Of a stretch of 64,000 nucleotides of DNA, positions 1 through 64,000 are shown piece by piece (within the stretch, counting starts at the first letter, position 1; each line of letters starts with the position of its first letter). The position numbers and the translations under genes were made by a program. A model generated the notes under the pieces. It searched no databases. It worked only from the letters and a program-made list of their open reading frames with translations, and was not told the DNA's origin. The stretch lies in the IMG/VR virus record IMGVR_UViG_3300013830_000007, positions 1 through 64,000 of that record; one strand, written 5' to 3'. This stretch comes from a virus (Duplodnaviria; Caudoviricetes).

Positions 1-101
1 TTCCATAGACAATCTCCCAAGAAAGTACCGCCCACTGATGTAGGCGGTACCCAGTTACATTTGGCTTAAATTAACTTATCAAAGACAGATTAAAGAACTC
101 A

Positions 102-437
102 TTAAGGGTAAATTACTCGTATCCAATCGGTTCCAGGCTGACGTGCCTCCAATCCCTTACGAGCAGTGCGTCTGAACATTAAAGTAATCTTAGTGTTCTC
201 ATCGACTAAAAACTGCTTAAATAATTCAGCAGCTTTTTCCTCAGTGATGGGTGGATCAAAGGAGACAATATCATCCTTCTGATCTTCAGTGTGGGTGATA
301 TCGGTACACTTCCAAAGATCCAGGTTAGCATTATAGCCCAGCATATAGTCTAAATCATTCTTCTTAAAAATTATGAAGAAAGTATTACCTGAATCAAACA
401 GACCTTGGCAGATCTGTTCTTCTTTCTCATCTATCAT
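102..437 (-). CDS. Hypothetical protein (early region)
   Basis: ORF track 102..461. The start is moved to ATG at 437 because AAGGAGG lies just upstream. No recognisable motif. Confidence 0.6.
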   Translation of the reverse strand: MIDEKEEQICQGLFDSGNTFFIIFKKNDLDYMLGYNANLDLWKCTDITHTEDQKDDIVSFDPPITEEKAAELFKQFLVDENTKITLMFRRTARKGLEARQPGTDWIRVIYP

Positions 438-457
438 CGTACACCTCCTTGCTAGTT

Positions 458-1156
458 TCAATTCATACTAGAATCTATCATACCTATAAATTTACCTTCA
501 GTGAATTCATAACGATATGAATGAATAAATCTATCATGACCATTAGACTTAGGCGCAGATTTAGTGATTACAACTGAAACATCGTATCCTTCTTTAACCA
601 ATCGACCAATAAATTGAGGATAATGAAGATCTGTTTTAAGCGGATCGCCTTGTAAAAAACATACATATAAGCCATCATCATTCAATCCATAAAATTTACT
701 TTCAAGTCTATCTGATTCAAAACTAGTATCAAGAATCCACTTGTCGCAAGTCATATTCTCTGAAAATGGTATTCTAATAGGATCATGATCAACTGGGGCA
801 GTAATAACAATATGAATATCGTGACGAAAACGATAATCAAAACTAGTTTCTTTATAATAACCTGACCGTTCCTGCATAGCTGTAGTAAACTCAGAAAAAT
901 CATATTTACGCTTAGCATCTGGCAGAAAATACACAGAGCTAATTGCTCTAACAATAGCGTGCTTCTCATTGATAAGATTGTTAATATTCGCAATTGCAGA
1001 CTTCCATGATACCTTCTTGGCTCTACGGGGAATCAAACGATCGCCAGTGCTGTATTTATAAACACCGTCTTCACCGAAAAGATACTCATAGCCAAGCTGT
1101 TTATTATTGATAAAGAAACTAAACAGTATTTCGTGCTCAGTATTCATTGTATTCAT
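458..1156 (-). CDS. Hypothetical protein
   Basis: 232-aa ORF with an AGGAGG RBS directly after a hairpin and T-tract. No recognisable motif. Confidence 0.65.
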   Translation of the reverse strand: MNTMNTEHEILFSFFINNKQLGYEYLFGEDGVYKYSTGDRLIPRRAKKVSWKSAIANINNLINEKHAIVRAISSVYFLPDAKRKYDFSEFTTAMQERSGYYKETSFDYRFRHDIHIVITAPVDHDPIRIPFSENMTCDKWILDTSFESDRLESKFYGLNDDGLYVCFLQGDPLKTDLHYPQFIGRLVKEGYDVSVVITKSAPKSNGHDRFIHSYRYEFTEGKFIGMIDSSMN

Positions 1157-1226
1157 TATAACCTCCTAAAAAACAGCACACCCATATTTCAGGGTGTGCT
1201 GTCTGATTAAATCAAAATTAAATTTA

Positions 1227-2495
1227 TTAGATAGTCATACGCTTGACAGTATCAGCAATAAACTGATAGTGATTGCCAGACTTCTTAGACTTCAGTGCAT
1301 CAGCTATCGTCTTATAAGGAATCTTAACCTCAGGATTATCAATGTAGAAGAACTCATCACCGGGATGCATGATTACTCTGCCGTAGAAAAGTCTGTTACC
1401 CTTAGACGATTTCTCATTGGCATCGTAAACTACTCCGCTTACAAAGCAATAAACCGCTTCATTTCCCTGAGGATCTTTATTGTTGATATCCAGAACAGTA
1501 GTGCAGAGACTATACTGCATCTTACCAAGCTCACTAACTTTCTTACGAAGAATACCGGATACATCCTGATACATCTCCTCAAGAGAGTCATACTGCATAA
1601 GATTGCCTCTGAACTCCTTATCGTTCATACTGTCCATGAAATCTTTAAAGAAATCTCTCTGATAGAATGAACGTGCCGCCCAATCGCTTACCCAGCAAGG
1701 AGTGGTTGCAAAATCCTCCTTAAGTCTTGCGATGGTTGCTTTGACTACTGGAGTATCATAGTTGAAATCGAAGTCCTTAGCAGTGTCACTCTTACTAACA
1801 TTGTTATCGTAAAACACTGCCAGAAGTTCGCAACGAACTAATGGCTTCTCATCCTCGCTGGTTTCAAAAGATGCAATCTTATATGCTGCAAGCAGAATAA
1901 GATCTTTGGGTATCCTTCTACCAAGAAGAATGATATCTCCTTCCTTAACCGGAACCAGTGCATGAAGTCCGTTAAGAACATCATCATTGGTATAAACTAC
2001 AGCAGCCTGAAGTTTCTCACCTTTAGAACCGCATACAGTAAGTGCGTAACCATCGCCATACGCAGCTCCACCTTCCTCAAATACTCCAACCGCATTAGAG
2101 TTTTTAAGAAGAATGCCATCAACGTCAATAATAGCATCAACGCTAATCTGCTCACCCTTGGTAGGCTTAAACAGATCCTTCAGTCTAAGAAGAGCACGAT
2201 TGCTCATACCCTTAACCTTGGAATGCATGACTCTATCGTTGCTCCTTCCATCAAACCTAATTGCGTTAAAATCTCTACGACTGAAAACCTCAGGCGCTTT
2301 AGCCTGAATGTTCTCATTATGCTCTGTCATCTCTTGCTCCTTGACAGGCTCCTCAGTCTTAACTTCCTCAACGGGAGTCTCAACCTCAGGAGCCTCAGCT
2401 TCGACTTGCGGTGCCTCAACAAACTCAGGAGGAGTGGGAATAGGAATATTCTCATCTCTCTGGTTGATACCGCTAAGATTATTTGCTACTGTCAT
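1227..2495 (-). CDS. Hypothetical protein with acidic Pro/Glu-rich N-terminus
   Basis: 422-aa ORF with a GAGGG RBS, downstream of a TATATTAC motif at 2603-2610. Confidence 0.7.
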   Translation of the reverse strand: MTVANNLSGINQRDENIPIPTPPEFVEAPQVEAEAPEVETPVEEVKTEEPVKEQEMTEHNENIQAKAPEVFSRRDFNAIRFDGRSNDRVMHSKVKGMSNRALLRLKDLFKPTKGEQISVDAIIDVDGILLKNSNAVGVFEEGGAAYGDGYALTVCGSKGEKLQAAVVYTNDDVLNGLHALVPVKEGDIILLGRRIPKDLILLAAYKIASFETSEDEKPLVRCELLAVFYDNNVSKSDTAKDFDFNYDTPVVKATIARLKEDFATTPCWVSDWAARSFYQRDFFKDFMDSMNDKEFRGNLMQYDSLEEMYQDVSGILRKKVSELGKMQYSLCTTVLDINNKDPQGNEAVYCFVSGVVYDANEKSSKGNRLFYGRVIMHPGDEFFYIDNPEVKIPYKTIADALKSKKSGNHYQFIADTVKRMTI

Positions 2496-2602
2496 AATAC
2501 CCTCGCAACAAGTTACTAATTAAAATACATACTGCTTAATATGTCTAAGGCACGTAATGCTATCAGACTATTAATAAATATTTTAATTATTGTTGCAATT
2601 TA

Positions 2603-2610
2603 GTAATATA
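2603..2610 (-). promoter_or_regulatory. Putative early (virion RNAP) promoter motif TATATTAC
   Basis: Exact match to the phiKZ early promoter consensus, upstream of a minus-strand gene run. TATATTAT variants occur at six other intergenic sites. Confidence 0.6.
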
Positions 2611-2665
2611 TAGATAAAAAGGTATTGAGATGTACAGACCAAAGACTGGTCTGTACATCTGTTAT

Positions 2666-5266
2666 TTACCAGGCTCTGCTTATAGCTAATGCATAGATAT
2701 AACTTGTTTTACATACAACTGTGATAGTATCGCTAGTAATATCTGTGACAGCAGCACCAGGAGCAACATCTGCATTTTCAAAATTAGACTCTGTTCCATA
2801 GTATTTGATAGATACCTGAATATCGGTTGATAAGAACGGATTAGGTACTGTATAAGTAGTATCATTAGTAGCTACCTGCATATTGTTAATAGGTACTACA
2901 CAAAATCTGCCTAAACAGGTATTGACAGGTGTCCATCCGTTATCTCCGTAAACAGCACTTCCTATACAAGTCTCAGATACTTCTTTGTTACCTTTATACA
3001 TCTTATTCTCTGGAATAGAATAAAATCTTTCAGATAAGAAATAAGCAAGATTGTATAAGGATACCACTCCATCGTTTCTATCAGTTTCAACAGTTAAGAT
3101 TAATTTCCTGACTCTGATAGGCTGATCAAAATCAGCATGATAAACGATATCGTCATCTTCAACAGAATAGAAAGGATAGTATACATCTACCGAATCGTAT
3201 ACTACACTTACTTCGTTACCAGTTTCATCTATACCGCTAACTGTCAATGTCCATGACTTAGGTACATAATCAGCATCCTCCTTCTTCCAGAACAGTGTAT
3301 AACCCATTAACAGTACATCGTCAGATTTAATCGTCTGTTCAATAACTGCTCTGTTAACACCTGCTCTGGAATACCAGCTATCTGTTCCGTTGTAGATATA
3401 AGTTAATGGAGTATCAGGATTACTTGCACCATCAATAAGGCTTAATGTACCATATACATCTGAAGTATATGCTTCAGATGTATTATCACTACCAGGATTA
3501 CTCAGATTGGATTGGAATTTATCTGAGAAAATATCTATACCTTTTCTGATGTTACCATACTCAGGAGGATAATAAGAAGTAGTGAAATATGGAGTCGAAT
3601 TTAATTCAGCTTTAGCAAATATATAGCAAGGTAACTTAGTCGCTGTTACCGGAAGTGCTGCAACTTTCCTGAAAGTATCCACAGCTGGATAAGTTACTAT
3701 TCTGTTAGCTCCATTAGTAGGTACACATACGCCAAATGATTCTTTGGTAAGAAGAATATTTGAAATAGAAGTATCAGATAAAGTTAAACTAATTTTAATC
3801 TCAAGATCAGCAGTTGCATCTAACAGAATAAATGCAATACTGTCTACTTCTATTGGATCGGGGAAAGTAATTGAACAGGTATTGGTTTCATCTATACTCT
3901 GATAATTAGTAGGATTAGTTACTCTGTGAATAAATGTTGTATTACCTGAGAATACTTTCCAATCAGTTAACTTACCATTTTTGCATTTAACTGTATACGA
4001 ACTTATAGTTCTCTTGGCATGGAACTGCATTCTGAAAGTAGCAGAACTTTGAATATCTGTTTTATTTATCTTAGCATAAGTATTATCTAAAGCAAATAAC
4101 TTAGGTGCTTCATTAACCAATGAACCTTTATTGGTAGTTATAACTCCATTAACCATATCAAACGAAGAATTATTCGCCGGATTGATTAACGAAGGAAGTA
4201 TAACTGTTATAGGCGGAGTTAATCCAGACTGACTTAACCTTGAAGGTAATAATCCCATAGGTGCATCAGTGATGATAGCAGGAGGGATGGTTACCATATT
4301 AGCTAACTGCTTGGTCATAGCGTCATTGACTAAGGTTTCGGATTCATCCTTAGTCAGATAGTTATCATGAGTATGATCAACTTTAGCATAATCAGATAAC
4401 TTAGACTTGATAATAGTATCCGCTTCAGTCTGGGAAATATATTCTGAATGGGTGTGATCAGCTTTAGCAGCTCCTATAAGGTCAGGAGTAATATTGTGCG
4501 GATTAACTGCAATCTCATGAGCATTTAACTCTGCCAAATATCTGGTAGTCTGAGCTTCTACTTCATTAGTAAGTTTATCTCTATCATGTAAGTAATCATC
4601 TTTCTTAACGAACGAAGCTGAATCAATACTTATCTGAGCTTTGGTTTTAGCACCAATATATTCATTTAATCTATCTGTTACATAATAGACAGATAATCTG
4701 TCAATTACGATAGATTCATTCTTATTGACATCGACACCTACAAATGAAATCGTATCAGTACTAATATCATCTATAGTAAAAGATACAGTAGTCTGTCCTA
4801 CTTCTCTGAAAGTAGCTACCCATTCGTTATTCTTTCTTAATTCAGCATATCCAGAAGGTATCTCACTGAAATTTGTTGTGATGAGATATGTACCGGGCTG
4901 AGCAAATGCTTTAGGATTAATAGTTAAAGAATTATCTGGTTCATTGCCTATACATTTAGCGCTATTGTCGGCAAATTCCCAATTCTTTAAAATAAAATCA
5001 TCAGGTACATTAAAATAACTGTCAACCTGAGATAACGAAATAGTTGCCAGATCCTGAAATAAGTCACCATCAGGATCTATGGATTTAAGAGCTATCTTGA
5101 TATCAAGGAGAGCTGACTCAAGCATCTCTTTATTGATAAGAGCTTTTCTGTCAGCAGTCTCATAATCTTCAGCAATTTTAGTTAATTTGGTTCCACCTAA
5201 AATAAGTTCGTCACATACTACTTTAGGTGTAACAACTTGCTGTGCTGTTAAAGTACTATTGTTCAT
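2666..5266 (-). CDS. Putative virion tail/baseplate-associated protein
   Basis: 866 aa. Contains the tail-fibre-type motif AHEIAVNPHNITPDLIGAAKADHTHSEY, a second DHTH repeat, and beta-rich C-terminal segments resembling carbohydrate-binding (discoidin-like) domains. Confidence 0.55.
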   Translation of the reverse strand: MNNSTLTAQQVVTPKVVCDELILGGTKLTKIAEDYETADRKALINKEMLESALLDIKIALKSIDPDGDLFQDLATISLSQVDSYFNVPDDFILKNWEFADNSAKCIGNEPDNSLTINPKAFAQPGTYLITTNFSEIPSGYAELRKNNEWVATFREVGQTTVSFTIDDISTDTISFVGVDVNKNESIVIDRLSVYYVTDRLNEYIGAKTKAQISIDSASFVKKDDYLHDRDKLTNEVEAQTTRYLAELNAHEIAVNPHNITPDLIGAAKADHTHSEYISQTEADTIIKSKLSDYAKVDHTHDNYLTKDESETLVNDAMTKQLANMVTIPPAIITDAPMGLLPSRLSQSGLTPPITVILPSLINPANNSSFDMVNGVITTNKGSLVNEAPKLFALDNTYAKINKTDIQSSATFRMQFHAKRTISSYTVKCKNGKLTDWKVFSGNTTFIHRVTNPTNYQSIDETNTCSITFPDPIEVDSIAFILLDATADLEIKISLTLSDTSISNILLTKESFGVCVPTNGANRIVTYPAVDTFRKVAALPVTATKLPCYIFAKAELNSTPYFTTSYYPPEYGNIRKGIDIFSDKFQSNLSNPGSDNTSEAYTSDVYGTLSLIDGASNPDTPLTYIYNGTDSWYSRAGVNRAVIEQTIKSDDVLLMGYTLFWKKEDADYVPKSWTLTVSGIDETGNEVSVVYDSVDVYYPFYSVEDDDIVYHADFDQPIRVRKLILTVETDRNDGVVSLYNLAYFLSERFYSIPENKMYKGNKEVSETCIGSAVYGDNGWTPVNTCLGRFCVVPINNMQVATNDTTYTVPNPFLSTDIQVSIKYYGTESNFENADVAPGAAVTDITSDTITVVCKTSYIYALAISRAW

Positions 5267-5356
5267 TGTGACATTTCCTTTATACGTATAAAAGTCGACT
5301 CATTTAATGGCAAGATGCTCACTACCCAAAGCGGTAGTGAACATCTTGCGTTTATT

Positions 5357-6895
5357 TTAACTAAAACTAGGCTTGGTAATATCACTATCATCTTCTTCGT
5401 CATCGTCACCCGCAGCATAAATGTTGGTAACGCTTTTATTCTCTGAGTTGATATCGTCCATGATACCTAATTCACCTTCAAATCTATAAGCAAAAAACTT
5501 ATCTTTCTCTGACGTATTCTCATGATAACGATGCTTATCCAATTTAAATGTCATCCATGGTCTATCTGTTGTATCGAGTTCCTTATTCTGATAAATAACC
5601 ATATCTACTTCTCGCTGAGGGTCTGTAGAATCAGCTAACATATCAGCTGAAAACTTTTTAACAGCACCGCATGGATTCAATCTTACCATTTCATCCGCTT
5701 TTCTATTTAACTGATGTGCAGTAATCAAACAACAGTTGTTTGATTTCAAAAAGTTACAAAGATTGGTATACAGCATTCTTACCTGAAGATAATTTCCCTG
5801 TTTATCATTACCATCTTTTCGCATCATATTAACATAATCTATGATACAAACTAACGGTGTATAACCAAGTCTTACTATTTCTTTGAATTCCATAACCAAT
5901 TCATTGAAACCAAAATCCTGTCCTACTTTACGGCGCATGATTAAACGCCAGCCGCACTCTTTAAAACGTTTAATACAATACTTAACTATATCAGCATTCG
6001 ATATATCAGCAGGAGGTACTTCTTTCTTATCATTTATCCAAAGTTCGTTGAACATAGCTTTCATATTCTGCGGAACTTCATTTTCCATTGAATAAAAAAT
6101 ACAGGTTGGATTGACAAATGACTCATCTACTTTATTCAGTGTGATTATCCAGCGTGCTAGTTTAAGCAGCATCATAGATTTACCATTATGAGCACGACTG
6201 TTTATTACCAAACTTTCTCCAAGGTCTATTCCACCATCCATGGCTTTATTCAAACCTTGCAATCCAGTAATGAATCTATTCTTTTTAGTATTGGTTGTCA
6301 ATACTTCCATAGCCTTAATCAGAGATTCTTCATCATTAGAATCCATTTCTCTGGCTAAATGTTCTTCTGCTTTTCCTTTTAACTTGTTGAAATAATCATT
6401 ATTATATTGAAGAATATTCTCATATGCTTCATTTAACTTAGCTAACGTATTTTCCTGAGCAGATACTGAATTATCAGTAGGTTTGCTCATAATACCAAAC
6501 ATTTGTCTGACTGCCTTATCATTATGCTCAAGCATTAACCATCTGCATAATTTCTGATATGAAAATTCAATAGAATCTTCATTGACTTCAGCAGTCATCA
6601 TTGACTGTATTGAACGGAGAATTTCAGGATCGTTTTGAACCGCTTTGTTATTCTTAATACGTACTATTAAAGCTTCCATCGATGCTTTATCACTAAGCGA
6701 AATATTACTGTCTAATACTTCCCTTATTAGCATTGTATAAAAATCAAACGCATCCTGATTAAGGAGCTGATTGTTATTCAAAGCTTTAACGTGTATATCA
6801 AGAATTTTAGTTGCAACATCACGGGTAGTCTGATCATTTCTCCTTAATAATAGAAACAGTGTATCTGACAATGTTTCTACAGAATATTTAACCAT
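5357..6895 (-). CDS. dnaB: DnaB-like (SF4) replicative helicase, phiKZ gp118-like
   Basis: Walker A SRAHNGKS, Walker B IIDYVNMM, motif TAHQLNR. Divergent from the head gene and capsid gene as in phiKZ. Confidence 0.85.
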   Translation of the reverse strand: MVKYSVETLSDTLFLLLRRNDQTTRDVATKILDIHVKALNNNQLLNQDAFDFYTMLIREVLDSNISLSDKASMEALIVRIKNNKAVQNDPEILRSIQSMMTAEVNEDSIEFSYQKLCRWLMLEHNDKAVRQMFGIMSKPTDNSVSAQENTLAKLNEAYENILQYNNDYFNKLKGKAEEHLAREMDSNDEESLIKAMEVLTTNTKKNRFITGLQGLNKAMDGGIDLGESLVINSRAHNGKSMMLLKLARWIITLNKVDESFVNPTCIFYSMENEVPQNMKAMFNELWINDKKEVPPADISNADIVKYCIKRFKECGWRLIMRRKVGQDFGFNELVMEFKEIVRLGYTPLVCIIDYVNMMRKDGNDKQGNYLQVRMLYTNLCNFLKSNNCCLITAHQLNRKADEMVRLNPCGAVKKFSADMLADSTDPQREVDMVIYQNKELDTTDRPWMTFKLDKHRYHENTSEKDKFFAYRFEGELGIMDDINSENKSVTNIYAAGDDDEEDDSDITKPSFS

Positions 6896-6992
6896 GCTAT
6901 TATTCTCTGACCTATTTAAACATGCAATGATTATCTTACATTTTTAATCATGAAAGATAACTCAAATTGCAATTTGAATAAGGATTAATTAA

Positions 6993-8546
6993 ATGAATGC
7001 GTTCTTAACACATGTGTTAATCAACAATACTGATAATTCTGATCATCAGTTATGTAACTTCATCCTTGATGGATTAACTGATTACGACAAAATGAAGGTC
7101 GTACTTGAACAGGCTATCTACTATTCTTATCTCAAAGTCACTACTGGAGATAACAGTGTAGTAAAAGATATCAGTAAATCTGTCCATTCAATGTACCTTC
7201 AGTTAAAAAGATTTATCAATACTGAAAACAAAGTTCACAATGATTTTTATATCACTGGTATGGAAACCATCAGCAGTATTCTCAATGATAAATTAACCCG
7301 TGCTAATTTTGACTACAGTACTGTTGTGGCCATCTTCAGTGAGAAAGTAGAACAAACTTACTACGGTAATTTATACGTCCCTACTATTACCAAGGTATTT
7401 CTTGATATCTGGTGTAACATGATGACTGGCTGGTACAATAAAGATGAGTACCCTGAAGGTATCATGTATGATAGTGCTTTATATACACCTAATGTTACTA
7501 CTATAAAAGGAAGCAATAGTCAAAACACTGTTACTTCTTACCGGGTTGCAATCACTCTGAATCCTATCTCAATCAAACAATTCTTTTTCAGTGGTTCTCC
7601 GGCTTTATGCTTAGCGTGCTTATTCAGGAATTGCGATTTTAGCGAGTATAACCTAAACGATATTCCTGCAATTTTTAGCAGCTTTTGCATCGATCATAGC
7701 AAATATGTTATGACAAACTCACCGGATGTCACATTTGTTGATGTTTGTTTCGATATGGTTACTGGAAGTTCATTCACATGCAAACCAGCAGGGAAGGATT
7801 GCATTATTGACCGTGAACCGTGGATAGACTGCATTAGAGATATGATCTCCAATAACAGGCTTAGCCCAGTTCTGGATGGAGAACTTTTCGGAGAGTTGCT
7901 TGCAAGAATAGGAGAAAACTCCGATCTCGTTAACTACTTTAAAAAACCTATCACCACAATTACCGCTACGGAAGCTCTTGCATTCCGTAAAAGCGTATTT
8001 GCAGAATTCTTAACAGATAAATTCGCAGTAGGACTTGAAGCGTTAGACGATGGAGAGTCTGATAAGAAGAAAGACGATTCAGACGATGATGATAAATCCG
8101 ATGATGAATCTGATGATAAAGATGATTCAGATACCTCTGAAGATAATTCTGATGATTCTACTGATGATACTGATTCTGACGATACCGATACTGATGATCA
8201 GACAGATGATGATTCCTTTGGAACGGATACTGATACTGATTCAACAGACGATACCGAGTCATCTCAACCGGCCGAGGACAAACCTGCAGAAAACGTCCGA
8301 CCTCAAATCGATCCGGGAAAGATGCTTCTTGAGTTAGCTAATCCTTCTGATTCAATGAGCGATTATATCTATCGTGAAACTGTTTCACGCAGAATCGCAT
8401 CTCTCTTAAAGAATCCTCCTGAAAACGCAATGCCTAATGATCTTTTAATGCTTAAACGCTGGAGATCCAGATGGCTGTATTTAGCCAGCATTGCCTGTCT
8501 TCGTGACTTCCTTACAAGAGTATCGTTAAGATTGTCTAATGTGTAA
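6993..8546 (+). CDS. Virion head protein, phiKZ gp119-like, with Asp/Thr-rich acidic linker
   Basis: Sits between helicase and capsid genes as in phiKZ. A G-x-E protease motif (VGLEAL) is followed by a long D/S/T-rich tract. Confidence 0.6.
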   Translation: MNAFLTHVLINNTDNSDHQLCNFILDGLTDYDKMKVVLEQAIYYSYLKVTTGDNSVVKDISKSVHSMYLQLKRFINTENKVHNDFYITGMETISSILNDKLTRANFDYSTVVAIFSEKVEQTYYGNLYVPTITKVFLDIWCNMMTGWYNKDEYPEGIMYDSALYTPNVTTIKGSNSQNTVTSYRVAITLNPISIKQFFFSGSPALCLACLFRNCDFSEYNLNDIPAIFSSFCIDHSKYVMTNSPDVTFVDVCFDMVTGSSFTCKPAGKDCIIDREPWIDCIRDMISNNRLSPVLDGELFGELLARIGENSDLVNYFKKPITTITATEALAFRKSVFAEFLTDKFAVGLEALDDGESDKKKDDSDDDDKSDDESDDKDDSDTSEDNSDDSTDDTDSDDTDTDDQTDDDSFGTDTDTDSTDDTESSQPAEDKPAENVRPQIDPGKMLLELANPSDSMSDYIYRETVSRRIASLLKNPPENAMPNDLLMLKRWRSRWLYLASIACLRDFLTRVSLRLSNV

Positions 8547-8586
8547 GATTTTAAAGTATTTACTTTTCAAAATTTAGAGGTCTATA

Positions 8587-10917
8587 ATGCCTATTAACAT
8601 TAACAACAAGAAGTCAGTTCAAGAGATCTACAACGAAATGATGCGGACTATTGATTCTGACAGGACTATGTCCACAACCGACTATGCACGCTGCAGGAAG
8701 GTTTATAATGCGTGCTGCGATTTCTTAGCTAAGAATCATCTGTTAAATGCTGGTGTAAGCACCGATTCCTTTGGCTCCGTTATTTCCATGGAGGCTTTCG
8801 ACGATGATACCCCGGTAGAGAATGCTGGTGTTGATGAGCTGGTAGATGAGGTAACCGAGGATAACGCAGTAGAGACTGAGACCGGTGATGCTGAGCCTGC
8901 TATCGATGTTGGTCCTGATGGTCCTGAGAAGGAAGAGACTAAGGAGGAGGTTAAGAAGGCTATCGCTGTATTCTTAGCCAAGGTCAAGGCTTGCGCTGGT
9001 AACAACACCGCATTCCTGCATCATCACTTCTCTCATGGTGGACAGGATCAGGCTCTGTCTCAGGCTATTGCCAACAGCGTAAATACTGTTTATGCTCCGT
9101 CACTGGCTGCCATGGCTAACAACATTGGTATCCCTTCTCAGGAAGCTTTCGGTGCTAACATCGATAAGGTTCTTCCTGATGTCCGTGCTTCCATGACTGT
9201 TACTCTGCTTCAGTTCCATCGTGGTCTTATTGACCGTATTATGCATCGTCGTACTTCCACTTCTCCGTACGTTAAGTATGTAGTACCGTATGCTGAAGTT
9301 TACGATATGCTTAAGAGTAATGATGAGGATCACAATGTCCGTGACTGGGGCGATCACATCATCCCGTTCATTGAGCTCTATGGCGATCCTAAGGCAGTAA
9401 CCAACCTGCTTCAGCCTATCATTCCTCTTGAGGCTAATGATACTGAGGGTGTTGTATTCGCTGATGGTTATATTAAGTTCGGTCCTCGTGCTAATCTGTT
9501 CGATCTGTCCGTACTTCCTAATCAGCTTGGTAAGACCCACTACAACTACACCGATCTCGTATCTGAGAACGTAATCGTTAAGTCGGTTGTTGTTGAGGTT
9601 ACTAAGGGTGAAAAGAAGGAGCTCATTGAGATCCCTGTTGACAAGGTAAATGGAGCTAGGTTACAGATGACTCCTAACGTCAACGACTCTGGTATGCGCT
9701 CCTGCATGTTTACCTACACTGTAAGGTTTGATAAGAACACCAAGACCAACACTGGTGCTACTTCTGAGATCTTTGCAGCTTGCACCGATACTGATATTAT
9801 CAGGGTAACTATTACTGATGCTACTTCCATCAACCTCAAGAGGTCTGATGTTCAGGGTATTGGTTCCGTTAGCTGGAAGGCATACTCTGTAACTGGTGCT
9901 GAAGTTGATCCTGCTGTTTCTGCTCTTGCTGATGAGATTGGCATGAACCTTGTAGCTTACAGTGTTGATGCTAAGTACTCTGAGGAAAACTTAAGGAAGT
10001 CCAACCTCGCTATCCGTAACCACATTCGTACCTTCGATTTCGAAATTTCGAATGGCCGTAATATCCTCGTCGATTACTCCTTCGAGGAAGAGATGCCTGA
10101 GTTCCTGATGAGCCTTGTTACTGAGGCAACCTCTCTTGGTCAGGACCACCGTGGTATCGATGTTATCATTCGTGAGCTGCTTCATGTTTACGATGTAACC
10201 AACGAGGAGAATGCTGATCCTAACTTCCGTGAGCGTCTTGATAAGATCGGATTCCAATACGTATCTTCTCAGCTCGTTCGTCCGGTTGTATATCTCGGCA
10301 CTATCGATCTGGCTAATGTTGATTCTGTACGTTCCAGCGATGTACTTGGCGATATTCGTCAGTATGTTGAGTGGGAGCTCCTGAACTACATTTCCCTGAT
10401 TTACCAGAACTCCTTCTATAAGCATCAGCTCAATGCTGGTGAGAAGCCGATGTTCAAGGTATTCACCTCCTCCGTAATTCTTGAGACCATCTTCAGCATT
10501 CCTCATATTCACAACCATCTGAATACTGAGTCTCCTGTTGACGGTTCTTCTGTTGAGTACAGGCGTGTACTTCCTAACGGAACTATTCTTGACTGCGTAA
10601 CCTGCACATTTAACTATATGCGCGATAAGGTCGTCATGATTCCTTATCGTGAGAACGCTCCTGAGGATATTCTGAACTTCGGTCACAACTGGGATTATGG
10701 TACATTCGTTGCTCACTACAATCCTCAGCTGGACAACGCTGTCAACAAGCGTGTATTCTCGAACACCAGGTCCATGGTTATTCCTACCAACCCTATGGGT
10801 CTGTATCTTGATGTTCATAACCTTAATGAGTTCATCGATATGTTCCAGATCACCAACCCGACTTCGTCCAAGCTGCCTCAGCCTAGTGAGCTGAATGTAG
10901 ATAAGAAAGGCGCATAA
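8587..10917 (+). CDS. Major capsid protein, phiKZ gp120-like
   Basis: 776 aa in the helicase-gp119-MCP order. Shows strong high-expression codon bias, an acidic N-terminal propeptide with S-x-E sites (SMEAF, SQEAF) and a strong terminator downstream. Confidence 0.85.
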   Translation: MPININNKKSVQEIYNEMMRTIDSDRTMSTTDYARCRKVYNACCDFLAKNHLLNAGVSTDSFGSVISMEAFDDDTPVENAGVDELVDEVTEDNAVETETGDAEPAIDVGPDGPEKEETKEEVKKAIAVFLAKVKACAGNNTAFLHHHFSHGGQDQALSQAIANSVNTVYAPSLAAMANNIGIPSQEAFGANIDKVLPDVRASMTVTLLQFHRGLIDRIMHRRTSTSPYVKYVVPYAEVYDMLKSNDEDHNVRDWGDHIIPFIELYGDPKAVTNLLQPIIPLEANDTEGVVFADGYIKFGPRANLFDLSVLPNQLGKTHYNYTDLVSENVIVKSVVVEVTKGEKKELIEIPVDKVNGARLQMTPNVNDSGMRSCMFTYTVRFDKNTKTNTGATSEIFAACTDTDIIRVTITDATSINLKRSDVQGIGSVSWKAYSVTGAEVDPAVSALADEIGMNLVAYSVDAKYSEENLRKSNLAIRNHIRTFDFEISNGRNILVDYSFEEEMPEFLMSLVTEATSLGQDHRGIDVIIRELLHVYDVTNEENADPNFRERLDKIGFQYVSSQLVRPVVYLGTIDLANVDSVRSSDVLGDIRQYVEWELLNYISLIYQNSFYKHQLNAGEKPMFKVFTSSVILETIFSIPHIHNHLNTESPVDGSSVEYRRVLPNGTILDCVTCTFNYMRDKVVMIPYRENAPEDILNFGHNWDYGTFVAHYNPQLDNAVNKRVFSNTRSMVIPTNPMGLYLDVHNLNEFIDMFQITNPTSSKLPQPSELNVDKKGA

Positions 10918-10948
10918 TATAAAAATTATTCGCTAATCAACGATTAAA

Positions 10949-10980
10949 GACTACCATCCCTGTTACCAGGGATGGTAGTC
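10949..10980. terminator. Intrinsic terminator hairpin between convergent genes
   Basis: Perfect 14-bp stem gactaccatccctg/cagggatggtagtc with a 4-nt loop. Confidence 0.75.
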
Positions 10981-10986
10981 CTATCG

Positions 10987-11679
10987 TTATTGCTGTATTC
11001 TTTTTAAATACTGCATACCTGCATCTAATCTTGCTCTATTAGCATCTTCTTCTGCTACATCAAACCTATGATCCGAATCTCTCTTCATAGAGAAATCTTC
11101 AGTTGCCGTCATAGTAAAATGAGTCCATCTATTACACTTTTCTATCATTGAAGCAGACTGGTGTTCATGCCTTCTTTCATGAGACATTAACATATGTGCC
11201 CATAACTCTACTGTCTTATCAGTAAACGCACCTTTAGATTGAAATTCTCTTAACTTGGATAACGCCATATATGGTCTGTACATAATGAAGCCTGACATAC
11301 TTCTATGAAGATTACAAAACTCAGGTGACATTATACCAACCATAGGATCAGGATGCGCTATATCTATAATGCAATTACCTGCTAAGCATTCACCTGCTGA
11401 AAGATAAGTCCAGATACTTGTTTCATATTCACCAAGTTTAAATTCTTTACAGCGTTCCTTTTCTGTTTTCTCTGAAAGAAGAAGTTCATTAGGTTTCAAT
11501 CTGGTACTCATAAAACTAAGAGCATACAGATTAACATCTTTATCATCTAACTTGGTTCCTAACTTCTGTCCTTCTTCTAAGATTTTATCATATACCTTAA
11601 AATACTCTCTGTGAGTAAGGACACCCAGACAATCTTCATTTTCCATAGGTGTCAACTTTGTATATAATTCTGATATCAT
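10987..11679 (-). CDS. Hypothetical protein with HExxH zinc-metallopeptidase motif
   Basis: HMLMSHERRHEHQ followed by a downstream EEDA, consistent with a zincin-like site. Confidence 0.5.
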   Translation of the reverse strand: MISELYTKLTPMENEDCLGVLTHREYFKVYDKILEEGQKLGTKLDDKDVNLYALSFMSTRLKPNELLLSEKTEKERCKEFKLGEYETSIWTYLSAGECLAGNCIIDIAHPDPMVGIMSPEFCNLHRSMSGFIMYRPYMALSKLREFQSKGAFTDKTVELWAHMLMSHERRHEHQSASMIEKCNRWTHFTMTATEDFSMKRDSDHRFDVAEEDANRARLDAGMQYLKRIQQ

Positions 11680-13334
11680 TTATTAAACTCCTTCTCAAAT
11701 TCTTTTTCAAGTTCTTCATAGTTCGGTAACCCATAAAATATTGAACATATTTCAACAGCATTTAAATCTGGCCTGGTTATTGCTGAAAAATATAATTCTA
11801 ATGCTTCTGGTTTAAATCCATTTATTGACAATGATGCAGCTAACTGAGTTTCTTTCGATATATTAAATGCAGATATGGTACTGGGATACATCGAAGATAC
11901 ATCCAAGTCATTAGTTGCTACTGATACCTGTGTAGTATGATTGACTCCTTTCAGTGCTTTAACACCAACACCTACTGCTTTATCCGGAGGAAGAACAGTA
12001 CCGCCAGCTTTCATAAACTGACTATCCCATTCATTATACATTGCTCTTCCTATTGAAGCTGGAAGACGTGGGTCATCTTTTTGAGTTTTACCATAATGAT
12101 AAGATTCGTTCTGAACCTGAGTAGTCTGACTGGCAAACTGCGCCATTAATGAATAACCGCATAAACCATAGATAGCATCTATATCGTTGTTCTTCCATTC
12201 CATCAGCATCATAATCAGAACATCGTTAATGTTGTAAGCAATATAAGTTAAGAACTCATATGTCTGTGCATGCCAGTGATTGGTTATTTCACCAAAATGA
12301 AGTTTTCCTTGACCTAGCTCTTTGTTTGAAATATAGTCTAATGAATAAGATGAATCTCTTCCGTATACTTTTCTTAATCTCGCATATAGACACATACTAT
12401 CAATAAACTGAGAATATCCAGTTATACTCATCCAGTGCCATTTATCTGTGAAATGATCTCTCTTAGCGCCATCCTCTTTCCAGTATACATATCTATACTC
12501 AGGTGGTATTTCCTTAGGTACCATTATATCAACTGGATCACCACCTAATTTCTCTATACGATCCAGTATCTTTGGAATATCGTATCCCATATTCCAAATA
12601 CCTATGAAATCAGTTTTACATTCATGAATCTTTTCAAATATCCAGCGTATTAAATCCAATTCACTTTCATGAATAGTAAATACTAAATCAAATTTGTGTT
12701 TAACTAATTCAGATCCAATGACTTCATGAATAACTTTGAGACAGTCTTCTGTAGTTGCCGGTGTAAACTTATCATTTGCTTTGTCATATATTCTGCAATA
12801 CTCTTTAAGCGCAGCTGTATAAATTGTATGCTCATGAATAAAGGTAAGTACATTGATACGTCCCTCCCCTCTTACTTCATTTTCAATATCGAACGCACCT
12901 TTGGTTAATTTAGGCACATATCCTTTTGGAAGTTTGTCTGAATACTTTTGACGAATAAGAGTTTCGGTACTTATATCTGCTCCATACACATATGGACTGG
13001 TACATAATTCTCTTATCGATTTATACTTCTGCCATGCTGGAAGACCCAAAGCTTGTGCTAATTTATATTGAAGTTCGGAATCATGACAGATATACTGATC
13101 CAATCTGCTAATATGTTCAAATTCCTTTTTATAATGATGATCTCTGAACTGTGGCTTAGTTATCCAAAATGGTCTAACTGGATCTCTGAAAATATTAAGA
13201 TGATCTACCCATTTCTCAGTCCCATCATCGTTTTTAACCAGAATTTTTTCCTTAACAACTACCGCATCTTTAGATGAATCATTATCCTTGGTTTTACAAT
13301 GCGTTGAATGAATATAGAATCGTATGTTATTCAT
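11676..13334 (-). CDS. Family-B DNA polymerase, N-terminal half (3'-5' exonuclease plus motif A), phiKZ gp82-like
   Basis: ExoI AFDIENE, ExoII WNMGYDIPKI, ExoIII YNINDV, and polymerase motif A DLDVSSMYPS near the C-terminus. Motifs B and C are absent. Confidence 0.85.
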   Translation of the reverse strand: MNNIRFYIHSTHCKTKDNDSSKDAVVVKEKILVKNDDGTEKWVDHLNIFRDPVRPFWITKPQFRDHHYKKEFEHISRLDQYICHDSELQYKLAQALGLPAWQKYKSIRELCTSPYVYGADISTETLIRQKYSDKLPKGYVPKLTKGAFDIENEVRGEGRINVLTFIHEHTIYTAALKEYCRIYDKANDKFTPATTEDCLKVIHEVIGSELVKHKFDLVFTIHESELDLIRWIFEKIHECKTDFIGIWNMGYDIPKILDRIEKLGGDPVDIMVPKEIPPEYRYVYWKEDGAKRDHFTDKWHWMSITGYSQFIDSMCLYARLRKVYGRDSSYSLDYISNKELGQGKLHFGEITNHWHAQTYEFLTYIAYNINDVLIMMLMEWKNNDIDAIYGLCGYSLMAQFASQTTQVQNESYHYGKTQKDDPRLPASIGRAMYNEWDSQFMKAGGTVLPPDKAVGVGVKALKGVNHTTQVSVATNDLDVSSMYPSTISAFNISKETQLAASLSINGFKPEALELYFSAITRPDLNAVEICSIFYGLPNYEELEKEFEKEFNK

Positions 13335-13455
13335 TTCAAATCCCTAAAATCTTAAACCTCTATAATAGTTCTATTGTATTTGTTAAATTAACAAAAAATA
13401 AAAGTGCGTACCTTAATTGGTACGCACTCATACAATCAGCAAATACCACTACTGA

Positions 13456-13815
13456 TTAGAAGCACATTTCAACGAGCTTCTCTGCAAGCTCTTCTCCAGG
13501 TGACTTCTTTTTAAAATTCTGCATAACAAGTGCATAAAGATCTTCGGCACTTATTTTGAGTTCTTCTTTGTGGCAATAGGTGGTAAAGGTCTTGCCGTTC
13601 TGAACACTCTTGTAAACAAACATAAAATGTCCTGCAGCAACAGGGTTACCCTTCTGAAAGCTGAAAGCAAGCAGACGACCAGTAAAGGCCTTATCCTTAC
13701 CATTATTATCAAACGTAACATGAATCAACGGACAAAGGCCATTGACGTTCTTAAGATCGTCGTTAACGGCTTCGCAGTCATTCAGATCGATCTCAATTGA
13801 TTTAAGTTTCATCAT
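13456..13815 (-). CDS. Hypothetical protein
   Basis: 119-aa ORF in an early-type operon. Confidence 0.6.
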   Translation of the reverse strand: MMKLKSIEIDLNDCEAVNDDLKNVNGLCPLIHVTFDNNGKDKAFTGRLLAFSFQKGNPVAAGHFMFVYKSVQNGKTFTTYCHKEELKISAEDLYALVMQNFKKKSPGEELAEKLVEMCF

Positions 13816-13840
13816 CGCACCCTAATTTAATTAATGAGAA

Positions 13841-14299
13841 TCAATATTCATACATAAAAAGGTCTTCAATTGCCTCCTCTTCACTTACACGAAGCGTACA
13901 AAGCTCAGACAGATATTCATCACGTTCCTGTTCGGTAAAGTCTGAACTTACGAATGAATTGTTCGTCGGACCGACTATTATTAGTTGTTTTGATTCGATA
14001 GCTACTGAAAGCTTCTTGATCTGATACTCGCCGCTATAATCACCACAAGGAGTATACGACAAATACCTGAGCGTCAAACGATTCTTTTCGACATCACGAA
14101 TGCAGTAAAATACCCATCCTTCTGAACGATAAAGTTCGTTCTCATCGCAACTGGCAGTTACTCTGATAAACGGATAACGCTTAATAACAACACCGTGTGC
14201 GACAGTCTTTGCTACTTCCTTGTTCGCACCAGCATCAATCACAACAGTGCAGTGATTAGCGGACATAACGGTTTGCAGAGCTTTATTTAATTCAGTCAT
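13841..14299 (-). CDS. Hypothetical protein
   Basis: 152-aa ORF with a GAGGAG RBS. Confidence 0.65.
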   Translation of the reverse strand: MTELNKALQTVMSANHCTVVIDAGANKEVAKTVAHGVVIKRYPFIRVTASCDENELYRSEGWVFYCIRDVEKNRLTLRYLSYTPCGDYSGEYQIKKLSVAIESKQLIIVGPTNNSFVSSDFTEQERDEYLSELCTLRVSEEEAIEDLFMYEY

Positions 14300-14382
14300 A
14301 TTTGTTTCTCCTCAATACCACAAAGATCACCCGCTACAAGAACGGGTGACCCAAGTGGTTTAATTAAACAACCTACTAACGA

Positions 14383-14898
14383 TTAGATTCCGAGAAGCTT
14401 CTTAAGATTAGCTTCGTAATCAGCGACTATTGACTTCGTCACAGATTTAGTCATCTTGTAATCGTCGGTAATTACATATCCTTTCTCAACCTTCTCATCG
14501 CTAGAAGGAATTGGATACTTCTTGTAAGAAGCAGCAGTTACCTTCCTTGTTCCGAAAGGTGTCGTTACTGAAACCGAAGACTCAACAGCCTTAGCATCGT
14601 CAGTCTTACCAGCCTTAACCAGTTCCTCAACCTTGGTACTGAGGACATCGCCATTATAGCGATTAATTCCATCAGTAACCTCAGTTTCAACTGAGGCCTG
14701 CTTCTCAAGGATCTCCTTAGTAATTCCCTGAGAAGTCAGGAAATCTCTGAAATTCTTAAGGGTCAGAGTAGTTCCGATCTTGGTCTTACCATCCTTGTCC
14801 TTAGCTTTCTCCTCCTTGTTGCCATTCTTAACAAGAAAAGCGGCAAAAGTCGTGCCACTCTCAACGGCGGTCTCTTCCTTCTTAACTTCTTCAGCCAT
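14383..14898 (-). CDS. Hypothetical highly expressed Lys/Glu-rich protein
   Basis: AGGAG RBS, AAG/GAG-biased codons like the capsid gene, and the first gene after the TATATTAT motif at 14988-14995. Confidence 0.7.
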   Translation of the reverse strand: MAEEVKKEETAVESGTTFAAFLVKNGNKEEKAKDKDGKTKIGTTLTLKNFRDFLTSQGITKEILEKQASVETEVTDGINRYNGDVLSTKVEELVKAGKTDDAKAVESSVSVTTPFGTRKVTAASYKKYPIPSSDEKVEKGYVITDDYKMTKSVTKSIVADYEANLKKLLGI

Positions 14899-15015
14899 AA
14901 TTTTCTCCTATATATTTGGCGAAATAGTTAATATAATAAGTGATCCTTATTATACTCAATACTGATCACTTAACCCAATACATTTTAATAATATATTTTT
15001 ATAAGTCATTTGAAC

Positions 15016-15810
15016 TTATGCGTAAAGTATCTTACCAAGCTGTATCATGAAATCTTTATTATAAATCCAATACTCTGCAAAGTAATCAATATCGTTTACT
15101 GTTCTAAGTAAATGGCCAATGTGAATTGGAACATCAGGCAATTTTTCAATAGAATTCAATCCGACATTATTAGCTCGCATAGCATCGCAAACCATTGCAA
15201 TTAAATCAGGTGTCATTCCCAGAATATTGATGGCTCTAAAGTATTGTTCAAATGTTACATGTCCTCTGACATTATGCAGATTCTGAATAAAAATCTGAGC
15301 ATTGGATATGTCAATACCAATATCGCATAAATAACTTACAGTAAGATAAAATATATCCAACGGCGAGCTTATATATGTTTTAGTGATAATGGTATCAATA
15401 ACGTAACTCATTGACGAAGCTTCGCAATTGAATCCAATAGCGCTAAGCATCGTATAAATATGTTCTCTAATATGTGCTCTGCAATTAGCATTTATGCAAA
15501 AACGCATACCATTATAATTAGCAAGTCCTGTGTGGCATACAGGGCAATATCTCATTCTCAGATTAACACGCTTCGATATTGAAGGGTGCTTTACTTTAAT
15601 CAGGAACCGCATCGTTACGATGCTAATATCTATTACATCGCCAACTGCTAAGTCAAAATCAGAATCGCGATGCATTAAAAGGCCAGGTATCTGATTAACG
15701 CAAGAACCTTTGCTATCAAAAATTGGTGTTATCTGAACAAATGTTATTACGCTATCATCAGTCGAAAATTGTGTATAAAAACCTGTTACGGTTGCTGTAT
15801 AAGATTCCAT
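15016..15810 (-). CDS. NAD-dependent DNA ligase-derived protein (OB fold, C4 zinc finger, HhH) without adenylation domain
   Basis: FDLAVGDVIDI resembles LigA OB DIRIGDTV. YCPVCHTGL...FCINANCRAHIREHI matches the LigA zinc finger CPxC...CxNxxCxAQ. No KxDG motif. Confidence 0.6.
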   Translation of the reverse strand: MESYTATVTGFYTQFSTDDSVITFVQITPIFDSKGSCVNQIPGLLMHRDSDFDLAVGDVIDISIVTMRFLIKVKHPSISKRVNLRMRYCPVCHTGLANYNGMRFCINANCRAHIREHIYTMLSAIGFNCEASSMSYVIDTIITKTYISSPLDIFYLTVSYLCDIGIDISNAQIFIQNLHNVRGHVTFEQYFRAINILGMTPDLIAMVCDAMRANNVGLNSIEKLPDVPIHIGHLLRTVNDIDYFAEYWIYNKDFMIQLGKILYA

Positions 15811-15949
15811 TTTAATTATCCCGGATTAATCATTGGACATAGCTGTTGTCCGATTAAACTATCTGGGCATTTTAATCACACTATTAGCTCTGTATTTTAA
15901 AAAAATATATGAACAACTAGTCAAGTTATCTACTTGACTAGTTATTTAT

Positions 15950-16258
15950 TTAAGCTTCAGTCCAGGCATCCTGGCATATCTGTCTTAATCTTGACTCCGG
16001 TATATGTTCAAGTTTGACAGTAGCATTCTCTACAAATACTTTAATGTTGTCAATATCAGTAGTATTCGTAGAAGTAGCAGTTGATAACGACGCGATAGCT
16101 TCTTCTTGCTGCTTGGATTGTTCTGCTACATTATTAAGAAGCTCTTCGTTACCTGTAATGTTTTCAAGTCTCTTATCAAAATTATCTGCCACACTTTGAA
16201 TATACGGTTTAACTGTAGATAAGCAAAAAGTCTTCATATTAGGCAAAGACATAATCAA
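15950..16258 (-). CDS. Hypothetical coiled-coil protein
   Basis: 102-aa ORF with an AAGGAG RBS. Confidence 0.55.
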   Translation of the reverse strand: MIMSLPNMKTFCLSTVKPYIQSVADNFDKRLENITGNEELLNNVAEQSKQQEEAIASLSTATSTNTTDIDNIKVFVENATVKLEHIPESRLRQICQDAWTEA

Positions 16259-16341
16259 ATCTCCTTTATACTGACTATAGCATGAACTTGCATTTTAACA
16301 TATGCTAATCATGACAAAGTAGTCTTATCGAGGATCTAATT

Positions 16342-18903
16342 ATGAGAATAAACAGAATACTGCTCAAAGGATATAAAAGATTCAGACTTGATAATATCGA
16401 TCAACTAGAAGCTGAATTTCCAAGTAATGTAACAGTAATCATAGGTAGTAATGGGAGTGGCAAAAGCAGTTTGCTCAGTGAACTATGTCCTTTACCTGGG
16501 GTAAGAAGCGATTTTGAAGCAGATGGTAGAAAGGAATTAGATATAACTCACAACGGTAAAAATTATCAGCTAATCAGCGATTTCAGTAATAAATCGTCTC
16601 CTCATTCTTTTATAGAAAATGGAACTGAGCTTAATATTGGGCACACCACTGATATTCAGAATGAACTTGTGCTAAAATATTTTGGTATAACTTCTTCAGT
16701 AAGAGATCTGATTTACAATAAAATCAAATTAACCAAAACCACTAAAGCAGAAAGAAGAAATTTCTTTCTTAAAATAGCTCCTATGGATCTCAGTCTAATT
16801 CTTGATACCCATAAGAAAACTTTAGGAAAAATTAAAGATTGCAAAGCTAATTTAACTTTACTTTATACTAAGAAAAATAATCTTGAAAGTAAAATGATGT
16901 CTGAAGAAGTATTGAGTAACAACATCAATACTAAAGATAAGTTAAAAGCTAAATCATCGGCACTGCAGAATGTTATTCTGAGTCTGACTCAGCATATCGA
17001 AACTATTAAAAATACTTACAGAGAAGATCTTCTTTACAATGAAACTATTAATACTTACGAAATTCATCAGGCTTATCTAAAATTCAGAAGAAATCTATTG
17101 AATTATACCTGTGTAGCCAGAGGTGAAAAATTCGATAAAGAAAAAGACAAACTTAATTCTGAGTTATCCAAACTTAATGAGAAAAAAGAAAATTCATTAA
17201 AAGCTATCGAATCTCTGACCAATGAGATTGAAGAATTTAATAAGCATTTGGATAGTAATGAAAACGCAAGATCGGCTAATGCTATCGAAAAAGATATTCA
17301 GGAAATAGATTCAGCGTTATCTGAGTTGATTGTATCCGACATTGAAGCTATACCGGAGAATGAATATCAGCTCCATTATAATTGTATTGAAAAAATTCAA
17401 TCTTCTTTACAGACCTTTATGAACTGCAGCACCGATATGCTTCCTATTGATGAGCTGTATGAGAAAAAAGCAAGATTGAGAGAACTTAAACAATCTCTGG
17501 ATAGTTACAATATAAGTATTAATTCTCTGAAAGAAAGTATAATGGAAATAGAAAATGAACTGACTGCTTTCAAAGAAAAAGCTCAGGTACCCGCTGAATG
17601 TTCTATGAAATGCGGTTTAAGATCTATTTTCAGATTAAGGAGCGATAAACTTAATGAAAAGATTAAATTAACAAAAGATGATTTAATGAGCAAAATTCAT
17701 GACAGAGATAAGTTAGCTGAAGAATATAAAAAGCTCATTAGTTTACTTACTCCGTTTATAAAATACAAATTAGTTGAAGCTTTTAATAGCATTAAAGATT
17801 GTCTATGTGGCAGTAAATTTAATCTGTATAAATCTGATGCTGATTTGATTGAAAGAATCAATAAGCAACCTGTTAAACTCATAGCTGATATGAATGAAAT
17901 CATGAAAATGTCGGATATCATTCATAAGCGCGATGATCTTCTCAATAAAAGAAAGCTTTTAGAAACTGAGCTGTCTGCTATAGTTTCATCTTCAAATGTA
18001 AGTACAAGTTTCATTAAAAAAGAGCTGGATAAAAAGACTATAAAATTAGGTAAAGAACTCAAAAATAAAACTGATATTGATAGGCAGCTGAAAAGAGTGG
18101 ATGTAATATGGAGACGATACCAGGAGTACTCTACAGATCTTAATGTAATCAGAGAATTACAAGATAAATACAATCGAGGAGAACGCTCTCTTGTGGTAAA
18201 GAAGGCTATAGAGTACTGGACTAACGTACGTGATAAATACAGTCAAATGAATGACGATATTCAGGAAGAATTGAGAAACATCGAAACTATCATCAAAGAA
18301 CAGGAAATGCTTAGACATACTTACGATACTGAGATTATACCAAGTATCAATAAAATAACCAAAGACAGAGAAGTACTTAATAAGATTGAATATGCATTAT
18401 CACCTAACACTGGTATACCTCACGACACTATGGTAAAATATCTGAATGTGATGATAAATAATGTTAATTATTTTCTATCACAGATTTGGAGTTACAAAAT
18501 GCAGTTAGATACCATAAGCAATGATGGTAATCTGGATTATGGTTTTCCTCTGACTGTTTATCATAATCAGTCCAAAGATATCAGTTTACTTAGTGATGGT
18601 CAATGTGAAGTCATCGATCTGGTATGGGTATTATCTATACTTCTTCAAATGAACCTTTTGAAGAATATACCTTTTTATGCAGATGAAATCAGTAGATGCA
18701 TGGATACTTATCATAGAGGAAAAACATTGCAGTTTCTAAATTCATTGATTGATAACAATCTGATTAGTCAGCTCTTTATTATCAATCACTTTGCTGCTAT
18801 AAGTGAAGGATTTACTGACAGTAATGTAGTATGCTTGAACAACGACAATCTTAATGATTTACCCAGTAATACAAATGAATTTGTAAAAATTACTTATAAT
18901 TAA
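16342..18903 (+). CDS. sbcC: SbcC/Rad50-like SMC ATPase
   Basis: Walker A GSNGSGKS, long coiled coils around a central CSMKC, signature LSDGQ, Walker B FYADEI, H-loop IINH. Confidence 0.9.
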   Translation: MRINRILLKGYKRFRLDNIDQLEAEFPSNVTVIIGSNGSGKSSLLSELCPLPGVRSDFEADGRKELDITHNGKNYQLISDFSNKSSPHSFIENGTELNIGHTTDIQNELVLKYFGITSSVRDLIYNKIKLTKTTKAERRNFFLKIAPMDLSLILDTHKKTLGKIKDCKANLTLLYTKKNNLESKMMSEEVLSNNINTKDKLKAKSSALQNVILSLTQHIETIKNTYREDLLYNETINTYEIHQAYLKFRRNLLNYTCVARGEKFDKEKDKLNSELSKLNEKKENSLKAIESLTNEIEEFNKHLDSNENARSANAIEKDIQEIDSALSELIVSDIEAIPENEYQLHYNCIEKIQSSLQTFMNCSTDMLPIDELYEKKARLRELKQSLDSYNISINSLKESIMEIENELTAFKEKAQVPAECSMKCGLRSIFRLRSDKLNEKIKLTKDDLMSKIHDRDKLAEEYKKLISLLTPFIKYKLVEAFNSIKDCLCGSKFNLYKSDADLIERINKQPVKLIADMNEIMKMSDIIHKRDDLLNKRKLLETELSAIVSSSNVSTSFIKKELDKKTIKLGKELKNKTDIDRQLKRVDVIWRRYQEYSTDLNVIRELQDKYNRGERSLVVKKAIEYWTNVRDKYSQMNDDIQEELRNIETIIKEQEMLRHTYDTEIIPSINKITKDREVLNKIEYALSPNTGIPHDTMVKYLNVMINNVNYFLSQIWSYKMQLDTISNDGNLDYGFPLTVYHNQSKDISLLSDGQCEVIDLVWVLSILLQMNLLKNIPFYADEISRCMDTYHRGKTLQFLNSLIDNNLISQLFIINHFAAISEGFTDSNVVCLNNDNLNDLPSNTNEFVKITYN

Positions 18904-18907
18904 GAAC

Positions 18908-18939
18908 AAGCAGTTCTCTGGATATCCAGAGAACTGCTT
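18908..18939. terminator. Palindromic terminator between convergent genes
   Basis: 32-bp perfect palindrome aagcagttctctggatatccagagaactgctt. Confidence 0.7.
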
Positions 18940-18945
18940 CATATC

Positions 18946-19167
18946 TTAATTGGATACTGTTTTGAATATAGGAACTCTTCTTCTATACACTTTCCAGCCA
19001 TCGATATACTGATTGTCTACGCTAAGAGCATAAACTATGCCATCATCATCTACATGAATGTGATGGTATCCTTTGCTCTTAAGAAAGTTCTCAGCTTCCT
19101 CACCTTTTAACTGTTCAAAGTTAAGTAAGATCTTAGGTGAAAGAAATACTTCATAATTATATTTCAA
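18946..19167 (-). CDS. Small hypothetical protein
   Basis: 73-aa ORF with a GAGGA RBS. Confidence 0.55.
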   Translation of the reverse strand: MKYNYEVFLSPKILLNFEQLKGEEAENFLKSKGYHHIHVDDDGIVYALSVDNQYIDGWKVYRRRVPIFKTVSN

Positions 19168-19180
19168 TTAAATTATCCTC

Positions 19181-19801
19181 TTAAAATTTAATCTGGTCTT
19201 CGGTAAATAAAGCATAACTAAATGAGTTTCCCCATTTATCTTTAGCCTTATTTATCACGGACATGAACTCATTAAAATCATTACTCGCAGCTATAACACT
19301 GCAGCCTAATGACCAATTATCAACATTAATAGATTTACCACCCGGAATAGCAGTAGCTCTGTGAATATTGGTATAGGCTATTTCCTCATATTGCTTGCCT
19401 GAGAGATCAAGAATCTTATCTCTATTATTATCTCTCCAATATTTCATAGGCTTAACCTGTCTTAAAGCCTGATACTTACCGTGATGAAGTCCTACTGCAT
19501 AAGCACCTTTATAATAACCAGGTACTAAGATAGCAGTTCCATTACAATTCTGTGGTTTTAATCTTCCAGCTACTCCCGGGTCAACAGTAGCATCATACTT
19601 CTTGATTCTCCATTCATCATTAACTTTATAGACTATACCAACGCAGTCATTAAAATTATTGGAATCTTTATCTTCAGTATTTCTTATACCGAATACATTT
19701 ACATTATAATCACCTTCAGTAAAGAAAGGATAATTAAGTGCTGTATAAGTTCTCTGCATAACTGAAGGAGTAAGCTTATTTAAAAATGGGCATACACTCA
19801 T
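19181..19801 (-). CDS. L,D-transpeptidase (YkuD)-like peptidoglycan-acting enzyme
   Basis: C-terminal NIHRA...VDNWSLGC (His...S-x-G-Cys) motif. No signal peptide evident. Confidence 0.65.
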   Translation of the reverse strand: MSVCPFLNKLTPSVMQRTYTALNYPFFTEGDYNVNVFGIRNTEDKDSNNFNDCVGIVYKVNDEWRIKKYDATVDPGVAGRLKPQNCNGTAILVPGYYKGAYAVGLHHGKYQALRQVKPMKYWRDNNRDKILDLSGKQYEEIAYTNIHRATAIPGGKSINVDNWSLGCSVIAASNDFNEFMSVINKAKDKWGNSFSYALFTEDQIKF

Positions 19802-19865
19802 ATTTTATTCTCCTTTGATGTTACTTATAGCATGAGCCATGCAATAGCTAGGTATAGCGAGGACA

Positions 19866-20693
19866 ATGAATATGATAGATGGTATTAAAATTATTCTAGA
19901 GAGAATATATAGAACTATACCACGTCCTGTTCTCGAAGCTGCTTTCAAACCTTGGGAAACTGGCACCACTCTTGACGAATGCATCAAAAACAAGGTATTG
20001 TTATCCAGCGTTCGAGATGAGATTAGTGTCAGAGGTGGTAAGATCTATAGAATCATGTTAAATCTTGATTGGTGTGAATATACCAGTTCTCCTTCTCCTT
20101 ATGCATTAGGCATAAGTGGAAGTTATAGTACTTACCGTATACCTCCTGAAGCAAGAGAGAACAGAGATATAAGCTGTATATTAAGTGTAAGATTCCCTTA
20201 TAGTATCAATACCAGTTCAAGCGGTAACTTCTATAACACCTGCAGTACCAGAGGTAACACTGTAAGCGGATTAGCCTGCGCTGCATTGCAATCTCAGACT
20301 AATGCTAACTTACTCAGTACACCTACTGGTATTATACGTCCAGGTAATGTTATTCAACTTGATCCTCCCCAGTATAACTGGGTTCCATGGCAGGTTACTG
20401 TAAGATTAGTTTATGACGATAATTTCAGCGGTATAGATGTAAGTACTGCATTACCTCTTATCGATGTATGTGTATATGCGGTACAACAGTATATTTATAA
20501 TGAACTCGTATTCGCTGTTGAAAGCAACTTAGTAGTTCACGGTATGGAAATCGGTGTATTCAGAGACATTATAAATGAATATAAAGGTGCTGAAGATAAA
20601 TATGCTGAAGCATTACTTGCCTTAGGTGGTGCTGAAACATACGAACCTCAGAGGCTCAAGAATATTTTAACCCGTATGGTTCCAAGACGATAA
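19866..20693 (+). CDS. Virion structural protein (phiKZ gp27-like by synteny)
   Basis: Convergent with the terminase operon as in phiKZ-like phages. A late-type motif lies upstream at 19838-19847. Confidence 0.5.
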   Translation: MNMIDGIKIILERIYRTIPRPVLEAAFKPWETGTTLDECIKNKVLLSSVRDEISVRGGKIYRIMLNLDWCEYTSSPSPYALGISGSYSTYRIPPEARENRDISCILSVRFPYSINTSSSGNFYNTCSTRGNTVSGLACAALQSQTNANLLSTPTGIIRPGNVIQLDPPQYNWVPWQVTVRLVYDDNFSGIDVSTALPLIDVCVYAVQQYIYNELVFAVESNLVVHGMEIGVFRDIINEYKGAEDKYAEALLALGGAETYEPQRLKNILTRMVPRR

Positions 20694-20733
20694 TAAAGAT
20701 CACTCTCTTCCTTAATGGGAGAGAGTGATTACT

Positions 20734-22119
20734 TTATTTCATTGCTTTAATTGCTACAAGTATAATGTAAACAATGAGAGCTATTTTTAATGCCGATACT
20801 GTAGTCTCACGGGTTGAATATTGAATCTGTTGAATAAGCACATTAACCGTTGCTTTGATATTCAGAATACTTTGATCTGATATTCTTGAAGATGAATACA
20901 CATTCTTAGCTGCTTTAATAACCAAGATAGGTTTATTGGTATCTATTCCGTTTCTGCCGCAATATCTATAAGTCTGACGTACTACATTATCTATGAATAT
21001 ATAAGGGCCTAATAAAAGAATAGTATCATCTTGCTCTTTGGTTTCAGACTTTTTATTTTCTTTGATTTTCTTAGTAGCATATTCAGAAAATCCTATCAGC
21101 ATATTTCTAATTTGCGTATTGTTTACTGCAGTAAATAAGGAAGCAGTTATTCTGATGGCTGCATCATCTAAGAATCTTGATACTGATAGGCAATCTGCAT
21201 ATACTCGTTGAATACAGGTATCCAACTGAGTTTCCTGTTCTACATATCTGGATTCACCTGTTTCATTATCTGTACCTATCGTGCTATAAGAACCAAAAGT
21301 ATCATTAGTCTCCTTAACTCTCATATACTCTTCTACGAAGATATTGATCTGATTTCTGATTCTAGTCTGAAAATCAGTCATAAAGTAAAGTACATCTTTA
21401 TCTTCTACAAAAGTATCAATAGTTTTTCTATGTATAGAGTCAGGAGCAAGCATATCCGCTACTCTTGCTTCCATAACCAACTTCCATGTTCCATATCTCT
21501 TGATATCAAACTTAGCAGTTAACTGTTCAAAAGTGGCCTGCATCGTTGCTTCATTTGGTTTATAAGGAAAACGATGATTAACTAATGAAGTAAAATATTT
21601 ATACTGCAGAATTTTCAATACAAAAGTTTCACCTTTTAATTTAAGATCGTTAGACAATTTAGATACTGCAAAACAGTGTACTACATAAGTACAAAATAAA
21701 TTAAAAGGATCAGATACTACTTTAAAACTCTTATCAATAGTAGGAATGCTATTGATAATCTTTTTCATATCCGAGGTAGTAAATCCCCTGGACATCATAT
21801 CTTTTGCTTCTAACTGAGCTGACTTCTTTAATAACGGAATCAGATTTCTTACCGAAAATCCAAAGACCATATCTCTGGAATTACTTACTATGTTAGAAGC
21901 AAAATCTTTACCATCTACATCAAACAAATCAAAAAAATCATCTTTATTCCTCTCAGTAAACAAGCACTGATATAATCCAAGATAAGGAGAAGCAAATGCA
22001 TTTAAATTAGTACCTGTTGATTCATAAGTCACTACAAATCTATTTAATCTCTGTACCAAATCCGGAGTTATGTCTACATGTACTTTCTCTGTCAATATAT
22101 CTCTTATTTTAGTTGTCAT
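20734..22119 (-). CDS. Virion structural protein (phiKZ gp26-like by synteny)
   Basis: 461-aa gene immediately downstream of the terminase. Confidence 0.5.
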   Translation of the reverse strand: MTTKIRDILTEKVHVDITPDLVQRLNRFVVTYESTGTNLNAFASPYLGLYQCLFTERNKDDFFDLFDVDGKDFASNIVSNSRDMVFGFSVRNLIPLLKKSAQLEAKDMMSRGFTTSDMKKIINSIPTIDKSFKVVSDPFNLFCTYVVHCFAVSKLSNDLKLKGETFVLKILQYKYFTSLVNHRFPYKPNEATMQATFEQLTAKFDIKRYGTWKLVMEARVADMLAPDSIHRKTIDTFVEDKDVLYFMTDFQTRIRNQINIFVEEYMRVKETNDTFGSYSTIGTDNETGESRYVEQETQLDTCIQRVYADCLSVSRFLDDAAIRITASLFTAVNNTQIRNMLIGFSEYATKKIKENKKSETKEQDDTILLLGPYIFIDNVVRQTYRYCGRNGIDTNKPILVIKAAKNVYSSSRISDQSILNIKATVNVLIQQIQYSTRETTVSALKIALIVYIILVAIKAMK

Positions 22120-22129
22120 TTATTTCTCC

Positions 22130-24256
22130 TCACCTCAAAAATCTTCTTGCAAAATTCTTTATAGAAGATTCAGCTGAAATATTACTATTAATTTGATTAT
22201 TTTCATATTTAACCTGAGTCATAGCTAATGGAGCGACTTCAATCACCGAATCATCTACTAATGTGTTAAGATAATTCAATTCTCTTTCATATGCTTGCTT
22301 TAATACGTAAGAAATACTATCATTCATTTTAGATTGAAGTTCAGCTATTCTTCTTCTTATGCTTATCTGATTAGCTCTTTCTTTAGAAGATATATTAGCT
22401 GCGACTGAATCAATAGCATTTAGCACCTGAGAATCAGCTACGCCATACGATCTTAAATTCTTCCCATAGAAGATAAAATAATTAGCTAATAGATGTGAAA
22501 TAACCTGGTCATCGTGCTTGCCGGATTCATGATCGATTCTTCCTGCTCTTAAAGTAAGATTACAATATTCTGATATAAGCGTTCTATCGTATATTCTATC
22601 CGCATTTAACTCCAGCATCTTCATCATAACGTTCTTATACAAAATAGTTCTTGATGAAGCTGTAGTTAAAAATCCAAATACCGCTCTTACTCTGCCTATC
22701 AGATTTTTATAAGAATAAATATCTATACTGGCATATTTAGGATCACCTAAATTTTGAATAACTTCGTTATAAATTCTAAAGAATGGATTGATATTGTTAT
22801 CAGCCAATACTTCAAGCAAATAATCAATGATCACTACACCAGTAGATTTTCTTTCAGGTACTAAAATCAATCCCGGAAATCTGATCATCAGCTTAAAAAT
22901 AAATCTGGCTACTTCCATAGTATTGGATTCGTTACATCTGCAAGTGGCTAAGGTAGCCATATTCGCAAAAGAAGTAAAAGTCATGGTAGTAAAGTCTCTA
23001 CCAATGTTTTCAGACGTATCCAATCCTAATGCTATCGGGCTATTTCTGAATTTTGACGATTTCACTACTTCTTCTTTAACATACCACTTAATCATGAACC
23101 CATCTGAAATATCAGTATACAGAGGTTCTTTCAATGAATTTCTTATCTTTCTTCTCATCTCTTCAGTTAAGATGGCATTATCAGAAGACGATTTCCAGAT
23201 ATTGAGAAGATCACGATCGATATCATCCTGAGACAAATTAGCACGGGCTGCTGCCTGTTGAAGCCACGTATCATCCTTACCTAACTGCTTATATGAAAAT
23301 TCCAAATACAGCATTGGAGAAGCAGATGATGAATTCTTGGCAATAACTTTAAGAAGTTCATCCCGATTCTTAACATCATACATAGCTTCATAGAAAGGAG
23401 CAGCTTTCATAAAGATATCAAGAGCGAATGCACCTTGTCTTATATCCGGATTACCAGCAGTAGTAGTATACACAATAGGAGAAGGCAATCCATGCTTTCT
23501 GGCATTATTGGAAGCAGCAAGCATTGAGTTAACAGCTGTTGGAACAACTATCCAGTTATAATTCATAAATGCAATTTCATCAAAATGAATTACAGCCATC
23601 GTTGCCCCGCGGCCCAGCTTAAAGGCACCATTTTCATCATTGGCTGAAGTGAACGTTTTGTATTCGTTATTTAATCCAGCATAAAACAGTCCTTCCTTTC
23701 TATCCGAATCTGTTGACGATTTAACTATCATCCATTTAGGCAATCCCTCTTTCAGCTCTTTGAGACGAGATACGTTATCTTGTACCAGAGTAGCATCTTT
23801 AGTAAACATTCCTATATCTAAGTTAGTGCCCATGACATACATCATGTAGCACACTACTACTTGAGTACCATAAGTTTTACCTGTCTGACGTGGCATTATC
23901 CAACCCACATCGACATCATTCATGAATGACCAAATGAATGCTAAGTTACCTCTATTGAGCACATATGGAATACCGTGTTCATCACCTGCCACTGGTATTC
24001 TTACTACTTCTCTTACAAAGTACCATATATTTCTTTTACATTCTGTAACTATTCTGGCTTGCTGCTCTAAAGTTAAATCTTCTGAATGTGGGTTTACACC
24101 TTTCAACTTAGGATCTAATAAAGAAAGAAAAAAATAATTATTATGTATTCCCATTCGTTTAAGAACAATAGACATTCGTAGAAACGAAAGATTGGGGGTA
24201 TCGTAATCTATGAGTGCATTGTTCTTAGCAACGTCTTCATCATATAAAATACTCAT
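22130..24256 (-). CDS. Terminase large subunit, phiKZ gp25-like
   Basis: Walker A MPRQTGKT, Walker B IHFDEIAF, RNase H-fold nuclease LGLDTSENIGRD and C-terminal HDDQVI. Confidence 0.9.
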   Translation of the reverse strand: MSILYDEDVAKNNALIDYDTPNLSFLRMSIVLKRMGIHNNYFFLSLLDPKLKGVNPHSEDLTLEQQARIVTECKRNIWYFVREVVRIPVAGDEHGIPYVLNRGNLAFIWSFMNDVDVGWIMPRQTGKTYGTQVVVCYMMYVMGTNLDIGMFTKDATLVQDNVSRLKELKEGLPKWMIVKSSTDSDRKEGLFYAGLNNEYKTFTSANDENGAFKLGRGATMAVIHFDEIAFMNYNWIVVPTAVNSMLAASNNARKHGLPSPIVYTTTAGNPDIRQGAFALDIFMKAAPFYEAMYDVKNRDELLKVIAKNSSSASPMLYLEFSYKQLGKDDTWLQQAAARANLSQDDIDRDLLNIWKSSSDNAILTEEMRRKIRNSLKEPLYTDISDGFMIKWYVKEEVVKSSKFRNSPIALGLDTSENIGRDFTTMTFTSFANMATLATCRCNESNTMEVARFIFKLMIRFPGLILVPERKSTGVVIIDYLLEVLADNNINPFFRIYNEVIQNLGDPKYASIDIYSYKNLIGRVRAVFGFLTTASSRTILYKNVMMKMLELNADRIYDRTLISEYCNLTLRAGRIDHESGKHDDQVISHLLANYFIFYGKNLRSYGVADSQVLNAIDSVAANISSKERANQISIRRRIAELQSKMNDSISYVLKQAYERELNYLNTLVDDSVIEVAPLAMTQVKYENNQINSNISAESSIKNFARRFLR

Positions 24257-24425
24257 GTTACAATCCTTAACCGTCTAAGACTATTCCATGCTTTATATGA
24301 GAAAAACAAAAAAATAAAGCCGCGATTTCTCTGCGGCTTATTCACTAGATTCCAGTGCCTCGGCGTAGCTGTTAGACTACCTTCGGCTTAGACCGGCTGG
24401 TACGGGCGGGTGGCTGCTGAGTGGC

Positions 24426-24560
24426 TTAGTCCTCAGCCTTAGCAGCCTTCTTGGCTGCTTTGGCCTTGGCCTTCGCTGCCTTCCTCGCAGCCTTAGCGAG
24501 GAGCTTGAGCTCCTTGCGGCTGCAGGAAAGCTCAGCGTCCAGATGAAGCTTGCACTTCAT
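24426..24560 (-). CDS. 44-aa Lys/Ala-rich histone-H1-tail-like peptide (below ORF-track size cut-off)
   Basis: Manual translation gives MKCKLHLDAELSCSRKELKLLAKAARKAAKAKAKAAKKAAKAED*. It has an AAGGAGG RBS, AAG/GCT codon bias, its own promoter block and a downstream terminator near 24317-24339. Confidence 0.75.
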   Translation of the reverse strand: MKCKLHLDAELSCSRKELKLLAKAARKAAKAKAKAAKKAAKAED

Positions 24561-24638
24561 GGACTGGCCTCCTTTATTGGACTAGTACCGTTTGTTGAAC
24601 AACAAACAACATACAGCATCAACTAGTATAGCTTTATG

Positions 24639-24677
24639 TCACTATAGTTATATATATTCGAGAATATTTAACCTACA
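24639..24677 (-). promoter_or_regulatory. 39-bp promoter block, copy 1 (identical to 60782-60820)
   Basis: tcactatagttatatatattcgagaatatttaacctaca occurs identically at both sites and contains a TATATATAAC variant of the early motif on the minus strand. Confidence 0.75.
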
Positions 24678-24751
24678 CTGAATTAAAAAAAAGAACAGCA
24701 CCCCACAATCGGAGGTGCTGCCCTTAGTATGCATACTAAGAAATGTTACCG

Positions 24752-26500
24752 TTAAACTTTATTAGCCTCAAGTATTCCGTTATAATCCTTAGCTACCAGG
24801 AATAACGGATTATCAGATTTTGTCTGCGTAATACTCGACATATAAACTGATCCGGTTAAGGCTTTATCTACCAAAGTCGTAAGTAACGTTTGATGTAACG
24901 AATCTGTATTAAGTAAGTTCGAATGATACTTCTCGCTCATCAGGAAAGAGAACTCAGGAATACTGTGAAGCAAGATCTTCTTACGAATCTTGTAGCTAAA
25001 CACTTTCTTAAGTTCTTTATTCACTTGCGCTATCTGTTCAGCAGTTAACGTAGTTCCATAAACGAACCGATATGGTTTACTGTCTACAAAGATTGGCAAT
25101 TCTCTATTGTCCAGCAATAATTTCTTGTCGTCTTCTTCATTAGCATCCAGCGTTCGTTTATTATCCTTAATACCGAAGATCGCCAGCATCGATCCAGCTA
25201 CAGCTGCTTTCAATGCCGCCTTGAACTTAGACACATCTGTATAAACGTCATACCCCTTGTCCGCATGATCAAGATACATCTCAATATCGTTAAACGATGT
25301 TATTTCATCCTCACGACTGATAACTGTCTTCGTTATGAAGTTGGTTACAATCTTCATGATGTTACAAAACATCTCGCAGATCTTAGGCTCAAATATATTC
25401 TGAAACTCCGCACCGCAAGCTTTAATCTCACGCATAACAGTTCTGGCTACTTTAACAAAATCAGATTTGTCCATACCAGCAACAACATCATTCACATGAT
25501 TAAAAGCCTGAGTAAGCGCCTCATTATCACCCTTAACAGTTTCAGCAGTATCTACGGTCGCCAGCACTACTGTCTTCTTGTCTACCTTAATGTTAGCTGC
25601 ATCAAGATTTGCCTTAACTTCAGACACATCTTTGACTACATCCTTCATCTCGGTATCTACTGCAGTGTATCTGTCCAGTTCAGCTCCGCCATCAACAACT
25701 ACCAGCTTCTCAGCCTTAGCCGTCATAAATGTCTTAGGAATGTTCTTCCCAACATACTCCTCAAACTCATAGTCAGGAATTCTTTCAATACGGTACGATA
25801 CATCCGTTACCGTCTGAGTGAATTCGGGCTGAGGTTTGGGTTCAGGCTTAGGCTCAGGTTCGGGTTCAGGAGCTTGCTGCGTTCTCTGCGGACGCCTAAC
25901 CTCCTGAGCATTCTGATAATACTGACGTTCCATATTACGATCAGGTCTGGAAGAATAGTCATCGACTCTCTGACGAGGACGATTTCTATTGTATATGTCA
26001 CCTAAATCTACGCCATCATAAGCATACTGAGATCTAGGACGATTGCACATCCTATTCCCATAACCGCCAAACTGGTTCTGATTGGTATATGGATTCACCG
26101 GCATCTGACTGCCATCAATGTCGTTGAAATTCACGGCGCCATAAGCCGCTGAAATCTCATAACGTCTTCTGTCAACCATGCTCCATAACTCTTCCCGACC
26201 AGCCTGTCGAGCAGACAGATTCTGACAAATCCACTGCCACACAGGACCATTCTGACTCTGAGCGTCTCTGACTAGATCATTACGTAATCTGTTCGCAACG
26301 TTAGAGTTAAACTCGTTCTGCTGCACGCCTACTCTCAGATACCAATCAATGCAGGCAATATAATTGTCAAGATTGGCTCTCAGAATCTGCATCTGCTGAT
26401 TCTGCATCTGCTGCTGTGCATAGGGATTCTGAAATGTCCCTCCTCCATAGCCATTTGCCATAGGCTGGCCATAGCCCATATTGTTTCCTGGAAAATTCAT
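24752..26500 (-). CDS. Hypothetical protein with Q/N/G/Y-rich N-terminus and PE/PK linker
   Basis: 582-aa ORF with an AAGGAG RBS, directly downstream of the RNAP beta-like gene. Confidence 0.7.
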   Translation of the reverse strand: MNFPGNNMGYGQPMANGYGGGTFQNPYAQQQMQNQQMQILRANLDNYIACIDWYLRVGVQQNEFNSNVANRLRNDLVRDAQSQNGPVWQWICQNLSARQAGREELWSMVDRRRYEISAAYGAVNFNDIDGSQMPVNPYTNQNQFGGYGNRMCNRPRSQYAYDGVDLGDIYNRNRPRQRVDDYSSRPDRNMERQYYQNAQEVRRPQRTQQAPEPEPEPKPEPKPQPEFTQTVTDVSYRIERIPDYEFEEYVGKNIPKTFMTAKAEKLVVVDGGAELDRYTAVDTEMKDVVKDVSEVKANLDAANIKVDKKTVVLATVDTAETVKGDNEALTQAFNHVNDVVAGMDKSDFVKVARTVMREIKACGAEFQNIFEPKICEMFCNIMKIVTNFITKTVISREDEITSFNDIEMYLDHADKGYDVYTDVSKFKAALKAAVAGSMLAIFGIKDNKRTLDANEEDDKKLLLDNRELPIFVDSKPYRFVYGTTLTAEQIAQVNKELKKVFSYKIRKKILLHSIPEFSFLMSEKYHSNLLNTDSLHQTLLTTLVDKALTGSVYMSSITQTKSDNPLFLVAKDYNGILEANKV

Positions 26501-26509
26501 AATAACTCC

Positions 26510-28183
26510 TTACTTATAATTGTCTACTGGCTGAATATCCGCATACCACGGCATTCTGCTTTTATCAAAATTACCGTTTTGATCTATCTGTGCATACGGA
26601 TTAATATCGCCAGCAATTCCTGGATTAGATGACGGATAACTCCACATTCCCTCGATCGCAGAAAATGTTGAAGAAAACTTATGTTCAGCGGATTTGATCA
26701 GATTTCCGTTGGACTTCTTTTTACCCTCACCTTTACCACTGCTACCATTTTCCCTTGACTGATCAGGACGTACTTTCTTTACCAGCATACTTAACAAGAT
26801 GTTATCATTGTAAAATGCCGGTTTAGACTTTACGCCTTCAGTCATATGGAAACTATCCATGACAACAGTGGGATTGAGCCGTAACGCTTTCTTTACGGCA
26901 GAACTATCGGACTTTTTCTTACTAACTCTGGTCAATGTGTATACTGCATTGAAGAGCTTTTCAACTGTCCCTGAATAGAGAAGATTGATACCTCCCAATT
27001 TCTTTTCAAACAAATCATTGGCTTTATAACCAGCAAGCCACCCATTAATGTTATAAAACACCAGCACGAACAAATGAAATATGTCCTCAACTGGTACGTG
27101 TAATTCTCTCTCCAACTCAACTTGCGACATTCTATCAAGATACATACGTAACGATTCAAGATGAGATTCCCCATGACTGCCCGCCAGGAGCATTTTCCCG
27201 GGATTAGTGATATCGTAAATAATTGCCCCCAATAGCATCCTATAAGCGGCCTTACTCAACACTGTATTCTTTCCTGTTTTCGTTACTTCTAAACTTTCCG
27301 GATTATTCGGAAAATAAGCGTCTTTCGTGTACGGTTTCCATATATACAGAATCGACGCAACAATGCACTTGACATCGTCGTCTGACATTGCCTCCTTTCG
27401 TACTTTCAGATATATATCATTCTTAATTTCAAAATAAGTAAATTCTTCGCTGGGCATCTCCGGGATGTGGTCCACAAAGCCAAGAATCTTATCTGAAACA
27501 TAAAGCATTTCCATCGCTCCGAGAAATCCATACTCGGCCAGCAAGTATAGAACTATAGTAGTCTTTTCAGATCTGCTACTTTTACTCTGAGAGCGATAAT
27601 GTGCCTGAACAGTTATTATATCTGCATTGGGATACTGATTTCCATCGGTATCCTCAATCGTGTACTTAATATTACGCCAAAACCTAAGAGGAGATTGCAT
27701 AACTTTGATAATTATACCTTTCCTCTCATTGGTTCTTACAATTACGGATTGAACGATCACATTTTCAATCGTATATTCTGTATCGTTAGTGACCAGCACT
27801 TCGTTATGAAGATACGGTATGAAAAGTGGAACGCTAAACTCCTCATTTTCGTGTCTGAAGTAGAATGCGACTAATACGGCTTCAGAGCGCTGCACATTGA
27901 CAGTGTCGCGACTCAGCTGTCCATTGGCCAACAGTTTAACCTGCTCGTCAGGCGACAGCACCCTGCAACCAAGATATTCAACATTCTGAAATGTACCAGA
28001 CAGAACTTTAACAGCCTGCTTATACACGTCATCCATGTAATCGATACCACTAGCTATCTGTTTTCGTCTAAATTCTTTCAACAATTTGTCGTTGAACTTA
28101 GGCAGTTCATCAGATACACTTCCAATTACTTCATCCCACATACGCAAAAATACCTCACCAGAACCAACTAGATATAGTATCAC
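26510..28183 (-). CDS. Non-virion RNA polymerase beta subunit, N-terminal part (phiKZ gp123-like)
   Basis: The C-terminal HKFSSTFSAIEGMWSYPSSNPGIAGDINPYAQID aligns by eye with the beta fork region (H.SH.GR.CP.ETPEG.N.G). The N-terminal VPLFIPYL pattern and size also fit. Confidence 0.7.
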   Translation of the reverse strand: MILYLVGSGEVFLRMWDEVIGSVSDELPKFNDKLLKEFRRKQIASGIDYMDDVYKQAVKVLSGTFQNVEYLGCRVLSPDEQVKLLANGQLSRDTVNVQRSEAVLVAFYFRHENEEFSVPLFIPYLHNEVLVTNDTEYTIENVIVQSVIVRTNERKGIIIKVMQSPLRFWRNIKYTIEDTDGNQYPNADIITVQAHYRSQSKSSRSEKTTIVLYLLAEYGFLGAMEMLYVSDKILGFVDHIPEMPSEEFTYFEIKNDIYLKVRKEAMSDDDVKCIVASILYIWKPYTKDAYFPNNPESLEVTKTGKNTVLSKAAYRMLLGAIIYDITNPGKMLLAGSHGESHLESLRMYLDRMSQVELERELHVPVEDIFHLFVLVFYNINGWLAGYKANDLFEKKLGGINLLYSGTVEKLFNAVYTLTRVSKKKSDSSAVKKALRLNPTVVMDSFHMTEGVKSKPAFYNDNILLSMLVKKVRPDQSRENGSSGKGEGKKKSNGNLIKSAEHKFSSTFSAIEGMWSYPSSNPGIAGDINPYAQIDQNGNFDKSRMPWYADIQPVDNYK

Positions 28184-30077
28184 ATGCGTTACTAATTACA
28201 GATTTGCATCCGCTATAGATTGATGAAACGGTATCACAGACTGTGCGTGCACAGCCAGATACTACATCAGCTGCTTTACTAACGCATGTTTTGACACCAT
28301 CATAAACAGATGTTACCACCTGTTTGCCCTTGTTATAGAGGATCTTTGTGACGGATGCAGCCGTACGTGCTGCACCCGCAACAACTTCCTTTCCTCTGTT
28401 AAACACTTTCTTCACTGCTTTCGTCGCCGCTTTAACTACTTTCTTTCCGCAGGAAATAGCAGTCTTAGCGGCACACTTAGCTCCTTTGCATAACCCAGTT
28501 ACGCCTTTGACAGTAATAGTGATACCTTTCTTTGCGCCAGTCATAAGAGTAGTACCTACTGTCTTAAGAGCTTTACGTGCTTTATGAAGAACGATTGTTA
28601 TACCTTTCGCTACTGTTTTTGCTGTCTTAGTAACCAGTACCGTGACAGGTTTTGCTACGACAGTAGCTGCTGCAGCGGTCGCCAGTACCGCTGCTGCAGG
28701 CGGTGCTGAACAAGCTACACACCCAGCTGTAGCAGTTGCGGCTGCATTGGTTTTAGCAAATGCATATATGCCTGCGCCAATAGCTATCACAGCAGGGATA
28801 ATAACCGCTGCTGCTTTAACAGTATCTGCTACACTTGACTTCTCTGCGGATTCTTTGGACAATCTAGCTATATCAACTTTAGTTCTGGCTACTTCTTCGT
28901 CTGCAGCGGCCTTCGTCTTCTCTACTTCGGCTTTCAACGCCTCGAGATCCTTCGACTGCTTTGCTGCTTCTTCTGACATCCGTGCCAGTTCAACTTTAGA
29001 TTCAGCTATTTCCGAATCGGCTTTAGTCTTTACCTCTGTTGCTCTAAGTTTCATCTCACTCATGTATTCTTCGTGAGTTCTCTTAGTAGCAGTGTTTCGC
29101 CCATTTAACTCGTCTTCAAAATACTTACATTTATTCTGTTCCTGCGTTACTCGTTGAGATAATAACTCATTATTCTCCTTCAATCTCCGATTTTCATGTG
29201 CTATTTCCTCAGTTTCACGTTTAACACGTTCCTTAACTTCAGTTTCCGTAAACTTCTGAGCCTCCAGAAGTTTCTTCTTTTGCAACTTTGCAACTAATGC
29301 ATCTCTATCAATGGAAAAGTACCAGACATTTCCATCTTTATCACTTACTTCAAGATCAGCTAATGTTTTCGCATTTAACTGACTTTCTTTGCCATCTATG
29401 GATGTAACTGTGTAGAGGTTTGTATCTTCCTTAGCATGGGACTCACCTATAGTTGTTCTAAGAACAACACCTTCAGGCTTAGCGACATCATGCGATACAC
29501 CGCACAGAACAACTCCTCCGTTAACAATAGTGTAAATATTTTTAACGGTTTTGTCATATGTGTTGATACTGCAGAGAACTGACGTAATGCCACTTACCAC
29601 TCGCTGGACATTACGTTCCAGGTCATCCTGCAGACTACCACAAGCATATGGATGGGCGTCTCTTAAACTTTGATCATTCCTAAATCCAATAGCTATTCCT
29701 AATTGCGGAATATATACTGGACCTTTTTCCAATTCGGATTGTAATACGGTATACGAAGTCTGCTGACGATTGCTTAAATCATTCATCGGTTTCGTACATC
29801 CGCGAATATTCAAATCAGAAACAGAACGAACAAGTTCGGTTATAGTTACGCCGTATTTCTCCGGTATGCCAGTAAATGTAGTGGATGCGATGTGCTGTAC
29901 GGCGCCGCTTTGTCTCAGGACAAAGACCGATCTGCCACAGTCATTTCTAACCGTCCACTCCCCATATACATCGACATTATCCAGGTCGGCAACAAGTCCG
30001 TAATTTATAGTTCGATTACGGATAATAACATTGTTAGACATAGATAATATTTTTCCTGTATAAGTCACATATAACAA
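28155..30077 (-). CDS. Hypothetical protein: coiled coil, hydrophobic segment and long basic amphipathic C-terminal tail
   Basis: 640 aa. AAVIIPAVIAIGAGIYAFA is followed by roughly 190 aa rich in K/A/V/T/C. TATATTAT lies upstream at 30105-30112. Confidence 0.65.
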   Translation of the reverse strand: MLYVTYTGKILSMSNNVIIRNRTINYGLVADLDNVDVYGEWTVRNDCGRSVFVLRQSGAVQHIASTTFTGIPEKYGVTITELVRSVSDLNIRGCTKPMNDLSNRQQTSYTVLQSELEKGPVYIPQLGIAIGFRNDQSLRDAHPYACGSLQDDLERNVQRVVSGITSVLCSINTYDKTVKNIYTIVNGGVVLCGVSHDVAKPEGVVLRTTIGESHAKEDTNLYTVTSIDGKESQLNAKTLADLEVSDKDGNVWYFSIDRDALVAKLQKKKLLEAQKFTETEVKERVKRETEEIAHENRRLKENNELLSQRVTQEQNKCKYFEDELNGRNTATKRTHEEYMSEMKLRATEVKTKADSEIAESKVELARMSEEAAKQSKDLEALKAEVEKTKAAADEEVARTKVDIARLSKESAEKSSVADTVKAAAVIIPAVIAIGAGIYAFAKTNAAATATAGCVACSAPPAAAVLATAAAATVVAKPVTVLVTKTAKTVAKGITIVLHKARKALKTVGTTLMTGAKKGITITVKGVTGLCKGAKCAAKTAISCGKKVVKAATKAVKKVFNRGKEVVAGAARTAASVTKILYNKGKQVVTSVYDGVKTCVSKAADVVSGCARTVCDTVSSIYSGCKSVISNACDTISSWFW

Positions 30078-30178
30078 GAACTACCGTTAGTTCTTGTCGG
30101 TATAATAATATATATGTAAAATTAATTTGAAAAAATAACCAAGTACTCTACCTTTTATCAAGGTAGAGTACTTAATAA

Positions 30179-32029
30179 TTACTTTCTTCCAAATGAATAA
30201 AAAGCTGCCTGAGATAATGCTCTGTTTTCGCTTCCCATATATGCATCTACAATAGACGTATTGGAAGAAGACATCAGTGCTATCTGTTTAGATGATAATG
30301 CAAATACTGGCGTATTCTCTTCTTTAACTAAATCTTCTACTGTCATATTGCACGCTTTCAAAGTTGCGTCGTAATCGTCATAATCTGTTTTAACTTTATC
30401 TTCATTCATATTAGCAGTTAAAATGGAAAATGTTTTCTTAGGTTCAGTTACTGTAGAAGGTCCCACCGCATTCACTGCTGCTTTCATAGTAGAAGCATTA
30501 CCCTCTTTAGCTATACCGGGTAATTTCTTTCTGATAAGATTCATAGTTCTCTGATCAAGATATTTCTGAGCAGCACCGCAATTTGCTAATTGAGTTAACA
30601 AATCGCTCATACCTAAATCAGCGCATAACCCTAATAGAATATCATAAAAATCTTTATTAAACGCATAATCTATACCAGAATTATCTTTAATTCCTGAACA
30701 TAGCGTTTTTGCTAAATCATAGAGTCTCTTAGAAGTAGCAGAATCAGCACTACCTGAGCCAGATATAAAAGAACCGTCAGCGTTTGTGTTAGATCCATAC
30801 TTACCTCCTAATGAAGAAAACATACTGAAGATATCATCAGCTGATGAAATACCTTCAAGTTTATTCATTATGTCGGAAATACGACCAAATTTAGATTTAG
30901 CTAATTTATTGGATAATTTGTCAAAATAATTATTCGATAAAGCATTAAGATTCTTACCTATGGAACCAGGAAACGCTGAGGCTATCGAGGATGCCATATC
31001 TCTGCCAGTATTTAATACCTGATTAGGTAACTCCATGATAGGTTTGGCAAAAGACATCGTAGCTTGAAGTCCAGCTTTAGCTGTACTTACCACAGATGAT
31101 ACAACACCATTAGCAGAATTCATCACACCGCTAACTGTATCCTTAATACTGTCAACAACGCCTTCAACTGCACCTTTAGCTGTTTGTACCGCGGTATCAA
31201 CTGTTTCTGTTGCTTCCTTCATGAAATTCTGAATAGAAGCACTTGCCTTTTCAGAATTCTCTTTAAGTTCATTGGAAAATTTTGTTATTGTATCGGCAAA
31301 TCCAGATGTTCCTGCTTCTTTAGCTTCTTTAGCTAATTTACCATTTTTAGGAAGATCTTCTTTATCAGTTTCTTTAGGTTCCGATTTGGTAGATTTAGTA
31401 GTTTGCTGTACTGTTTGCGTTACAAATGAAACCGGTTTAGCCTGAGCACTTTTATCATCGCCAGATAAAGTTTCTACTTTAGTATTCGCTTCTTTTGCGC
31501 CTTTATCTGCTTTAGGTGAATTAAGAACTGCCTGAGCTTTCTTTTCATCTTCATCTGACTTAAAGAGATTGCTTATTGAATCTGAAGCACTTGATAATGC
31601 AGAGCCTATACCTTTAATAGCAGTATCAGTTGTCGTAGTAACAAGTTCTACTCCTTTAGATACCCCTTCGGCTAAAGCATTAACTGTACTTGTTACTGTT
31701 GACACGGCTGTATTAGCCACATTAACCGCTTCTGTAGCTACGTCGCTTACCGTATTAGCTATACCGCCTATAGTATCTTTAACATTATCTACGATATCAT
31801 TCGCAATATTAGTAAAGGAATTTGAATCAGTTGACTGCTGTGCTTTTTGCTGTTCTGTCACATTTTCCTGCACTGCTGCTTTAGCTCTGGCTACTCGAGC
31901 TTCAGCTTGTTTTCGTGCAGCTGTATTATTACCAGCTTTTTTAAGTTCAGCTTCTGCCTTATAATACTCGTCATAAGAAGCTGACACCTTAGTTGATTGA
32001 GTATTTTTAGAAGTATTAATTATTCCCAT
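30179..32029 (-). CDS. Putative virion protein with amphipathic helical repeats
   Basis: 616 aa, A/S/T/K-rich with ~11-residue periodicity, immediately downstream of the vRNAP subunit gene. Confidence 0.5.
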   Translation of the reverse strand: MGIINTSKNTQSTKVSASYDEYYKAEAELKKAGNNTAARKQAEARVARAKAAVQENVTEQQKAQQSTDSNSFTNIANDIVDNVKDTIGGIANTVSDVATEAVNVANTAVSTVTSTVNALAEGVSKGVELVTTTTDTAIKGIGSALSSASDSISNLFKSDEDEKKAQAVLNSPKADKGAKEANTKVETLSGDDKSAQAKPVSFVTQTVQQTTKSTKSEPKETDKEDLPKNGKLAKEAKEAGTSGFADTITKFSNELKENSEKASASIQNFMKEATETVDTAVQTAKGAVEGVVDSIKDTVSGVMNSANGVVSSVVSTAKAGLQATMSFAKPIMELPNQVLNTGRDMASSIASAFPGSIGKNLNALSNNYFDKLSNKLAKSKFGRISDIMNKLEGISSADDIFSMFSSLGGKYGSNTNADGSFISGSGSADSATSKRLYDLAKTLCSGIKDNSGIDYAFNKDFYDILLGLCADLGMSDLLTQLANCGAAQKYLDQRTMNLIRKKLPGIAKEGNASTMKAAVNAVGPSTVTEPKKTFSILTANMNEDKVKTDYDDYDATLKACNMTVEDLVKEENTPVFALSSKQIALMSSSNTSIVDAYMGSENRALSQAAFYSFGRK

Positions 32030-32031
32030 AG

Positions 32032-32700
32032 TTACACTCCCGATGCGTTAGCTTCAATATGCATACCTGAATAAAGTACATCAAGAGTTACAGCCGAACG
32101 AACAACTGAACCAGTATCCTGAGCAATAGTAGCAGAACCATGTTCCTCAAGTTCACGCTTGAACTCACCAAATGCTACTACATCGCCACCTCTAAACTTA
32201 GTCACTTCTCTAATGGTGGATTTTAATCCACGGGCAAAAAGTGTTTGAACTTCAATCTGTGAAATTTTAGATGCCTCATCTGGTTTGACTACCTGACCTG
32301 ACAACATATCAATTCTCTTATCGCCTTCAGCAACTGAAAGTTTATGATCAACAAACTGAGAGAATCTTCTTACAGGAAGTTGTAAGATAAGAAATTTTCT
32401 TGGTGTATAATAATAAGTTCCTGTAGCTACGCTATATAAACGAAGTCTTTCAAAGAGAAGTACGTCATATTTGTGACATAATGAAATTAGTTTATTGATA
32501 TCGTTGTGATGCATCATATTCGGCGCATAATAAACCAATACATCATCGCCGTCTCTGATACGTTTCATATAGTCATCAAAATCTTTATCTGATAACTTAG
32601 CAAACAATTGAGTATAATATTCAGTATTAGTACCGGTACTGTCGAGATCTTTGACTACTGATAAAATTCTTTCCTGAACTTTCTTTCTTTTAGGTGTCAT
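32032..32700 (-). CDS. Virion RNA polymerase beta C-terminal subunit (phiKZ gp176 / SPN3US gp244-like)
   Basis: QFVDHKLSVAEGDKRIDMLSGQVV...SQIEVQTLFARGLKSTIREVTKFRGGDV aligns with RpoB HLVDDKIHARS...TQQP...[28 protein letters not shown]. Confidence 0.7.
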   Translation of the reverse strand: MTPKRKKVQERILSVVKDLDSTGTNTEYYTQLFAKLSDKDFDDYMKRIRDGDDVLVYYAPNMMHHNDINKLISLCHKYDVLLFERLRLYSVATGTYYYTPRKFLILQLPVRRFSQFVDHKLSVAEGDKRIDMLSGQVVKPDEASKISQIEVQTLFARGLKSTIREVTKFRGGDVVAFGEFKRELEEHGSATIAQDTGSVVRSAVTLDVLYSGMHIEANASGV

Positions 32701-32792
32701 ATAACCTCCACTGATTCTACTATATCATAAAAACAAAAAAAAATAAAAAGCCGCATTGCTGCGGCTTAACAATAATCAAATCAGAAACTAAA

Positions 32793-33179
32793 TCACTTCA
32801 TACATTCGAGATAATTCGTAATGAAGTAATCGTAATTCTTCTTAAGAAATTCACCGTGAGTCTTGGCCACTTCACGAAGTTCCTTAAAACCACTGGGATG
32901 ATAATCCCAGTAATCGTCATGGAAGTATTCGACCACTCTATCCACTTCCTTAGATGGAGCAGTGAACACATCGTGTACCTTAGTGACCGGATTAGTCATA
33001 GAAATAACGCCGGTCTTACCATCGTCGTGCCACTCAATCACCGTATCGTCAGCCTCAACACGATACCCGTCTTCATGACTATCTGATGCATCATCAGAGT
33101 CACGGAGATAAAGTGCTTCGAATACCGTTGAAACAGAAAGCTCTTTAGGGAGCTTAAACTGCTCATAATACTTACTCAT
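32793..33179 (-). CDS. Hypothetical protein
   Basis: ORF track 32793..33203. The start is moved to ATG at 33179, which has a GAGGAG RBS. Confidence 0.6.
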   Translation of the reverse strand: MSKYYEQFKLPKELSVSTVFEALYLRDSDDASDSHEDGYRVEADDTVIEWHDDGKTGVISMTNPVTKVHDVFTAPSKEVDRVVEYFHDDYWDYHPSGFKELREVAKTHGEFLKKNYDYFITNYLECMK

Positions 33180-33759
33180 TATCATACTCCTCAGTTCCTT
33201 CAAGTTTCGTTAAAGTACCGTCTTTAGCAAATGTCCACAACAGTGCTGCCTCCTCATAAATTTCCCTATTGAAGTTTTCATTAAACTTAGCAACTCGATA
33301 TGCAAATTTCATCGTACCCTGATCAGGTTTCTTTGCATACGCAAGTGCGCCATTCAGTTTCTCATTACTATCAATTTTGCTAATTATAATGTTAGCAAGT
33401 ACATCCGGTATACGCACCTTAAGTTCCTTCGTAAAGAATTTCTCTAATGAAGGAGAATGCGCAAGCTTCTTCGCCAACTTCTCAGCGCAATTATGCGCGT
33501 CATGATGCACTTTCTCAAGTATTTGAATATAATTACCCCAATACCAATCACACTGCTCCGGATTATCTTTTGCAGGTTTGTTTGAGTTGTAAAGCCTCTT
33601 AGCTCTGTCAAAAGTCCAGTCTACTTCCTGATTCAGCTGCTCATAATCGGCACCAGTTGCTGCCAAAACATCTCTAGCAGTTTTGATAGCATCTAGCACA
33701 ACAACACCAGCTAAAGTTCTCGCATATTCTACACGAGATGTAGATTCCATGAAATGCAT
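33172..33759 (-). CDS. Hypothetical protein
   Basis: 195 aa with an AGGAGG RBS; first gene after TATATTAT at 33792-33799. Confidence 0.65.
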   Translation of the reverse strand: MHFMESTSRVEYARTLAGVVVLDAIKTARDVLAATGADYEQLNQEVDWTFDRAKRLYNSNKPAKDNPEQCDWYWGNYIQILEKVHHDAHNCAEKLAKKLAHSPSLEKFFTKELKVRIPDVLANIIISKIDSNEKLNGALAYAKKPDQGTMKFAYRVAKFNENFNREIYEEAALLWTFAKDGTLTKLEGTEEYDNE

Positions 33760-33856
33760 ATATACGACCCTCCTATATAAAAGTCACTTATATAATATAT
33801 AACCGAAAAGAACTTGAAAATAGCTCATACCTTATAATAAAGGTATGAGCCTTTAA

Positions 33857-34390
33857 TTATGCATTAGGAAGAACAGTCTTCAATATCTCAGTATTACCTA
33901 CGTGACGATCGTCAGGCAGAAACACATTCAGCATTCGTTTAAACAATGACGTTTTATTAGATATCTTAAAGATAAACCTGGTTAAATCCGCTGAGATAAC
34001 TACCTTAGATTTCTCATAGATGTATACGCCATGATTATACTCAATCTGCACCTTGGCATACGAACATGGCGTTTTAACAAATTTATCTTTCTCAAACATC
34101 TTACGCAGGATTTTCAACGAATTAGCTTCGTTAACACCCTGCTTGGTTACACTATTATCAATCCTGAACTTCTCTTCTAAATCAGTTGAGATTTTAGTCA
34201 AGAAATTCTTATTCTGTGCATCATACGTAACGATTAATGAATAGTCGTCAATTGAATTACCTACCAAATCCAGTAACAGAAAAGGAAGTTTCCTACAGAG
34301 ACTTCCAATACTTGCTGTCCCATTATCAAAGTACTTCTTCATTACTTCGATATCTCTCTTGGTTGCGGTTGCTGCGTTTGTAATGTTCAT
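33857..34390 (-). CDS. Hypothetical protein
   Basis: 177-aa ORF whose 5' end is duplicated upstream. Confidence 0.6.
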   Translation of the reverse strand: MNITNAATATKRDIEVMKKYFDNGTASIGSLCRKLPFLLLDLVGNSIDDYSLIVTYDAQNKNFLTKISTDLEEKFRIDNSVTKQGVNEANSLKILRKMFEKDKFVKTPCSYAKVQIEYNHGVYIYEKSKVVISADLTRFIFKISNKTSLFKRMLNVFLPDDRHVGNTEILKTVLPNA

Positions 34391-34584
34391 AATTACAGCT
34401 CCAATGTAAAATTATCGATGCCCTGCGATTAGAGTACCATACCTCCAATACAGAAAAGGAAGTTTCCTACAGAGACTTCCAATACTTGCTGTCCCATTAT
34501 CAAAGTACTTCTTCATTACTTCGATATCTCTCTTGGTTGCGGTTGTTGTGTTTGTAATGTTCATAATTACAGCTCCAATGTAAA
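34276..34584. repeat. 135-bp direct repeats (34276-34410, 34450-34584) flanking a segment copied from gyrA
   Basis: The two copies differ at 2 positions. Bases 34411-34450 match 35741-35780 at 39 of 40 positions. Confidence 0.9.
34411..34563 (-). pseudogene. Truncated 50-aa chimeric copy of the 33857..34390 gene
   Basis: Reads MNITNTTTATKRDIEVMKKYFDNGTASIGSLCRKLPFL, then YWRYGTLIAGHR* from out-of-frame gyrA-derived sequence. Confidence 0.65.
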
Positions 34585-36852
34585 TAATGTTCTCACCTGA
34601 TCATGTCTCTTAAGTTTTTTACCTAATGCGCTTGCCTTATTTACATCGATCAGATGGTGATCGTCATTATCGTTAAACAGTTTACCTATGTTACATATCT
34701 TTAGATGTTGTATACTAATATTTTTAGTACAATCATCAGGTATATTCAGATAAATGTCTTTCTTATTCATAGGACAAATAGCAAGAACATGCCAGTTATT
34801 ACCAGGAGTCATAATCAGTTTACCTAAGGAATCTTTCTTAAGTATTCTGTCGACTCTGACAATATTAGGTGCGCTTGCAACCATGTGAAATACAATAACA
34901 TTTTCTACCTTATTAGGCAATGCATATACTAAATCAGTACGAGCACCTTTCGAAACATTTTTCCTAACTGTAAAATTAGATACTGTTTCTTCTGTTATTG
35001 TTCCGTTTCTATGAATTGCATAAAACGTTCTTGTTATCGGACAAATAACCCAATCTTTAAATATACCTTCGACCGATTTCTCAACTATTGAAGTCGATTT
35101 ATCTGTCTTATTGATACATAACGTAAGTTCCTCTTTCGTATTCGGATAGCACAATACATCCTGACACCATATCTCACGAGATGGGTTGATCATTGGCTCC
35201 ATACGATTATTCTTAACGATATATCTCCTTGGATACTTCGAATCATAGAAATGTATAAACTTCCTGCAAGACCATTTAGTCTTAAGAAGATTAAGCATAT
35301 CACGTTCATCGAAGAAATTGATTATACCTAAGTTTCCATATTGTACATACCCCTTAAATTCATCAGAATACCTTGTAATTCTGGATGTTTTATACTTTTT
35401 CTTGAGATATGAAACATCATCGATGATCATATCATCAATCCTATCCAACTGCTTCAGATTGTTAGACTGATTTAACTTATTCTGTTCAAGCTTATTGAGT
35501 ATTGCGGTTTTATTAGCTCTGGCTAAAGTAGCTAATGGCTGACCAACAATAATTTCAGCTTGCTTATAAGTTATCTTTTTATCTCTGAAAGCTCTATACA
35601 ATTTCTCAGTAGCTTCTTCAGTAGTACTGCTGCTTCTGATAGTTTGAATAACTTTATCTACTTCATCACAGACTAATAGAATAGCTCTTAACTTAAGTTC
35701 TTCATGAAGCAATTCAGAACGTTTGTAGTTAAGATCACCTATTATCGATGCTCTGCGATTAGAGTACCATACCTCCAATAATTTCAACGGATTAACAGTA
35801 ATAGCTTTACCATCTATCGAATAATTATAGATAGGATGGAAACTACTGGAAAAACATAACTCCGTTTTAATTGCCTCCCATGCTTCAAACGGATTTCTAC
35901 CTGACTTAACTGGAAACAGATATTCAGCTTCATCTGCCGATAACTGATTGGCTGTTGCTATATAACTAAGATAATATTTAGCTTTACTTCTATTCTTATC
36001 AGAACCAGACTTAGTCGCTAAGATATTTCTAAAGTTAGATGTTACCACACCAAAATCAAATTCATACGGTACAGCTTTCAGCGTTATATCGTTTCCCGTA
36101 ATTTCGACACAACCATCCATCTCGATAGGAACTGTATAATCCTCATTAGCATAGGCTTCTTCCAATGCTTCACGATTCTTAATCAGATTTCTTACCGGAA
36201 AAGACGGTATCATATACTTAACGTATTCCTTAGGATGCGGTATGTACAGACGATTGGTTCTACGCATAGTTGCGTAATGAATCACCATATCGCATACATC
36301 TTCAAATTGAATCATAGGGACTTTCGATTTGAATCCGTATCCTATTGTCGTATTGCCTAAAATCAACGCCGTTGGTAATCTGGGAATCAGATGCACTGGC
36401 TCTACGGTAAGAAAATCCTTAGTTGCGGTCATAGGCAATGTACGACTATTCACGCCTTTCAAAAAGACGTCAGTGGCAAAGTCACTGTTTATAGCCTTAA
36501 GATAACGTGAACCCGCAGCACTGCCCGGATCGTAATATTCTCCATTCTTACCATCAATACGTACGAGCGGATTTCCTACTTTAAAATCCTGCGACATACG
36601 TATTGTAGCATCTTCAATAGAGGACTCACCACCAGTATGAGCTTCTCCTACGACTCCTAATAACTTCGTCAGTCCAGCGGGTCTTTCAAGCTTTCTACAG
36701 AACCAAACAATTCTCCGTTGTATCGCCTTAAGTCCATCAATAATATTGGGGAACTTATCGGCAATCACTGAAGATCCATAAGTAATAGAATCTTCTATAA
36801 GTTCCTGAGTACTGTTCTTATTCTTAGTGGTGATGAGATCCTCTTCCTTCAT
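34567..36852 (-). CDS. gyrA: Type IIA topoisomerase subunit A (GyrA/ParC-like)
   Basis: DGLKAIQRRIVW, HTGGESSIEDATIRMSQDF and catalytic AAGSRYL. The C-terminal domain has no clear GyrA-box, so GyrA versus ParC is unresolved. Confidence 0.85.
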   Translation of the reverse strand: MKEEDLITTKNKNSTQELIEDSITYGSSVIADKFPNIIDGLKAIQRRIVWFCRKLERPAGLTKLLGVVGEAHTGGESSIEDATIRMSQDFKVGNPLVRIDGKNGEYYDPGSAAGSRYLKAINSDFATDVFLKGVNSRTLPMTATKDFLTVEPVHLIPRLPTALILGNTTIGYGFKSKVPMIQFEDVCDMVIHYATMRRTNRLYIPHPKEYVKYMIPSFPVRNLIKNREALEEAYANEDYTVPIEMDGCVEITGNDITLKAVPYEFDFGVVTSNFRNILATKSGSDKNRSKAKYYLSYIATANQLSADEAEYLFPVKSGRNPFEAWEAIKTELCFSSSFHPIYNYSIDGKAITVNPLKLLEVWYSNRRASIIGDLNYKRSELLHEELKLRAILLVCDEVDKVIQTIRSSSTTEEATEKLYRAFRDKKITYKQAEIIVGQPLATLARANKTAILNKLEQNKLNQSNNLKQLDRIDDMIIDDVSYLKKKYKTSRITRYSDEFKGYVQYGNLGIINFFDERDMLNLLKTKWSCRKFIHFYDSKYPRRYIVKNNRMEPMINPSREIWCQDVLCYPNTKEELTLCINKTDKSTSIVEKSVEGIFKDWVICPITRTFYAIHRNGTITEETVSNFTVRKNVSKGARTDLVYALPNKVENVIVFHMVASAPNIVRVDRILKKDSLGKLIMTPGNNWHVLAICPMNKKDIYLNIPDDCTKNISIQHLKICNIGKLFNDNDDHHLIDVNKASALGKKLKRHDQVRTLFTLEL

Positions 36853-37373
36853 ACCTTCTCAGCCTCCTTACTGTCTAAGGCAACCCGATTACCCATCGCA
36901 TCAGTAGTGTTAACTACTATCTGCTTAGCGGAATCAAGTGTCTTATCAAAATCCTTTGGTATTCGACTGCTCTCGCTTAACGAGATTTCATGCAACTTAC
37001 CATCCTTATCTTCAACCTTTAAGATGAGATCAACCAGCTGAAGATTAAGTAATGGAAGAATGTGCTCAGTCAAAAACTTCCAAGAAAGCTTATCCTTATA
37101 AAGCCCCTTCCTGGTGTTGCCTCTGTCACTTCCAGCAACATCCTCACGCATACCCTCTCGATTGGCAAATGCTTTATGCAGCTCAGTGTACTTAGCCTTA
37201 CCAATACGATTCTTGATGAACAACCACCTGATGATTCGGGCTATTGCGTTACAATGAATATCCATCAACTGCTCAGGAGTAAAGATGGCGTCATTGCTAT
37301 CTACATAATCATCTGGCGGTGTATCCACGGTCTTAGCGTGTATGTCCTGAAAGATTTTATCAAAATCTACCAT
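36849..37373 (-). CDS. Hypothetical protein between topoisomerase genes
   Basis: 174-aa ORF whose stop overlaps the gyrA start (ATGA coupling). Confidence 0.65.
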   Translation of the reverse strand: MVDFDKIFQDIHAKTVDTPPDDYVDSNDAIFTPEQLMDIHCNAIARIIRWLFIKNRIGKAKYTELHKAFANREGMREDVAGSDRGNTRKGLYKDKLSWKFLTEHILPLLNLQLVDLILKVEDKDGKLHEISLSESSRIPKDFDKTLDSAKQIVVNTTDAMGNRVALDSKEAEKV

Positions 37374-37488
37374 ACTAATTCCCTAACCTGATTAAAAAAA
37401 TTCTGACTGGCATTCGCAACGTCATGCTAAACGTTACCAATCAGAATCCCTTGCACTTCAGTGATATATATCTTGAGATATATTGAAT

Positions 37489-40026
37489 TTAGTACTGCTC
37501 ACCTCTCAACTCAATAAGTTTCATTGCATTAGTTAACGCGCCATTGTGAGTCAGTAAGACTTTCTTGGTTGAAGAATCGTCTTTACTGATTAACTTATAG
37601 TTATACTCAATATCACCTACATGAGTAATATGCGTTAACGACCTTGTTTTAGGATCCATAATAGTCTCAAGGCAATGCTCAGTCTCCATTTCACCCAATC
37701 CTTTATAACGATGAACATGCATAATATTTCTCAGACTTACCATGCACATATACAGCTGCATAGGCGACATTCTGGTAAAATTATGCAACTCAGTATTGGA
37801 ATACTTGGATCTTACCATGAAATTCAAATCGTTATACCTAAACTTTTTAAGGTCTGGCATAATCTCGTTAATAATGGTTCTGCCTACATCATTAAGACCT
37901 ATTGCGTAATCTTCATGTCCGATAGAGATTATCATTGACTGACTTTCTCTATTACATCTGACAACTGCTGAAGAATTCGCAAAATACTTATCAATCGCAC
38001 CATAATCAATCACTGGATATAGATAATCAACTATGTACGCTAATTGCTCAAGTATAAGCAAAGGTACAGATAACTGATCAGCTAAAATTGAGAACCTATC
38101 TCCCAGCATCTCTACGACATAGCAAAGTTCTCTATACAAATCTTCATCCGGTACTATCTCCTTCATTCCGTGCACTACATTGTATACAAGCTTAATGTCA
38201 AGTACAGGTCTATAAATAAACTTGATCTTGGCATCCATCAACGCACTCTTGTCTCTTACATAGAAATAAGAATTATCGCTAATCTGAATTGAATATAGCG
38301 GTGGATTAGCTATCCAAACCATCCCAGATGAGATAATTTTCGGATTGATAATATACAGATTATTCAGATGAAGTTCTCTGATATGATAACCATCTGAGTC
38401 AGCATCTGTCGCTATAATTATCTTACCAAAACGTCTCTTAGTGAAATCAGATGTATTAGGCGTTATACCAAGAATCTTCATGATATCCTGATATATCGGA
38501 TCTTTCATCAATCTATTTCTGTTTTCGACTATCTGATTAAGTCTGGTAGCTGCATTATACGGTTTGCCTCTGGTACAATACACCGCCTGATAACGATTGT
38601 CTCTGGTTGAATTGATGTTACCGGCTGAATTTCCTTCAACTATGAACAGTTCAGTTTCATTTCCATAATTCGCTATAGCGTAATCATTATCTATCGCCTT
38701 ACATTCAGAAAAATTCTTAGGGAAATTAAGATCCATGAAAATCTTAATAACGTCCTGTTTCTTTGTTGGAACATCGTAGTAAGTAGCATACCTATATTGA
38801 ATATCAGGCATAACTGCTGACAGCAATTTACTCCAGAAATCATCAGACTGCTTTAAGAATTCATTCTTTAACTCTTCATAAAACTGTACTCCAAAATTAG
38901 CATCCTTAAACGAGAATTTAGTTGTACCAGATAACTCAGCTCCCTGATACATAACACCTATAGCTAACGATAACGTAGAAAAATTATACTCAGAGCTTAC
39001 AAACTGTTTATATTTTTCATCAGTTAGCTTAGATGATATTAATTCTCTAAGTACCTGCATAGCTGTTATGGTCGCAGTGTTACCAGTTTTATCAGGTAAC
39101 ACCACATTATTCACAGATACAAAGTACTGAGGATTGCCATTATTACTCCTCTTGGTAAAGAATAACCTTATACTGAATCTAAGTTTATCCTCTTTACTTA
39201 CTGGCATCTTATCACAAGAATAACCAAACAGAATAGCTGAACGGGTCTTCCAGATTTCAAACAAATATTCAGCTTTATTCGAAACTGAAGACGAAAGATA
39301 TTCCGATTTAGCTTCTGGTGAATTGATGAATTCAACTAATGAATAATTAACATCAGCTGTACTTTCTGTCCAGATACGATCAGGCAATAATTGGTCTATT
39401 ACGTATATGCTAAAATTAATATTTGTATTAAAAATATTCAATTGTTTGCATAACGATACTAAATCAAGATAACCTGATGATGCAAAATCTTTGGCTTCAT
39501 AAAAGAACTGATCAATATCCGGTTCAAATATGATCAAAACGCCATCTGGAGTTGCAGCTGTATCTTTAGTCAAACTTACTACTTTGCCATCATTCAGATA
39601 CAACGTATAAGTAGCAGATTCGAGATAACTTTTAGATGATGCTCTGAACTTAGTTGAAAGCGCTGCACCTGCTTTTGCGCCTTGTCCGAACTGACCTCCT
39701 GCTGAGTAATATGCTGAATCACTCGCAATCTTACCTGAAGTCTTAAGTTTGGTATAAGCTGGTTCAAGAGAATCAGAAGGAATACCTCTTCCGTTATCTC
39801 TGATAACTATCTGAAATCTGCCAGAAGACAATTCTCTGAAGATGCCAATGAAGATATCACCGCCATCGGGTCTGAGAATAAGTTCATCCATAGAGTTGGA
39901 AATATATTCCCAAATCATATGAATCACACCAGCTGAATCTTTGGATGGAATCAGACTATTAGGACGCTGTCTGATATAATCCATATCTTCATAATGGTGT
40001 ATAGTTTTTGCAGTATACTCTGCCAT
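37489..40026 (-). CDS. gyrB: Type IIA topoisomerase subunit B (GyrB-like)
   Basis: GHKL motifs EYISNSMDE, DNGRGIP and GGQFGQG; TOPRIM ELFIVEGNSAG and IATDADSDGYHI; RYKGLGEM. About 194 aa lie between ANPPLY and RYKGLGEM. Confidence 0.9.
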   Translation of the reverse strand: MAEYTAKTIHHYEDMDYIRQRPNSLIPSKDSAGVIHMIWEYISNSMDELILRPDGGDIFIGIFRELSSGRFQIVIRDNGRGIPSDSLEPAYTKLKTSGKIASDSAYYSAGGQFGQGAKAGAALSTKFRASSKSYLESATYTLYLNDGKVVSLTKDTAATPDGVLIIFEPDIDQFFYEAKDFASSGYLDLVSLCKQLNIFNTNINFSIYVIDQLLPDRIWTESTADVNYSLVEFINSPEAKSEYLSSSVSNKAEYLFEIWKTRSAILFGYSCDKMPVSKEDKLRFSIRLFFTKRSNNGNPQYFVSVNNVVLPDKTGNTATITAMQVLRELISSKLTDEKYKQFVSSEYNFSTLSLAIGVMYQGAELSGTTKFSFKDANFGVQFYEELKNEFLKQSDDFWSKLLSAVMPDIQYRYATYYDVPTKKQDVIKIFMDLNFPKNFSECKAIDNDYAIANYGNETELFIVEGNSAGNINSTRDNRYQAVYCTRGKPYNAATRLNQIVENRNRLMKDPIYQDIMKILGITPNTSDFTKRRFGKIIIATDADSDGYHIRELHLNNLYIINPKIISSGMVWIANPPLYSIQISDNSYFYVRDKSALMDAKIKFIYRPVLDIKLVYNVVHGMKEIVPDEDLYRELCYVVEMLGDRFSILADQLSVPLLILEQLAYIVDYLYPVIDYGAIDKYFANSSAVVRCNRESQSMIISIGHEDYAIGLNDVGRTIINEIMPDLKKFRYNDLNFMVRSKYSNTELHNFTRMSPMQLYMCMVSLRNIMHVHRYKGLGEMETEHCLETIMDPKTRSLTHITHVGDIEYNYKLISKDDSSTKKVLLTHNGALTNAMKLIELRGEQY

Positions 40027-40191
40027 TCTAACACTCCATTTGCAAATTAATGCATATTATTATATAAGTACATTTTTATACAAAAATTACCCAGTACTAT
40101 AGTACAGACTATTTTAATAATATATATTCATTAAACATCTGAACTAAATCATATCTGATCATGCAATAGTAACTCAAACGGGAGAATCATT

Positions 40192-40764
40192 ATGTCTAAT
40201 GAAAATGATCCTTTCAAAGAATTTGATACAGCAGAACAAAACAAACCTGCTGATAACGTTTTAGAAGATTACATTGCTCCATATAAGCAAAATGACGATA
40301 TCAATTCACTTGATAGTTCAATGCGAAAATATGATAGCAATACTATAAGTACACAAATCCTTAGACAGAAATTACTTCAGAAAATACTTCCTAATGTAAT
40401 GAATCTGAATCTGGATGAAAGTGCTGAAACTGACCCTGACATGTATGTAGCTAAATCCAAATTGATTGCTGAAACCCGAGCTTTACTCAACGACATGGAT
40501 TCAGTAAGTAATAAGCATGTTAGTGTTAAACTTAAACAAAAAGATAGCGAGACTCAGGCAAGTATGGCATTTAACGCAGCTGATTTACTTAATAAGATTA
40601 AACTTTCTGCTTTTGAAGAGAAAGGCACTATCGTTCTCAATCGTGACGAAATTGAGAAAGAGTTGCAGAACAAGTTCGATGAATCGGGTTCTGTAATTCT
40701 TGATTCCGAACTAGAAGATGGTAAGAACATGCTTCCTACCAATGAGGATAAAAAAGAAGAATAA
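40192..40764 (+). CDS. Hypothetical protein
   Basis: 190 aa with a GGGAG RBS and a CATGCAATAG motif at 40160-40169. Confidence 0.65.
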   Translation: MSNENDPFKEFDTAEQNKPADNVLEDYIAPYKQNDDINSLDSSMRKYDSNTISTQILRQKLLQKILPNVMNLNLDESAETDPDMYVAKSKLIAETRALLNDMDSVSNKHVSVKLKQKDSETQASMAFNAADLLNKIKLSAFEEKGTIVLNRDEIEKELQNKFDESGSVILDSELEDGKNMLPTNEDKKEE

Positions 40765-40809
40765 CATCAGTCTTCTCCGTATCTTACTACGGAGAAGACC
40801 TTTAATATT

Positions 40810-41406
40810 TTAACGGCTTAATTGAATAGCTACCCAATTAGCGATTTCATCTGAATTAAAAATTGTACGAATCATATTGATTGATGTATTCTTTCTGGTT
40901 GCAGTTCTTCTTGCTAACCCAATCATAACCGAATAAAAGATACGAATACGATAATGCTGAGTAAGATCTACTGTAGTGATACCTTGAAGTGCATTCTGCT
41001 CCTGAATGAAATCTTCATTCTTATACTTTCTAAAGAATGCTAATACTTCGTCTAACACGGATTTCTTAGGAGTCTTAGAAACGATATCAATCATTTTAAC
41101 TAATGCTGTAACCTTAACAGATGAGCCATTAGGTGCTGTTCTAAAATTCTCTAAGCACACCTGAAGATTATCTTTGACTTTCTTACCCTTAGTAGATGTA
41201 GTCTTGACTCCAACAATAACTTTAGGAGCATTAGTAAGTGCAACAGTCTGCTCAGTCTTAGCCTTCTGTACCTCTACCTCATCTGGTGTTGCTGCATCGA
41301 CTACAATATCCTTAGTCCTTAATGCCTCTTCAGCTTCCTGTACAGTCTTAATCTTAGCTGTTAACATCTCAGCGATATCGCCTGAATTGAGATCAGTATC
41401 AGTCAT
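40810..41406 (-). CDS. Hypothetical (possibly virion) protein
   Basis: 198-aa ORF downstream of the vRNAP beta-prime gene. Confidence 0.6.
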   Translation of the reverse strand: MTDTDLNSGDIAEMLTAKIKTVQEAEEALRTKDIVVDAATPDEVEVQKAKTEQTVALTNAPKVIVGVKTTSTKGKKVKDNLQVCLENFRTAPNGSSVKVTALVKMIDIVSKTPKKSVLDEVLAFFRKYKNEDFIQEQNALQGITTVDLTQHYRIRIFYSVMIGLARRTATRKNTSINMIRTIFNSDEIANWVAIQLSR

Positions 41407-41476
41407 TTGTTATTTTCCTATATTTAAACGTTTAAATTTTTGAGAATCGATCGGTTTTCTCATAATATTCTCAAGA

Positions 41477-42907
41477 CTACTTTTCAACTACATACTGATT
41501 AAGATCAGTAAGTTCTTTGGTACTAACCTGAGAAGTATGCATCGTTTTCATCGCATCAGTGGTGAATGCTGAAGTTATAGTAAGAGTCTGCATACCTATT
41601 GCTGCCTGTTTGGTTTCTTCAAAGATCTTACCACAACACTTATAGCAATAACCACCTTTGGTTTTACAGGTCATCGGACTTCTTATTCTCACCGTTTTAC
41701 CTATAAGCGAATCAGCATTAGATTCATCGATAATTTCGCCAGATACCAGATATCTCGACATTAATGTTTTGATATTGTTTTTAGTGATTTTAATAGTCAT
41801 ACCTCTAGTGTCATGACAGTCATCTTCTATAATTTTAACTTCCTGGAAAATACGAAGAATGAATTTAGACTCAGAACCACCTTTAGCCGTTTCAAGGCTA
41901 CGGCCATATGTACCACGTCTGGCACTGTTACAGCAATTGGCAAAATTAAGTTGATTCCAACCGTCCTCAAGACTCTCTTTAGTAAAAGTAAATCCGCTCT
42001 TTTCCACATCGCCGAATGCTCTGGTCATACCATACAAGCAGAAAAACTTTTTACGAGCCTCTTTTGTTTTCTTACCAGCACCTAAGAAAAATGGTTCAGA
42101 TTCATCTCCTTTAATATAAGCATTCTCCATATCCGCTAATTCTTTCTCAATAGCAGTAAGTACAGTAGGATCGTCCATACGATCTTTATACTTCTCGTAT
42201 AACTCTTTACGTTTAGCAGTAAGTTTAGGATCATATCCTACTGTTTTTTCTGAAAGAGCTGCGGCAAACATAGTTCCATCTTCGCCAAACCAGAAAGCAT
42301 TATTGATATATCTGTTAAATTCTTTTCTTCCTATTTTATCTTCTGATATAAGTTCGGCTACTTTCTTATCAGTAACATCAGTTTTAATCGTATCATTGAT
42401 ATAAGGAATCTTATCTCCAAATGGCTCGGCTAATACAATATAATTAACCAGGAATTTACCCACGTCAGTTCTTACTGGTTTGGTGCTGGTATAATTGGCT
42501 ATCATACCGTCTTCAAGCATAAATTCATCAGCTACCCAATACGGAGGATTAAGTGCATTATCAGATAAAAGCATTAACAAGAAATAATCATCCTGCTTCA
42601 TTACGCCATAGACATATTCATTTTCTTTTGGATCGGAAAGACCCAATTGTTCTTCTGTTGGATCTTTATGAAATACGTGAACGGTTGATAATCTCTCTAA
42701 AACCATAGATTCGGTTTCATCTGCTTTCATGCCTATAAAAGGCTGACCTTTCAATTTATCCGGAATACCTATTAATGTAGGTCTCTGACATGCAGTAAAC
42801 CACTGAACAAGAACATTTTTATCCAATACAGTAGAAATATTCTCTACAAAGAAATAAAACTTGGGTTTAGTAATATCTTCATTTGTGGCTTCTGAAAATT
42901 CTATCAT
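41477..42907 (-). CDS. Virion RNA polymerase beta-prime C-terminal subunit (phiKZ gp80-like)
   Basis: Bridge helix RRGTYGRSLETAKGGSESK, then EDDC, zinc site VRIRSPMTC...GYCYKCCG and trigger-loop-like DAMKTMH, all matching RpoC C-terminal motifs. Confidence 0.85.
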   Translation of the reverse strand: MIEFSEATNEDITKPKFYFFVENISTVLDKNVLVQWFTACQRPTLIGIPDKLKGQPFIGMKADETESMVLERLSTVHVFHKDPTEEQLGLSDPKENEYVYGVMKQDDYFLLMLLSDNALNPPYWVADEFMLEDGMIANYTSTKPVRTDVGKFLVNYIVLAEPFGDKIPYINDTIKTDVTDKKVAELISEDKIGRKEFNRYINNAFWFGEDGTMFAAALSEKTVGYDPKLTAKRKELYEKYKDRMDDPTVLTAIEKELADMENAYIKGDESEPFFLGAGKKTKEARKKFFCLYGMTRAFGDVEKSGFTFTKESLEDGWNQLNFANCCNSARRGTYGRSLETAKGGSESKFILRIFQEVKIIEDDCHDTRGMTIKITKNNIKTLMSRYLVSGEIIDESNADSLIGKTVRIRSPMTCKTKGGYCYKCCGKIFEETKQAAIGMQTLTITSAFTTDAMKTMHTSQVSTKELTDLNQYVVEK

Positions 42908-43887
42908 TTAGTCTGCTCCATAACTGGTAAAACAGCTTTCTTCATTTGTTCAATAAGATCTATCTGAGACTGATTGAAAATGCTTCTTCCTTTTTCAATC
43001 ATATTCTCAACTTCTTCATCAAACTCTTTGGGAGTTGTACCTATCTCAACGTGATGAGCTACTAATAATACTAAATTCTCAACTGTTGGAGTGGGTTTAG
43101 GATTTTTCTTTGGATCTATCCAATATTCAATATGATGAAGTGATCTTTCATGATGAATCTGCATTTGCTGTTTAGCATAGTTGTATAATCCAGGAGGAAT
43201 CTGATCAGTATCTATTACTGAATATATACCAATAGTACTCGGAGAAATTTTATCCATGTCGTAATCTCTGAGTAGCTTATTGATAACCGACATATCAACA
43301 TCAAGATGAAGAGTGTTGATAATGACATAAGAATATTTATTAGCTAATTCTCTTAATTTTTTGGTTTTAGCTAAATAAGCACTGGCTTTCTCAGGGTCAT
43401 AAGTATAGTTATCCTGTTTCAATTCTCTGAAAGCTCTTATTTCTTCTTTTATATAATCTTTGAATTTATCATCAGTATATAAAGAGTCAATAATATAAAT
43501 TATCTCTTTATGTTCGTACTTGTCTGAATTAATAATCTCATAAATCGTTTTGAAGAAATTGATATCAGGTTCCACATCATTCAAACATGTTTCAATACGA
43601 TCGCAAATGTCTTCAGTTAAAAGAAGTTTGAGATCATCCATGTACTTACGGACCAAATACAAATAACCGCATAAAAATAAATCTCCCTGATATTGAAGAT
43701 CTGTGGTTATTCCCATATCTTCCAGTTCGCCTACTATAACGTCATAGCAATTAACCAATAAACTTTTAGGTGTATAATCATCTGGTCCAAAATCAGCTAT
43801 ATATGCTTCTGAATCTATATAGTTGGCTACATCTTCAGAGATATCTTTTAACTTCTGAAAATGTTCAGGCAAAGTTAAGATATACAT
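42904..43887 (-). CDS. Hypothetical protein
   Basis: 327-aa ORF coupled to the RNAP gene. Confidence 0.65.
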   Translation of the reverse strand: MYILTLPEHFQKLKDISEDVANYIDSEAYIADFGPDDYTPKSLLVNCYDVIVGELEDMGITTDLQYQGDLFLCGYLYLVRKYMDDLKLLLTEDICDRIETCLNDVEPDINFFKTIYEIINSDKYEHKEIIYIIDSLYTDDKFKDYIKEEIRAFRELKQDNYTYDPEKASAYLAKTKKLRELANKYSYVIINTLHLDVDMSVINKLLRDYDMDKISPSTIGIYSVIDTDQIPPGLYNYAKQQMQIHHERSLHHIEYWIDPKKNPKPTPTVENLVLLVAHHVEIGTTPKEFDEEVENMIEKGRSIFNQSQIDLIEQMKKAVLPVMEQTK

Positions 43888-43977
43888 AAGCTTTCCTTAT
43901 AATCTTTGGTTTAACTATACCATGAGAATTGAGCATGTGATGAATCAATTGCCTTAAAACCTAAGAGGATAAAAAAT

Positions 43978-44685
43978 ATGGCAACCGGGGAACAGAACAA
44001 ATTAAATGCTATTAAAGGTATAGCCAGATTGGTTAGCTGTTCTGCTGAAGAAAAAACTAATTTAGCTAATGAAACTATACCTAAAAATGTTGTTGTCAAA
44101 GTAGACGACGAAAATGACGTATATATAGGAGATGGAGTTTCTTCATTATCAATCTTATCTCCGTTTAAACCGTCTACTGCTGGCAACGCAGATAGCGCAA
44201 ACGAATTCACTGAAAATCAGACCATTGAATTAAGAGGAGATATAGCAGGAACTGCTTCTTCTAAAGCTGGTTGGACTATAGATGCTGCTCTTAATGAAAC
44301 TGGTGTAACTGCTGGTACCTATGGGCTTGATAAAGATACAGTTGGAAATAATAACACTATTATAAATATACCGCAGATAACAGTAAATGAAAAAGGGTTA
44401 GTCACTCTTATAACCACGCATACACTTCAAACAGTTAACACTACAACAGATCCATATGAAGTATCTGCTGATGAAGCTATTGAAGGTGTATCCGTTCAAG
44501 CCGGAGTTATATCTGCTGCTACATTAGAAAGCAAAATTAATAATTCTTTTACCAAATATGAAGCATCTTCAGACGATATAAACAATTTATTTATTGACAA
44601 TTCAGATATAACATCTGAGACTGATGCTTCTGACACTTCCGATACTACTGAAACTTCTGATACCACTACTGATACTACCGAATAA
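43978..44685 (+). CDS. Tail-fibre-associated protein
   Basis: YIGDGVSSLS motif and the GVTAGTYG...IPQITVNEKGLVT repeat typical of phage fibre proteins; acidic C-terminus. Confidence 0.55.
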   Translation: MATGEQNKLNAIKGIARLVSCSAEEKTNLANETIPKNVVVKVDDENDVYIGDGVSSLSILSPFKPSTAGNADSANEFTENQTIELRGDIAGTASSKAGWTIDAALNETGVTAGTYGLDKDTVGNNNTIINIPQITVNEKGLVTLITTHTLQTVNTTTDPYEVSADEAIEGVSVQAGVISAATLESKINNSFTKYEASSDDINNLFIDNSDITSETDASDTSDTTETSDTTTDTTE

Positions 44686-44768
44686 ATTTCTTATTGAATA
44701 GCTTATTTAATGAAACTATGAAATGATAGCTACGACTATCTTTTATCAACTAACATGAGGACTCAAAT

Positions 44769-45347
44769 ATGTCTGTAGTTACTAATAAGCTTATTGACCT
44801 CGGGCGCCTCTCTAAGTTCAAGGAGCTCATGGATGGTTCCGTTGACTCCAAGCTTGCTGCACTTAAGGTCAAAATTTCTCAGATTGTTTCTTCTGTTCCT
44901 ACTGTAGACACTGCTGAGGAAGGTGTTCTTTACTGGGTTCCTGCCAAGGGTGATGGCGAGTATGAGATCTGGGCGAAGGAGAACGTTGACGGTACTCCTA
45001 CCATGGTCAGGAACTCTTCCATCTCCATCAGCGGTGATCTTGACGGACTTCTTACCAAGGATGAGGCTAAGGCTACTTACTTTAACGGAGTAACTGTTGC
45101 TGATGCTACTGTAACTCTGTCCCGTCCGGATGGTTCTTCTGTACCTGTTACCGTTGATAATGTTGCCAATGCTGGTAAGGCTACTAACGATGGTAACGGC
45201 AACAGCATCGTTGATACCTATGAGACTAAGGCTGATGCCAAGGCTCATGCTGATGCTGCTGAGGCTACTTATCAGAAAGCAGATGACATTACTCTTGCAG
45301 AGGATTCTGATATTACTGCGCTCTTTGCTACTTCTACACAGTCTTAA
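44769..45347 (+). CDS. Putative abundant virion/tail protein
   Basis: Capsid-like codon bias. N-terminus MSVVTNKLIDLGRLSKFK is similar to the next two ORFs, and it carries a YETKADA repeat unit. Confidence 0.6.
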   Translation: MSVVTNKLIDLGRLSKFKELMDGSVDSKLAALKVKISQIVSSVPTVDTAEEGVLYWVPAKGDGEYEIWAKENVDGTPTMVRNSSISISGDLDGLLTKDEAKATYFNGVTVADATVTLSRPDGSSVPVTVDNVANAGKATNDGNGNSIVDTYETKADAKAHADAAEATYQKADDITLAEDSDITALFATSTQS

Positions 45348-45369
45348 TTAAAATCATTGGACAATAACT

Positions 45370-45684
45370 ATGGCAGTTAAAGCGACTAAGCTTATCAACA
45401 TTGATCGTCTTAAGACTTTCAAGGATAAACTTGATGAAGCTCATAGTTCACTTATAAATACCAGAATAACTAACGATCAGACCAATCGCATCAGTAGCAT
45501 AACTGTCGATAGTACTACAAAGTTGCCAAGTGCTGCATCTATGGTTACTGGTAACCTGTATTATGTAGCTGATGGCACTACGGTTACGTTATATTTCAAA
45601 GATAGTGAAGGCAACGTATATCAAAATGCTTCAGCTGCTGTTGAAGAGGCTACTGTTGATGATATTAATAATCTGTTCAGTTAG
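45370..45684 (+). CDS. Small tail-module protein, paralogous termini to neighbours
   Basis: N-terminus KLINIDRLKTFK. The C-terminus ATVDDINNLFS resembles ASSDDINNLF and AEDSDITALF in upstream ORFs. Confidence 0.6.
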   Translation: MAVKATKLINIDRLKTFKDKLDEAHSSLINTRITNDQTNRISSITVDSTTKLPSAASMVTGNLYYVADGTTVTLYFKDSEGNVYQNASAAVEEATVDDINNLFS

Positions 45685-45760
45685 TTAATATCTTATATAA
45701 AATAAGGGTAGGATAATATGAATCCTACTCTTATTTGTTTTTATTTTGAGGATTTTACTT

Positions 45761-47206
45761 ATGAGTGGAATTATCACAATTGACCTACTTAGAGATTTCT
45801 TAACTAATCTTAAAGGATTATTTGTAACCAAGACAGATGCTGAAAGCACTTATGAAACTAAGGCAAACGCAGCTAATATCTATGAAACTAAGGCAAACGC
45901 AGCTAATATCTATGAAACAAAGGAAGATGCGGCTACTCACTTAACCAAGACTGAAGCAAGTAAAACTTACATTACTAAAGCCAGTGCAGTCAGTCTGATT
46001 TTAGCTGGAAGCAATGCAGCTACACATCTGACTAAGACTGAAGCAGCTGATACTTATGTCACTAGAAACGAGTTAGGAATGTATGACTATTCCATCATTA
46101 TTGATTTTAGTTTAAGCGATCCAGCTTCTATGATCACTTATACTGATGACGTCGATATAGCTCCTATGGATACACGATGGTTCGATGTATTAGGGCTTAA
46201 ACTCTGTGTGCTCAAGAATGGTGTAGTTCAGTATTATCTTAATCCCAATGATGTTACTAAGAAATTAGATGGCAGTGCTGCTGATATTACCACACTTGGT
46301 AATGATGTCATGCTTGAAATACCTAGAATGGGAACCAACTGTTTATGGCTGGATAGTAACCGTCTTAAAATCACTATTACCACTGCTCCTAACAGAACCG
46401 GATACGACTATCGTGCATTCAGTCTTCATAAATACAACGACTGTGATAAAATTTATATAGGAAGATATCACGCCTGCTTAGACAATAACAGACTGTATAG
46501 CAGCAGCGGTAAAACTCCTATGGTATCGCAGACTCTAGCACAGCACCGTACCTATGCTACTAACCGCGGTGTTGGATATACTAATATCGGTATCTGCGAC
46601 GATATACTGCTGCAGTGCTTATATCTGCTTATTGTAAGAAACTTCAACTCGCAGAGTGCAGTTGGCAGAGGTATTTGCGATCACGCAAATACGCGCAACA
46701 CTACTGGCGGAGCTAATACCTTCGGTTGGCTTAATACTGGTTCTCCCAGAAAAAACGACGGATTTAATACGGCTGTTTGCTGTTTAGGTATCGAGAATTT
46801 CTGGGGCAATATTTATGTATGGGAAGATGGTATAATCCGCAACAGTAATCGTCAGTTTTTCATGGCTCAATACGCTGATCAGTATAATTCAGATGCTACA
46901 GGATATGAATATATAGCTCAAGCCAGTCCTACTGAATCTGGATATCAAGGCAGGTGTGCTGGCATACCTAAATTCATCTTCATGCCTGATGCATCTATTG
47001 TCGCTGCTTCCGGTCGTGGTGAATCAACCTATATGTGCGACTATCAATGGATTGACGAATCTCGTACGGTCATTGCTGTTTTTGGTGGCCACTGGTACCT
47101 TCGTTCGAAGGTTGGTGCTTTCTGCCGTAGTTTGTGCTATCCGGTTTCGGATGCTGAGACCTATGTTGGTTCGCGCCTGTGTTTTAAAAAAATAGCTGAG
47201 AATTGA
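45761..47206 (+). CDS. Tail fibre / receptor-binding protein with C-terminal C-type-lectin-fold DGR-type variable region
   Basis: Start moved to ATG at 45761 (GAGG RBS). N-terminal 10-aa YETK repeats; C-terminus AVFGGHWYLRSKVGAFCRSLCYPVSDAETYVGSRLCF has the GGxW...G.F...GxRL pattern of DGR targets. Confidence 0.8.
   Translation: MSGIITIDLLRDFLTNLKGLFVTKTDAESTYETKANAANIYETKANAANIYETKEDAATHLTKTEASKTYITKASAVSLILAGSNAATHLTKTEAADTYVTRNELGMYDYSIIIDFSLSDPASMITYTDDVDIAPMDTRWFDVLGLKLCVLKNGVVQYYLNPNDVTKKLDGSAADITTLGNDVMLEIPRMGTNCLWLDSNRLKITITTAPNRTGYDYRAFSLHKYNDCDKIYIGRYHACLDNNRLYSSSGKTPMVSQTLAQHRTYATNRGVGYTNIGICDDILLQCLYLLIVRNFNSQSAVGRGICDHANTRNTTGGANTFGWLNTGSPRKNDGFNTAVCCLGIENFWGNIYVWEDGIIRNSNRQFFMAQYADQYNSDATGYEYIAQASPTESGYQGRCAGIPKFIFMPDASIVAASGRGESTYMCDYQWIDESRTVIAVFGGHWYLRSKVGAFCRSLCYPVSDAETYVGSRLCFKKIAEN
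45851..45918 (+). repeat. 30-bp tandem repeat encoding YETKANAANI
   Basis: tatgaaactaaggcaaacgcagctaatatc occurs twice exactly, plus a partial third copy. Confidence 0.9.
47070..47190 (+). mobile_element. DGR variable region (VR); template repeat not found in window
   Basis: Only 10 A in 105 nt over codons 47081-47185. Variable codons (CAC, TAC, CTT, CGT, TGC, TAT, GAT, ACC) are derivable from AAC/AAT. A hairpin follows. Confidence 0.7.
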
Positions 47207-47271
47207 TGGATGAAAATGCTTTTGGGGTCTGGGGCCCCAAAAGTGTCCTTACATTTTCATTCTCAATTCTC
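47198..47271. other. Hairpin/cruciform downstream of VR
   Basis: Core cttttggggtc-tgg-ggccccaaaag (47219-47243) nested in tgaaaatg/cattttca and gagaattga/tcaattctc arms. Confidence 0.75.
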
Positions 47272-47278
47272 GCCGTGA

Positions 47279-47476
47279 AACGAATATAAATACAGCAGCT
47301 GTCTTACTGAATTGGACATGGGCAGAATAGCTGCAATGAAAGGTTGGCTATCTAATAGTACTGAGCAACTATTTATGAATCAATTACAGCTCATCAAATT
47401 GATTAACTATATCAAATACAACTTACATGGAGATTTTACCGAATATGATAGACAATGGGAAAATACAATGTTCTGA
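47279..47476 (+). pseudogene. Possible C-terminal stump of a DGR reverse transcriptase
   Basis: An open frame after an in-frame stop reads ...LTELDMGRIAAMKGWLSNSTEQLFMNQLQLIKLINYIK..., resembling the xxGWLxH thumb end of DGR RTs. It overlaps the next gene's start. Confidence 0.45.
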
Positions 47477-47702
47477 CGATAAAGAAATCATCTATGCTAA
47501 AGATTATGTATATGTTCATAAAGATATAGAGAAAGTTGAAATAGAAGATAACGGTAAGACTGGTGTTGTATACAAGTGTCATGAGTATAAATATCCAGTT
47601 ATGGAATATATTGAGTTAATGAAAGCTCAGGCAGATTCCACTGAACAGCAGAGTGCTATTTCGGCACTTCGCATCAGTAACCTTCTTCAGAGTGAGGATT
47701 AA
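47427..47702 (+). CDS. Small tail-module protein
   Basis: 91 aa with YVYVHKDIEKVE...YKYPVMEYI and a C-terminal coiled coil, resembling small genes that follow fibre/DGR cassettes. Confidence 0.6.
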   Translation: MEILPNMIDNGKIQCSDDKEIIYAKDYVYVHKDIEKVEIEDNGKTGVVYKCHEYKYPVMEYIELMKAQADSTEQQSAISALRISNLLQSED

Positions 47703-47705
47703 ACT

Positions 47706-48227
47706 ATGGATAGCAAGATAGTCAACGGACTTGCAGCTGGATATAAAAATAAGTTAGTAGACCGCAATGATCTTATTCAGTCTTATACCAACTGGTTATG
47801 CGGCGGTGATGGCTTAACTCTTGATGACGTTAAGCTTGTCACTGGTGTATCATCTATCGATGAGTTCCTCAGCATCGATGAATACAAAGAAGTTCTTCAT
47901 AAGGTACTTAAAAATGTTATGAAGACTAAGAGGAAGACTGTAACAGTAGCATATGACAATGATGTCTTTGATGCAAATGAAGATGCTCAAAACAACATGA
48001 TGGTACTGCTTAAGTCTCTTGACCTTGGTGCTACTACTGCTTATATCAGAAGCACTAATGAAACCACTCACGCACTGACTAAAGCTCAGTGTAACGAATT
48101 ATCGTTTTTAATGTTACAGGCAGTACAAAATCTGTATGCTACTTATTGGCAACTTAAGGATAAGTTAGCTAAATGTACTACCTATGACGAACTCAATAAC
48201 TTTGATTTAACCTGGCCTAAAAATTAA
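47706..48227 (+). CDS. DUF4376-like tail fibre assembly protein
   Basis: VAYDNDVFDANEDAQNNM...LTKAQCNEL...YWQLKDKLAKCTTYDELNNFDLTWP pattern; last gene of the fibre module. Confidence 0.6.
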   Translation: MDSKIVNGLAAGYKNKLVDRNDLIQSYTNWLCGGDGLTLDDVKLVTGVSSIDEFLSIDEYKEVLHKVLKNVMKTKRKTVTVAYDNDVFDANEDAQNNMMVLLKSLDLGATTAYIRSTNETTHALTKAQCNELSFLMLQAVQNLYATYWQLKDKLAKCTTYDELNNFDLTWPKN

Positions 48228-48243
48228 AAAAAAAAATAAAAAA

Positions 48244-48275
48244 GATAGATGCACCCACATAGGAGTGCATCTATC
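48244..48275. terminator. Terminator between tail module and convergent early genes
   Basis: 11-bp stem gatagatgcac/gtgcatctatc flanked by an A-tract. Confidence 0.7.
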
Positions 48276-48305
48276 CGCTATATTAACAGATCAGGAACTT
48301 AAAGA

Positions 48306-48947
48306 TCAAAACTTAATATCTTCGTATTCTTTCTCAAACTCAGGCATGTCACTGAGAATAAAGCTATCCTGATCGATTATCTTTTTATTGTTATCTATAG
48401 CAACAAAATGAAGTCCATCTGCATTAGTCTCAATAATCAAATAAGAACCAGCTCCTTTTGGCTTATTGCGTCTAACTGCCAGATCAATTGCTTCATTCTT
48501 AGATTCTTCGTATGATAACTGTTTATCGTTTACATAGTCATAATCTATCATAAACTTGAAGTATTCATCGATGTATTCATCAGCAATAAAGCGCCGCTGA
48601 TATCTATCGATAGCTTCAGCTACTGAATCTACTTTTTTGCTAAAAGCGTAAACCAGTAACTTATCTGCATCGAAAATACTTTTAAGTTCGCACAGCTTAC
48701 CCTCATCATACAGTTCAGAGTAATAGAAATCGTGATCTACTAAAACCGTACATCCAGTAGCAATAGCTGCATTCTTAAGTTCAGTCATTGACTTAACGCC
48801 AAGACTTCTGAAAAGTGGCATGCTTACCAGATTGTAAGTCATCATGGTCATCTTATCGCTCTCGACTGAGTCGCACTGTCTATCGGAAGCAAGCAACTCA
48901 GTAATCGTCTTAAAATGATTGAGATGAGTATAAATACAGTGTATCAT
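48306..48947 (-). CDS. Hypothetical protein
   Basis: 213-aa ORF in the early cassette. Confidence 0.6.
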   Translation of the reverse strand: MIHCIYTHLNHFKTITELLASDRQCDSVESDKMTMMTYNLVSMPLFRSLGVKSMTELKNAAIATGCTVLVDHDFYYSELYDEGKLCELKSIFDADKLLVYAFSKKVDSVAEAIDRYQRRFIADEYIDEYFKFMIDYDYVNDKQLSYEESKNEAIDLAVRRNKPKGAGSYLIIETNADGLHFVAIDNNKKIIDQDSFILSDMPEFEKEYEDIKF

Positions 48948-49336
48948 CCTCTTTTATCTCCTAAATCATAAAAGTCAGTAAAATACTGCCTAATAGCCTT
49001 AGGCAACGGTTCATCGTCAAACTCTAAGATATGTTCATGTATTGTCTCCTGTCCATAAAAAGCATCATCTGCTTCATCGATAACTGACCAATAATCAACG
49101 AACGCTTTAAGTGATGATTCAACAGTGTCCTGATCATAGTCTTGCTTAACTGATTTCTCAATCCATATTTCAGTTGCCAGTCTAAGTGCAAGCATTCGTT
49201 CGAGAGCGGTATTTGTTATTAAGCAAATCCATACTCCGTCTTTCTTGACTTTATAATACTCGTAATGCATCTGATCAGAATGAATAGCAACAGTAACATG
49301 ACTATGTTTATTAAGTTCCTCCTTAATTTTCCGCAT
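48944..49336 (-). CDS. Hypothetical protein
   Basis: 130 aa with an AGGAGG RBS. Confidence 0.6.
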   Translation of the reverse strand: MRKIKEELNKHSHVTVAIHSDQMHYEYYKVKKDGVWICLITNTALERMLALRLATEIWIEKSVKQDYDQDTVESSLKAFVDYWSVIDEADDAFYGQETIHEHILEFDDEPLPKAIRQYFTDFYDLGDKRG

Positions 49337-49338
49337 AT

Positions 49339-49940
49339 AACCTCCTAAAAATCCAGCACAAATATTTCACGTGCTGGATCACTTCAAATAAGATTAATTA
49401 AACTCAGATTATTTCACTTGCGATCCAAAACCGTAATGATCTGGTTCATATTTTCCTTCAGCCACATCTTCGAGAACTCCAAACATTTTCAGTACACGTT
49501 CCTGAAGTGCCTCTGTATGAAAACTCAAGTTGAATCTTAACTCGTGATCAGAACCATCCGGAGTTATGATAATAGCAAACTCTCTAATCTGTTGAGCATT
49601 CTTCGGAGGATACGTTGCAATGACATAACCCATGGTTCTGAGATGCAGATATCCTTCGCCTTTAACCTTCACAACTTCCTTAGTATCCGGATCGATAACC
49701 TCAAGATCAATCTTCCACATCTTAGGATCATCTGGAGTACGAGAATGCGAAGCCAGCAAATACTGTTCACTTTCAGGATGCTCAGCATTAACCTGAATAA
49801 AGTTGCACTTCTCTACTTTGAGACTAAGTAGCGAATAATACTTAGTCTCAGGTACGTCTTCGATTTTATACATATAAAACCTCCTAAAAATCCAGCACGA
49901 ATATTTCACGTGCTGGATCACTTCAAATAAAGTTAATTAA
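49339..49940. repeat. Duplicated 63-bp intergenic cassette (49339-49401, 49878-49940)
   Basis: 3 mismatches. On the minus strand each reads hairpin atccagcac/gtgctggat, T-tract, then AGGAGG. Confidence 0.9.
49409..49873 (-). CDS. Hypothetical protein, member of tandem paralog family
   Basis: Start moved to MYKIED at 49873 (AGGAGG RBS). Similar to 50874..51209. Confidence 0.65.
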   Translation of the reverse strand: MYKIEDVPETKYYSLLSLKVEKCNFIQVNAEHPESEQYLLASHSRTPDDPKMWKIDLEVIDPDTKEVVKVKGEGYLHLRTMGYVIATYPPKNAQQIREFAIIITPDGSDHELRFNLSFHTEALQERVLKMFGVLEDVAEGKYEPDHYGFGSQVK

Positions 49941-49941
49941 T

Positions 49942-50319
49942 TTAGATTACGTTCAGAATCTGTTTAGGCGCACAGAGCGCTGTTGCTACTGCTCTCCTGC
50001 TTTCTTTCGGAACAAACACCTGAGTTGAAACCATGTGATTATTTGTCCAAACAGTCACAATACCCGTAGCAATGTAATTAGTCGTAGGGTCAGTAACATC
50101 GCCAAAGTCAACTTCAAGATCGTGCGAATTTAATTCGCCAGCAATCGTGACGTTGTGCATCGGATTGCTCTGTTCTACAATAGAAAGCTGAGCACTAACA
50201 TGCTTCGTACTAGAATCACAACCACAAACCTTGGAAATCGCACCGTTATTAGCATCAAAATCCAGTTGTGTCTCTGAACGCTCAGACGTTCTAACACAGA
50301 TACAATTAAAAACGTTCAT
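49942..50319 (-). CDS. Hypothetical protein
   Basis: 125 aa with a GGAGG RBS. Confidence 0.6.
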   Translation of the reverse strand: MNVFNCICVRTSERSETQLDFDANNGAISKVCGCDSSTKHVSAQLSIVEQSNPMHNVTIAGELNSHDLEVDFGDVTDPTTNYIATGIVTVWTNNHMVSTQVFVPKESRRAVATALCAPKQILNVI

Positions 50320-50367
50320 ATAAAACCTCCGTATAACTAAACAAAAGATGACAATGATTATTATTCA

Positions 50368-50868
50368 CTAATCATCGACATCGTACGCTCCTTTATTAAA
50401 TAAGTCATCTTTTTCAAAGCAGTGGATGAGCTTTTGTGCTGCTACTTCACTCATACTAAGTACATATTTTGAGTAATTATCTACACTCCAATCAGCTTTC
50501 GATAAATCCCACACAATTAATTCAAGCGTCTCAATTGATCGCTTCGAATTATTTAGTTTAGAACGAATGCACAAATCTGCACGTCCATTAATGGAAATCG
50601 TTTCATGCGTATCTATACCCTCAAGCATTCCAGAAACCTTTGGTGTACAACCAAGGTTTTTAATACCTGTGGTTCTAACGTAGCCATCACCACGTGCTAT
50701 AGTGTAACTGCGACCAGGAAATGTAACGTTCAGAAGTTTAATATTAAACTTCTTGTCTTTCAGTCCCAACTCATCCTCAGGATGCATTTTAACGTGCTCT
50801 AAATCAGAGCATCCTCTGACATGCTCTATGTCAGAGTGTCCTCCAAGTTCGTCAAAACTCATACTCAT
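50368..50868 (-). CDS. Hypothetical protein, paralog family member
   Basis: Shares GDGYV and YVLxxxxxAAQ with 50874..51209; has a short N-terminal duplication SDIEHV/SDLEHV. Confidence 0.65.
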   Translation of the reverse strand: MSMSFDELGGHSDIEHVRGCSDLEHVKMHPEDELGLKDKKFNIKLLNVTFPGRSYTIARGDGYVRTTGIKNLGCTPKVSGMLEGIDTHETISINGRADLCIRSKLNNSKRSIETLELIVWDLSKADWSVDNYSKYVLSMSEVAAQKLIHCFEKDDLFNKGAYDVDD

Positions 50869-50873
50869 ACGAT

Positions 50874-51209
50874 CTACTCCTCCATTCCGAATGCACTAAT
50901 GATGGCACGTTGCGCTGCAGTGTCAGTAACGTGCAACACATAGTGATCTCTGCCACCATCAGCATCAACAATACTCAAATTGATCTTGCCGCCAACGACA
51001 TTCTTAAAAATGCCTCTAGTAGCAGTCTTATAAGTAATGAAACCGTATCCAGAAACCAGAGCCTCTTCTCCGGTTTCCTCGTCAATCAAATGTGCTTCCA
51101 CCTTAGAGTCATCGGCAGAACCAATTGTCATGCTCACATAACCATCTCCCGCTGCAACGATAGTTGAGCAATTGCACTGCAGTACCTGAAGTGATTTAAT
51201 TTTGTACAT
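50874..51209 (-). CDS. Hypothetical protein, paralog family member
   Basis: Start moved to MYKIKS at 51209 (GGAG RBS). Confidence 0.65.
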   Translation of the reverse strand: MYKIKSLQVLQCNCSTIVAAGDGYVSMTIGSADDSKVEAHLIDEETGEEALVSGYGFITYKTATRGIFKNVVGGKINLSIVDADGGRDHYVLHVTDTAAQRAIISAFGMEE

Positions 51210-51522
51210 TGTTTTTCTCCGTTTTATCAAAAACAAGACGTCCCGGCAACCAGTATGCATTAACCTTAGGGTCAAGTACACCTATGTCCTTAAACATCTT
51301 ATCTATCAATTCTAGCTGATGACTATCAGTAATTTCTATCTGAACAATGTCATTGGTCTTAACATCATGGACCGCTAGAATCGAGTTACCTGCAAAATAA
51401 ATAGCAAAACGTCCTTTAAAAAGGATGTTCTCATTTTGTTCGTTAGATGCAACAGTATAGAACTTAGTATCCTCCAATTTACCAGAATCATCGGTCATCA
51501 TAAACTTAACAAGTTTATACAT
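51196..51522 (-). CDS. Hypothetical protein, first gene of early cassette
   Basis: MYKL start with an AGGAG RBS; TATATTAT at 51565-51572. Confidence 0.65.
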   Translation of the reverse strand: MYKLVKFMMTDDSGKLEDTKFYTVASNEQNENILFKGRFAIYFAGNSILAVHDVKTNDIVQIEITDSHQLELIDKMFKDIGVLDPKVNAYWLPGRLVFDKTEKNNVQN

Positions 51523-51627
51523 AAACCTCTCCTAAAACTAACTTGATAAATTCAAGTCAGTTAAATAATATATAGATATTTTTATTTTGAAATATATTAT
51601 GCTAATTCAAAATATAAGGTATTTCAA

Positions 51628-52464
51628 ATGAATGATATCTTACGCAACTCACTTATGTTAAGACGAATAAGATTGGATATTTACCTATGTACTCAATGCG
51701 ATCTTAAATGCAAGTACTGCTATAGATTTTGTAATATCGCCGATAATGATAATTATGATTATAATCACTTGATTAAGGATTTAACTAAATTAAAAAAGAA
51801 AAATATCGCATTTAGAAAATTCATTTTAAATGGCGGAGAACCTTTGCTATATCCTAATTTGCTTGATTCTTTTAAAAGAATAAGAAATATTTTTCCAAAT
51901 ATCCCAATTTGTTTACAAACCAATGGAAAGCAATTTCTTAAAAAAGCAGATATTTTAATCCCAGCAATGAAAGAAAGCAATATCAATCTCAATATCAGTG
52001 AATACAGAAAAACTAATATTGATTATAATAAAATCTTCAATTTATGCAGCAAAGCTGGTATTTTGTATAATGATGTATGGAGTATTCGTCTTAATAATAA
52101 AGAAGTGCAATTTGATACTGAAAAAATAGGAATGAAAAAGAAATCAATGCAGGAGACATTGATCAATTATCAGAACAAATGTAGATGCACCTGTATTTGC
52201 TTATGGAAAGGTAAATTTTATAGATGCGGTAAAAGTGCTTGGATAAATATCTTAAATAAAAAATATAATACTGAATTTAAAGTAGCTGAAGATGATTATC
52301 TTGATGTAGATAGTGTTAATTCCACAAAGCAACTTTTGAATTTTATTAAAACGCCAGGTTCATTTTGCAGATATTGCTTTAATAATAAATCTGGAGCAAA
52401 TGACTGTTGCCCATGGTCTAACGATTCACCGTCAAAATCCGATTGGATTGTGGAGGAAGAATGA
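51628..52464 (+). CDS. Radical SAM protein with C-terminal Cys cluster (twitch/SPASM-like)
   Basis: CDLKCKYC (CxxxCxxC), GGEPLL, QTNG, and C-terminal CRCTC...YRC...FCRYC. Confidence 0.85.
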   Translation: MNDILRNSLMLRRIRLDIYLCTQCDLKCKYCYRFCNIADNDNYDYNHLIKDLTKLKKKNIAFRKFILNGGEPLLYPNLLDSFKRIRNIFPNIPICLQTNGKQFLKKADILIPAMKESNINLNISEYRKTNIDYNKIFNLCSKAGILYNDVWSIRLNNKEVQFDTEKIGMKKKSMQETLINYQNKCRCTCICLWKGKFYRCGKSAWINILNKKYNTEFKVAEDDYLDVDSVNSTKQLLNFIKTPGSFCRYCFNNKSGANDCCPWSNDSPSKSDWIVEEE

Positions 52465-53417
52465 AAATCGCATTCATGTCCTATGTTATCGGCTCAAAAC
52501 GTTTTATAGATATGGCTATCGTAACTATCATGTCTTATCTTGAAACCAATCTCACTGAAGTGGATTGGTTAATATTCGGTGATACTGACGATGATCTTAA
52601 GTGTATAAAAGACAGATTGAGTTTCATTAAAGATAACCAAGTACATATTAAAGTTTTACCTTTTACTAATATTGAAGATAACGTTAACTTTGTTAATCAT
52701 AAAGGTTGGATAACTGATTTAGCCTGTACGATGTTTTATAAACGTATAAAGTTAATCGATAAGTATAAAAAAGATTACGACCTTTTGGTAATGGTTGATT
52801 TGGATATAATTTTTGTAGGTGGTATCTCAGCTTATCTTCAAAAAGCATATAACGATGATAATGTCTGGATTTCTGGGCAAGAACAAAACAATCCTGAAGA
52901 AGATATTATTAAACTTAATAACAATCAGCATTATATAAATTTCGGATTTGCTATATTAAAATGCAGCAAATTAAGAGATAATGAATTTGATCATCTATGT
53001 AAATTCCTTGATACTCCAAATATTATTCTTTCTTGTCAGGATCAATCCTATTATAATAGTTCCTATCCGGCTGATAAATATTTTGTTTATCAGGATTTAC
53101 AATTATGTGAATGGAATTTTCAATGGTTTAAACGAATAAAACCTCAATATAAAATTTATCATTATTCACCAATGCGTTATATGGATCAAAATAAAACAGT
53201 AATATACAATAATAAAGCTAATGAAAATATTAAATACGGCTGGAGTGTTATCAGTTTATTAGCTTATGATAAATATGCAGAATGCACTGAAAGATACAAA
53301 CAATATCTTTCAGGAGACTTTCTAAAAAATGTAAAACTCAACAATCAGCGTTTTCTAAACGAAAGAAACGCTGATAAAATATCTTATTATTGCTATAAAA
53401 GGCGTTACAGATTATGA
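52443..53417 (+). CDS. Glycosyltransferase, family GT8-like
   Basis: DxD motif MVDLDIIF, YINFGF, QDQSYYN and IYHYS. Confidence 0.8.
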   Translation: MDCGGRMKIAFMSYVIGSKRFIDMAIVTIMSYLETNLTEVDWLIFGDTDDDLKCIKDRLSFIKDNQVHIKVLPFTNIEDNVNFVNHKGWITDLACTMFYKRIKLIDKYKKDYDLLVMVDLDIIFVGGISAYLQKAYNDDNVWISGQEQNNPEEDIIKLNNNQHYINFGFAILKCSKLRDNEFDHLCKFLDTPNIILSCQDQSYYNSSYPADKYFVYQDLQLCEWNFQWFKRIKPQYKIYHYSPMRYMDQNKTVIYNNKANENIKYGWSVISLLAYDKYAECTERYKQYLSGDFLKNVKLNNQRFLNERNADKISYYCYKRRYRL

Positions 53418-54388
53418 AAGAAAAAGTTGCTGTTATAGGTGCTGGATTCTACGGGCTTATGCTTAGCACCTTTCTTGCTAAAAAATATAATGTAACTATT
53501 TTTGAAGAAGAATCTGATGTCATGACTAAAGCTTCCAATCTTTGTCAGGCAAGAATCCATACAGGAATGATGTATCCCAGACACATCAGAACTGCTATTT
53601 CCTGTTTAATGACATTCAGACCATTCATGACCAGATTCAACGAAGCTATCGTAGATAATTTTACTTCGATATATGCCGTAGCCAAGAACTCCAATATCTC
53701 AAGTGAAGAATTCTACAAAACTCAAAAAGGAATGGGTCAACATATTGTAAAAATCAAAAATGAATTATTTAATCCTGATCTAGTAGAAGGCGTTTACAGT
53801 TGTGAAGAATTTACCTTTGACCCATTGATCATCAAAAATGTACTTCTTCATGAATGCGATAAAGAAGGTATTGATATTGAACTAGATACCAAAGTAGAGA
53901 AATTAGATCTTCTGTATAAGAAGTATTCTAAAATATTCTTATGCAATTATGAAGATATCAACAGAGTACTGACTAATAGTTACTTATCTCCTATTCCTAT
54001 GAAAAGTAATAAATTTGAAAAGATTTTTTATAGAGATAACTTAGGAAAAATAGCCGTATGCGTAGTAGATGGAAATTACTTTAATACTATGTGTTTACCT
54101 GATAGATATGAAGGCATCAAGACTATAACAGCACCCGATTTAAGTATCTGTAAAGTAGGAGATATGTGGGATACATTAGTCAAGAGAGTTAAAAAGTTTA
54201 TTCCTGATATTGCTATGGCTTATAATCATTCTCAGATTGGTTATAAAACTGTTTGCACCGATAAAGAGACTTTCAGAACCTGCTATATCAATCAACAGAA
54301 CTACAGAGGTATAGACATCTATTCAATATTGGGTGGTAAGATAACTAATGTATTCAATTTGTTCGATGATCTTAAATCGATGTTATAA
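53414..54388 (+). CDS. FAD-dependent oxidoreductase (DAO-like)
   Basis: Rossmann VAVIGAGFYG, ASNLCQARIHTGMMYPR and C-terminal GGKITNVF. Confidence 0.8.
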   Translation: MKEKVAVIGAGFYGLMLSTFLAKKYNVTIFEEESDVMTKASNLCQARIHTGMMYPRHIRTAISCLMTFRPFMTRFNEAIVDNFTSIYAVAKNSNISSEEFYKTQKGMGQHIVKIKNELFNPDLVEGVYSCEEFTFDPLIIKNVLLHECDKEGIDIELDTKVEKLDLLYKKYSKIFLCNYEDINRVLTNSYLSPIPMKSNKFEKIFYRDNLGKIAVCVVDGNYFNTMCLPDRYEGIKTITAPDLSICKVGDMWDTLVKRVKKFIPDIAMAYNHSQIGYKTVCTDKETFRTCYINQQNYRGIDIYSILGGKITNVFNLFDDLKSML

Positions 54389-54434
54389 CAAAAGAGTACG
54401 GTCAGCTCTAAGGCTGCCGTACTCCGATTGTCAA

Positions 54435-56336
54435 TTAAATGTTTTTAATTTTCTGAATAAGTTCATCGATATTTTCAATACCAAGTGCGGTAGCTATACG
54501 AGTAATGAATACTTCACTTAGTTCTACACAATTGTGCTTAACTGAAGACTTATAAATAGAAATCAAGTCATCCAGCAGATTACCTATACAAGAATTACCT
54601 TTAGGCCATCTAAGTTGAATAGATAAATCTCCATTGGATAATCTTCTATAGAAGATATTCTCAAGTCTTAAGTCGCCATGATGGAACATTGCTTTCTTAA
54701 ATACATCGTAGTTATCAAATTCCTGAGGAATCTGAACTTCAGCATCGCTCTTAATTGCATCTATATACGAACAATAATTAGCTGCTAGCTTACTGATAAT
54801 TTCTGTAGCTTCATCTTTCTCATCAGTTAAAATACACTTATGTGTTTCAACCTCAGTAAAATGAAGACTCTCATTACCATTATCATCTCTCGATGCAAAA
54901 GTGGCAGGTAAGAATATCAAAGGAAGATCAGAATGACTATTCAGTACTTCAGTTATCGAATTATAATACTGAACTTCCTGATTGAGTAACTGCTTCTCTT
55001 CATCAGTAGCATTAGGATGAGCTACCAATTTAATATAATCAACTGGATTGACTCTGAATAATCCGAATTTATCATCAATACTCAGAACAGCTTTAGTGTT
55101 TCTGCTAAAAAATTCATAAACCGTAGGAAGATCTCTAAGATTGTCATATTTAGCAGTAGAAATATATTCAAATGCTAATAACACCTGAAGTATAGTTCTA
55201 TCCATATTCAGATAGTTATAAGTAGCTAATCTTCCAACATGAAGAATAACTGCTCCAGGAATACTATCTACATCAACAAATACATTAGTTCCATCGAGAA
55301 GAGATAATACTCTGAGTTTATTATCTGGATAATTCTCAATCAGGTATTTGAAGATATCTACATCTTCAAACGGATACATCGGAATATCATTAGTATATGC
55401 ATCTCTAGGATATTCAAAATTCAATATCTTACCACTTCTATGAATACGGGTATACGGAAATATAGTATCCGGTACATTGATAGCCATAGGAAGTCTGGAA
55501 TACTCTTCGTTATGATCATATCCATAAATAAAATCGCAAGTACGATAAGGCAACGAATTCTTGCAATTGTAGAATTTATCTATCGGAGTTGTATTGATTA
55601 TCAATACTCCTTTATAATTCTCATCATCTTTGAAATTAAAACTGGAAATACTGAGAGTATCATTAAAATAAAATTTAATATCTTTTCTCTTAAGAAGTTT
55701 GGTATTCGAATAATCCATCTTAAGAGGAATACACTGATATTTATCTCTGAAAGTAACATTGTGATAATCATAGTAGATTTTCACTCTGTCTTCAATAGTT
55801 TTACTAAATGTATGTTCTCCCCACTGTTTTTTGGAATAAGGAAGAATCAATGCATTGTACAGTACATTGCATCTATGAAGAAATTCAGCATCATTGCTAA
55901 TACTCTTCATATCGGTAAACGAACTTCCACTGGGAAATTTCTTAAATAGCTGAAGAATAGTTTTTTCACTGAATCCAAACTTACTCAAAGTATCTGCATT
56001 GATAGGCCAAGCATAGGTTCTATCCTGAGATAATGATAAAGTCTTCATCTCAAATACTTCAGTATCATAAATTTCATTGAATATTTTGTAACAGATTTTA
56101 TTATCAGTGTGAAAAACATGATCGCCGTAACGGCAGGGAGAATAAGTTAACTTTCTGAATTCATCAGAATACTGGTTAATGAATTCATTGTTATGAACGT
56201 CTACAAACCAGTTGGCACAAAGTCCGCCAGCTACTCGCTCCTTCTCATATACTACAGTAGAAGGGCAATTCTTAATATCAGCTGCTGTCAGTCCAGCCAA
56301 CCCTGCACCAACAACAATTTTCTTTTTAATCTCCAT
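54435..56336 (-). CDS. glf: UDP-galactopyranose mutase-like protein fused to an aminoglycoside/choline-kinase-like domain
   Basis: Glf motifs VGAGLAG, YGDHVFHT, PIDKFY, LPYRT, YTRI, EYP, PMYP and GRLATYNYLNMD. The C-terminal ~250 aa contain HGDLRLEN. Confidence 0.75.
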   Translation of the reverse strand: MEIKKKIVVGAGLAGLTAADIKNCPSTVVYEKERVAGGLCANWFVDVHNNEFINQYSDEFRKLTYSPCRYGDHVFHTDNKICYKIFNEIYDTEVFEMKTLSLSQDRTYAWPINADTLSKFGFSEKTILQLFKKFPSGSSFTDMKSISNDAEFLHRCNVLYNALILPYSKKQWGEHTFSKTIEDRVKIYYDYHNVTFRDKYQCIPLKMDYSNTKLLKRKDIKFYFNDTLSISSFNFKDDENYKGVLIINTTPIDKFYNCKNSLPYRTCDFIYGYDHNEEYSRLPMAINVPDTIFPYTRIHRSGKILNFEYPRDAYTNDIPMYPFEDVDIFKYLIENYPDNKLRVLSLLDGTNVFVDVDSIPGAVILHVGRLATYNYLNMDRTILQVLLAFEYISTAKYDNLRDLPTVYEFFSRNTKAVLSIDDKFGLFRVNPVDYIKLVAHPNATDEEKQLLNQEVQYYNSITEVLNSHSDLPLIFLPATFASRDDNGNESLHFTEVETHKCILTDEKDEATEIISKLAANYCSYIDAIKSDAEVQIPQEFDNYDVFKKAMFHHGDLRLENIFYRRLSNGDLSIQLRWPKGNSCIGNLLDDLISIYKSSVKHNCVELSEVFITRIATALGIENIDELIQKIKNI

Positions 56337-56442
56337 TAATTTTATCCTCTATTAGAAAGAACTATTTAATAGTCAGCATATTTATCAATGTATATTTAGG
56401 ACTATCATGCGATAGTCTTTACTATTGGAGTAATATGACCAA

Positions 56443-57243
56443 ATGGATGCGTTAATCGGCTTTAATGGGTTTGTAGGAAGTACACTACTTTCTCAGCTTC
56501 CTAGCAAACCAGAATTATATAATTCCTCTAACCTTGAAGATATAAAGTTTAAAACATTTGACAATCTTTATATCTGCTGCCCTACCGGATCTAAGTATTA
56601 CGTTAATGAGCATTCTTATCAGGATTATATGAATATGAGAGATATCCTGAAATTACTGGCTACCGTTAATTGTAATGATTGCTATCTGGTATCTTCCCAG
56701 GATTGTAACAGTACTCTGTATTCAGATGAAACTTTTATCTGTTATCCGTTTACTGAGTATGGAAAGAACAGACTGTTCTTCGAGGATGCTATTCGTGATT
56801 TATTCGAAAATCATCACGTAATGCGAATAGGCTGTTTATTTGGTAAGGGTCTTAAAAAGAATATCATTTTTGATCTTCTTAATCATAACTATCTGGAGAA
56901 TATCAAATCAGATTTTGCATACCAGCTGTACAATATGGATTATCTGTACAAAGATATGCAAATTATGAAACAGCTTGATATTCATCTCTGGAATAGATTT
57001 TCTGAACCAGTCTACATTTCAGAGATAATCAAATTATTCAATGAATGCGGATATGATTATCATTTTGATCTTCCTCTCGATGATGACCTTAGTTATCGAA
57101 ACAAAGGTTCATTGATAAAGAAAAGTGCAATCATGTCCGAATTAAAAGATTTTATTCTTAACTACGAGCACAACTCAGATGATAGGCATCAACGGGCTAA
57201 CGGCGAACAATTCGATCTCAACTTTACAGACCCTAAGTCGTGA
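56443..57243 (+). CDS. NAD-dependent epimerase/dehydratase-like (SDR) protein
   Basis: N-terminal LIGFNGFVGSTL, YGKNR (YxxxR) and RIGCLFGKGLKKN. Confidence 0.75.
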   Translation: MDALIGFNGFVGSTLLSQLPSKPELYNSSNLEDIKFKTFDNLYICCPTGSKYYVNEHSYQDYMNMRDILKLLATVNCNDCYLVSSQDCNSTLYSDETFICYPFTEYGKNRLFFEDAIRDLFENHHVMRIGCLFGKGLKKNIIFDLLNHNYLENIKSDFAYQLYNMDYLYKDMQIMKQLDIHLWNRFSEPVYISEIIKLFNECGYDYHFDLPLDDDLSYRNKGSLIKKSAIMSELKDFILNYEHNSDDRHQRANGEQFDLNFTDPKS

Positions 57244-57844
57244 GGGGTTAATCGATACTTACGAATGCAACAGACGAATGTATCTTAATAACAAAAATGT
57301 TTTAAGGAACTTAAATATCAGATGTGATACATTCAGTTCATTAGTCACAGGTGATTACAATCTCGATACTGTTGAAGGAAGGATTGGGTTCTTCAACGAA
57401 TTTCTTGAAACTATAAGTTTTGCCGATGACATAGGTGCTTACAAGCTAATGTTCGGTTTGGCAAGATATAGACAGGAAATGAATAGTGATAAATTGAAAT
57501 TCTTTAAAGAGCTTAGAGAAGTAGCCAAGGATAGAGATAAAATATTATTATTTGAAGCTATCTCTTCTTATGGAAATAAGTTCTTAACTAATCATAAGGA
57601 ATTAATTGAATTTTCTAAGGAAATTAACCTTAGCGGCATTCATGTTGACTTTGGTACATTAAGAGATTGTCACGAATCTTTTACTGAGATATCCAAGCAG
57701 ATAAATGTCATTAATATTCATTTTCCTTATGGTGAGTACAACACTACAGAGGTTGAGAATTTCGATATAAGTATTGAGAATTATACTAACAAAAAATTAA
57801 ATGTTAATGACCTTGCTGACTATTTTTCCAAAATTAAAAAATAA
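57179..57844 (+). CDS. Xylose-isomerase-like TIM-barrel sugar isomerase/epimerase
   Basis: LMFG, LLFEAI, IHVDFG, NIHFP and ISIEN metal-ligand pattern of the AP-endonuclease-2/xylose isomerase fold. Confidence 0.65.
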   Translation: MIGINGLTANNSISTLQTLSREGLIDTYECNRRMYLNNKNVLRNLNIRCDTFSSLVTGDYNLDTVEGRIGFFNEFLETISFADDIGAYKLMFGLARYRQEMNSDKLKFFKELREVAKDRDKILLFEAISSYGNKFLTNHKELIEFSKEINLSGIHVDFGTLRDCHESFTEISKQINVINIHFPYGEYNTTEVENFDISIENYTNKKLNVNDLADYFSKIKK

Positions 57845-58013
57845 GGATCTTGGGACATGCTAAATGTCCCAAGATTCCAAGCCATGCAATGAATTATTTT
57901 CAGAGGTATAACTTCATTGATATTATCTTTATTTTGTAGAATCATAATGTCTTTTATCTTAGTATCGGGTTTCTTTCTGATGTTAAGATTAATTCTGAAT
58001 TAGAGGTAACTTA

Positions 58014-58502
58014 ATGGCTACTCTTAGTACTATAAGCGGTATCACTAAATTACTTAAGTTATCTGAAGCTGAAGTATCCAAATATGCTTCCAAAATTTTT
58101 CCAGCTAATATACTTATTCTGGAACCCAATGGTAAGATACTTCTTTCAGATGGAATGTCTTCATTGTCAGATCTTCCTACCCGTATAGACCAGACTTTAA
58201 CTCAAAGTGAAAAGAATGCATTAAATGCAGCTTTTGTTACTGGTAAATACAAGATAGCGTCTGGCGGTGTAGTAGTACATGATAACAAAGGTAAAATAGA
58301 CGATGCTTCATTGAAATTAGTCAGTGATGGAAAGATAGTCGCTTCTTACTTATCTGACTATGTAGATCCTGAAACTAATAAGATTAAAGCAGATGCTATT
58401 TCCTCGGACTCAGGAGCAGAAGCTCAGGGTGCTGTGATGTATGATCATCCAGTAGATATGAGCATTTCGCTTACTGATTTGATCAACTTATCAAAGGTAT
58501 AA
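58014..58502 (+). CDS. Putative virion/tail-associated protein
   Basis: KILLSDGMSSLSDLP resembles the K(I)GDG...DLP fibre motif. CATGCAATG motif upstream at 57883-57891. Confidence 0.45.
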   Translation: MATLSTISGITKLLKLSEAEVSKYASKIFPANILILEPNGKILLSDGMSSLSDLPTRIDQTLTQSEKNALNAAFVTGKYKIASGGVVVHDNKGKIDDASLKLVSDGKIVASYLSDYVDPETNKIKADAISSDSGAEAQGAVMYDHPVDMSISLTDLINLSKV

Positions 58503-58506
58503 AGCT

Positions 58507-58710
58507 ATGACAAATGTACTTCAGTCGGTAGCGATAGATCTGCTCATTCTGCTGGTCTCTGTTATCATAGGAATCATTGGATTTTATTTAGGAAGTGAAT
58601 TAAAAAAGCACGAACGAAGAATTGATAATTTAGACAAAGTTGTAATGAGACACGACAGCGAAATAAAAAATCTCAGAACAGATGTTGACAATATCATGAA
58701 CAGCAAGTAA
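58507..58710 (+). CDS. Small membrane protein (one TM plus coiled coil), possible lysis accessory
   Basis: Hydrophobic AIDLLILLVSVIIGIIGFYLG followed by heptad repeats. Confidence 0.5.
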   Translation: MTNVLQSVAIDLLILLVSVIIGIIGFYLGSELKKHERRIDNLDKVVMRHDSEIKNLRTDVDNIMNSK

Positions 58711-58757
58711 AATGAATATGCTATGCCTTAGGTAAACCGGAGGTTAAACTAAGTATC

Positions 58758-59216
58758 ATGATTTCAAGACACGGCATGGTTTCATTCTTAACTAGCAATA
58801 AATTATATTTACTGGCAGTTGTATATTCAAAGGCTAGCGAGAACGAATTAGACGCATTAACCGCTGCAATAAAACATGAAACCGGTGTTGATCTTAGCAG
58901 AGATGACTATTACAATATCAAATTAGAAGATCTTGAAAAAGTCAGAGAATTCGAAGGTAAACGACATGGATATTTAATCGCATTAACCAGCAATAGCATC
59001 TATAATGACGATAAAAGAAAAGCTGAAATTAAAACTCTCAATTTTAAATTCATCATCGCTTCTATCGGAATAGTATTTGCTTTGACCTGGTTTACATTAT
59101 TCATGTTTATATCTGTACCTCCTGAAAATGCCAAGTTTATCGATGCTGGTATAGGATTATTGTCATCGCTGGTTGGATGCTTTGTCTACGGATATTTTAA
59201 ATCAGATAAAAAATGA
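58758..59216 (+). CDS. Membrane protein with two C-terminal TM helices, possible holin
   Basis: FIIASIGIVFALTWFTLFMFISV and AGIGLLSSLVGCFVYGYF with a basic C-terminus. Confidence 0.45.
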   Translation: MISRHGMVSFLTSNKLYLLAVVYSKASENELDALTAAIKHETGVDLSRDDYYNIKLEDLEKVREFEGKRHGYLIALTSNSIYNDDKRKAEIKTLNFKFIIASIGIVFALTWFTLFMFISVPPENAKFIDAGIGLLSSLVGCFVYGYFKSDKK

Positions 59217-59226
59217 TCAAAATAAA

Positions 59227-59259
59227 CTATACCCACCGATTAACTGTCGGTGGGTATAG
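59227..59259. terminator. Terminator between convergent genes
   Basis: 13-bp stem ctatacccaccga/tcggtgggtatag. Confidence 0.7.
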
Positions 59260-59262
59260 GAT

Positions 59263-59700
59263 TTATACTATCTGGTTGATTCGGGCACAACAGGCTAAAG
59301 AATCGCATACTTCATTGTACACATTTCCGACATGACCTTTGACCCAATGACGGTATACAACATGTCTCTTAAGCAAATCAAGTAATTGGAGCCACAGGTC
59401 AAGATTGGGAATATCCTGACCTTTGGTCTTCCAGTGTTTTTTAGCCCATCTCTTGCTATAATCAATACCATCAAGTACATACTTACTATCAGAGTATAAA
59501 TGAACTATGCATCTGGTGGTAAGTTTGGACAGTGCCATTATAACCGCAGTTAATTCCATTCTGTTACTGGTGGTATCGTAAGCCGAACCGCATAAATTCC
59601 ACTGCTGACCATTCCAAATAAGAACACTCGCCCAACCGCCCATTCGAGACTTACAACTTCCATCGGTATATATAGTAATTACTGGTAATGGCAACTCCAT
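59263..59700 (-). CDS. rnhA: Ribonuclease HI
   Basis: IYTDGSC, TTSNRMELTAVI, YSDSKYV and HWVKGHVGNVYNEVCDSLA. ATG at 59700 has a GAGG RBS. Confidence 0.95.
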   Translation of the reverse strand: MELPLPVITIYTDGSCKSRMGGWASVLIWNGQQWNLCGSAYDTTSNRMELTAVIMALSKLTTRCIVHLYSDSKYVLDGIDYSKRWAKKHWKTKGQDIPNLDLWLQLLDLLKRHVVYRHWVKGHVGNVYNEVCDSLACCARINQIV

Positions 59701-59709
59701 GAACACCTC

Positions 59710-60414
59710 TCAGCTTATTCGGACAGCATACAATCTAATGTGCTTATCCTTAATTTCCTTCTTAAAGTTATCTATAGATATTTTGTATCTATAGGGAAGC
59801 AATCTGGCAAGATGCTCCTGCGGTGTGAGAATGATATTATCTTTATCAATCTCACTGATTTTCATAATCAGATTCTCAGACTCTTCAGATATAGTCCAAG
59901 TCTCATCAAAAGATCTTAATGATGCTCTCAGGTTGGCAGAATCCATACCTGTGAGAATAAAATCATCAGCTACAGTTGCACTATTGACTTTGGCTAATTC
60001 CAGCCAGGCGTTGAGCTCATCTTCGGTATCTACAATACCAAGCTCAACATTATCATAATCAGTGAACAGATAAGCAAATGACATCTTGACTTCAAGCATA
60101 ATCTCAACTATCCACATAGGCAGATTATTGCGAATAAAAATGCCATATCTGGGTACTGAACTATCTGAAGTTTTCTTACCGTTCTCATCAGTAACGTACA
60201 TAATCTTAATCGCATCGTCATGATCGATTATTCCATTACTGGTAAGATGACAGTTTCTGAAAATATCAAAAAAGTCAACAACACTGTTAGTAGTGTTTCT
60301 CATACGGATAGACATGAGCATAGTGTATTTGCTCGGTATCTCTTCCTCTGGTTTAAAAGCCCCTGCTGTTCTGGCTTTAACCATCATCTGAAATGTATCT
60401 TTCACATCATACAT
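59710..60414 (-). CDS. Hypothetical protein
   Basis: 234-aa ORF upstream of rnhA. Confidence 0.65.
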   Translation of the reverse strand: MYDVKDTFQMMVKARTAGAFKPEEEIPSKYTMLMSIRMRNTTNSVVDFFDIFRNCHLTSNGIIDHDDAIKIMYVTDENGKKTSDSSVPRYGIFIRNNLPMWIVEIMLEVKMSFAYLFTDYDNVELGIVDTEDELNAWLELAKVNSATVADDFILTGMDSANLRASLRSFDETWTISEESENLIMKISEIDKDNIILTPQEHLARLLPYRYKISIDNFKKEIKDKHIRLYAVRIS

Positions 60415-60509
60415 TTTGAGTATTCAATTCCTATAAAACCTTTATACAAAATCCCTGTATCTATTGATACCACTGCATACTCTCAATATATTAAAAATGA
60501 AAAAAAAAA

Positions 60510-60783
60510 AAAAATAAGCTGTCATTTCTGACAGCCTATTTCCGAACGGACTCAGTGATCGTTGCGCTTGGTCTGCTCGTATCAGACCCGATCACTGCCG
60601 CTCTTCCGCATCCAGGGCTTCTCTCCAGTCACCTGTGCGGCTCATCCCCGTGTGCATCCGAGGTCTGCTACGAGCAGCGTTCACTGTCTGAGTGCTAGGT
60701 ATTCCTAACACCTTCAACAGCGCTCCCGCTTTTTAATGCACTTATTGCACGGGAGGATATATGCACATTGCTGTACACATATC
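60510..60783 (-). ncRNA. Candidate structured non-coding RNA (~270 nt), family not recognised
   Basis: 57% GC over 60541-60720 in an AT-rich genome, at least six hairpins, its own promoter block (60782-60820) and a GAAA-loop terminator followed by 15 T. Confidence 0.6.
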
Positions 60784-60820
60784 ACTATAGTTATATATAT
60801 TCGAGAATATTTAACCTACA
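60782..60820 (-). promoter_or_regulatory. 39-bp promoter block, copy 2 (identical to 24639-24677)
   Basis: Exact 39-bp identity, same orientation. Confidence 0.75.
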
Positions 60821-61003
60821 GTTTAAAATAGTAGTCCCCGATTTCTCGGAGGCTACTAGGTTATCAAGGTTCAATAGAGGTTAGAGATTTTAGCATCATG
60901 GGAACAACCAGTAACGATAACCCAAGCAGGAGGTTAAATGAAAATCACAAATCCGAAATTTTCATTGTTACTAATTATCTCAATTAATAGCCCGAGTTAA
61001 TTT

Positions 61004-63268
61004 TTATTCAACATGTGCTAACGCTTTCTTTCCTTCCTCTTCGCTTACCCATCCATAGACATTGGAAAATATTATATCTTTCTTGGCATCGCCAACTGAT
61101 ATTCCAAGTGAACCCAATATCAGATACAAAGGTTTGGAATTTGCCGATACCAATTTGTTATAGTCAATCACTGGCTGCAGTTCTGCAGGTATAGTATTAA
61201 ACGACGGGTTAATCGGTATTCTATTCAAATCTTTATCAGGATACTTTTCTTTAAATCTCATTAACTTCTGATAAATCCCAAAATCTTTTTCTTTCAGCCA
61301 ATCCTGATATTTTAAACTCTCCATACCAAAAAGCGGAACTATATAACACTTAGTAGGTATCTGGATTTTACCATACTTATCTCCGAATACTTCTTCCCAT
61401 AACAAATAATTAAAATATACGGATGAATCGGCATTAGCATATTCATCTTTGTTTTTAATTGCAGTCATGGGTAAAAATTCAGTCTGTAAGTGTCTCAATG
61501 AGTCTCTTATCATTCTTTCGAATCTTAATACGTCAATTAATTTCTCTTCCGCAACAACCGTAGATTTCGAATAAATATCATCGATTACAGACCTAATAAA
61601 CCACTCAGTGTAGGATAGTACTCCCTTACTAAAATTAGATCCTCTTAACCCAACTCCTTTGATATCAAGACGTGGAGTTTTGAATACAACACCTTCCTGA
61701 ATTTTCAGTATACTGGCATAATGTTTTTTCAACGATGTCAAAATATCAACTGGCATCATGAATTCGTTTTTCATCGCCATACCAGTCAAATCTTTACCAA
61801 GTGCGCCGAATGCTTCGCTTACATGAAACAAAACATTGGCATTGGCTTTACTCAGCCAATAGACGATCAGAGAATTGATCTGATACGCTTTACTGTCCAT
61901 GACTGTATTACCTTTGTACCACTGTAACCAGCTCTTGGTAGTAAAAATAATACTATCGGTATCACTGACAACTACGGCATCACGATATTGATTTTTATGC
62001 TCAACAACGTATGAAACGTTAACGTTGTGATTCATAAACAAATCAAAAACATCCATGAAACTTTTAAGCATTATTTCAAGATGCTTTCCATAAGCCGCTA
62101 ATCTCCGGGCTAATTCAGGGTTGACTTTAATACAATCGTAAATCGAAATAGCATTTCCCTTATCGTTCAGAGGCAGCATTTCGTTACATACGGTACTCAG
62201 GATAATGGCAACATCTCCATCGATGTTGTTAATATCATCGGGTACAATATTCTGATCAACTTCAACTTTACTGAAATCAAAAAGTTTTTGAGTCCAATCT
62301 CTGAACCAACTGTCGTTAGTAAAAACAAGATGTTTCATATTGCTCATGTAAAATACGAAACACAGTTGTTCTTTACTGAAAGTCCGGAGTAGTCGGTCAA
62401 TTGGTGAAGTCTCAGCCAGAAAATCATATCGTTTTAAAGCTTTAAATAAAAACTCTTCAACCATTTCGAAACTAGGATAAACGAATCCGTATTTATCCAT
62501 AATCTCGTCGATTTTCTTACTATCAGGACCACACCGCAGGCACCCCATCAAAAAGTTAATAACCTGCTCAGTATTCAGGAAATAGAAATTACTTTCAAGA
62601 AATCTTTCAGCATGAGCATATGAGTTCATGATGAAGAATCTTCCGATACTGGTAACACTGTTAAAATCAGCTACTGAACTCAGACTGCTGAACCCACTTC
62701 CCATTCCGCCAGCTATTGAGTTCATCAGTACTTTGATAGTACTCTGGTTGTTGTTGTGGAATACTTCAGCGACTTTGTTACATTCTTTCTTAGCCTTGAG
62801 CATAAGCTTTTTCTCCTGCTTACGCTGGCTTTTTTTCATATCAATCATTCCCTTCAGATAACTTACGCATTTATCAGTAGTTTCAAAAACTACTCCGAAA
62901 GGAGAGATAATTTTATCAGAATACCGTTTGGTGAATTTATACAAATCCATATCAGGAATTTCGATATAATCACCATATACGTGAGCTCTGTTGTGAATAT
63001 TATTACTATCAGAGCTTCGAATACAACGAAGAGTAGGCCACAATTGGTCATCCCCGAATCGGGGAGTGTTAAGGTCTAATCCTTCGTTCCTGGCCCTTTC
63101 AAGATTGCCTATCAGTACGCCGACTCTCCGATTAACTTTATCAGCTACCCATTCACGAATCTCTTCATAGTCAAACTCAGGATGAGTTCGTTTCAAATAA
63201 TCTGACATTACCGAAATGTAAGATTCAAATACATCTGGCCGTTTAATAGGAACAGTATTAAAATTCAT
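61004..63268 (-). CDS. Family-B DNA polymerase, C-terminal half (phiKZ gp50-like)
   Basis: Motif B K...QSTIKVLMNSIAGG, motif C VVSDTDSIIF, KKHY and DIKGV. No exonuclease motifs and no motif A. Confidence 0.85.
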   Translation of the reverse strand: MNFNTVPIKRPDVFESYISVMSDYLKRTHPEFDYEEIREWVADKVNRRVGVLIGNLERARNEGLDLNTPRFGDDQLWPTLRCIRSSDSNNIHNRAHVYGDYIEIPDMDLYKFTKRYSDKIISPFGVVFETTDKCVSYLKGMIDMKKSQRKQEKKLMLKAKKECNKVAEVFHNNNQSTIKVLMNSIAGGMGSGFSSLSSVADFNSVTSIGRFFIMNSYAHAERFLESNFYFLNTEQVINFLMGCLRCGPDSKKIDEIMDKYGFVYPSFEMVEEFLFKALKRYDFLAETSPIDRLLRTFSKEQLCFVFYMSNMKHLVFTNDSWFRDWTQKLFDFSKVEVDQNIVPDDINNIDGDVAIILSTVCNEMLPLNDKGNAISIYDCIKVNPELARRLAAYGKHLEIMLKSFMDVFDLFMNHNVNVSYVVEHKNQYRDAVVVSDTDSIIFTTKSWLQWYKGNTVMDSKAYQINSLIVYWLSKANANVLFHVSEAFGALGKDLTGMAMKNEFMMPVDILTSLKKHYASILKIQEGVVFKTPRLDIKGVGLRGSNFSKGVLSYTEWFIRSVIDDIYSKSTVVAEEKLIDVLRFERMIRDSLRHLQTEFLPMTAIKNKDEYANADSSVYFNYLLWEEVFGDKYGKIQIPTKCYIVPLFGMESLKYQDWLKEKDFGIYQKLMRFKEKYPDKDLNRIPINPSFNTIPAELQPVIDYNKLVSANSKPLYLILGSLGISVGDAKKDIIFSNVYGWVSEEEGKKALAHVE

Positions 63269-64000
63269 AACTAACCTCTGCTTGAAATTTTCTAAAATAT
63301 TTCAGCAGTAACTTATTAGTGATTTGCTTAAAAATGTCTACCCACTAGAATACAACACCTACCCATATAAAATTGAAATAATCATAAATTTTATACCGTA
63401 AGAATAGGCTTTACAGATAAAGAAAATAACTTGATAACCAAAAGGGTTGTTGATCTAAGTTGATATTTTTAAGATAAAATATTTCAAAAAATTTTTCACC
63501 CGAAAAATTTATTCGTGATGGCTATCTGCATATAGGCTTTGATTATTGCTAAAACCCCTCTAGCCTAAGGTAATAGGCTTTTCTTATAGCCTATATCTTA
63601 TATATCTAAGTAAATAAAGGAATAACATATAAGCCTATAGCGTCACTTCGTTCCGCTATAGGCTTATATGTTATATTTATACTACCCCATCCTTTTTTTT
63701 AATACTTTCCTTCCCCTAACTTGGAGAATTCAAGCACAACATAACGATGCATTGTACAAAAATATTTTGCCGTATTTCTCGGCTTAAAATAAAACCTATA
63801 AGAATTTGACTGAAAATTTTTAAAATCGTTATAGAGATATATCAAAATTTGCCTAGGATAAGTCGATTTTAAACTCTTTTACGATTAATCGGCACCTTTT
63901 AATCTCTAGCTAATGTAAAATAGTCTTATCACTAGAATACAACACCTACCCTAGTTTAGAATGAATTATTGAATAATTTGTGCCGTATGAATCGGCCTTA
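63269..64000. repeat. AT-rich non-coding region with direct and inverted repeats (possible replication origin)
   Basis: 22-bp direct repeat at 63343-63364 and 63930-63951; 21-bp perfect inverted repeat at 63622-63642/63654-63674; five ATAGGCTT octamers. Confidence 0.6.

Follow-up and report, generated by a model that had tools for sequence, protein, structure and literature searches.

Could the tip of a tail protein in a very large phage be the work of a diversity-generating retroelement (DGR), and if so, where does the writing machinery reside? In a DGR, a reverse transcriptase (RT) copies the RNA of a template repeat (TR) and misreads its adenines, and the resulting cDNA replaces the variable region (VR) of a target gene; codons of the ligand-binding surface are thereby randomised and those of the scaffold are copied faithfully. 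Phage DGRs retune receptor binding, and no other natural system of prokaryotes or their viruses is known to hypermutate proteins in a targeted way. The candidate target analysed here lies in a window of 64,000 nucleotides at the start of an 88,322-bp IMG/VR contig from an uncultivated phage, which CheckV rates as 34% complete.

The window encodes a major head protein, a large terminase, topoisomerase II, DNA polymerases, and a DnaB-like helicase, and relatives of the tail protein are found on contigs of 232–260 kb; on these grounds the source is a jumbo phage. The product of 41477–42907 matches PHROG 2962, 'RNA polymerase beta subunit' (E = 4e-87), of the phiKZ-type split multisubunit kind. 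A previous reading of the DNA made without database searches (hereafter the sequence-only reading) had called the phage phiKZ-like. The label is loosely right in view of the split RNA polymerase genes, but the capsid protein has no match among GenBank phages (tblastn, E ≤ 1e-5) and no close relative in IMG/VR, so any relationship to phiKZ is distant. The window also contains a 135-nt direct repeat (34276–34584; 99% identity, copies 174 nt apart), with a third copy of 40 nt 1.3 kb away at 35741–35780. These copies lie in or beside the topoisomerase II gene (34567–36852, minus strand).

The tail protein and its predicted fold

The target gene (45761–47206, plus strand; 481 residues) was taken from the list of open reading frames, has 419 homologues, and matches PHROG 5302, 'tail protein', with E = 1.3e-59; translation could alternatively begin at a TTG at 45746. 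Its N-terminal shaft (45830–46072) is built from short repeats rich in alanine, threonine, and lysine, including a direct repeat at 45927–45977 and 46014–46064, and the number of repeat copies varies among relatives, as seen from length variation in the alignment. The remainder of the protein (46073–47203) forms the head domain. An AlphaFold (AF2) model of residues 105–481, computed from an alignment of 62 sequences, reached a pLDDT of 93.6 and a pTM of 0.94.

The best Foldseek match to the head model was TaqVP of Thermus aquaticus (PDB 5vf4; E = 1.7e-12, TM 0.52). Five variants of Mtd from phage BPP-1 (1yu0–1yu4) matched with E values of 2.6e-5 to 2.4e-4, and PvdO, formylglycine-generating enzymes (FGE), and Treponema TvpA came after them. 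Searches of the tail protein against Pfam and PDB sequence profiles returned nothing relevant, and its likeness to DGR variable proteins is thus visible by fold comparison alone. The head is predicted to adopt a C-type-lectin (CLec) fold of the FGE/Mtd-like kind, specifically the version found in DGR variable proteins; the sequence-only reading had named prediction of this fold as a check on its proposal. TaqVP resembles the window protein in being a DGR variable protein with a CLec fold, although it is the target of a bacterial chromosomal DGR rather than a virion protein and is only 13–14% identical. For Mtd, no sequence similarity to the tail protein is detectable by Pfam or PDB sequence search. 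The product of 45761–47206 is probably a receptor-binding tail protein.

Three small open reading frames upstream of the gene (43978–45684; 235, 192, and 104 residues) share with the tail protein its N-terminal motif, NKLIDL.RL..F, and in one relative (P0008) this N-terminus is fused to the head domain. The shared motif and the fusion suggest a modular exchange of fibre adaptors.

Composition, limits, and diversification of the tip

The putative VR spans 47048–47185 on the plus strand, at the C-terminal end of the gene. Ten adenines occur in the 105 nt of 47075–47179, compared with 29.7% A across the gene, and none of the 42 codons over 47060–47185 ends in A. The C-terminus reads FGGHW ... GAF ... 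GSRL. Both the adenine poverty and this pattern had been pointed out in the sequence-only reading, and both are borne out. Two further claims hold in part. The region was placed correctly, but variable sites extend over 47048–47166 and the VR therefore starts further upstream than claimed. The variable positions had been said to be exactly those derivable from AAC or AAT; most variable codons are indeed NNC or NNT, but 'exactly' is an overstatement, as AAG (K), GAG (E), and TTG (L) in the VR need template codons with A other than AAC or AAT and a few third positions vary too. The A-poor composition is not unique in the genome: runs of 42–49 codons free of third-position A occur in other frames of the 88-kb contig, and one antisense frame likewise drops to 10 A per 105 nt. 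It is therefore the comparisons below that carry the argument.

Two metagenome contigs, L029 and L030, belong to the same species as the window and are 97–100% identical to it in the flanks. In a 60-nt sliding profile, their identity to the window falls to 63–77% over 47047–47166 and returns to 98–100% from 47167 onwards. The VR differences fall on codon positions 1, 2, and 3 in the numbers 17/15/6 (window against L029) and 15/12/3 (window against L030). A second sub-lineage, L033–L036, behaves in the same manner, with differences of 12/11/5 inside the VR and, in an example, 30/18/86 outside it; variable sites at positions 1 and 2 relate to those at position 3 as 47:14 inside the VR and as 122:158 outside (p = 2e-6). 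VR third positions are more conserved than third positions in the rest of the gene, and positions 1 and 2 diverge 3–4 times more.

Adenine content can be examined indirectly with no TR at hand, using only VR sites that never vary. Such sites contain 9.5% and 8.5% A, compared with 28.9% and 32.1% outside the VR (p = 5e-5 and 9e-6), as expected if every template adenine is mutable. Within one cluster of 15 members at 90% identity, several of them on contigs of 257–260 kb, 11 VR columns take 6–10 residue states each and other variable columns take 2–3. Homologues therefore do not keep the same residues at the VR positions and vary there in the manner of a DGR. Judged from these sequence comparisons, diversification of the DGR type, linked to adenine and directed at codon positions 1 and 2, has taken place both within the species and across the wider ~260-kb lineage.

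A second divergent patch occurs at 46501–46780, where identity to the same-species contigs is 75–88% against 97–100% around it. Its differences by codon position are 9/12/22 and 10/8/20. They are mostly at third positions, and the patch is thus one of ordinary divergence or recombination and not of the DGR type.

Downstream of the variable sites, the 3′ end of the gene is invariant (47167–47215, including GGTTCGCGCCTG and the stop codon at 47204–47206). The 37 coding nucleotides at 47167–47203 show no difference among the window, L029, and L030, and the part of the segment beyond the coding sequence is near-identical in an alignment. In a verified DGR on contig L003 (described below), the VR stops at the position homologous to the end of the window VR. 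The segment is a candidate homing boundary that may be IMH-like; an IMH is definable only against a TR.

A GC-cored hairpin of 14 pairs with a 3-nt loop, noted already in the sequence-only reading, was located by a terminator scan at 47216–47246 (plus strand). An extended inverted repeat (47200–47269) encloses it, with a DNA fold of −20.5 kcal/mol and z = −7.2. The hairpin is conserved in L029 and L030, which is of little weight given that the DNA all around it is conserved as well. Its position fits that of the cruciform that Guo et al. (2011) reportedly described in BPP-1; it also scores as a terminator-like site, and may be either a DGR cruciform or a terminator. Further downstream, at 47299–47300, the window lacks 46 nt that are present in both same-species contigs. 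Near-repeats of 9 nt border the missing segment (L029:4252–4297), and within it lies a perfect 24-nt palindrome (CAGCTGGATGC TA GCATCCAGCTG), features suggesting that a hairpin or terminator was deleted through microhomology. A 67-nt intergenic repeat at 49335–49401 and 49874–49940 (94% identity) has a hairpin of its own inside, CCAGCAC...GTGCTGG, and may represent a promoter or terminator unit present twice.

The DGR cassette in distant relatives and the search for it in the jumbo-phage lineage

Distant relatives of the tail protein are accompanied by complete DGRs. On L003, a 4.7-kb IMG/VR contig, the VR (2360–2478) is followed 208 nt downstream by a TR (2568–2686) and then by an RT gene (2830–3942). 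In a 100-nt comparison of this VR with its TR, all 22 mismatches fall at template adenines, and the VR aligns with the tip of the window tail protein. Among 12 further IMG/VR relatives (36–41% identity), 11 have an RT immediately downstream and the contig of the twelfth ends at the gene, which brings the relatives with a confirmed RT to 12. An A-specific TR was present in 17 of 17 distant relatives tested, all small phages or prophages, among them prophages in Lachnospiraceae and Oscillospiraceae genomes; it lies 210–295 nt after the VR. A scan of GTDB genomes recovered only the distant prophage family. Every verified member carries its cassette adjacent to the target. Homologues with an adjacent TR thus exist, with an RT wherever one was searched for, and the tail-protein family is a genuine DGR target family.

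The sequence-only reading had proposed a search for the matching TR. None was found in the contig, in IMG/VR, or in the relatives' loci compared, the contig being 34% complete. Both strands of the 88,322-bp contig were scanned by ungapped identity and then by match-or-A; no TR emerged, and the best non-self score, 72–73 of 96, equals background. A search of short proteins for a TR within a short called open reading frame yielded two gene fragments only. The TRs of the small phages fit the VR scaffold of the window at 73 of 96 positions by match-or-A, with 52 identical, again at background level; a true template would give 96. A metagenome scan and a first IMG/VR scan were also empty, and both used patterns with fixed T or C at third positions that are possibly A in the template. 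L029 and L030 differ, GGT against GGC, at two of these fixed third positions, and the template may therefore carry GGA there. IMG/VR scans with template patterns that allowed N at these third positions again gave no TR. A lineage-generic scaffold pattern retrieved one further VR from IMG/VR (L054/G017) and no TR.

The RT search gave a similar result. The 88,322-bp contig, at 34% completeness, contains no RVT_1 (PF00078) candidate at E ≤ 10, and tblastn with 11 family RTs returned noise alone. Two related IMG/VR contigs, G001 (85 kb) and G017 (43.7 kb, ending in the VR gene), have no RT, and a scaffold-pattern scan of both recovered the VR of G017 itself and nothing in G001. Avd, a DGR accessory protein, is small and divergent. 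Two candidates were rejected: a supposed C-terminal stump of an RT at 47272–47476 scored no higher than shuffle means in Smith–Waterman alignments against the 11 family RTs and had no tblastn match there, and a non-diversified paralogue of the tail protein (see below) does not fit the A rule as a hidden template.

Origin of the diversified tip and its relation to known systems

The CLec-fold tip of the tail protein (~47048–47185) is very probably a VR that has been rewritten by a DGR. The proposal of the sequence-only reading is supported here by the predicted fold, the verified DGR family, the variation of the VR within the species, and the adenine-depleted invariant sites. We consider it very unlikely that the tip became hypervariable through positive selection and recombination only, as in many receptor-binding proteins. 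The failure to find a TR or RT would agree with such an origin, as would the common observation that tail-fibre variability is greatest at receptor-binding tips, but it is at odds with third positions more conserved than those in the rest of the gene next to strongly divergent positions 1 and 2, with a roughly three-fold depletion of A at invariant VR sites, and with a fold and family that are those of verified DGR targets. The patch at 46501–46780 illustrates ordinary divergence in the same gene and has the opposite codon-position pattern.

The variation of the VR among genomes of one species points to a DGR that is at work in the species or was so until very recently. The contig is free of TR and RT for 45 kb upstream and 41 kb downstream of the target, and a remote cassette is therefore the most likely arrangement: situated in the two thirds of the genome that were not sampled, it would act on 45761–47206 as a remote target. 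The cassette itself was not found, so its remoteness is something we infer, and the arrangement would depart from the adjacency seen in all verified family members. For the statement as a whole, a DGR-written tip together with a remote cassette in the unsampled genome, we see a little better than an even chance. A different history, which we regard as possible but doubtful, is that the tip was written by a DGR whose TR/RT cassette was later lost in the strain or species, leaving only ordinary mutation and recombination at work. Such a loss would explain 88 kb free of TR and RT, and a hairpin-bearing stretch of 46 nt shortly after the gene, retained in relatives whose VRs are different, is missing from the window. 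It would also suit L001/G001, which has a non-diversified paralogue only and whose 85 kb contain no RT. Within the protein cluster to which the tail protein belongs, all three members (on contigs of 88, 86, and 64 kb) share one VR although they differ at 8 residues elsewhere, a weak sign of a frozen tip in this strain, but another cluster, which is clearly diversifying, likewise includes two members that share a VR and show 4 differences outside it. Loss is further countered by L029 and L030, whose VRs differ on otherwise 97–100% identical DNA, meaning that diversification was very recent, and by a contig that covers only 34% of the genome. Writing in trans, by a TR and RT on another replicon of the same host (prophage, plasmid, or chromosome), seems improbable. 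Among gut Firmicutes, small temperate phages and prophages do carry DGRs with homologous targets, and the jumbo-lineage DNA examined (the 88-kb contig, G001, and G017) has no cassette; yet homing depends on near-identity with the VR scaffold and 3′ end, which none of the loci compared and nothing in IMG/VR provides, and the small-phage TRs fit that scaffold at background level.

The case for a DGR-written tip with a remote cassette can be set against known systems. The BPP-1 DGR (mtd VR – avd – TR – brt) shares these traits with the present case: the VR forms the C-terminal end of a tail or receptor-binding protein with a CLec fold, randomisation affects codon positions 1 and 2 on a scaffold that stays fixed, and a GC-rich hairpin follows the VR. 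BPP-1 differs in being a 42-kb temperate phage, compared with ~260 kb here, and in having its TR and RT directly downstream of the target, where the window has none within 41–45 kb. The DGRs of small gut and rumen phages and prophages (L003, L006–L017, L046–L051) are closer: their targets are homologous (28–41% identity over the head), with the same VR position and a homologous end residue, and the scaffold motif GG-W...GAF...G-RL is common to both. These systems, however, are compact, with the TR 210–295 nt after the VR and the RT adjoining. They belong to phages of ~35–45 kb or to Lachnospiraceae and Oscillospiraceae prophages, and their TRs mismatch the window scaffold. The remote-target DGRs mentioned by Roux et al. 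(2021; PMC8144416) share with the window a VR that has no cassette beside it, with the difference that the cassette for the window was not found. VRs not adjacent to an RT escape contig-based DGR surveys, according to the same study, in which the word 'jumbo' does not appear.

Iyer et al. (2021; PMC7824862) compared 224 jumbo phages and reported that none had DGR-type (FGS/CLec) domains, and our literature search for a DGR in a jumbo phage found no paper describing one. What the locus presents is a well-known mechanism, a DGR with a CLec target, in an unusual host, a ~260-kb phage, and on this evidence a widespread lineage of uncultivated jumbo phages very probably has a DGR-diversified tail protein. 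We judge it evenly balanced whether ~260-kb phages with phiKZ-type split RNA polymerases run a DGR of their own with the cassette more than 40 kb from its target. If they do, mutagenic retrohoming can bridge long stretches of the genome of a jumbo phage, and the published absence of DGR-type lectin domains in jumbo phages is overturned. A cassette remote in the same genome would offer a test case for how homing finds a distant target and a case for how very large lytic-type phages adjust their host range. Absence of the cassette would instead make the locus a dated example of a stranded VR.

Two further features were observed in the tail-protein genes of relatives. Some carry a tandem paralogue (L029:1135–2460; protein P0056) whose tip is rich in A and shows no diversification; one of these paralogues occurs in identical form on 61 contigs, and the diversified copy is also present in those genomes. 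In the second sub-lineage (L001:2390–2400 and the gene ends of L033–L036 and L054), a run of 7–10 G right before the stop codon toggles the frame between KHVEGGGA-stop and a long read-through tail, a shift that could be a sequencing artefact or phase variation.

Follow-up and report, generated by a model that had tools for sequence, protein, structure and literature searches.

The 64,000-nucleotide stretch of phage DNA analysed here (the window) carries on its minus strand, between a DNA polymerase gene and the genes leading to RNase HI, a structured noncoding RNA gene. Its fold is under purifying selection, it represents a new and narrow family, it sits in an exchangeable slot, and it is dispensable for the adjacent replication genes. 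The general kind is familiar: an orphan structured RNA encoded by a phage. RNAs that combine a length of a few hundred nucleotides with a defined structure and conserved tertiary contacts are rare, and those described are often ribozymes, scaffolds or regulators; to our knowledge very few RNAs of such size come from phages, and almost none from large uncultured gut phages. The explanation that we favour, with a confidence somewhat above even, is an independently transcribed RNA gene whose product is a clade-restricted accessory and would act in trans on a partner through its conserved loops.

The window covers the first 64 kb of an IMG/VR record of 88 kb, to which CheckV assigns a completeness of 34%. 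Relatives of its polymerase are located on gut-metagenome contigs of 200-250 kb, and the record is therefore read as a fragment of a jumbo phage. The neighbours attributed to the RNA in an earlier note on this DNA are in place, with the polymerase gene on the upstream side and, downstream, a gene for a 234-aa protein followed by that for RNase HI (Table 1). The 234-aa protein has no match in Pfam or PHROG. Its AlphaFold model (pLDDT 70) gives weak matches to papain-like, C39 peptidase, Josephin and CtaG folds (E 0.04-0.3), with no RNA-related fold among them; Cys55 of the protein is invariant across nine homologues. We also noted a hydrophobic mini-ORF of 20 aa (MKITNPKF...) on the plus strand at 60938-61000, which has a GGAGG site and runs antisense to the last part of the polymerase transcript. 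Relatives of the L016 type have kept this ORF, and in L020 it is frameshifted (both types are described below); it may be a type I toxin-like peptide, or have no significance. In L004, a relative at 77%, some 2.4 kb upstream of the polymerase gene (L004:568-3001) are without a called gene.

The RNA unit stands out as a GC island. Its GC content is 0.50-0.53 in 200-nt windows and reaches 0.60 in windows of 150 nt, compared with about 0.35 in the flanks and 0.366 as the genome average; G exceeds C in the RNA (82 vs 59). For the minus strand the folding energy is -121.7 kcal/mol, compared with -83.3 +/- 5.2 kcal/mol for 200 dinucleotide shuffles, none of which does as well (z = -7.42); for the plus strand of the same stretch z is -4.5. 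These values bear out the proposal of a GC-rich, multi-hairpin noncoding RNA candidate. The stems that had been named from the letters all occur in the minus strand's minimum-free-energy fold: atgtgtac/gtgcatat is H1, ctcccg/cgggag is H2, gtgttagg/cctagcac is the inner part of H3, ccgca/tgcgg with cagg/cctg is H6, and cagtgatcg/cgatcactg with ggtctg/cagacc is H7. The overall architecture in this fold is a row of seven hairpins and then a terminator, the latter recovered by the terminator scan where a hairpin with T15 had been claimed. The RNA is single-copy in the 88-kb record, and our two covariance models, R1 and R2, match it at 338-353 bits.

Table 1. Features of the RNA unit, its gene neighbours and the sister unit (window coordinates).
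Feature	Position	Strand	Remarks
Divergent family B DNA polymerase gene	61004-63268	minus	PF20286, E 2e-106; upstream of RNA
Terminator-like hairpin closing the polymerase transcript	60836-60851	minus	Terminator scan; just upstream of RNA unit
39-nt AT-rich promoter-like element (TGTAGGTTAAAT...CTATAGTGA)	60782-60820	minus	Directly upstream of RNA
RNA unit	60784-60500	minus	~270-285 nt including the U tract (~270 nt without); RNA position p = window 60785 - p
H1, 5' hairpin, 12 pairs	60756-60783	minus	Minimum-free-energy fold; not clearly present in L020
H2, 7-pair stem, large loop with GUGCAU (positions 44-49)	60723-60755	minus	Minimum-free-energy fold
H3, two-part hairpin, 7 + 9 pairs	60682-60722	minus	Minimum-free-energy fold
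Segment A, containing small hairpin H4	60662-60677	minus	5' half of long-range inverted repeat
H5, 5-pair stem	60646-60663	minus	Conserved loop GAUGCACA
H6, 5 + 4 pairs	60606-60640	minus	Loop with GACUGG..AGA
H7, long three-part hairpin, 6 + 9 + 6 pairs	60544-60603	minus	Tip 60573-60588 = segment B
Intrinsic terminator	60500-60543	minus	Terminator scan; 15-pair stem (60543-60510), GAAA loop, T15
234-aa gene, family unassigned	59710-60414	minus	Downstream of RNA, starts 85 nt away
RNase HI gene	59263-59706	minus	Downstream, beyond 234-aa gene
Sister unit	24289-24677	minus	Identical 39-nt element, GC-rich, structured trailer, terminator
44-aa Lys/Ala-rich ORF in sister unit	24560-24426	minus	Strong Shine-Dalgarno site

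As to the claim that the RNA is a transcription unit of its own, the terminator is evident, while the promoter stays putative and is suggested by a 39-nt repeat that is partly conserved in relatives. Exactly two copies of this element exist in the 88-kb record, on the minus strand at 60820-60782 and at 24677-24639. Upstream of each copy stands the terminator hairpin of the gene before, and downstream a GC-rich island that ends in its own hairpin and T run. Because the element is duplicated in front of two small terminator-bounded units, we read it as a probable dedicated promoter common to both. In L020 34 of its 39 positions are kept, and 23 of the 38 positions counted from GTAG are kept across the window, L020 and L016. 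The hairpin that closes the polymerase transcript is likewise kept in L020, with compensatory changes. At this same hairpin L012 (~2069-2098) shows a flipped loop, GAGAAATC to GATTTCTC, with one arm altered and the stem pairing perfectly; the change is a small hairpin inversion. As for the second copy of the element, L035 encodes a 52-aa variant of the peptide of the sister unit, kept at the protein level, so that the sister unit is protein-coding; co-regulation of this unit and the RNA is possible.

Comparison with known RNA classes agrees with the earlier failure to match the RNA to tRNA, tmRNA, SRP, RNase P or common riboswitches. The 4227 models of Rfam 15, which cover SRP, RNase P, 6S, tmRNA, riboswitches, ribozymes, group I/II introns, pRNA, GOLLD, ROOL and HEARO, give no match at gathering scores across the whole window. 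A scan of 60350-61050 at E values up to 10 returns chance-level matches of at most 21 bits that leave the RNA body uncovered. Rfam likewise returns nothing for the L016- and L020-type RNAs, and ARAGORN finds no tRNA or tmRNA in the window, L016 or L020. Three specific candidates were rejected on other grounds as well. A DGR template RNA is contradicted by a sensitive blastn search of the RNA against the 88-kb record, which gives nothing near the DGR-like variable region at 47.1 kb, and by the lack of any RVT_1 match, hence of a reverse transcriptase, in the record. A CsrB/Rsm-type sponge does not fit the GGA count, which is not enriched (6 by eye vs ~6 expected from base composition). The pRNA architecture is excluded by the lack of a match to RF00044 and by a fold that is a row of hairpins and not a three-way junction.

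The coding candidate is a 41-aa frame that starts at TTG and is open in the window allele, with GGGAG five bases ahead; a peptide is encoded in the sister unit, behind the identical 39-nt element, which adds some weight to the view that this frame, or another short one, makes the unit a small protein gene. Codon-like conservation of the frame had been proposed as the observation that would speak against a noncoding RNA, and it is not seen. Among the eight further contigs with the window allele, a 1-nt insertion in L012 and L036 shortens the frame to 16 aa. L020 has no equivalent frame, its only likeness ("MHT") being the conserved loop read as codons. The GGGAG is itself one arm of stem H2, and so is buried in the fold, and the substitutions track base pairs and not codons. 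We regard the coding reading as close to excluded, and the chance that the unit is a small protein gene as slim.

Covariation supports the fold. The collection of homologues that had been suggested for this purpose yields one divergent homologue, L020, whose stem pairs change on both sides, and a set of natural variants that add compensatory changes. By sequence alone, the window RNA and L020 are only marginally similar. Model R1, which was built from four variants of the window allele, matches L020 in the same slot and over the full length with 49.8 bits (E ~1e-13); as controls, other terminators and GC-rich units score at most 18 bits, and the L016 type about 10. The L020-type RNA has 249 nt, a GC content of 0.51 and a fold z of -7.17. 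Seven motifs occur in identical order in the window RNA and L020 (GUGCAU, GUUGAA, CUCAGA, GGAUGCACAC, GACUGG, GGAAGA and UUCGGAA), and none of the seven is present in the L016-type RNA. In the alignment of L020, which is fitted to the model, represents a single divergent lineage and is doubtful in its 5' third (H1 is aligned to promoter DNA), 99% of the cells pair and 39 of 90 pairs are changed on both sides, compared with 4-6 in controls with slid partners. By eye, the second hairpin of L020 fits H2 better than H3. The well-aligned 3' part, H5 to the terminator, is the one on which we rely, and it holds 22 of the changes on both sides: 3/5 pairs in H5, 4/9 in H6, 7/15 in the base and middle of H7, and 8/15 in the terminator. 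The base and middle stems of H7 still pair in L020. While the stems change, the H5 loop GAUGCACA is identical in L020 and the loop motif of H6 is kept. With the same slot, promoter-like element, collinear motifs and compensated stems, the window allele and the L020 type constitute the new family proposed here, to which the L016-type RNA does not belong.

The eight further contigs bring the window allele to nine sequences, the window included. Two double changes among them are compensatory, C148U/G176A in H6 (L012) and G250A/C267U in the terminator. Five single changes keep or improve a pair: A25G in H1 turns U-A into U-G, U36C improves a pair of H2, A61G leaves a wobble in H2, and U268C and G249A improve pairs of the terminator. 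One substitution, U31C, breaks a pair of H2 (C-A mismatch), and the remaining ones fall in loops. H3 is free of substitutions among the variants, save for a 1-nt insertion at its 3' foot. No change at all is seen at positions 108-147 and 177-248, and H7 is invariant in the nine sequences. This invariant core, together with compensatory change in stems elsewhere, argues that the fold is under purifying selection.

A second layer of pairing connects distant parts of the RNA. The 9-nt long-range complement claimed for the unit exists, and had been understated: between RNA positions 108-123 (60677-60662) and 197-212 (60588-60573), 15 of 16 positions match by Watson-Crick rules, a number that none of 1000 dinucleotide shuffles reaches. 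The repeat of ggtctgct is also present in its two copies. The duplex of these two segments is worth -27.7 kcal/mol, against -13.9 kcal/mol for the two local hairpins that it replaces. The best nested fold that contains the duplex lies 7 kcal/mol above the optimum, because the middle stem of H7 is then excluded; if the duplex and this middle stem were to form together, the result would be an H-type pseudoknot. At the corresponding place in L020 the helix has no counterpart; by eye, L020 has a different long-range complement of 11 pairs that involves the tip of H6. Of the proposal of two alternative folds acting as a switch, the competing pairing stands as statistically real in the window allele, and its conservation does not. 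L020, the only divergent homologue, lacks it, which leaves the switch unproven, and the pairing could equally be a pseudoknot.

A shorter complement joins two loops. GUGCAU in the loop of H2 and AUGCAC in the loop of H5 are perfectly complementary, around a palindromic UGCA core, and both are kept in L020, where the complementary motifs stand at positions 45/106 (44/128 in the window RNA). We consider this 6-nt complement a candidate kissing contact between two loops that are invariant and therefore show no covariation.

The slot of the RNA, bounded by the polymerase gene on one side and the 234-aa/RNase HI genes on the other, is hypervariable, and is occupied by the window RNA, by an unrelated structured RNA, by protein genes with a tRNA, or by nothing. 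Most contigs that encode an identical 234-aa protein carry the RNA. L007, whose 234-aa protein is also identical, lacks it: 42 unrelated bases replace about 345, between the clean breakpoints TTTTAAA| and |GTGGTATCAATAG. The RNA is absent as well from L004 and L005 (77% identical polymerase) and from L041 (55%). Other relatives have different contents, with a crAss001_48-like small gene and a tRNA-Met in L006 (61% relative, 5293-5628), and three small ORFs that have no Pfam match in L042 (54% relative, 4851-5756). Phages with an 82-87% identical 234-aa protein have a recognisable promoter-like element and a terminator, and the RNA between these differs. To this group belong the L020 type and the L016 type (L016:2611-2911, L017 and L018), the latter an unrelated structured RNA candidate of 301 nt with GC 0.445 and z = -3.4, which stands behind a diverged copy of the promoter-like element. 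The slot thus behaves, on comparison of these contigs, as a general accessory-gene hot spot. Near the RNA unit we found no target-site duplications, terminal repeats, transposase, reverse transcriptase or endonuclease. Three scaffolds (L010, L013 and L015) have N gaps at the RNA unit, and the contigs L043 and L044 end at the sister unit, which suggests either heterogeneity of the population or assembly breaks due to the repeated 39-nt element.

The RNA family is so far known only from ENA and Logan gut assemblies of close relatives of this phage. With blastn, the RNA has no match in 50,697 phage records or 72,556 plasmids. Exact and IUPAC scans of IMG/VR with a 19-mer of the RNA, a 23-mer of the promoter, a degenerate promoter and a three-motif core gave 0 matches each. 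The degenerate promoter has one match in JGI metagenomes, and this is the sister peptide unit and not the RNA. In GTDB genomes the three-motif core matches 3 times vs about 4 expected by chance; one match is in a CDS, one in a short 5' UTR, and none fits the model. Model R2 finds nothing in 151 Clostridia genomes and two Oscillospirales MAGs, and neither R1 nor R2 finds anything in the L016 type, the empty slots or 14 distant polymerase loci.

A working model can be drawn for the trans-acting accessory RNA. Transcription of the minus strand would start just after the 39-nt promoter-like element and end at the hairpin with T15. The transcript would fold as the row of seven hairpins, probably with tertiary contacts added, namely the contact between the H2 and H5 loops and, in the window allele, the 15-pair pseudoknot helix with H7. 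It would be made in quantity from its own strong promoter, and would be stable, with hairpins at its 5' and 3' ends. A protein or RNA partner might be contacted through the H5 loop GAUGCACA, the H6 loop with GACUGG..AGA and the GGAAGA linker. Action in trans through these loops is what their conservation suggests to us; antisense sites for the H5 and H6 loops are not present in the 88-kb record, about a third of the genome according to CheckV. The role of the RNA would be that of an accessory in host interaction or of a decoy, and not that of a core replication part: slot cargo and rapid turnover fit host interaction or counter-defence better than a core role in replication. A decoy or sponge, one of the three functions that the earlier note had put forward, is possible. 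The other two, primer and leader switch, are disfavoured for reasons given below.

A cis-acting leader (riboswitch, T-box-like element or attenuator), in which the long-range alternative pairing controls read-through into the 234-aa/RNase HI operon, would make sense of an RNA that is encoded on the strand of the 234-aa gene and 85 nt ahead of it, has a terminator at its end and has alternative pairings available. Its linkage to the downstream gene is not constant, however. L007 has the identical downstream gene and L004, L005 and L041 have the same operon, all without the RNA. The competing segments (108-123/197-212) are far from the terminator arms (242-275), to which no anti-terminator complement could be found by eye, and there is no riboswitch or T-box match. 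The unit at 24.6 kb has the same 39-nt element and different downstream genes. An operon that exists without the RNA, and competing pairings that miss the terminator, make a cis leader quite improbable. To the same low degree we credit a replication primer or R-loop RNA similar to ColE1 RNA II, which the phage RNase HI would process to prime DNA synthesis. The location between the DNA polymerase and RNase HI genes and the excess of G over C are as expected of such an RNA, but the transcript stops at the strong hairpin-T15 terminator and points away from a putative origin-like region some 2.5 kb off. Phages with identical neighbour genes do without the RNA, the slot of relatives holds unrelated cargo, and a compact conserved hairpin fold is not needed by a primer that forms a hybrid. 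It is the terminator, the direction of transcription and the dispensability of the RNA that make a ColE1-like primer unlikely.

Presence/absence and replacement polymorphism among near-identical phages, the scaffold gaps and contig ends at both units, and the narrow distribution of the family could also be accounted for by selfish or relict cargo, that is, by what is left of a mobile element or by a passenger that recombination exchanges between conserved flanks, with a structure that serves its own stability only. Cargo devoid of function is hard to square with a core that is invariant in nine sequences, with compensatory changes in stems and with loops that are kept across types, and the flanks have neither the duplications or repeats nor the mobility enzymes of such an element; we judge it unlikely, if less so than the leader or the primer. 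Between these in our estimate, with a chance that is small, comes a self-assembling RNA of the pRNA or ROOL/GOLLD/raiA type, in which the complementary H2 and H5 loops pair between molecules to give dimers, rings or larger assemblies. The GUGCAU/AUGCAC complement, which both RNA types have at corresponding positions and which does not vary where the stems do, supports this reading, and a GC-rich, phage-encoded RNA with long-range pairing potential suits it. Invariant loops, however, show no covariation, pairing within and between molecules looks the same in sequence, no pRNA, ROOL or GOLLD model matches, and the unit is dispensable in close relatives. A more elaborate version, to which we attach a slightly smaller chance still, is a compact pseudoknotted particle that self-associates through the H2 and H5 loops and would serve as a scaffold or decoy in infection, possibly together with the 44-aa Lys/Ala-rich peptide encoded behind the identical 39-nt element. 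If this were true, the RNA would correspond, in a phage and on a small scale, to pRNA rings or ROOL/GOLLD cages.

Whichever partner the proposed trans-acting RNA may have, near-identical phages hold natural "knock-out" and "replacement" alleles, and these offer a ready-made functional comparison. The exchangeable slot, marked by a common promoter-like element, points to jumbo phages that swap small genes for RNAs and peptides. If the RNA is a decoy or a host-takeover factor, an RNA-based tool would be added to the conflict between phage and host; if it is neither, structural study still gains a clean new RNA family.

Among known systems, ColE1 RNA II is similar in being a structured RNA of a few hundred nucleotides that has alternative folds and lies beside replication genes that include RNase HI; it differs in that the window RNA ends at a terminator and is missing from phages whose replication genes are the same. 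With CsrB/RsmZ and 6S RNA it shares the multi-hairpin unit of an abundant type, and GGA is found in two conserved linkers as well as in the conserved loop of H5; it differs in having no GGA enrichment, no long bulged hairpin of the 6S kind and no match to the models. A search of the literature for comparable jumbo-phage RNAs gave nothing relevant. RNAs C and D of phage T4 (species 1 and 2) are, as the window RNA would be, small, stable, nonessential phage RNAs that are not tRNAs. Compared by description only, they differ in lying in the T4 tRNA cluster and being processed from a precursor, where the window RNA has its own promoter-like element and terminator.

The pRNA of the phi29 family (RF00044) is also a stand-alone RNA encoded by a phage, diverges fast in sequence while its structure is kept, and has two complementary loops. 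These loops pair between molecules, whereas those of the window RNA are known as sequence complements alone. The pRNA has 120-174 nt and a three-way junction, and the window RNA about 270 nt and a row of seven hairpins; phi29 is a podovirus, while the window RNA belongs to a jumbo phage and is dispensable in near-identical phages. GOLLD and ROOL, and also raiA and OLE, are 2-3 times larger than the window RNA, which matches none of their models at any threshold and is so far found in a single phage clade. They resemble it as GC-rich, structured and noncoding RNAs in AT-rich phage or prophage DNA that have long-range pairings; a further likeness is that a tRNA gene can take the slot of the window RNA, as in L006.
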